Source of the DNA: Eledone cirrhosa
Taxonomy: Eukaryota
Reading direction: 5' to 3'
Length of the DNA: 64,000 nt
Assembly (NCBI GenBank): GCA_964016885.1
Contig: OZ024750.1
Span: 39,494,001-39,558,000, forward strand
Below are positions 1 to 64,000 of the stretch, piece by piece; position 1 is the first letter of the stretch, and each line of letters starts with the position of its first letter. The translations under genes were made by a program, and so were the position numbers. The notes under the pieces are model-generated. The model did no database searches and was not told the origin of the DNA. It saw only the letters and a program-made list of their open reading frames with translations.

Positions 1-691
1 AGTGATGTCATTAATATAGATGATGAAGAGAAGTGGGCCCAACACAGTGCCTTGTGGGACTCCACTACTGACTTTGGCTGGGCTTGATTTGACTCCCTCA
101 ACTACAACATGTTGGGTTCTGTTTGACAGGAAGCTCTTGATCCACTGCAGCAGCTTTCCAGTGACACCAATATTGGACAGCTTTCTCAGTAGAATGTTAT
201 GATCAACCCTGTCAAAGGCCTTGCTGAAATCAAGGTAGATAACATCAGTGTTGGAACCCTCTCCCAAGGCTCTCAAAATGTCATCAAAGTGATGCAGTAG
301 TTGCGTCAGGCAATCCCTTCCATTACGGAATCCATGCTGGTTGGAGTTCAGCATATTGTTACTCTCAAGGAAGTGGGTCATTCGCGATCTCACCACTCGC
401 TCAAATACCTTAATGATATGAGAGGTGAGTGAGATTGGACGGTAATTCACGGCAAGGGATTTGTTTCCTTTTTGAAAACTGGGACAACAGACTGGGATAG
501 AAGGTTTTCTGGCACATATCCAGCATCCAGTGAGTTCCGCCACAGATTGGCAAGAGGAGAAGCAAGTTGGTGTTGACACGCCTTCAAGACACAAGCAGGG
601 AACCTATCGGGACCTACTGCTGAATTATGCTTGATTTCCTTTATTGCCGCCAAGACATCAGGGGCGCCAAACGTTATGTCCGATAAGGTGT
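1..691 (-). mobile_element. CR1/L2-type LINE reverse transcriptase fragment (frameshifted, cut by window edge and gap)
   Basis: The minus strand reads ...[11 protein letters not shown]...VVPVFKK, then after a frameshift [19 protein letters not shown]...[15 protein letters not shown]...[14 protein letters not shown]...[21 protein letters not shown]. These are standard non-LTR RT motifs. Confidence 0.9.
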
Positions 692-891
692 NNNNNNNNN
701 NNNNNNNNNNNNNNNNNNNNNNNNNNNNNNNNNNNNNNNNNNNNNNNNNNNNNNNNNNNNNNNNNNNNNNNNNNNNNNNNNNNNNNNNNNNNNNNNNNNN
801 NNNNNNNNNNNNNNNNNNNNNNNNNNNNNNNNNNNNNNNNNNNNNNNNNNNNNNNNNNNNNNNNNNNNNNNNNNNNNNNNNNNNNNNNNNN
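692..891. other. Assembly gap (200 N)
   Basis: Run of N. Confidence 1.
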
Positions 892-2700
<1,809 letters not shown>

Positions 2701-2751
2701 ATAATGAAATGACAGGAGGCTGGATTTGTGTAAATCCTTGAAAGGTTTATT

Positions 2752-2809
2752 ATACTATGATCATTTCAATGACCGGGTTCCGTATGAATCCGGTGATATC
2801 ATCAGGTAT
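2752..2809 (-). ncRNA. Candidate type I hammerhead ribozyme (Penelope-like/retrozyme style)
   Basis: The minus strand reads ATAC-CTGATGA-tatcACCGGattcatacggaacCCGGTcatt-GAAA-TGATCA-TA-GTAT-AATAAA. It has an intact core, stem I ATAC/GTAT and a palindromic stem III (ATGATCAT). Confidence 0.65.
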
Positions 2810-3339
2810 TCGAAATATAATACGTGAATGTAATAGATAAAATCCATGGGGCTGAAAATCAAGGACCCGAGGGAGACCGCCATCCAGCACCTTCTACCTT
2901 AGCCGGTCGCCCTCGATATATATATATATATATATTATATATTATATATATATATATATATAATATATATATATATATATAATATATATATATATATAAT
3001 ATATATATATATATATAATATATATATATATAAATAACCCCTTTCATTTATTAAATATTTATGATCTGTATTAGCAGTGGGCTACACATAATCTCAGACA
3101 TTTTTTCACAATGCTTTCCAATTTGATGTTGATAGGGAATAATATCAACCAGTGTAATATCATTTCTATAACTAGGAATTGAATTTCGAAGAGGGGAAAA
3201 TAGTAATTTGGACACAATAAAGAAACCATTATTGTTATTCTGTGACTTTAACACAGTAGATTTGGTGATATTAGAATGACAAATAAAAAAAAAAAAAAAA
3301 AAAAAGAAGTAAAAAGGGTGAGAAATGGCAAACTGATAA

Positions 3340-3575
3340 TAACCCATGGCTGCGTCCCACGGACAAGATGGCTAAAGTGTTGCTTTGGAGAACAGTTAGT
3401 GATACCAGCTACTTCCATCACGGGGGAGTAAGGTCTCCTTCCTCGTGTGTGATGTGATGTGGTATCTCTTGTCCTGATTTGGCAGAGGAAACCGATAGTC
3501 CAGGGACCGAGGACATCAGAGATATCTATGGCGATAGACACAAATATCAAATAGAAATTCAGCATGGCATAAGGG
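3340..3575 (-). mobile_element. Decayed C-terminal (restriction-like endonuclease) fragment of a CRE/R2-group non-LTR retrotransposon
   Basis: Translation YAML..YLIFVSIAIDISDVLGPWTIGFLCQI...QHFSHLVRG resembles the KY..L..F.P.A.ET.G.LGP.T..FL...RGN region. Confidence 0.45.
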
Positions 3576-3627
3576 GGGTGTATGAATGACAAGGCTAGTC
3601 CTATTGAATTACAGTAGATTGTAGCAA

Positions 3628-3712
3628 CGTGAAATAAAGTGTCTTGCCGAAGGACACAATGTGTCGCCGGGAATCGTGAGCCGAACATCCAAACCACTAA
3701 ACCACACATCCT
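3628..3712 (-). mobile_element. SINE family A head/core fragment
   Basis: GTGAAATAAAGTGTCTTGCCGAAGGACACAA...ACCACTAAACCAC is the reverse complement of the family A head/core. Confidence 0.6.
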
Positions 3713-5274
3713 TTTGATCATAAGTCTACTTGGTCAGAACTGACATAAGGCTAAGTAAAAACGAAGGACACACTTAACTTATGTAGTCCAGTGAAACACA
3801 ATATATTTCCTAATGATCCAGTAATGGTGCATACCAAAGTTTTGGTGGTCAACCACGAGTTTTAAGTCCTCGTGTGTTGCACAATACAGTTAAAAGTAAG
3901 TTTACTTTTGGTGGACCATCAAGTTTTTATTCATGAATTTTGTGAACGAGCTTCTGAAAAAAAAAAAAAACACAAAAACATTGTGCATCACTAGTCTTAG
4001 ATATATTCTAAAAAATAGGAAAAAACAAAAAACGAGCTGGCTTTTGTTGTAATAATTACCTTCGATGGTAGGCCAATAAGTTTAACACGGATGTTGGGCC
4101 TTTAAACAACACAGTCCATTTGAAAGAGGGTATATATATCGTGGTTGTATATACATATGATAAACACATATATACGCGGACAGCTTTTTTTTTCTTCTCA
4201 CAATGACATTTAAATAAATATTTACACAACACACACAATAACTTTCTCACAAAGACATTAAACTAAATATTTACCCTTAGTGATGTCATCAAAATCGTAA
4301 CAAGATTTGTGTGAGAGTACCAGTAACACAGTGAGACTGTCACGGGCTTCTGACTCGCATCAATTTTATACAAATGTATGAAAGTTTATGTTATTTCAAC
4401 TGACAGAACATTAAAATGGTGATGGGATTTTTTTTTCTTTCAGTTAGAAAAATAATAACTAAAGAATTTTTTATAGGGATCACCACACCATTATGTCGTG
4501 TTCCCAGTGAAAACAGACCTCACAACCAGGACCCGATTTAGACCAGTTCAGGTTTGGCGGCCACCTCACATATCAGCACGCCCGCAATCTCTCTCGATCT
4601 CTATATATATTATACACACACACATAGACATAAGCAAGAAAAGAGAGAAGGGGTCCAGGTTCGAAGGGGGGGGGGTCCAGGGCATTTACCCCGCCCGATA
4701 AATCCGACCCTGCTCACAACCCTTCCTTAGAACTCAGGTACCTACATTACTATACCAAGATATCGCACTCCCGATCATGACTGGATAGAAAAGTTGACGA
4801 CTTTTCGCCCCACTAGCTGGTCGAGGTCTCCAAGAGAGAAAGTAATGACACTAATTCTTCCCTTTTTTTGCCCCAAAGTAGTGTCAGGCTAACAAACGGT
4901 ACTCTATGTTTATAGGAGGACAAGCAATGCAGGTAGCGGCCTTTATGACTTCCTCAGGGGCAATAGTGGTGTAAAATGAAGTGAAATAACTTACTAAGAG
5001 CAGTGAAAACCGATGTGACAGTAAAGTTGTTTATCTTTGGTTTAAATGTACAGAGTAGTGATGTCGTCAGACACTAACACTTTCAGACTATCAAATTTCA
5101 ATGTTGCCATTATGTAATCCATTTATATAATTTAGACTTGTATAGTTGTAGTTATTAAGATTTAGTATTTTAGGAGCTGGTTTAATTTTAATTCATGGTG
5201 CTTCTAATAACACGACTGACATTGTCAAACATCGACCACAAATCAACACGAGAACCGCTATGTTATCACTAATA

Positions 5275-5750
5275 CTGCTAGATACAGCAGCTAAATCTTT
5301 CTCAAATCATACCTTATCGCATCGAAAAGAGCAGTACACATTAGATAATGTAGTCCAAGATAGGCAATGATCGAGAGAATGGCGGGATAGTCTGATTAAA
5401 TTAAAAGTTCAGCTTTGAAGAGGTGTTAAAAATGTGATAATTTGTAAAGTAAATACAAGTTAGTAAAGGACCAGATAGAACAAAAAAAAACAAACGAAGA
5501 AAAATGTGTCGTATTCCTTAAATAGCAACTTAGAGCACCACAGGACGATTATGTGGTCGTTCGATTAGCTAGAAATAGCAGTCAAAGATACCCCCCTCCC
5601 CCAAACCTCATCTTATTGACTTAAAAATCAAGAAAGGATACAAGTGAATAATGTAGTGTTAGATACACCATATCCGAAAAAGATGGGACGGTTTTGGTCA
5701 GAATGTTTTTAGTTAAAAAGGTTTGTTCGACCAAAGGCTGAATAACATAA
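5275..5750 (+). repeat. Two copies of an unclassified dispersed repeat (GCTAGAAATAGCAGCCAAA motif)
   Basis: The same motif recurs near 8890 (-), 13800 (+) and 44590 (+). Confidence 0.5.
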
Positions 5751-6669
5751 ACGGAAAATCTTGCCACACTTAGATGAGAATAATATTGGTTTTTAGAAGA
5801 ACTAAAAGATTCCCTTTAAACATCCCTTTAGCAATAACATGTTGGCATGTGGTCATAGCAGTTTTACCATCATCTAAAGTTACTTATTTTAGAGTCACAT
5901 TAAGATAAAATAATGAATGAAAGCGAAAGAAACTAGACTGGAAACCACTTTCGGTAAATATACTCTGTGATAGTTTCTAGAGTTAGATATTCTAGAAAGA
6001 TCGTTAAGAACAAAAAAAACTAAATAAATAAAGCAAATACAAAAACTGCTGACAGAAAAGAGTGACGTTGGAATAGAAAATGGATCTTTGATTTAAAACA
6101 ATTTAGATAGGAATATTTTGGTGTGTGTTGTGTTGTGTGTGACTGAAAATAAAATGATTAGAAAATTAACAGAAAAAAGAAGTGTGTGCTCGTATCTCTA
6201 AGGTAACGGAATAAACGCACCGAAGAAAAAAATATATTGATATATATATATGTATTGATAGTTGTGTCAAAATATTTTAACACATATACACACACATAAA
6301 TATGAAGGGAGTGTTTATCTGCGAGAAAGAAACACGTTGTATCATTGATGCTAACATTTGGTAGTGGCACTAGATTTACAATTTATATAGATATATACTG
6401 TATATATTAGATCAATCATGCTACAAAATATTGATAGGAAATGAAAGTAATTATAGAAATATATTGATATATATATATATGTAATGACTCACCAGGCATC
6501 GCTACCTTATTATAATCATATCATCTTTCTGAGTTTTCATTGTACCATTGCTTACTTCTGACTTTTTTTAAATGGGGGAGGGGACTAGAGAAATTGTCTC
6601 TCTGACCTCTGACCTCATTATGTCATGCGAGAGCATGACGGGAAATAGAATTCTGTGTCCGCTTAGACC

Positions 6670-7099
6670 GGATAAAAGAGAGAGGGTGAGAGAGACACAG
6701 AATGGAAAGGAGAGAGAGAGACACACAGATGGAAAGGAGAGAGAGAGAGACAGAAAGAAAGCGAGAGAGGGCGGGAGAGAGACACAGAATGGAAGAGAGA
6801 GAGAGAGAGACAGAAAGAAAGCGAGAGAGGGTGGGAGAGAGACACAGAAAGAAAGCGAGAGAGGGTGGGAGAGAGACACAGAAAGAAAGCAAGAGGATGT
6901 GGGAGAGAGACACACACAGAAAGAAAGGGAGAGAGGGTGGGAGAGAGAGACCGAAAGAAAGCGAGAGGGTGGGAGAGAGACACGGAAAGGAAGCGAGAGA
7001 GGGTAGGAGAAAGACACAGAAAGGAAGCGAGAGAGGGTGGGAGAGAGACACAGAAAAAATAGAGAGAGAAAAGAGAGAGAGATAAAGAAAGTAAGAGCG

Positions 7100-7136
<37 letters not shown>

Positions 7137-7295
7137 AAGGGTGGGAGAGTAAAAAGAAAGAGATAAAGAAAGGAAGGTAAAGAGAGAGAGAGAAAGAAAG
7201 AAAGGGAGAAACACACACAGAAAGAAATAGAGAGAGAGGGTGGGAGAGAGAAAGAGAGAGAGACACACACACACACACACAAAGAAAGAGAGACA
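6670..7295. repeat. Purine-rich compound repeat (~32-bp GAGAGAGGGTGGGAGAGAGACACAGAAAGAAAGC units plus GAAA/GA tracts)
   Basis: Direct reading. Confidence 0.9.
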
Positions 7296-8463
7296 GGGTA
7301 TAATTCTTAGAATTATTAAACGAACTTTTTTTAATTTTCACTGTTATTTATCTAAATTATTATTTGTTCATATTATATAAACATGAAAATGAAATAAAAT
7401 AAAGGGATTTAAAAAAAGTTAATTATTCGTAGTGAGTTAACGTTTGAGTGCTCGGGAAGTGTCGTCATTTTTTAAGTGAACATCCGCAATCTTGCTCTTT
7501 CTCTCTCTCTCTCTGACCTTCAAGTCTGTATAAGCAACATCGTTGGCAGTCGTAAGGTTGGTATACATTTCTCTCTCTCTCTGGCTAGACCTGCTTTCAT
7601 TCTTCACTTTTAAATATATTAACTTCCTTTAGATGTCTACTTTCCATTGAAACATCTTCCTTATCTAATCTATTTTAACAATCTTTAATCTTTGATAATG
7701 CTTCTCAAGATATTGCTGTTAAATTTTCCATTTGAAACGTGAAGGTCTGAGTGTCTTTTATAAAGCCGAGATAGCGTCAGCCATTGTTCATGTCCTTCCT
7801 TTCATTTACAATATATAGCAACCTTTAATGAGAATTTCACCATTTCTCACCTGAAAATACACATATATCTCCTCTAATATATGTACTCACACTTCCAGTT
7901 ACATTGACACTTTATTAATATTTATATAAATCAATGTAAATCTACAATATACATTTATAAAATATCTGCATGTCTTCGAGTAGATGGAATTTCATTTATC
8001 ATCATCATATCGTGTTCAGTTTTGTGTATTTTTTAGATGTTCTACATAATATAAATTTTTCTGCATATCTAAAAAAAAATCTTATTTAATTTGAAAATTT
8101 TGTAATATAATGTAAGAAAAAAAATATTAAAAAAGAACTGATTTTGCATTGAATGAAGAAAAAAAAAAAAAAGGATTTTATATTAATTATGGTAAAAGTG
8201 TTAAGTTTTTTGTCTTTGTTCTGCTAAATCAATGTCACATATAAAAGTTGAATGTCTTTAAAAGACATTTTAACCTTTTAGGGTTGGAATTGAAACTAAG
8301 AATGTGTATAAATATTTGTAGAATGATGGAGAGAGAGAATGGTTGAGTGTGAGATGTACTTTTAGATTGGAGACCATGATGGAACCTTTAATGGGGAATA
8401 TTTCATGATTAGAGGTTTTACACATGCAGTCACATACATGCATTCATATTAAATATATTAACA

Positions 8464-8618
<155 letters not shown>

Positions 8619-9615
8619 CTATATCTATATATATATATATGAATTATGTGTATATACATACACAGTCAAAAAAGCATCATTTTAGGATCTTTTAGCTGCC
8701 TTCAACTCCTTCTAAATTGTTTCACTCCAAGTGGATCTCAATTTAGCAGACAAACCTATGATCCAAGACATTCCAGCCATGACCATTCTGCTGACTTCTA
8801 TATTTATTACATACTATATTCCTTCTGACTACATTATCCTATCTGATGTTCTGATGTCTCTTTATTAAGAGAGGAGGGTGTGACGCGTAAAGCTGGCTGC
8901 TATTTCTAGCGTTTCGATCGACCGCATAGATGTTCCCTCATTGGTTCGTTCTGCATAGCTGATGTGCTGTATGTATGCCTGGCTTAAATATTTGTATTAT
9001 ATATATATATATATATATATACATCTCTCTCTCTCTATATATATATATACATGCACAAACATGCGTATATAAATATGTGCACTTGAGTTGTCTCTTATGC
9101 TTGTTACTCCTTGTCTCAAGGACACATCGGACACGGTTTTTAATCTGTTACACATATGCATACCTTGATATTTTCCCCTTCTAAGCTGCTAACCCCTTTA
9201 CTGCCTATCTGTATCAGACATAAGGGCTCTTAATGTTACCCCCTTCCTTATAACTAACTATTCTTCTCATTGCCATTATCTTGTATATAAGGAATTAAAA
9301 GAAAATCCCTAAAGTCTGCCAACATCGTTTTCCGAGCCAAATGGAAACAACCTTTGGTGCTTATGTAATGACTTTCATGTATCACATTTTTTATTTTAAA
9401 CATTTGATTAAAATTCTGATTACATTTTAATTAATTAAATATATCATCTAAACCCTGATGAATATTTGGGTTAAAGTTGATTGATATGCAAGAGGCCACA
9501 CCTTTTTTTATGTTGTCAATCAATCTGCTAGACACGTAAGTCTTCCCAGGTTAGATAGGACCCTAATTTAATCACACATTAGATAATGTCCGGGACATTA
9601 TCTTCTACGTATTTT

Positions 9616-9692
9616 CATCCTTACGGGGTCGATAAAATAAAGTACCAGTAATGCACTGGTTGATTGCTGGCCTTGTGCCTAAAGTAGAAACA
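9616..9692 (+). mobile_element. 5'-truncated SINE family B copy with 19-bp target-site duplication
   Basis: CATCCTTACGGGGTCGATAAAATAAAGTACCAG...GGCCTTGTGCCTAAAGTAGAAAC is flanked by ATTATCTTCTACGTATTTT at 9597-9615 and 9693-9711. Confidence 0.85.
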
Positions 9693-10224
9693 ATTATCTT
9701 CTACGTATTTTAATAAAATATAGGATCATTACTGGAATACCTTTCTTCATAGGTTTTCTCAACTTGGGGCTAAATAACTTAGAAGGGGACCTTAAGAACT
9801 TTGAGATCACAAATGTTCCGGTAATATATCCAGGGTTGTCGAATGTGTCCTTCACTTTTAAAACAGCAAGATATGACATAAAGGAAATGTATCTGGTATT
9901 TTTAGCAGGTCGATCAATCTACTTACGTGTAGGTTGCCAACTTAGGTGAATAGGGGAAGGTTGTCAAATAGGATATATTTATATTGAATTAAAACCGAGA
10001 GTTTAGCTTTAATTTATCATTTAATAACATTGGAGAAAACAGTTTCTCAAAAATATTGATAAATTTATTTTTCAGCTTGTAACTAATCGATAACTGCCAA
10101 CATCGATGTCTTGTTTTTTTTGTTTGTTTTTTTAATCTATTTTAATTTGTGGAAGAAATTTTTCAACTCGTTAGTTGGGATTTAAAAATAGATTGGGGGG
10201 GGGGGGGGTTTAAAATCGTATAGG

Positions 10225-10261
<37 letters not shown>

Positions 10262-10974
10262 GCTTTTTACCGTGTTGGACGTGACCTGAAGGTAAAACCG
10301 GGCACCTATTAAAGATATGGGTTAACGATAGGTAGGTGTTTGTGTTAGCAAGCCTCCTATGTCCTTGGTTTCTCACAGAAAGCAGCTGAGGTTGGCGAGA
10401 AGAGTTGCTTGTATAGTGTGTTGCACGTGCAGCCTGCTAACTTTAGCGTTTTGACCTTCATTCAATGTCTGTTGCATGTTAAGGGTATTGTGATGTTGGT
10501 GGGAAATAATGGCTGTTGTTGCTGCTAGTGATGATGATGGAGGGGGCTGGGATGTGGTGCAGGTGGAGGGCAGGGACTTTTATAGGTGATGACACGATAC
10601 ATGAAAGAACAGGCTACAGTTAGTGATATTACTACTGCTGCTGCTGTGTTTAGTCATCTTAATGGTGTACTCTGTCAACCATCACAAACTCTAGTGCTCA
10701 TTCGGCCGATGGTGGTCATTATATTTAATTATCGTCCAACATAATTTCTAGGAGGATTTATTAAAATAAATATATTTCCTATATTTCCTACCACCACCTG
10801 GTGACCTTACCTGTGTTTCTCGTCTCATTTGACCTTTTTGTTCGGCTAAAAGTAGCATCTTTATAGAAGGTTGTCTCGCTATTAACTTTAAATACAACAG
10901 GTTTTACTTGTATCAACACCATTTTTTAAGGACACGAATCATTTTTTGCCACCGTGTCAGAATTCAAATAATTG

Positions 10975-12367
10975 TGTGTGTAGACAGTTTAAATCTACAC
11001 ATTTCGCTGTGTAGACAGCTTATATCTACACATTTCACTGTGTAGACAGCTTATATCTACACATTTCTCTGGGTAGACAGCTTATATATACACATTTTAC
11101 TGTGTAGACAGTTTAAATCTACACATTTCACTGTGTAGACAGCTTATATCTACACATTTCACTGTGTAGACAGCTTATATCTACACATTTCTCTGGGTAG
11201 ACAGCTTATATATACACATTTCACTGTGTAGACAGCTTATATCTACACATTTCGCTGTGTAGACAGCTTATATCTACACATTTCACTGTGTAGACAGCTT
11301 ATATCTACACATTTCATTGTGTAGACAGCTTATATCTACACATTTTACTGTGTGTAGACAGCTTATATCTACACATTTCATTATGTAGACAGCTTATATC
11401 TACACATTTTACTGTGTGTAGACAGCTTATATCTACACATTTCGCTGTGTAGACAGCTTATATCTACACATTTCGCTGTGTAGACAGCTTATATCTACAC
11501 ATTTCATTGTGTAGACAGCTTATATCTACACATTTCATTGTGTAGACAGCTTATATCTACACATTTCACTGTGTGTAGACAGCTTATATTTTCACATTTC
11601 ACTGTGTAGACAGCTTATATTTTCACATTTCACTGTGTGTAGACAGCTTATATCTACACATTTCACTGTGTAGACGGCTTATATTTTCAGATTTCACTGT
11701 GTGTAGACAGCTTATATCTACACATTTCGCTGTGTAGACAGCTTATATCTACACATTTCACTGTGTGTAGACAGCTTATATCTACACATTTCACTGTGTA
11801 GACAGCTTATATTTTCACATTTCACTGTGTGTAGACAGCTTATATCTACACATTTCACTGTGTGTAGACAGCTTATATTTTCATATTTCACTGTGTAGAC
11901 AGCTTATATCTACACATTTCACTGTGTAGACAGCTTATATTTTCATATTTCACTGTGTGTAGACAGCTTATATCTACACATTTCACTGTGTGTAGACAGC
12001 TTATATCTACACATTTCACTGTGTGTAGACAGCTTATATCTACACATTTCACTGTGTGTAGACAGCTTATATCTACACATTTCACTGTGTGTAGACAGCT
12101 TATATCTACACATTTCACTGTGTGTAGACAGCTTATATCTACACATTTCACTGTGTAGACAGGTTGTATCTACACATTTCACTGTAGACAGCTTATATCT
12201 ACACATTTCACTGTGTAGACTGTTTATATCTACACATTTCACTGTGTAGACTGTTTATATCTACACATTTCCCTGTGTAGACAGCTTGTATCTACACATT
12301 TCCCTGTGTAGACAGCTTGTATCTACACATTTACCTGTGTAGACAGCTTATATCTACACATTTCACT
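10975..12367. repeat. Minisatellite, 31/33-bp unit TGTAGACAGCTTATATCTACACATTTCACTG(TG), ~44 copies
   Basis: Direct reading; each unit contains the inverted repeat TGTGTAGA...TCTACACA. Confidence 0.97.
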
Positions 12368-13486
12368 AATTGATTTAAGGTAAAGGTGAAAAGAAATCAT
12401 TTTTATATTGATCTTTTATATCATAATATCGTTTAATTACGATATAACTAGTTTTTGATACATTACATAATCAGTAAACACACTTTATACAATGAAATAT
12501 GATTGCAGGAAAAGACAAGTATTAAGAAAAAAGGGGAAACAAAAATAGACATTACTTTGTATTCGAAAGAATGTTCCCGAAACATAAGTTTTATATTGTA
12601 ACATTTACTTTTTTCTGGTTCTTTAAAAAGGGTGGCATTTTTTTTTTTACAAAAGATGTTTCGGAAATTTTAGATCTGTGGTTTCCAAATTTTTGTCACT
12701 GGAAAACCCTTACACAATTCTTCAAAAATCACGGAATCCAGTCACCCCTCTAATTTTTGATAAGACATAAAATGACATGTTATTTCAGAGAGAATTTATT
12801 CACATAAAAACACATGCATTTTAAAATAATATTTTAAGATTCCTTATTTCACAGGACCCCAACTTTTTTCGTGGAACCCACATTGGTAAACACTTGAGCA
12901 TAACTCTAGTTTAGTGCTCCACTCCCCTGCCATATTCCCCACTTAATGTATATTAAATGGAATTTGGCAAGTATACCTTTTAGAAGTAGGTTAATATTAT
13001 GCTGATTATATTAAAAATTATTCTATAGTTCCGTTATATACAATAACGTTTGCATTTTTATCTTGCTTTCCAATTCTCTTGAAAATGTACACCATTATTG
13101 AGAATATTACCATTGATTTTATACTGGAATGTCATTTCTACAACTATGGATTGCCAACAAAAACAAGAAAAAAGCCAATCTTAATCTACATATTTGAAAT
13201 TGTATCTGTAAAATTTCTTTAAAAAAATCTGCATTAAGAAAGTTATAAGAAAACTAAGTCGGAGTATGTGTAACTAAATTGTATTTATGCATGCTTTTCT
13301 AGGTCACTATTATAATATCATTATCATAAACATGAGCTTGACGAATCAAAGCTTCAATTTGAATAAGGTAAATCGAATCTGTGATAAATACGAAGATCTT
13401 GGCTGTTTAAAATGTTTTATTCAATGGAGATTTATATATATCAGTTCTGTTATTGTAGTAAATTATATATATATCATACATAATGG

Positions 13487-13519
<33 letters not shown>

Positions 13520-14391
13520 CGAATATTTGCCGGCTCGTCTTACTCAAGTATCAGGTGATGCTCGTCAGGTGCTTGGCTGTTCCAGTGCCTCAGCCTCACT
13601 ATCACTCGTTGTAATGCTGGGAGTATCTTGGGTTGGCTTTGATATTTTTAGGGGGCAATAGCAGCAGCTACCCTTGCTGTGTGTAATTTAAGGAGTTTGT
13701 GTTTTTTCTTACTCATTTTTATTATCCAGTGCTTTGTCTGCCCCAAATACTGAAATTTCATTCGAGAGCCAACAAAGGGGCCTCTACGTGTTTATTCGAC
13801 CTGCTAGAAATAGCAGCCAAATTTTCCTATAAGTATTATTGACCTGACAGTCATGTACTTTGGATATGTATTTCTATAAGATGCGATGGTCACAACTGAG
13901 ACGTCTATAGTTATAGTTCAACGTTGTTAACCCCTTTCAAACCGCCCATAGTTCTGTGTTACAAAGCTGTTTTAATGTTTATATTTATCTAAAAACCTTA
14001 CGTCGAAACGTGTAAGAACCTTTGCTCTAAAATAAAGTTATTTTACTAAATTCCTCTCAATTATTTGGAGATCAAAAGCAGTCTTTCATCAGAAATAGTA
14101 AGAAAAAAGCCAAAAGAGGAAGACGAGTTCTTGTGCTCTATGTAACCATTGAATGGATTAGAGTTGGCCTTCACTGTTTTCCTAAAATCTATGTTTATAT
14201 AAGTCTAATACGTTTATATGACTATATATAAAATATAGTCTAATTTTAATTGTATTTCTCTTGTCAATAATCCTTTATTATTCCTGATTAATAGTTTTAT
14301 AATTATTTATTAGAAAATATTCTGTTGTCAGCATTATTTCAGGTATTTTAGTTGAAATGAATGTTTTAATATTGACTTCAACAGATAAACA

Positions 14392-14422
<31 letters not shown>

Positions 14423-14471
14423 ACACACACACATATACATACACATGCAAACATACAGACGTCCGTTTCAG

Positions 14472-14570
14472 TATAGAAATTACTTCTTCAGGACTAGAAC
14501 TGTTTCATTCCAAAGAATGATGATGTCTTACGAATGAAACAGTGCAAGTCCTGTAGAAGTCATTTCTATA
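14472..14570. repeat. Imperfect inverted repeat, 39-bp arms (35/39 complementary), 21-nt loop
   Basis: 14472-14510 pairs with 14532-14570. Confidence 0.85.
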
Positions 14571-14659
14571 ACGACAATATGAATATACCTATACTCTGTT
14601 AACGTATTGAGTACTTTTTGATTTACGTGGGGGTCCTATATATATATATATATATATAT

Positions 14660-14900
14660 CATCACCACCGTTAGCATGGGTTAGACGGGTTGTCCTGTTG
14701 TAGGCAGTGTCCGGTCGGCTGACTTTTGTCTTGCTCATACGGGAACTGATTTTGGCTTGATTTCTACAGCTGGATGCCCTTCCTAACACCAACCTCATCT
14801 ACAGTGAGTGCTGGGTGCTTTTTTTCCGTGGCGACTACAGGTCCACTTTACAGTGTGGGCTGGGTGCTTTTTTGCCGTGACACCTCCACGACCACTTTGC
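14660..14900 (-). mobile_element. SINE family A 3' half
   Basis: TTTCTACAGCTGGATGCCCTTCCTAACACCAACC matches the full copies. Confidence 0.8.
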
Positions 14901-15219
14901 AGTGGGGGCATATTGTCTATATGCTTCAGCATCGGCTTGTACCCGTGGGGGGGGGGGGGGGGGTCGGTATATAGACATATATATATATATGGTTGGCGTT
15001 AGGAAGGGCATCCAACCATAAAAAACTAGCCAGAAATACTCCTATATGAGCGAGACATGGTCACTCGACCTAACTTGTCTCTAAATGGGACAAACCCACC
15101 TAACCCATGCTAGCATGGAAGATGGATGTTAATCGATGATGATGAAGGCTTCAAGGACATCATCTTTGTCCGTTGTCGTTTTAACTTGGATTGCCTTGAG
15201 AACGTAACCTTATGTATGA

Positions 15220-15332
15220 AGCCATCTGATGAGATCATGGCACTGGGTACGTGGAATCGTGTGGCCACTGTTGTCATTGAAATATGTATCTTGTCAATAA
15301 AGGACTTTAATATCTGAAACTTCGCATTTTCT

Positions 15333-15340
<8 letters not shown>
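15220..15340 (+). mobile_element. Hammerhead-like short element (degenerate)
   Basis: CTGATGA...GTCATT-GAAA-TATGTA-TC...AATAAAGGACTTTAATATCTGAAACTTCGC, followed by (TA)n. The same tail occurs inverted at ~61298-61345. Confidence 0.45.
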
Positions 15341-15368
<28 letters not shown>

Positions 15369-15504
15369 TGTTTACACGTGTTCCCTTTATTTACGTGTCC
15401 CAACGACTTTTTTTAGCCGTTTCTCGCACCAACCGGAGGTATATGGTCTTTAAAGCGATGAAATACCAATGATGGTTGGAAGATCACTGATGAAGGACTA
15501 ACTT

Positions 15505-15569
<65 letters not shown>

Positions 15570-17169
15570 CACATAGAGGGTTCATCATGCCTGATCAAGG
15601 TCATAACCTCTCCATAGATGATGTCACAATAAAATGCACTCAATACACTCTGTAATGTTTGTGTTAGGAAGGGCATTAGGTGATAGAAGTCATGCTAAAA
15701 ATGGTACCTAATTAGCGAGACATGGTACCATGGTTCATCTAGGATGTGAGTTACTTCAATTATGTACTTAGTCTCAAATGACATGTCCAACTCATTGGAA
15801 AATAGGTTTAAAATGATATAGCTTTAGGTCTAGTAGTATCTCTGGCTAACGTTATAAAAATAGTTAATATCAATGTTACATATATAACTGGTGTCTGTAA
15901 ATTATTGGTACTTTGCCAGTTTTGTAGGCTGCAGCTTTTCTAAATCTGTTGTAATGTTATATAGAACAAACTCTTATATAATATATAGCAGCTATCATTA
16001 TTGTTTCATTGTGTAATTTATACCAGCAAATATGTGTAAATATATAGATAAATGTGCATAATGTGTGTGTGTATGTGTGTAAATGAGGTTGGTGTTAGGA
16101 TGGGCATCCAGGTGTAAAAATCCCAGCTAAAATAGCTGTCTGAGCAAGGTAGACTGTCGCCAGCTGGCCAGGTTTGTCTCATGATGTAGATGACCCGTCT
16201 AACCCATGCAAGCATGGTAAAATATGTGTTAAACAGTGATGATGATGATAATGATGTGTGTGTGTTCATTCAGAGACTAATCAAATTACTTTTTATGAAG
16301 CAAACATTACTTTCTTTTGTATAATCATTATTACTTTTAATTATATTATCATATTACTGTTTTACATTGGCTTTAGATTAACATTCAATTTGCTGATGAT
16401 GCCACAATCATTGATTATGTATTACCTGTTTACACCTGCTCTAATTGCATATTAATTAGGAGACAATACCCTTTTTTTCTTTGTCTCTCTCTGTAATAAT
16501 TTAAAGTTTAACTCAGATATTTGTAGTATCTTAACTATTGACTAGATTGAGGACATTTTCAAATTTTAAAATGATCCAATGATAGTTTTGTACTTTTGAA
16601 TAAAACTTTACAAGGTTTCAAGTTAACTTTAAATTCAACAAATGACTTATTTGAACTTGGTTTGAAACCTGAGACTAAAAGATTATAGCTGTGACAGGTG
16701 ATGGATACATGATACTATATTTTACTGCTTGAAAAGAAAAGGTGACATTGTTTTGTTAGTAGCACACTTTTACAGTGTTGTGATAAAGGAAATATAATTT
16801 TCATCTGCTTTGCTGTATTTGCTTTGTCTGGCTGTACTCTGAGTTCAAATCCTGTCAAAGTCAACTTTTCTTTAGGACTAGTGGGATTATTAGGGTCAGC
16901 TGTTGGTTTTTGGCTCTTTTGTGTTAAAATCTCACTGGCCTCTACATGAGTGATAAACTGTTAGTTGGTTTAACAGCACCACCTGGCCCTTGGGTGTAAT
17001 TAGTAGAGCTCAGGTGTAAACATTCAGACTTCTCTCTCTCACTGGTTTTTGAGGCCCTGAAAAGGGCTATGAGCATTCTTTTCCTCTCAGTTCTTGCAGT
17101 TTGGTATTATGACATTAAATAAAAATGTAATACATTTTGTTTTTCAGAAACTCCTTCTAAATTTCTATC

Positions 17170-17233
17170 ATGGCACCTCCATCATATGCTGACCTTGGCA
17201 AAAGCTCAAGGGATCTTTTTTCCAAAGGATACA
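17170..17233 (+). CDS. VDAC: VDAC coding exon 1
   Basis: [21 protein letters not shown]; donor GTAAGT at 17234. The acceptor TTTTCAG at 17147 implies an upstream non-coding exon. Confidence 0.95.
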
Positions 17234-20200
17234 GTAAGTATTATATTTATAGGGATTATATTTTTTAAAGTTTTTTCTAATATTAAAATATAACCTCTAT
17301 AAATGCTAGTTTATTTTCAGTTCACATGTGTACATATTTCTTTTTCAATGTTTCCATTGCAACAAGTTTAAAAGGTTGTATAATAGGAGTGGAAATTGGA
17401 AAAAATTAAATAGTGAATTTCTCTGACTATATAGTTGTAGTGTTGTATATATGGGGTATGTCTTATCTCTATGGTACTTTCTTTTTTACACAAGTATAGT
17501 CTTCAATCTGATCTCCATGTACAGACAATGCAGCATCATTTGTCTTACATTGTTACTGCAAATTTATATTGTCTTTTACTATATAATTTGATGGTTTTAG
17601 ATATGTATTGTTTAAGAAGCTATGATTTATCAGTAGCAAAGTTGGTGTATTTGTTCTCCTACCCAGTTCTTGTTGAAGAAGCTATGATTTATCAGTAGCA
17701 AAGTTGGTGTATTTGTTCTCCTACCCAGTACTTGTTGAAGAAGCTATAATTTATCGGTAGTAAAGTTGGTGTATTTGTTCTCCTACCCAGTACTTGTTTA
17801 AGAAGCTATGATTTATCAGTAGTAAAGTTGGTGTATTTGTTCTCCTACCCAGTACTTGTTGAAGAAGCTATGATTTATCAGTAGCAAAGTTGGTGTATTT
17901 GTTCTCCTACCCAGTACTTGTTGAAGAAGCTATGATTTATCAGTAGCAAAGTTGGTGTATTTGTTCTCCTACCCAGTACTTGTTGAAGAAGCTATGATTT
18001 ATCAGTAGCAAAGTTGGTGTATTTGTTCTCCTACCCAGTACTTGTTGAAGAAGCTATGATTTATCAGTAGTAAAGTTGGTGTATTTGTTCTCCTACCCAG
18101 TACTTGTTGAAGAAGCTATGATTTATCAGTAGCAAAGTTGGTGTATTTGTTAGTGTGTAGTTTATAATTATCAATATAGAGCAGAAAGAGGAGTGTTTAA
18201 TATTGTTGACTCATTCCAAGTTCATTGGAATTGATTATCCTTATGATATATGTTCTGGCTGTTTGTGTTATTTGGAGCTCATATCCTGCTGTGACCTCCT
18301 ACTTTAGTGGTAAACTTCATGTCACCCAGTTTAATACCACCACCACTTGGCCATTGAGTGACTGTTGTATATATTTGAGCAAGTTATCTGGCTTCAAGAT
18401 GTTTTCCCCAGCCTCAGAGGTTCTGATAAAGGCTGTGGGTAGTGTCTTCCTCTGTAACTAAACAGTAAAAAAAATCAGTTTTTATGGAATCTAATTTAAT
18501 AAATACAAAAAAAAACATTAGAGACTCAAATGATAAACTCATAATTTAATGATATAGAAATGTTTTTATGCACGAGATATACAGTTAAATCCTAAAATGA
18601 AAATATAATTTACAATTTCTGTGATGGAGGCACATGGCTTAGTGGTTAGAGCATTGGCCTTGCAATCGAAAGGTTGTGAGTTCAATTCTCAGACCGGGTG
18701 ATGTGTTGTTTCCTTGAGCAAGAGACTTTATTTCACATTGCTCCAGTTTACTCAGCTGTAGAAATGAGATGATAGGGACTGGGGTCCCTATCATTCCACT
18801 GCAAAGTGGTCGTGGAGGTGTCACGGCAAAAAAGCACCCAGCACTCACTGTAAATGAGGTTGGTGTTAGGAAGGGCATCCAGCTGTAGAAATCAAGCCAG
18901 AATCAGTTCCCGTCCCACCCTTGCAAGCAGGGAAAAGCAGACGTAAAATGAAATGATGATGATGATGATGAATGATGATGTGTATAGATATTGATCGGGC
19001 CTATACAAATTTGGTGTTTTAGAGTATCAATAGTAAAGATCAAACTTCTTATTTATGGTTCACATACTTTTAAATCTGTCAAAGCCATCTGTTTCCCATT
19101 TTTCATAATCCAATAATTTTAAAGTACTTTTAAGCAGATGTTATGTATTTAAAGTTTTGGATAGAATTAGATTTTGAGGTTCTGTTTATTGTTGTTGATA
19201 GCTTAATGTACCTTAGTATGTTCCTGTAAATGGCTCTCTTGTGATGTGGTTTGCTTTGAAACCATGTTTCGGGTTCATTCCTACTGTGGCAACCTTGGAC
19301 TAACCAATACCTTGGACTAACCAATACCTTGTGAGTGATATTTGATAGACAGGAACCGTGTGGAAGCCCATCTTGTGTGTGTACTTGCCTCTACATGTGT
19401 CTTCATGTTGACATTGCTTTAAAGAACTGATGCCATTTGTTTATGACTTGCATAATGTCCGACAACTTAGTAGTTTGACAGGTGAAGATGGAGTAAGTAC
19501 CATAAGAGGTTGACACGAGGAAGGACATTTAGCTGAGGAATTGTGCCTTGAAAGATCTCATCCAACCCATGCTAGCAGACATATAAACATGGGGGTTATA
19601 TCCATTCTGGTCATAAGACTTATGGTGATCTCTGAGCTAATTAAGTCTATTTTTAATTGATAATGGAGTGATGATCAACAGAAAGGGCATTCAACTGTAA
19701 AAACAATCCAATAAACTGTTCCACCTTAAAAAATACCTGATTTAAGAAATAATTTTGTGCCTACTTTTCAGGCTGTCATGATCTGAGATCAGATGGGCCA
19801 GAATACCAGATTTTACTCGTTCCATATTTGGTATAATCTCTGTAGTTGGATGGATGCCCTTCCACCAACCATTTTAGAGAATTTGCTGGGTACATCTGAT
19901 TGTGGCACCATCACTAGAGCTTGTTAAGCTACAGCAGGACTATAGACTTTTCTCAACTTTACATGATTGCCATTTTCATGTCTGTCTTTTTTTTTTTTTT
20001 TTCTGTTCTTGCTTCTGATAGATGTGATATTTATATTTAATGATTATTGGGCTTGGCTGGTCACACTTGGGGATCTAGCCGGATCAGTTAGAGACGGTTG
20101 CTTCTGACTGGAACCACTGGAGGGAGTGTTTGAAGACTGCCCCCACGACCCTCTCAAGAATAAGGAGGTGAAGATTAAATAATTAATGAAAGGTACCTTT

Positions 20201-23200
20201 TAAAATTGTATTTCTTTTTCTTTATTTCAGATTATGGATTTTTCAAATTGGAATGTAAAACAAAAACATCTAAAGGAGTATCCCTTACGACAAGTGGAAG
20301 TTCTAACAGTGAATCTGGCAAAGTTAATGGTAGTTTAGAGACCAAATACAAATGGGAAGAGTATGGTTAGTATAAGTCTTAGGTTTTATATGTCTGATTC
20401 TTGTTTTACTGTTTATTTTCAGAGTTTAGACTGCAATGTTTTTACTTTGGATCAATAAAATATGAAATACCAGCTCTGGTGTAGGGGTTGATTGAATACT
20501 AGCCCTGGTGTAGGTGAAATACCAGCCCTGGTGTAGGGGTTGATTGAATACTAGCCCTGGTGTAGGGGTTGATTGAATACTAGCCCTGGTGTAGGTGAAA
20601 TACCAGCCCTGGTGTAGGGGTTGATTGAATACTAGCCCTGGTGTAGGTGAAATACCAGCCCTGGTGTAGGGGTTGATTGAATACTAGCCCTGGTGTAGGG
20701 GCTGATTGAATACTAGCCCTGGTGTAGGTGAAATACCAGCCCTGGTGTAGGGGCTGATTGAATACTAGCCCTGGTGTAGGTGAAATACCAGCCCTGGTGT
20801 AGATGAAATACCAGCCCTGGTGTAGATGAAATACCAGCCCTGGTGTAGATGAAATACCAGCCCTGGTGTAGATGAAATACCAGCCCTGGTGTAGATGAAA
20901 TACCAGCCCTGGTGTAGATGAAATACCAGCCCTGGTGTAGATGAAATACCAGCCCTGGTGTAGATGAAATACCAGCCCTGGTGTAGATGAAATACCAGCC
21001 CTGGTGTAGATGAAATACCAGCCCTGGTGTTTGTGAAATACCAGCCCTGGTGTATGTGAAATACCAGCCCTGGTGTATGTAAAATACCAGCCCTGGTGTA
21101 GATGAAATACCAGCCCTGGTGTAGATGAAATACCAGCCCTGGTGTAGGAGTTGATTAAATCAACTGATCTCAAATTTGCTTTAAAAAAACCCATTATTTA
21201 AGGTAAAATGTCTGAAAATGTTTATTTATCATGTACATAGAAGCTGCTTATAATAATCAGTTAATTTTATGAAATGGTTATTTTCAAAATGAGTTACAAA
21301 CATGCTCCAGATATATCCTCTGCTTAATGTTATCAGTTGGTTATTATCTAAAAAGGTCATCTCCAAGTGATCACAATAAGTGGTTTCCACTGTAATAGAA
21401 ACATTAGACAGGAAAGTTAAATAATTAAAATATCTGACAATGACAAGGTTGTTAATGTTGGACAAAAAGCTTTGAAGTATTCTATCTCTGTGTTCTGAAA
21501 GGCCAAGTTGACCATAGCAGGATCTGAATAGTTTGAAGGCCATTAAAATAAAGTAACTGTATAAGGTCGAGCATTGGTAGAATTATTAGAACCTCAGATA
21601 GCTTACTGTATTTGTTCTGGCTCTCTGAATTCTGAGTTCAAATTCTGTTATGGCTTAGGTGGTTGTCTTAATCTGTCACCTGATTTATCGCCACCATCTG
21701 GCCCTTGTGTGACGTTAGTAGCGTTACTCTGTTGCAAGAATTCAGGACAGGTTTTCTGTTGGAAGATACTGTCCTTCCTCCAATACATCAAATTTAAAAT
21801 TCTGCAAAAGGGCCATGGGCCTTAATTGCCCTTTTCTGACAAAACAGTAAAAAACAAAATACTGATATATTTTCCCAGTAGAAATAGTTGGCTTGGAGAA
21901 GCTTCTTTATTTCTAAATATTTAAATTTATACTAATTTTTGTTTGAAGGTTTCAACTAGCCCCTCTAAAATCACTGGTATTCATTAGAATTTACTCAGCA
22001 TTACAAAGTTCTAGCGAAAACCATGGTATTTAGTCTTTTTAAAGATTTATGTTCAATTCTTTTTAAGGATTTTGTTTGTATTAGATGTTGCTGTAAATTA
22101 ACATCATTCCTTTAGACCAGTGATTCATAAATTTATTTTGTTATGGGACCCCTTTTATGATTTTCTAAATATTGCAGAACACAATACCTATATTTTAAAG
22201 ACAATCTTCACTAATTTTAATGACATAAATGGAAGAAAAATAATTTTAAAGAGAGAATTTATATAAATACAAAACACATTTTTATCAAGTTACCTTATCT
22301 TGTGGAACCCCAGAATGTTTTCACATAACCTTAAAGCTACTCTAAACTCTTTTTAGGAAGCTACTCTAGATAGTTTTTTTAAATTAAAATCTTAGCTTAT
22401 TCAAGAACTATCGGGTGTAAAAATCCTGAATATTTCCAATAACTAACTCAACTTCTGAAAACCTGGACATTCTATTAATGTAAAGAATGTTTCATGATTT
22501 TAAAATAGTTAAACATGTATTAACAGGTTCTATATTTATTTTTTAGGTATGACATTTTCTGAAAAATGGAACACTGACAATATCCTGGCCACAGAAATCA
22601 CTGTTGAAGACCAAATTGCTAAGGGATTAAAAGTTTCCTTTGATACATCATTTGCTCCTCAGACTGGGTATGTATTTGTAGTGTGGTTATATATTTTATA
22701 TTGACTCCTAGGCCACATTGTGCTCTCAGCCCACTCTGTAAAATGATAGTGCTGGTGCCATGATAAAAGCACCCAATCCGTCCTGTAAAGTGGTAGTGCC
22801 AGAGGTATGATATAATGCTTCCAGTACACTCTGTAAAGTGGTTATTAGGAAGAGCTTCTCGATGTAGAAACCAAGCCAAAACAAAATGGAGTGTATGAGC
22901 AAAGTATGATCACCTGACCAGTCCAGTCTCAGTATGTGACAACCCATTTAAGCCATGCAAACATGGAAAATAGATGTTAAGCAGTGATGATGATGACTTC
23001 GTTATCCTCTCCACCCCCTCCTCTGCTAAACACCATACTATCATTTAATCCTTAGTAACCTTCCACATAGCTATCAACTACATACAAGCTACTCCCATCC
23101 TAGTCTTGCACTGCACTATCACGAACAGAGACCTTGAGAAGATCTGCCAATGAAGCATATCATTGTATATTATATACAGGTTTACCCCTCAACAGTTGAG

Positions 23201-26200
23201 CTTTACAGTATGGTGTGGCAATACTGTTCTTTTCACTTATTAAATGTTTGGGATAACCAACAAATTATATATTTTAGATACACTAAAAAATTCTATAGAT
23301 TAGAGAATTTGATTTAAAATGTTTAATCTGTCAAAATTGATCAGTCTGGTAGTTTCATAACTTATGTTGAGTTTGGATACAAGCATGGCAGTAATTTACT
23401 TTATATTTATTATACTTTCACATAATTATCTTACATAATATCAAATTTATGAGATTTTGATATTTATTTTGAGAACAATACCTTAACACCAATGAGTGGC
23501 CGGTTACAGCCGGTTTGAACAGAAAGAGGTGAGAGAATTCTGACTGGATATGGCCAGTTTAAATGCTAAAGTGTTAATGGACTGTACATGTATATTGAAA
23601 AGTTGAGCCTTGTCAGATTGTTTTCCTTGGTTCTTCCTGAGAATGATGTTAGCAGTATGTGTCTGGTCGTTATTTGAACAACCAGAACACTGCCAGAATC
23701 AGTCGAGATCCATTTATCTTGACTACTGGGAAATAGGTTTTTAGATTTGGTTTACAAATTACTGTAACAGAATTAAAGATTAACTGATTAATTGCTGTAT
23801 TAAGATATTTTAAAATATGAAATAATGTTGACTTTGTATAATAAAGATTTGTCTTGAAAACTGTTTAAAATTTTTTTTTTTCTTTTTTCAGTAAAAGAAG
23901 CGGAAAAATCAAAACTGGCTATAAAAATGATTATATCAATGGTGGAGTGGATGTTGACTTTGAATTTGCAGGGCCTACAGTCCATGGTGCTTTAGTACTA
24001 GGGTAATTATATGATTTAACTTTATAATACAATATATATATTGATATGGAGGCACATGGCTTAGTGGTTAGAGCATTGGCTTTGCAATTGAAAGGTTGTG
24101 AGTTCAGTTCTCAGACCGGGTGATGTTGTTTCCTTGAGCAAGACACTTTATTTCACATTGCTCCAGTTTACTCAGCTGTAGATATGAGATGATAGGGACT
24201 GGGGTCCCTATCATTCTACTGCAAAGAGGCCGTGGAGGTCTCACATAAAAGAAAGCACCCAGCCCACACTGTAAAGTGGACGTGTAGGTGCCACGGAAAA
24301 AAAGCACCCAGCACTCACTGTAAATGAGGTTGGTGTTAGGAAGAGCATCCAGCTGTAGAAATCAAGCCAGAATCAGTTCCCGTCCCACCCTTGCAAGCAG
24401 GGAAAAGCGGACGTATGATGATGATGATGATGATATATATATATATATATATATATTGATATATCAACTGTTAAACTAGAATTCTAAAGATGTTGATTGG
24501 AATTTTCATTTGGTTCAATGAAATATTTGTATTAAGGAGCAGAGCTATCCATTAAACATTTTTTATTGAACCTCTGGGCTTCCAGAGTTTACTTAACTCT
24601 TTTTGTGAGTCTACTTTTTATAGTTTTATCCAGAATATTCTCCCCGTGCACAATTCTACAAAATTGTAAAATATGTAGTTAGTAAAATTACTAAGCCTTA
24701 TTTTTGTTAGCCCATTAAGCTGGTGTTTGGAAGCTCATACAAGTTGTTTGTCTAAAACTATGGTGGAACTTTTACTTCCTAAAATATTACATTAGCAATA
24801 GTATGCAAAATTTAGGCTGAAGTTTTAACCCTTTTGATACTAACAAATCAAAAATTACCTTTGGTTCTCTGAAACAAAACCTTGTATTTGAAAGTGTTCC
24901 CTATTTAAATTGAAATTTTCCAACATTTTAAGGTATATTATAAATGCCATTTTCATAATGAAATAATTATTTTAGTAAATTCTTTTAAATTTTTCATTAA
25001 TGAATTGAAATAGTGTATTTCATTAGGAATATGGTAAAAAAAGGGTTAATTAAAATCTGAACACTTTAATGACTAGTTTAGTAAGGTTCAACAGAAGGTT
25101 GATGTTGAAAGAATTAATCATTTAATTTCACTTTTGGAACATCATGGTTCTGTATTCAGGAGTTGACCCTTTTGCTATATATTGTATTTTTAAATTAAAT
25201 AGATCCTATCAAATATTTCAAGGTATATTTTTAATATGCTTAATTGGAACTAATTTAGTGTTTAGATGAAGTCTGATTTCACTTAACATATTTATCTTTT
25301 ATGTTTTATCTTTTATCTACATTTTTTAACAATGTCTACATTTAATCAATATATGCTGCCATTTGTAGTTTTTCTGCTCTTATATATTATCATATCTTCT
25401 ATTTTCAGCTACATGGGATGGTTAGCTGGTTACCAGATGTCTTTTGATACATCTAAATCCAAGCTTTCTCGTAGTAATTTCGCAGTTGGATATTCTGCTG
25501 GTGACTTCACTCTGCATACGAACGTGTAAGTTTTTTTTTATCTTTCTCACTCTCTCTGACTATGTAAGGCAGGATGGAATATTTAAATTTGGAGTGACTG
25601 GATAAGATTGAGGTGGGTATAGTTGTGTTGTGTATCTAATATTGCCAGGTGTTCTGGCTAGCTGGACAGTGTTGGTGGTGGGGAGCTATCTTGAGTTGAT
25701 GATTCAGACCCTTTGTGTCTGATACTGCCAATATATTTACATACTGCTTGTATTTAATTTTGGTTTCATTAGATCAGTTCTTTCATCACAACCCAAGACC
25801 TTATTGAGGATGATGTTCTCTTTGTGTGTTTACTCCTCACCAACAGTTGCTGAGTTCTCTGTTTCTCAGAACTGAATTAAATGATTGTTGATTGATGACA
25901 AAACCAAAGTGAAATACAAGTGTATTCTTATTGGCATTATGAACCTACCACAGGGTGGTAGATTGGCAGTATCGAAAGAGGCATTGGACATGTTTTGTCA
26001 CATAGAGTTAACCTCTTTGTTTTGAGTTGAAATCCTGCTGAGATTAGCTTTCTTTCATCCTTATGGGGCTTGCTAAAATTTAATTTCATCAACTTCCCTT
26101 TCCCAAGATTGTTGGCCTTGTGCCTAAATCAAAAACCATTATGATCATACCAATGTTTTGGTATACATTCACATTGTAAGAGTTAATTAAAAGGGCTGGT

Positions 26201-27219
26201 GTTAAGAAGGGTATCTGACCATAAAGTACTCCATGAGGAGTTATGAAGACTGCCACGGGGCTCATGTGGTTAACCCCTAGCAGGGAAAAATGACCTTAAA
26301 ATGCTTGTTATTAGCTCCCCAGAATATAATGTTTCAATACAGGATGTCACCTCGAGAAACTTGTAAAACAAATTTAAAAAATATTAAGAGATGAGATTAA
26401 ATGTGAAAATGTTGGTTCTACCAGATAAAATGATGTAGGGTTGGAAGAAGATATGTGCTGATGTGGTCATCTTAGATCTTGTAAAGTACAATGAAGCTTT
26501 GGTTTTACTTGTGCCAACCAAATTTGTACGTCCAAGGCTTAAAGAGTAAAGACCAGATCATGTCTGTTTTTAGTTACATAATTTTATGGAAAAAAAGGAA
26601 AAGTCCACCTTATTGAAAGTGCTGTACTTATTCTGTAGGTTTTGTTTTGCTGCTTAGCTGTATATAATGTTATAAAATAAAACCAGTTAATATAGTATAA
26701 TAGATATTATAGATTCCAAATAATTTGGGATCAAATCATTTTCCAAACTGAAATGTTGGCATTACTTGCTAAATTCAAGTAAAAATATTAACTTTTCATA
26801 GGAGTTAAAGCATATTTCTAAATTATTTTCAATATGATTGAAAAAAAAAGCACCCAGCACACGCTGTAAATGTGGTTGGTATTAGGAAGGGCACATGGCT
26901 TAGTGGTTAGAGCATTGGGCTTGCAATCAAAAGATTGTGAGTTCAATTCTCAGACCGGGTGATTCCTTGAGTTGTTTCCTTGAGCAAGACACTTTATTTC
27001 ACATTGCTCCAGTTTACTCAACTGTAGAAATGAGATGATAGGAACTGGGGTCCCTATCATTCCACTGCAAAGTGGTCGTGGAGGTGCCATGGCAAAAAAG
27101 CACCCAGCACTCACTGTAAATGAGGTTGGTGTTAGGAAGGGCATCCAGCTGTAGAAATCAAGCCAGAATCAGTTCCCGTCCCACCCTTGCAAGCAGGGAA
27201 AAAGCGGACGTAAAAATGA

Positions 27220-27264
<45 letters not shown>

Positions 27265-30200
27265 GCTGTAGAAACCAAGCCAAAATCAGTTCTGTGTGAG
27301 CAAGACACGGTCCCCCGACCTGATCTCTTATAAAGGAACAGCTCATCCTACCCATGCTAGTGTGGAAGATGGATGTTAAATGATGATGATGATTGTCTTT
27401 TTAAATGATGTGTTTATCGTGGTTTTTAGAATAGATATACTGTATCTCTGCATGTTGTAAAGAGGCAACTAAAGTTGGCATCAGGAGGGGCATCCGGCTG
27501 TAATACATGTTTCAAAACATCCCGTCCAACCCATGCCAACATGGTATAGTGGATGTAAAAACGATGAGTATATGAGGCATTGTAAGATATGTGGTTATGA
27601 TTGTTTTTTTAAAAACTGGTACAATGTAAATTATAAATGGATTTGATGTCTGTAAAAACACTTAGTGTCAACACATAACTCCTTGAAATGGAATCCTAAC
27701 CTTGAAATATAAAGTAAAAATGTTTGTTTTTACTCTTGTTTTCACTCTTCTATATTCTAATTGTATCAGCTTTTGTAAAACAAATTTAAAAAATTTTTTT
27801 TTTTGTTTTTATATATGTTTTATTTTTTTAAAATAGAAATGATGGAACAGAATTCTGTGGTTCTATTTATCAACATGTGAACCCTAAACTTGATATTGGT
27901 GTGAATCTGTCTTGGACATCTAACAGCAATGTCACTAGATTTGGTTTAGGTGGTAAATACATCTTGGATAGTGATACTTCAGTTTCTGTAAGTATATTTT
28001 CACCTTTCATATTTGTCATCATTTAAAAGGAGAATTTCCTTCCTACTAATGCCTAACATCCTGTAAGGATTTAGTAGAAAATGTCTAAAGATTAGTTAAT
28101 TCAGGTATAATATTTTAGTGGACAAATTGTGAATATTTGTACTATTAAAAGTTTTAATTTTCAACTTGGTGCCATCATAGAATATCTTGCTAATGCGGTT
28201 TCTTGTGGTACAGGATGTTAATATCTAGTCAGGACTAGTTCTGTTAGTTAGATATATCTTAAGATTTCTACATTATCCTCTTAAATTGCAGTAGTCGTTA
28301 TTAGCTTTGAATAGAACACCTTGTATTCAGTCTGTTAAAATCAGATTAAGGTCAACTTTCAGGTTGATAAAGTACTAGTCTAGTGTGGTTGATTCTTTCT
28401 CACTACACCTGGATTCAACAGCAGACTATGGTGAAGGACATAAAGACCATCAAGAAGGGTAAACATAGATGGACTGGCCATGTCTCTGAGAGGCAACAGG
28501 TGGACTATTAAAGCAACAGACACCAAGACAGTGGAGAAGAACTAGAGAATGGCTAAAGGCAAGATGGGGGCAATTATCTGACCCGTTACCTTGGTCCCTA
28601 GTCCCCAGTATGGCCAGATTTAGGAAGTGGTGGAAGTTAACCAGGGAGGGGTTCCTCCAACAGGAGTAAGAAGGTCCTGGATTTGGGTTCTGCCAGGTTT
28701 AAATGTCCAAGACATGCTGTATATTATGAGTATCGATGTTTAAGATATTAGCTCTCTCAATATCTACATGCCAGAAAATAGAAGAAAAAGAAACAAGGCT
28801 TTCTTAAGCCCAGAAGCTCATCAGACCAGAGCTTATCTTGATTTCATTGACATTAAGCAACTGAGTACAGCAATGAAGTTTTGTTTGAAATAATGGAGTG
28901 GAGAACCCCCTCCAGTGTTGGTGTCATGATAAAATGCACCCAGTATACTCTGTAAAGTGGTTAACGTTAGGAAGGCATTCAGTTGTAGAAACCATACCAC
29001 AATAGAACGTTAGTGAGATGTTTTCTGATCTGTCTAGTGGGGTAGTTAGTAACTCCAAATATGAACCAACTTGGAATGTAAGAATCTGTCCAACCCATGC
29101 CAGCATGGAAAATGGCTGTAAAATGATTATTATTTTGATATATTAAGCTTTTATTGATTATTCTGAAGTAGAATGTTTGTTATTTTCATTAATCTTACCT
29201 CCTTTACCAAGCAAAAACATTGAAGATGTGTAAAAAAAAATATTTAACTGTTGACCAAAAACACACGCATTGTAAAACCTTCAAATTGTTTTTAACTGTC
29301 AGGCAGCTTTATTTATCCTTGTTTGTCTAGTAGTCAGGAATTCAGATAAAAAAGTGTACAAATTAAATGGAAATGAGGGTTAATTTCTGCATTATGTATT
29401 TTTTTAAATGTACCTTTCCTGTCACAGTTAAATTTAGCGTTTTGTTACGAATTCTGCTGCCAAATATTTTGAAGCTTTATTATAAACCTACATAGTTTAG
29501 ATAACTCTTTTGTTTTAAATGTGTGGATTATTTTGTGTGACAATAGTTATTTTATTATGAATCAATTTGTAAAATTATTCAACTATTTTAAGCATAATTT
29601 ATTTTATTGCAGGCTAAAATAAACAATTCCAGTCAACTTGGACTTGGTTATTCTCAAAAATTGAGGGACGGTAAGTTAGATATATTTATATATATATATA
29701 TATATATATTCCTTATTGTATTGCATAATTCCCCCATAGGCGGTAGGAAAGATGTGGTTTGGAAGTCCAGGACATTGAATGTTTCCACTGTTACAGGTTT
29801 GACAAGAAAGAGAAGCTGGTATTTTGCGAGCTTGCAATCTTCAGCCTGTCTGTGACAGGTCTGGTGTCATGGTGTCATTCTCACCAGACTGCCACTGGAG
29901 ATAGTATCAATCTAGGTTGCTTCCTAGACTTACCACCTCAGAATGGAGACACACCGTCTGGTCTCTTGACGTTCCTTTGGTCTAATGTCACCAGCTGTGT
30001 CCAAATCTTGTTTGATTCTTATGATACTGACCTGTCTGAAGTCACCTGCTTTTGATACAAACTCTTTGGAGTGGCCGTGTGGTTTAGAAGTTTGCTTCTA
30101 AAGCATATGGTCCAGGGTTTCGCTCCAACTGCATGGGCACACGTCTTTCGCTATAGCCCTGGGTTGACCAGTGTTGTGAGTGAAATGTGGTAGATGGATG

Positions 30201-48627: not shown

Positions 48628-48812
48628 TGTTTCTACTTTAGGCACAAGGCCAGCAATTACCCAGTGCATTACTGGTACTTTATTTTATCGACCCCGTAAG
48701 GATGAAAGGCAAAGTCAACCTCGGCGGGACTTGAACTCAGATCGTAAAGGGACGTAACTCTGCTGGAAAGCATGGCGTCCGACCCTCTACCGATACTGCC
48801 AATCCACCAATT
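48628..48812 (-). mobile_element. SINE family B with 15-bp TSD
   Basis: Flanked by GTAAAATAAAATAAC at 48613-48627 and 48813-48827; CpGs intact. Confidence 0.9.
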
Positions 48813-48850
48813 GTAAAATAAAATAACGAAATGTAGCATGAAATTGAGTA

Positions 48851-49713
48851 CAGTGTACCCCTGGCATTCGCGTCCAGAGTATTCACGAAATTTTCCTTAG
48901 AACCTAATTAACAATTGTTTGTGGAAACCACCGCATATTCGCGGAATCGTAAATATCTTCTGCGATCTTTTTATGGCTTTTTTCGTGGCAATATATATAT
49001 ATATTACTAGCAGAGATACCCGGCATTGCTCAGGTATTAAATAGCAGTTATGTATACCATTTATGTCAATGCTTCAGTGCTGCTTCTAAAACTATACTTT
49101 TACAAAATCATCGGCTTTTTCCAAAAGGGGGTTCCTGCCCCCAGGAGTCCCCTACTCAATATGTGCCAATTCACATTCATCTGTTGTAGAACAAACGTAG
49201 CTCATGTGTCAAGTTTTGTGGAAATCGGTTGCAAACTCCAGAAGTTATGACGTTTTGTTGCATTGCACTGCAGTGCTTCAGTCGACTCCAAGGAAGCGGT
49301 TGAAGGGGGTTATCTGCCGGGAGGCCCTATAATCAATATCTGGAAAAATGACAGTGCCCATGACCATCCGGAGTACATAAGTAACCTACGTCTTAAGTTT
49401 GGTGAAAATACTGTAGAAATGCATAAGGCTTACACACACGCGTGCGTGTGTGTGTGTGTGTGTGTTTGTGTGTGTATGTATTTGTGTGTGCGTATGTATA
49501 TGTATGTGTAGGTTCGTCGGCGCATACGTTTGTACTGGCCTCACGCTTTTTAACGTTAAATTATTAATAACAATATACCGTAATTACCGGCCTATATTTT
49601 ACATTGTTTTGACGTTTACAGATATTTTTATGGACCACGTGCATTATTCGCGGGTTTTCACTCTTCGCGGGTGCTCTAGGAACTTAACCCCCGCGAATAC
49701 CGGTAGACAACTG
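48851..49713. mobile_element. Tc1/mariner (Tigger-like) MITE with a nested Helitron/Helentron-like insert (~49005-49550)
   Basis: Imperfect TIRs TA|CAGTG..GCATTCGCG ... CGCGAATAC..CAACTG|TA. The insert starts TACTAGC..TACCCGGCATTGC and carries AAGTTTGGTGAAAAT motifs and (TG)n. Confidence 0.5.
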
Positions 49714-49779
49714 TATTTATTTGGTTTGATGTGAATCAAGTGATTCTGGAAAATTTTGTTTTCCTGGTGAATGTTTTCG

Positions 49780-50490
49780 CCGTGGGTCCCCGGGGGGTGC
49801 TTTCGGCCTCGACCCACAGTCATGCCGTCATAGTGTCAGTATCTTCATACACCACACTTCCCTCAACGAGACCATTAACCATGGCTTGACCGCCGCTGGC
49901 TTCCCTTCGCAGCTCGAGCAAGTCTGGTTGGATCCAAGGGGATGGCAAAAAAGCCAGATAACATCTCAGTCTTCTCGTTCCACTGAGGTAAGCCCCTCAT
50001 TTAGGACGTAATATGTAACTTCACCTGTGAACACTCCCCGTCCTACGGGGAGATCTCCCACCCACTTTGGGGTGAGTGAGAAATGTCTTCTCTTGTGAAA
50101 TTGCTCCATTTCTCCCTGTTTAGGGGCACTTTTTTTCATGGTACTCCCCGTTTGGGTTTTTAGAGGTTTTGCAGGTCTACGACACTTTCTCTACCTGAAA
50201 ACTGGTGAATTAGGCAACAGACCCCAGGTTTCATTGTCCAACAAGCTGAAGATGGCGAACTGTTGAAGTATCTGCAGCTTTCCTATAAGTTTGCCGTTAA
50301 ACCTATAGTGCTGGAGACTTCTGGCATTCCCGATCCCCCTACCAGGTCCCTACTCACTGCTATCGAGTCGGAGTTGGCCTCCCGCATGGGTGATCCCTTC
50401 GAGTTAAAATGTCCTTTAAACACTTCCTCGCTATCTTCCGAGGTAACGATTTCTCCATTCTCTCCGCTGGGACTACGAGGCAGCTTGCGT
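49780..50490 (+). mobile_element. CRE/R2-group non-LTR retrotransposon C-terminal pseudogene (zinc-knuckle plus restriction-like endonuclease)
   Basis: SCRH..HTSLNETINHGLTAAGFPSQLE...DGKKPD...GKPLI*DV...DTFS...QAEDGELLKY..VKPIVLETSG...GDPFE...AIFRGN, with stops, frameshifts and a ~150-bp insertion. Confidence 0.75.
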
Positions 50491-50537
50491 CTGGGGTTCT
50501 GTATGCCAAGGAATGTTCCCCCACATTGCCTGGTCTC

Positions 50538-52280
50538 ATATCACTGAGGTAGCTATGGTATAGTTTACTGATATCTACCACAGTATCTAGGTTGATATCA
50601 CTGAGGAGCTATGGTATATGTTGATATCTACCACAGTACCTGGGTTGATATCACTGAGGTAGCTATGGTATATGTTGTTATCTACCACAGTACCTGGGCT
50701 GATATCGCTGAGGTAGCTATGGTATAGTTTACTGATATCTACCACAGTATCTAGGTTGATATCACTGAGGAGCTATGGTATATGTTGATATCTACCACAG
50801 TATCTAAGTTAAGTTGATATCACTGAGGAGCTATGGTATATGTTGATATCTACCACAGTACCTGGGTTGATATCACTGAGGTAGCTATGGTATATGTTGA
50901 TATCTACCACAGTATCTAGGTTGATACCACTGACGTAGCTATGGCATATGTTGATATCTACCACAGTGTCTCGGTTGATACCACTGAGGTAGCTATGGTA
51001 TATGTTGATATCTACTACAATATCTGGGTTGATATCACTGAGGGAGCTATGGTATATGTTGATATCTACCACAGTATCTGGGTTGATATCACTGAGGTAG
51101 CTATGGTATATGTTGTTGATATCTACTACAATGTCTGGGTTGATATCACAGAGGTAGCTATGGTATATGTTGATATCTACTACAGTGTCTGGGTTGATAT
51201 TCCTGAGGTAGCTATGGTATATCTTGATATCTACTACAGTGTCTGGGCTGATATCATTGAGGTAGCTATGGTATATCTTGATATTTACCACAGTGTCTCG
51301 GTTGATATCACTGAGGTAGCTATGGTATATGTTGATATCTACCACAGTATCTAGGCTGATATCACAGAGGTAGCTATGGTATATGTTGATATCTACTACA
51401 GTGTCTGGGCTGATATCACTGAGGTAGCTATGGTATATGTTGATATCTACCACAATATCTCGGTTGATATCACTGAGATAGTTATGGTATATGTTGTTGA
51501 TATCTACCACAGTATCTGGGTTGATATCACTGAGGTATCTATGGTATATGTTGTTATCTACCACACTATCTAGGTTGATATCCCTGAGGTAGCTATGGTA
51601 TATGTTGTTGATATCTACTACAGTATCTGGGTTGATATCACTGAGGTAGCTATGGTATATGTTGATATCTACCACAGTATCTAGGCTGATATCACTGAGG
51701 TAGTTATGGTATATGTTGATATCTACCACAATATCTGGGTTGATATCACTGAGGTAGCTATGGTATATGTTGTTGATATCTACCACAGTACCTGGGCTGA
51801 TATCACTGAGGTAGCTATGGTATATGTTGATATCTACCACAGTACCTGGGCTGATATCGCTGAGGTATCTATGGTATATGTTGTTATCTACCACACTATC
51901 TAGGTTGATATCCCTGAGGTAGCTATGGTATATGTTGTTGATATCTACTACAGTATCTGGGTTGATATCACTGAGGTAGCTATGGTATATGTTGATATCT
52001 ACCACAGTATCTAGGCTGATATCACTGAGGTAGTTATGGTATATGTTGATATCTACCACAATATCTGGGTTGATATCACTGAGGTAGCTATGGTATATGT
52101 TGTTGATATCTACCACAGTACCTGGGCTGATATCACTGAGGTAGCTATGGTATATGTTGATATCTACCACAGTACCTGGGCTGATATCGCTGAGGTAGCT
52201 ATGGTATATGTTGATATCTACCGCACTATCTAGGTTGATATCACTGAGGTAGCTATGGTATATGTTGATGATATCTACAC
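50538..52280. repeat. Minisatellite, 54/57-bp unit, ~32 copies, with a 330-bp higher-order repeat
   Basis: Unit GATATCACTGAGGTAGCTATGGTATATGTTGATATCTACCACAGTATCTGGGTT. Confidence 0.97.
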
Positions 52281-52429
52281 AACGTATGACTTTAAACAGC
52301 GCCACAAACGACATGTTCATTAACTTTATCACATAATTAAAGAACTAACTCAAAGACAACGACCCCTCCCCCCACCCATATTTATATATATATATTTATA
52401 TATATATATATATATATATAAATATATAT

Positions 52430-52476
<47 letters not shown>

Positions 52477-53699
52477 AATATATATGATAACCACCCACCC
52501 ACCTACCCATCTATCCACCTCCCCCATTACATTATTTGTTTTACTCGATAAATGTTTAATTTTCAGAACAATTTCATAGGGAGACATTTTGAAAACTAAA
52601 ATAAAGCCGTCGCCATCTTGTTTATATTATTTCTGTATCTCAGCAATTTCTAACTGATTTCATTTACAATAATATCTCCTACCTCCTCGTTACACACTAC
52701 ACCGCCACACCACACCTCCATATATACATACTACACTACACTGCACTGCACTGCACTACACTACACTACACTACACTGCACTGCACTACACTACACTACA
52801 CTACACTACACTACACTACACTACACTACACTACACTACACTACACTACACTACACTACACTGCACCACAGTACACTACACCACACTACACCACAGAATA
52901 CTACACTATACCACAGTATACTACACTACACCACATTACACCACACTACACTACACTACACCAAACCACACTACACCACAGTACACTACACCACACTACA
53001 CCACAGTACACTACATCACACTACACTACATTACAACACACCACACTACACTATACACACCACACTACACTATACCACACCACACTACACTACATTACAC
53101 TACACTACACTACACTACATTACAGCACACCACACTACACCACACTACACTATACCACACCACACTACATTACAGTGCACTACACTACACTATACCACAC
53201 CACACTACATCACACTACACCTCACTACACTACAACACACCACATCACCACCTCTATTACCATCACCTCTATGAATGCTATCACCACTACCACCAACACC
53301 ACCACCACTATCAACACCCTACACCAGTATCATCACCTCCACTCATTACCACCAACAAATTACACTCTCTAGTGTTCCACCATTCCCATCCTATCGTTCT
53401 TTACAGTTCCAGTTCGCCATATACTTAAACTGATTATTTTTCTTTAGTTGTTTTACTCTGGGTCCCCTTTCATCTTGTTCATTTTTAGACAATCTTCTGC
53501 GGCAGAAAGCTATCATTTTCTCTTTACTCGTCACTTCAGTTTTGGCAGACGACATCAGCCGAGCAAACATCCAGAAATGTTTGTTAATATCCTTTCGCAA
53601 CATCGTTTTCACCGTCTTCCTTAACTATTAACGGATAATCGGAGTTTTAAGATGGAGAGGAATTACAGGGGAAGACAGGAAGATAAGGAAGAGAAGGAA

Positions 53700-54736
53700 G
53701 AGATAGATAGACAGAGATATATAGATAGATAGATAGAGAGACAGATAGATAGATAGAGAGATAGATAGATGGAGGTAGATGGATGGATAGATAGGTAGAT
53801 AGAATGATGGGTAGATAGCAATATATAGATAGAGTTAGATAGATAGATAGAGAGATAGCGATATAAGATAGTTACATAGATATATATCTATATATATATA
53901 TAGAGAGAGAGAGGGAGAGATAGGTAGATATATATATATTTATAGAGAGAGAGAGAGGGAGAGATGGGTAGATAGAGATATTGAGAGAGAGATAGAGGGA
54001 TAAACAGAGAGAGAGGGAGAGAGATTGAAAGACACATCCATCCATTCATACATAAATATATATATATATATATATACATACATATATACAGACACAGAGA
54101 CAGACAAACTCATAGATAGAAAGATAGATAGATAGATAGATAAATACATGGACAGATATATATATATGACAGAGAGAGGTAGATAGATAGATAGATAGAT
54201 AGATGGAGAGAGAGAGGTAGATAGATAGATAGATAGATAGATGGAGAGAGAGAAAGACTTGGTGGTATTGTTGGGAGCGGGAAATAAAGAAGGCAAGAAA
54301 AAAAAAAGCAAGACTAAAATTGAGGAGATGGTGTGATAGAGAAAATTATGGGTTGCCATCTTGGGATGTTTCGTTTATTGGTCTAACATTAAACGTCTTC
54401 AGAGAGTTTTGGATGTTCTACTGACATAACCAGCTATTAGCAATGGCGAAGACCATGGAACGGGAAGTAACAATATAAATAACAGTGGCGTGGGAGTGAA
54501 TCAGTGGCGGTAATTAATCTATCTATCTATCTATCTCTCTATCTATCTATCTATCTATCTATCTCTCTCTCTCTCTATCTATCTATCTTATTCTATCTTA
54601 TTCTACCTATCTATCTAACTACACAATGTTCATGTAAAACCCCCGCCGTCACGTCTTGTAACATCCCATTTCTTGTACGCCCTTGTGGCAAATAAAAAAA
54701 GATATTTGTCTGTTTGTCTATCTGTCTGTTTGTCTG

Positions 54737-54790
<54 letters not shown>

Positions 54791-54920
54791 CCCTTTGTAT
54801 TTGTCCCCTTCCTTTGCGCCCCTGTGGCTAATAAAGAAACATATCTATCTATCTATCTATATGTATGACTGTATGTGCCACCGAACAATTACAAGTGACA
54901 CAAAGAGCGAAAGAGGAAGC

Positions 54921-54982
<62 letters not shown>

Positions 54983-55170
54983 TCTTTATTTGCCACAAGG
55001 GCGTACAACAAATGGAACATTACAAGACGTGACGGCGGGGCTTTTACATCAAAATTGTATAAACTTTAACATTAATAAATTAAAATAAACTATAGATAGA
55101 TAGATAGACTGACAACACACAAATAGATAGACTGACAGCAGAAAAACAGATAAATAGATAGATAGATCCT
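53700..55170. repeat. (GATA)n/(TATC)n-rich region containing three LINE 3'-end remnants
   Basis: Remnants at ~54630-54700 (+), ~54789-54860 (+) and ~54980-55050 (-) end in GCCC(C/T)TGTGGC.AATAAA.AAA. Confidence 0.75.
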
Positions 55171-55400
55171 ATTAATGGAGGCTATTCATTTGTTGACTCC
55201 AATTGCCAGTTTAAAGTAAACACGACGAGTCTAAGGTTAAAGGTTTTTTCCCCAAAGGAGAAAGATGTACAAAACAAAAGACTTACAGTCTGTGAAAAAT
55301 ATTACACAATTATCTTAGATATATATTTTATATGTATTTTATATGTATTTATTGGTGAACTGTATATATGTTTAATATTGATATTGATACACATTTTACA

Positions 55401-55656
55401 TACGAGGGTCGAATGAAAGGTTCATAGGCTGACAAAGATACTCTCATGGAATGACCAAATGAGGTTTATTTTTTAACATAGTCCCTGGAAGGAAACAATG
55501 CAGTTATTAATAAGAAGAGTTGAAATTAATGCATGCAAGATTTCACAGGTCTAGTATTACTCCTTTATAGTCAGCCTATGACCAAGAGACTCTCATGGAA
55601 TGACCAAATGGGGTTTATTTTTCAACATAGTCCCTGGAAAGAAATAATGGTGTTAT

Positions 55657-55660
<4 letters not shown>
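55401..55660 (+). mobile_element. Mariner-like terminal fragment with partial internal duplication
   Basis: Starts TACGAGGG..TGAAAGGTTCATAGGCTGAC; inverted GTCAGCCTATGA at ~55570; CTCTCATGGAATGACCAAATG occurs twice. Confidence 0.45.
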
Positions 55661-55704
<44 letters not shown>

Positions 55705-55884
55705 AGAAAAGGTGAAGTTGGAAATAGGGTCTGTTTTTCTTTTTTCCCCCTTCTTTGATTCGTCAAAGTGACATTATTAAAGAGATGACATTTTTGAAAA
55801 CATGAGAGGGACACTTCTTTTAAAAAAGAGTTTTATAATATATATAAAGTATATAATGTATATAAAGTATATAATATATATAAA

Positions 55885-55930
55885 GTATTACCGGTTTCGA
55901 TGTATTAGTAAAACTCATCTTATCAAATGT
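55885..55930 (-). ncRNA. Hammerhead-like motif, U3-A8 core variant
   Basis: AT-TTGATAA-GATG...CATC-GAAA-CCGG-TA-AT; stem III is palindromic (ACCGGT) and stem I is weak. Confidence 0.45.
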
Positions 55931-56034
55931 TAAGTATTACAATTAAAAAGAATTAATAAGGATTAAAAACTAAAAATTAAAGATTTAAAATTAAGAGGTA
56001 AGTTTTTTCATCTTCCTTGTTGAGAAGGAGACTG

Positions 56035-56121
<87 letters not shown>

Positions 56122-56125
<4 letters not shown>

Positions 56126-56455
56126 TCATCATCATCATCATCATTTTACGTCCGCTTTTCCCTGCTTGCAAGGGTGGGACGGGAACTGATTCTGGCTTGA
56201 TTTCTACAGCTGGATGCCCTTCCTAACACCAACCTCATTTACAGTGAGGGCTGGGTGCTTTTTTGCCGTGGCACCTACACGACCACTTTACAGTGGAATG
56301 ACCACTTTGCATCTCATTTCTACAGCTGAGTAAACTGGAGCAATGTGAAATAAAGTGTCTTGCTCAAGGAAACAACACATCACCCGGTCAGAGAATTGAA
56401 CTCACAACCTTTCGATTGCAAGCCCAATGCTCTAACCACTAAGCCACGTGCCTCC
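56122..56455 (-). mobile_element. Full-length SINE family A
   Basis: Reverse complement of the 18626 copy, with a (CAT)n tail. Confidence 0.9.
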
Positions 56456-56497
56456 ATTATATATATATATATTGTTACTCCACGGTAATACAATATC

Positions 56498-56560
56498 TTA
56501 CGCTACTCAGAGTTTCGCCATGTACTCCGTGTAAACAAATTTCTCAATCATCAGGCCTAA
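56498..56560 (-). ncRNA. Hammerhead-like motif (stem II poor)
   Basis: TTAGGC-CTGATGA-...-GAAA-CTCtGAG-TA-GCGTAA. Confidence 0.4.
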
Positions 56561-56885
56561 TCATACATCAGATCGATATTATTTCTCCATTTCTGTAGTG
56601 TAAGATATACCCCCATTGTTCTGTAACTCACACACACTCACACACAAACTCTCACACACTTACACACACTCACCACAATCACACACACACACACCTAAAT
56701 AGACATACACACTCACACACAGTCACACACACTCACACACACCTACATAGACACATACACACTCACACACACTCACACACACTTACCCCTCCCCCTCCCA
56801 CCATATAAGAAATTAAGAAATACATGATTTACTGATTCAATTTCGTGCGAATAAAAGTTTTGTCTGGTATTGTGATGGGTTTGTG

Positions 56886-56938
<53 letters not shown>

Positions 56939-57083
56939 ATTAATACAATAACAGAGATAGCTTAAAGCTAAATTCTGACTGGTAACCATCTCACTCAACA
57001 AACATTAGGTTATATGTTAGTATAAACCTAATTTAAGTGTTTGGGGTGCTAACTATATGTATTATGTGGAAAGCCAGTTGTAT

Positions 57084-57136
<53 letters not shown>

Positions 57137-57189
57137 AACAGACACATATATATTCATACTCACACACACATATCTATCTATCTATCCAT

Positions 57190-59601
57190 ACCTCGACGGC
57201 CTGCCGCGTCTCTCGAACAAAGAGGCAGAGTCCTGCGAGGGACCAATCTCGGCTGATGAGATCGGAGATGCGCTGAGCCAATGCAGCAGACGCAAATCTC
57301 CAGGTCTCGATGGTATACCTTACGAACTTTATTTAGCAATGCCGGTCTTCTTCTCCGAACTCCTCGAAGCGGTCTACTGCAATTGGCAGCAGAACGGGAG
57401 AATTCCTTGTTCTGTAGCCAAGGGCGTAGTCACGCTGGTGAGGAAGGACGAGAACAAGGGGGATAGTATAAATAATTTTCGGCCCATAACCCTGCTAAAC
57501 ACAGAGTTAAAGATTTTGGCCAAGGTGTTAGCAAAGAGGTTGGCGCTTGTCGTGGGTGGCCTGGTGGGAGATGCGCAGACATGTGCTATCCCATCCAGGT
57601 CCATTCACGATAACCTCCACCTCATGCGATACATCATAGAGAGGGTTGGCAACAAACCCGGCTTCGGTGGGGCCCTGATCAACTTGGATCAGTCTAAGGC
57701 CTTCGATAGGGTCGACCATGGTTACCTGGATGCGGTGCTAGCGGCGGCTGGGTTCGGTCCTGTTTTCAGAGGCTGGATCACTGCCCTACATAGCAACCAC
57801 ATCTGTTCTAGGATCAAGGTGAACGGCTACCTTTCGAAGCCGTTCGAAATCACACGATCCATTCGACAGGGGTGCCCTCTCTCCTCCCTTCTGTACGTAT
57901 TGACTCTCGAGCCTTTACTGAGGAAGTTGGAGTTGTTGCAGGGTATCCCCCTGGAACCAGGATTGAGCAAAGCGGTGTCGGCCTACGCCGATGACGTAAC
58001 AGTAATGGTATCAACCGACTCGGAGATCGAGGCGATCGGTACCTTACTGGAGGAGTACGAAAGGTTGTCAGGAGCGAAACTGAACCGGGAAAAATCCATC
58101 GGGCTGCAACTCGGAACGTGGAGAGGCAAACCGATGCCTCCTGACGGTGTCGTCGGACACTGGACGGAGGGCCCGGTAAAGTTGCTTGGGGTCTGGTTTG
58201 GACCGGACCTCCAGGTGGAAAAGAACTGGAACGAGGTTACGAACAAGGTGTTTGCACTAACCCAGAAATGGGCCAAGTGTAAGCTGTCCCTAAAAGGCCG
58301 GGCGGAGGTGGCGAACATTTACATAGCGTCCGTCACTTACTACCGCCTGACTGTCGTGCCTTGCCCTAAGGAAACACTCACCACCATGGAACGCATGCTC
58401 TTCCAATTTCTTTGGAAGAAGCGTCCTCCTATGGTGAGAAGATCCATCTGCTGCCAACAACCTTCGAAAGGAGGGCTGGGGATGCCGTGGTTGATGATGC
58501 GTAGGCACGCATTAAGGCTACGGCACCTACAGGTATTCCTCACTGGTCAACCGGTGTGGGCTCCGTTCGTGAAACGAGCCTTTCCGAGACTCGTCTCACT
58601 CACCGAGCTACAGTCCTGGGTCAAGCAAAGATCCGGAAAACTGGGAGACTGGCACACTGAGTGTGCTCAGGCGCTCAGGGCTCTCTGGCAAGCGGGCCGG
58701 GCCATCGGTGGAGAATCCACCTCATCATTCTATAGAGGGCTGGTGGCTAGCAGGGGCGATGACACCCTTGGAGAGTCGCTGGACATGGAGGAAGACGAAC
58801 TGGCCAGCCTGTTCGGTAGGACTTTCGGCCCAGGACCAATGGACAACTTCCAGAAGTCACTGGCCTGGCAGTGCTACCGAGGGGCTCTACCCGTTCGAGA
58901 GAGGCTCTACAGACACGGGCGCCCGGGCAGGGATCCCTCAAAAAAGATTTGCCCTAGATGCGTGCGTCACGAAGAAACCGTGGCGCACGCATTGGTGCAA
59001 TGTCCGGGCGTGGCTGATCTGTGGGGCTACGCCGAACAACTGCTGTCGCGGGTGGCGCCGATTAAATTGACCGCCGAGTCCGTGATGACAATCAAACCGC
59101 CTCCCCTCTTCACAAAGGAAGCAAAGGCGGTTTTTCTGTGCGTAATAGCCATGTTGAAAGAGGTTGTTTGGTGGACACGATTGAAAGGTCTGAGGTCAGG
59201 CAACTTCCTCTCTGGCCATAGTCTGGTCTACTTCTTCCGATATCACTTCGGAAGAAGGATAAGAATGGAGAGAGAGGTGCTTGGCCACAGGCAGTTTTAT
59301 GAAAGGTGGGTGATAGTGGCGAGAATGGCTCGTGTAAATGGGCCTTCTCTGTATACCATCCTGTAGGTAAAGAAGTAAAGGAGAGGGGAGCACCTTCTCC
59401 ATGTGCTCCCCGGGCAAAGGATTGCACACTTTTTCGGGGGTGTGTGCAACCCCCATCACGTCCCCTCCCTTTTGAGGTTATTTTCGATTATTTTCATGTT
59501 ACACCCTTTTTACTCGATTATATGTAAACTCCCCCTTTGTATTTGTCCCTTCTTTTTATGCCTTTATGGTAAATAAAGAAATCTATCTATATATATATCT
59601 A
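57190..59601 (+). mobile_element. Young 5'-truncated L1/Tx1-type LINE (RT plus zf-RVT, ORF open to 59366, 3' UTR, ATCT tail)
   Basis: [43 protein letters not shown] and CPRC..EETVAHALVQC are present; the endonuclease is missing. The sequence is GC-rich with no stops. Confidence 0.95.
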
Positions 59602-59603
59602 AA

Positions 59604-61038
59604 CCCGGTAAAGTTGCTTGGGGTCTGGTTTGGACCGGACCTCCAGGTGGAAAAGAACTGGAACGAGGTTACGAACAAGGTGTTTGCACTAACCCAGAAA
59701 TGGGCCAAGTGTAAGCTGTCCCTAAAAGGCCGGGCGGAGGTGGCGAACATTTACATAGCGTCCGTCACTTACTACCGCCTGACTGTCGTGCCTTGCCCTA
59801 AGGAAACACTCACCACCATGGAACGCATGCTCTTCCAATTTCTTTGGAAGAAGCGTCCTCCTATGGTGAGAAGATCCATCTGCTGCCAACAACCGTCGAA
59901 AGGAGGGCTGGGGATGCCGTGGTTGATGATGCGTAGACACGCATTAAGGCTACGGCACCTACAGGTATTCCTCACTGGTCAACCGGTGTGGGCTCCGTTC
60001 GTGAAACGAGCCTTTCCGAGACTCGTCTCACTCACCGAGCTACAGTCCTGGGTCAAGCAAAGATCCGAAAAACTGGGAGACTGGCACACTGAGTGTGCTC
60101 AGGCGCTCAGGGCTCTCTGGCAAGCGGGCCAGGCCATCGGTGGAGAATCCACCTCATCATTCTATAGAGGGCTGGTGGCTAGCAGGGGCGATGACACCCT
60201 TGGAGAGTCGCTGGACATGGAAGAAGACGAACTGGCCAGCCTGTTCGGTAGGACTTTCGGCCCAGGACCAATGGACAACTTCCAGAAGTCACTGGCCTGG
60301 CAGTGCTACCGAGGGGCTCTACCCGTTCGAGAGAGGCTCTACAGACACGGGCGCCCGGGCAGGGATCCCTCAAAAAAGATTTGCCCTAGATGCGTGCGTC
60401 ACGAAAAAACCGTAGCGCACGCATTGGTGCAATGTCCGGGCGTGGCTGATCTGTGGGGCTACGCCGAACAACTGCTGTCGCGGGTGGCGCCGATTAAATT
60501 GACCGCCGAGTCCGTGATGACAATCAAACCGCCTCCCCTCTTCACAAAGGAAGCAAAGGCGGTTTTTCTGTGCGTAATAGCCATGTTGAAAGAGGTTGTT
60601 TGGTGGACACGATTGAAAGGTCTGAGGTCAGGCAACTTCCTCTCTGGCCATAGTCTGGTCTACTTCTTCCGATATCACTTCGGAAGAAGGATAAGAATGG
60701 AGAGAGAGGTGCTTGGCCACAGGCAGTTTTATGAAAGGTGGGTGATAGTGGCGAGAATGGCTCGTGTAAATGGGCCTTCTCTGTATACCATCCTGTAGGT
60801 AAAGAAGTAAAGGAGAGGGGAGCACCTTCTCCATGTGCTCCCCGGGCAAAGGATTGCACACTTTTTCGGGGGTGTGTGCAACCCCCATCACGTCCCCTCC
60901 CTTTTGAGGTTATTTTCGATTATTTTCATGTTACACCCTTTTTACTCGATTATATGTAAACTCCCCCTTTGTATTTGTCCCTTCTTTTTATGCCTTTATG
61001 GTAAATAAAGAAATCTATCTATATATATATCTATCTAT
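59604..61038 (+). mobile_element. Second, shorter tandem copy of the same LINE (equivalent to 58172 onward)
   Basis: Constant offset of 1432 nt, no indels, 7 substitutions by manual comparison. Confidence 0.95.

Positions 61039-64000: not shown

What the first reader, a model, noticed from the sequence alone, without database searches (positions are those of the whole stretch)
58463..60414. Editing-like signature between the two tandem LINE copies: six clustered, one-directional G/A differences
Seen: over ~1430 aligned nt I find 7 differences. Six are G in copy 1 versus A in copy 2 (58505/59937, 58636/60068, 58699/60131, 58790/60222, 58974/60406, 58982/60414), all within 480 nt, while the last ~620 nt are identical. 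Only one of the six is in a CpG context. Established: A-to-I-edited RNA reverse-transcribes as A>G, cytidine deamination of first-strand cDNA gives G>A, and coleoid cephalopods edit RNA heavily. Inference: one copy records either ADAR editing or an APOBEC-like defence fixed in the genome. The conserved E in the zf-RVT 'EET..H' motif favours G as ancestral at 58974, i.e. G>A in copy 2.
Basis: partly seen in the sequence, partly recalled or inferred. Interest (0 to 1): 0.72.

Follow-up and report, generated by a model that had tools for sequence, protein, structure and literature searches.

The report
LINE pair with recurring A-to-G sites
Two neighbouring jumping-gene copies do differ by six G/A letters, but three are common variants of the whole family and three are likely ordinary ageing mutations, so this is not one editing burst; two of the shared letters are inferred to have switched from A to G many times across the family, possibly because RNA edits were copied back into DNA.

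Summary
The seven differences are real, but they are not one editing event. Both copies are 5'-truncated insertions of a young L1-like LINE family (737 exact matches to one 25-mer).

Three of the six G/A sites are family polymorphisms (58699, 58790, 58982). At 58790 copy 2's A is the majority allele (653 of 737), so copy 1's G is derived. The other three G>A and one T>G are private to copy 2, within its lineage's load. Family-wide G>A/C>T is 1.01-1.13, not APOBEC-like.

By-product: 58790 and 58699 are the two most recurrent sites in 2.3 kb. They show at least 11 and 10 separate sense-strand A>G changes in 157 copies; the next site has 5. 58790 is unlinked from markers on both sides, and its G share does not rise with copy age. 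That points to change during retrotransposition: site-selective ADAR editing (about 0.4) or an RT error hot spot (about 0.35). No RNA test was possible.

The scan earlier noted ADAR-type hyper-edited RTE/CR1/Penelope copies on other DNA of this genome (unchecked).

The parts
57170..57185 (+). (TATC)n microsatellite at the 5' junction of copy 1, the family's usual insertion context
   Evidence: junction; 131 of 150 sampled copies with a visible 5' flank have a TATC/TA repeat in the last 30 nt
57185..59601 (+). Copy 1: 5'-truncated L1-like LINE (end of ORF2, 3' UTR, TATC/TA tail), youngest lineage, no private changes
   Evidence: identical to 5 other fetched copies over 57190-59569; 17 other copies identical over a 601-nt query among 40 scored
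57462..58193 (+). Reverse transcriptase domain (Pfam RVT_1)
   Evidence: E 2.7e-27, residues 91-334 of 57192-59366
58854..59024 (+). zf-RVT zinc-binding region of ORF2; holds the E codon at 58974
   Evidence: E 4.3e-6, residues 555-611
58699..58699 (+). Family polymorphism and recurrent A>G site (CAG Gln / CGG Arg); G in copy 1, older A in copy 2 (60131)
   Evidence: A in 49 of 96 and 44 of 80 copies; at least 10 A>G events in 157 copies
58790..58790 (+). Family polymorphism and most recurrent A>G site (GAA/GAG, silent); minority G in copy 1, majority A in copy 2 (60222)
   Evidence: G in 84 of 737 genome-wide; on all lineage backgrounds; at least 11 events in 157 copies
58982..58982 (+). Three-allele lineage marker (T old; A and G in young lineages; silent); G in copy 1, A in copy 2 (60414)
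   Evidence: T 53, G 31, A 14 of 98; T 43, G 23, A 13, C 1 of 80
59582..59603 (+). 20-nt TATC/TA stretch plus two extra A between the copies; the same 20 nt follow copy 2 (61014-61033), likely a target-site duplication
   Evidence: only 6 of 141 sampled tails start this way; the duplication reading is inference
59604..61033 (+). Copy 2: 5'-truncated copy of a slightly older young lineage (A-A-A at the three shared sites)
   Evidence: no other copy identical over 601 nt among 40 scored
59895..59895 (+). Private T>G of copy 2 (silent)
   Evidence: T in 93 of 93 and 80 of 80 sampled copies
59937..59937 (+). Private G>A of copy 2 (silent); A also occurs in older, more diverged subfamilies
   Evidence: G in 94 of 94 and 76 of 80; the A form is at 20 places, the 19 others 75-98% identical to copy 1
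60068..60068 (+). Private G>A of copy 2 (Gly>Glu)
   Evidence: G in 95 of 95 and 80 of 80; the exact A form is at 2 places in the genome
60406..60406 (+). Private G>A of copy 2 (Glu>Lys in zf-RVT)
   Evidence: G in 98 of 98 and 80 of 80; the exact A form is at 1 place

Best explanation
The two copies are likely separate insertions, from different source lineages of one young LINE family, into the same microsatellite, and their six G/A differences combine three alleles shared across the family with three G>A changes private to copy 2 that are likely ordinary mutations. Shown: the allele sharing, the privacy of four changes, the absence of a strong G>A strand bias, and the family's habit of landing in (TATC)n, often behind another copy. 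Inferred: copy 2 inserted first and aged (4 private changes in 1430 nt); copy 1, with none, inserted later just upstream. Two shared sites, 58790 and 58699, are recurrent sense-strand A>G hot spots (recurrence inferred from trees and linkage), and copy 1 carries the derived G at both. Their change most likely arises in the RNA-to-DNA step. I put site-selective ADAR editing of the element's RNA, fixed by target-primed reverse transcription, first (about 0.4), narrowly ahead of an RT misincorporation hot spot (about 0.35). The confidence figure is for the decomposition, not for the ADAR step.
For: Allele counts in two position-ordered samples of 100 and 80 copies and genome-wide pattern counts. 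Copy 2's 4 rare changes are reached by 5 of 44 other copies of its class; L038 also has 3 G>A of 4 and L147 has 3 of 3. G:C>A:T is the commonest private change on both strands: G>A 368, C>T 358 in 175 copies, ratio 1.01, p 0.88. There is no per-copy overdispersion (p 0.87, 56 copies). The longest run of rare same-class changes was G>A (3 or more) in 12 copies and C>T in 11 of 175. Shared ORF2 variants are mostly A/G anyway (30 against 6 C/T, p 3e-4). Target: 131 of 150 copies lie behind TATC/TA repeats and 27 of 150 behind a family 3' end. Hot spots: 11 and 10 A>G events against at most 5 at any other site and class, with a background mean of 0.24 per A. Markers either side of 58790 stay linked (D' 0.88-1.0) while 58790 has D' -0.41 to 0.10 with them. 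G share by age class is 4/19, 3/39, 0/30, 5/25 and 8/51 while private load falls from 0.40% to 0.05%. Neither hot spot has a 5' G, the base depleted upstream of edited sites (PMC5625713, passages). ADAR-type deaminase domains are in the genome.
Against: The pair is a tail event: 11 of 12,090 pairs match it. Only 1 of 44 other class members has 3 or more rare G>A (that class was partly picked for likeness to copy 2, which lowers its load). Tree-based terminal counts show a slight G>A excess (620 against 543, ratio 1.13, p 0.037). An earlier, similarity-selected set that included copy 2 gave 43 against 19. Against ADAR at the hot spots: without the ascertained sites A>G is not above T>C (126 against 107, p 0.21) and the AG context is matched by its mirror (47/147 against 41/157). 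Carriers of 58790G have no extra A>G (15 A>G against 35 T>C singletons), and young copies show a T>C excess (36 against 48, p 0.011). Octopus hyper-editing prefers a 3' A, not the 3' G seen here. The predicted partner of 58790 changes with the folding window and is never a C. The mid-age class has 0 of 30 G, and chimeric copies exist.
Confidence: 0.85

Rival explanations
1. First reader, APOBEC-like version: a cytidine deaminase attacked copy 2's first-strand cDNA, giving all six (or at least the three private) G>A changes in one event.
For: Three of four private changes are G>A and two lie in GA context. Slight family-wide G>A excess on trees (1.13, p 0.037), strongest in GA context (1.35-1.37, not significant).
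Against: Three of the six are shared alleles. Three changes are far below the 10 clustered G>A and the more than 10-fold strand bias of vertebrate DNA editing (PMC4866542, passages). The excess is the same in young and old copies (1.17, 1.12), whereas an insertion-time process should fade with age. No overdispersion. Pfam APOBEC_N found no match, 0 of 7 candidates (weak, as invertebrate deaminases may not fit that model).
Confidence: 0.05
2. First reader, ADAR version: copy 1 came from one hyper-edited transcript, so all six are A>G in copy 1.
For: Copy 1 has the derived G at 58699 and 58790.
Against: G is the family base at 58505, 58636 and 58974 (94/94, 95/95, 98/98). Copy 1 is identical to 5 other copies over 2.38 kb, so it inherited its haplotype. 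No hyper-edited copy among 175; the four with most A>G are diverged or chimeric and have many changes of all classes (exact-match anchors would miss copies edited at the anchor).
Confidence: 0.02
3. The recurrent A>G at 58790 and 58699 are sequence- or structure-dependent errors of the element's own reverse transcriptase (or of RNA polymerase II), for example slippage that copies the neighbouring G. No editing enzyme is involved.
For: Same strand-specific, per-insertion pattern as editing. Both sites are A followed by G. Other recurrent sites also copy the 3' neighbour (T>G at 59441, 5 events). No co-occurring A>G on the same copies.
Against: Copying of the 3' neighbour is not general: G>A before A 55/160 against 178/488 elsewhere. 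The two top sites are both A>G although A>G is about 11% of events. About 11% per site is far above RT error rates as I recall them (not from a call).
Confidence: 0.35
4. The apparent recurrence comes from template switching or short gene-conversion tracts that move a few original G alleles between lineages.
For: Chimeric copies with old 5' and young 3' parts, or the reverse, are in the sample (L175/L176, L088, L109). 58699 and 58880 are partly linked to their neighbours (D' about 0.5-0.9).
Against: Tracts would have to spare markers 91 and 90 nt away and leave balanced markers such as 58598 and 58982 linked (D' 1.0) while shuffling an 11% allele. Both alleles occur in 11 of 12 marker-defined groups (G-enriched set, groups partly nested).
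Confidence: 0.2
5. Assembly artefact: the tandem is a mis-joined pair of haplotypes, or the private alleles and scattered G alleles are polishing or base-calling errors.
For: Near-identical high-copy repeats are error-prone. No long read or same-animal read confirms the junction or the private alleles.
Against: The two copies have different 5' truncation points and belong to different family haplotypes found elsewhere. Head-to-tail neighbours are common (27 of 150). 58790G shows no significant contig-strand bias (51:33 against 335:318, p 0.11) and sits on old, uniquely marked copies where mis-mapped reads are unlikely.
Confidence: 0.07

Closest known systems
APOBEC DNA editing of LTR retrotransposons (Knisbacher and Levanon, PMC4866542; passages read)
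   Same: G versus A differences between two copies of one subfamily on the sense strand, found by pairwise alignment.
   Different: They require at least 10 clustered G>A, a consensus filter and strand bias, study LTR elements, and report none in 19 invertebrate genomes. Here there are six differences, the majority allele is A at 58790, the strand ratio is 1.01-1.13, and the element is non-LTR.
ADAR hyper-editing of repeat RNA, very high in octopus (Porath et al., PMC5625713; passages read)
   Same: Sense-strand A>G at sites without an upstream G, in repeat RNA predicted to fold strongly (z -5.6).
   Different: Two isolated sites that recur across genomic copies, not dense clusters on one molecule. 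The 3' base is G, whereas the invertebrate group prefers A. Seen in DNA only, with no RNA evidence.
L1-clade non-LTR retrotransposons (human LINE-1 ORF2p); Tx1-like microsatellite-targeting elements (label recalled, not tested)
   Same: Two ORFs; ORF2 is endonuclease, RT and zf-RVT; best PDB match is LINE-1 ORF2p (E 2e-51); 5' truncation; successive lineages with diagnostic alleles.
   Different: TATC/TA tail and target instead of poly(A), with frequent head-to-tail neighbours. Clade placement by tree was not done.

Membership tests
APOBEC-type DNA-edited retroelement | At least 10 clustered G>A against a source copy | tested here: not met
   6 in the pair, only 3 private; criterion from PMC4866542
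APOBEC-type DNA-edited retroelement | G is the family state and A derived at the sites | tested here: not met
   met at 58505, 58636, 58974; not at 58790 (A 653 of 737), 58699 (A older) or 58982 (T older)
APOBEC-type DNA-edited retroelement | Strong sense-strand G>A over C>T bias in the family | tested here: not met
   1.01 in singletons; 1.13, p 0.037, in tree-terminal counts, equal in young and old copies
APOBEC-type DNA-edited retroelement | Consistent deaminase motif | tested here: inconclusive
   2 of 3 private sites in GA context; family GA/TC ratio 1.35-1.37, not significant
APOBEC-type DNA-edited retroelement | A host AID/APOBEC-like gene | tested here: inconclusive
   APOBEC_N 0 of 7 candidates; one model only, searched exon by exon
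ADAR hyper-edited copy fixed in DNA | Dense cluster of private sense-strand A>G on one copy | tested here: not met
   copy 1 has no private change, copy 2 has no A>G, none among 175 copies
Site-selective ADAR edit captured by retrotransposition | Recurrent sense-strand A>G at the same site in independent lineages | tested here: met
   at least 11 and 10 events in 157 copies; 58790 unlinked from flanking markers
Site-selective ADAR edit captured by retrotransposition | Frequency independent of time spent in the genome | tested here: met
   58790 only: G share 4/19, 3/39, 0/30, 5/25, 8/51 from old to young; load of G and A carriers alike, p 0.36
Site-selective ADAR edit captured by retrotransposition | ADAR neighbour preference | tested here: inconclusive
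   no 5' G at either site, but 3' G where invertebrate hyper-editing prefers A; only two sites
Site-selective ADAR edit captured by retrotransposition | Site lies in a defined double-stranded RNA | tested here: inconclusive
   region folds at z -5.6; 58790 pairs with a U in 3 of 4 minimum-energy folds, a different U each time
Site-selective ADAR edit captured by retrotransposition | Edit present in RNA and dependent on ADAR | not testable with these tools
   needs stranded RNA reads and a knock-down; ADAR-type domains are present in the genome
L1-like non-LTR retrotransposon | ORF2 with apurinic-type endonuclease, RT and C-terminal zinc region, preceded by ORF1 | tested here: met
   on a full-length family copy; on copy 1
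Tx1 group | RT phylogeny with named Tx1 elements | not tested
   label recalled; the microsatellite target fits; papers seen as a search listing only

The most novel reading that the evidence does not exclude
This LINE family's RNA carries site-selective ADAR edits (at least 58790 and the Gln>Arg recoding site 58699) that reverse transcription writes into roughly one in ten new germline copies, generation after generation of source elements. Copy counts would then read out past germline editing levels, and an edited codon (58699 Arg) became the genomic state of the youngest lineage (49 of 51 copies).
Probability: 0.35. Interest if true: 0.7.

Novelty: new member of a known kind. Interest (0 to 1): 0.36.

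Why it matters
As flagged it is ordinary, and a caution: two-copy comparisons in a young family mix inherited and private changes, and here they mimic a one-directional editing cluster. If the two recurrent sites are ADAR edits, site-selective RNA editing (not only hyper-editing) feeds heritable change into an active LINE, including an amino-acid change. About 700 near-identical copies would make that directly testable against germline RNA-seq.

Tried and rejected
1. RNA and read checks. No RNA holder was listed. Laying contigs and reads on 57000-61300 mixed all family copies and could not phase the locus. At 100% likeness no contig of runs X1-X4 covered the private A at 60406; these may be other animals and contigs drop rare variants, so this is no evidence either way.

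2. Family-wide APOBEC-like bias. The early 43:19 G>A:C>T in 60 similarity-selected copies fell to 151:127, 235:216 and 368:358 in position-ordered samples.

3. A 3' G as ADAR support. Dropped after and the mirror control.

4. Quasi-palindrome or templated mutation. No near-perfect direct or inverted partner for either allele within 57185-59590 (best 10 of 13).

5. Tandem duplication of one insertion. Rejected, as the copies carry different haplotypes found elsewhere.

6. More hot spots in the 5' 3.5 kb. None above 6 events, mixed classes; A>G reached 5 at 57217 and 54138 and 4 at 56366 (TAG), 54187 and 54695 (element positions in copy-1 numbering).

7. Literature. Searches (listings and abstract starts only) gave no paper that, by title or abstract start, reports recurrent site-selective edits in genomic LINE copies. 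The library is incomplete, so this does not show absence. No supplements were read.

8. Rows left out. Four diverged or chimeric copies (L283, L292, L307, L315) were dropped (age table), 66, 71 and 73 but kept. Five tandem duplicates were dropped from sample 1 and after. 82 of 84 G copies were fetched.
Full report
Observation. At offset 1432 the two copies align without gaps over 1430 nt (58172-59601 and 59604-61033) with exactly the seven differences reported: T/G at 58463 and G/A at 58505, 58636, 58699, 58790, 58974 and 58982. Four are silent. Three change residues: 58636 Gly/Glu, 58699 Arg/Gln and 58974 Glu/Lys. Only 58699 is a CpG.

The element. Copy 1 encodes RVT_1 and zf-RVT. A full-length family copy is about 5.8 kb, with a 650-aa ORF1 and a 1156-aa endonuclease-RT-zf ORF2 that is closest to LINE-1 ORF2p among solved structures. 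The genome is 3.0 Gb, and one 25-mer has 737 exact matches. Of 150 sampled copies with a visible 5' flank, 131 lie behind a TATC/TA repeat and 27 behind another family 3' end, so adjacent copies are usual. The 20-nt stretch between the copies recurs after copy 2, likely a target-site duplication. Copy 1 equals five other fetched copies over 2.38 kb, while copy 2 has four rare changes. I infer that copy 2 is the older insertion.

Polarising the sites. I used two samples ordered by genome position: the first 100 matches to an anchor at 58790, and 80 further copies anchored at 58598, 40 per allele. At 58699, A was in 49 of 96 and 44 of 80. At 58790, A was in 90 of 100 and 67 of 80, and in 653 of 737 genome-wide. 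At 58982, T/G/A were 53/31/14 of 98 and 43/23/13 of 80. In the oldest class the bases are A, A and T. Copy 2's alleles at 58463, 58636 and 58974 were in no sampled copy, and 58505A was only in three sister-subfamily copies. Exact patterns find 58974A once, 58636A twice and 58505A 20 times, the 19 others in older subfamilies. The six G/A differences are therefore three shared alleles plus three private G>A.

Are the three private G>A a deaminase mark? Among 44 other copies of copy 2's class, 5 have four or more rare changes in the same interval and one has three G>A of four; another young copy has three of three. Their spread is not clustered (P 0.25). Singletons in 175 copies give G>A 368 and C>T 358 (ratio 1.01), with no overdispersion in the first sample. 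Tree-terminal counts give 620 against 543 (1.13, p 0.037), alike in young and old copies. Vertebrate DNA editing is called at 10 or more clustered G>A with a more than 10-fold bias (PMC4866542, passages). APOBEC_N had no match (weak).

How unusual is the pair? It is uncommon: 11 of 12,090 pairs, and 2 of 72 pairs with the same shared haplotypes. The background favours it, because shared ORF2 variants are 30 A/G against 6 C/T and C/T runs of five or more never occurred. By my count from the list, 16 against 6 of these are silent. ORF1 shows no such skew. Tolerance of G/A replacements such as Arg/Lys may explain part of it; the rest is unexplained.

The recurrent sites. 58790G is in 84 of 737 copies, and I fetched 82. 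It lies on backgrounds from the oldest to the youngest and beside A-bearing sisters across a tree built with that site masked. With polytomies counted once, 157 copies give at least 11 A>G events at 58790 and 10 at 58699. The next site has 5, and the background is 0.24 per A (site heterogeneity makes the Poisson figure too small). Markers on either side stay linked (D' 0.88-1.0) while 58790 is unlinked; 58699 is partly linked, D' 0.63-0.82 with those markers. The G share at 58790 does not grow with age: 4/19, 3/39, 0/30, 5/25 and 8/51 as private load falls eightfold. This fits a change made once per retrotransposition rather than over time in DNA (inference).

Which mechanism? For ADAR: the strand and class fit, neither site has a 5' G, the region folds strongly (z -5.6), and deaminase domains are present. 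Unchecked notes also report hyper-edited RTE, CR1 and Penelope copies elsewhere in this genome (leads only). Against: no general A>G excess outside these sites (126 against 107 T>C), no extra A>G on G carriers, and a T>C excess in young copies. The 3' base is G where invertebrate hyper-editing prefers A (PMC5625713, passages), and no stable partner strand is predicted. An RT error hot spot predicts the same genomic pattern, and chimeric copies show that recombination occurs. I put ADAR at about 0.4, RT or polymerase error at 0.35, conversion at 0.2 and artefact at 0.05.

Verdict. The locus is an ordinary pair of young LINE insertions. The part worth following is family-wide: two recurrent A>G sites, one of them a Gln>Arg change that is nearly fixed in the youngest lineage (49 of 51). 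Neither RNA nor long-read evidence was available. Papers: passages of PMC4866542 and PMC5625713; all others seen as search listings only.

Noticed in passing
family ORF2 (copy-1 numbering 56019-59072): Variants shared by six or more copies are 30 A/G against 6 C/T transitions on the sense strand (p 3e-4); ORF1 is balanced (16 against 19). Cause unknown.
   Followed up: partly
young family copies, whole element: Rare private T>C exceeds A>G on the sense strand in young copies (48 against 36, rate ratio 0.57, p 0.011) but not in old ones; could be polymerase error or antisense editing.
   Followed up: no
window 54649-54860: Two 3' ends of related LINE families, each followed by TATC-like repeats (family D12): the region is a repeated landing site.
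   Followed up: no
G000:C1 348917224-348935294 (L175-L177) and similar arrays: Full-length copies stand head to tail at about 5.8 kb spacing; some are chimeras of older 5' and younger 3' lineages.
   Followed up: partly
window 44721-45281 and 38418-39392, minus strand: Two open frames that read like exons of a polysaccharide or chitin deacetylase-like gene (resemblance recalled). Pfam gave no match for either piece. The LINE pair would lie about 12 kb upstream.
   Followed up: partly
window 40604-43550, 50538-52269, 10977-12367: Minisatellite arrays of 52-, 54- and 31-nt units (57, 32 and 44 copies).
   Followed up: no
window about 690-890: Assembly gap (run of N) next to an RT fragment on the minus strand and a 1.8-kb (TA)n tract.
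   Followed up: no
window 57701 and 59441: Other recurrent sites of different classes: 57701 carries all four bases across copies, and 59441 has five T>G events beside a G run.
   Followed up: no
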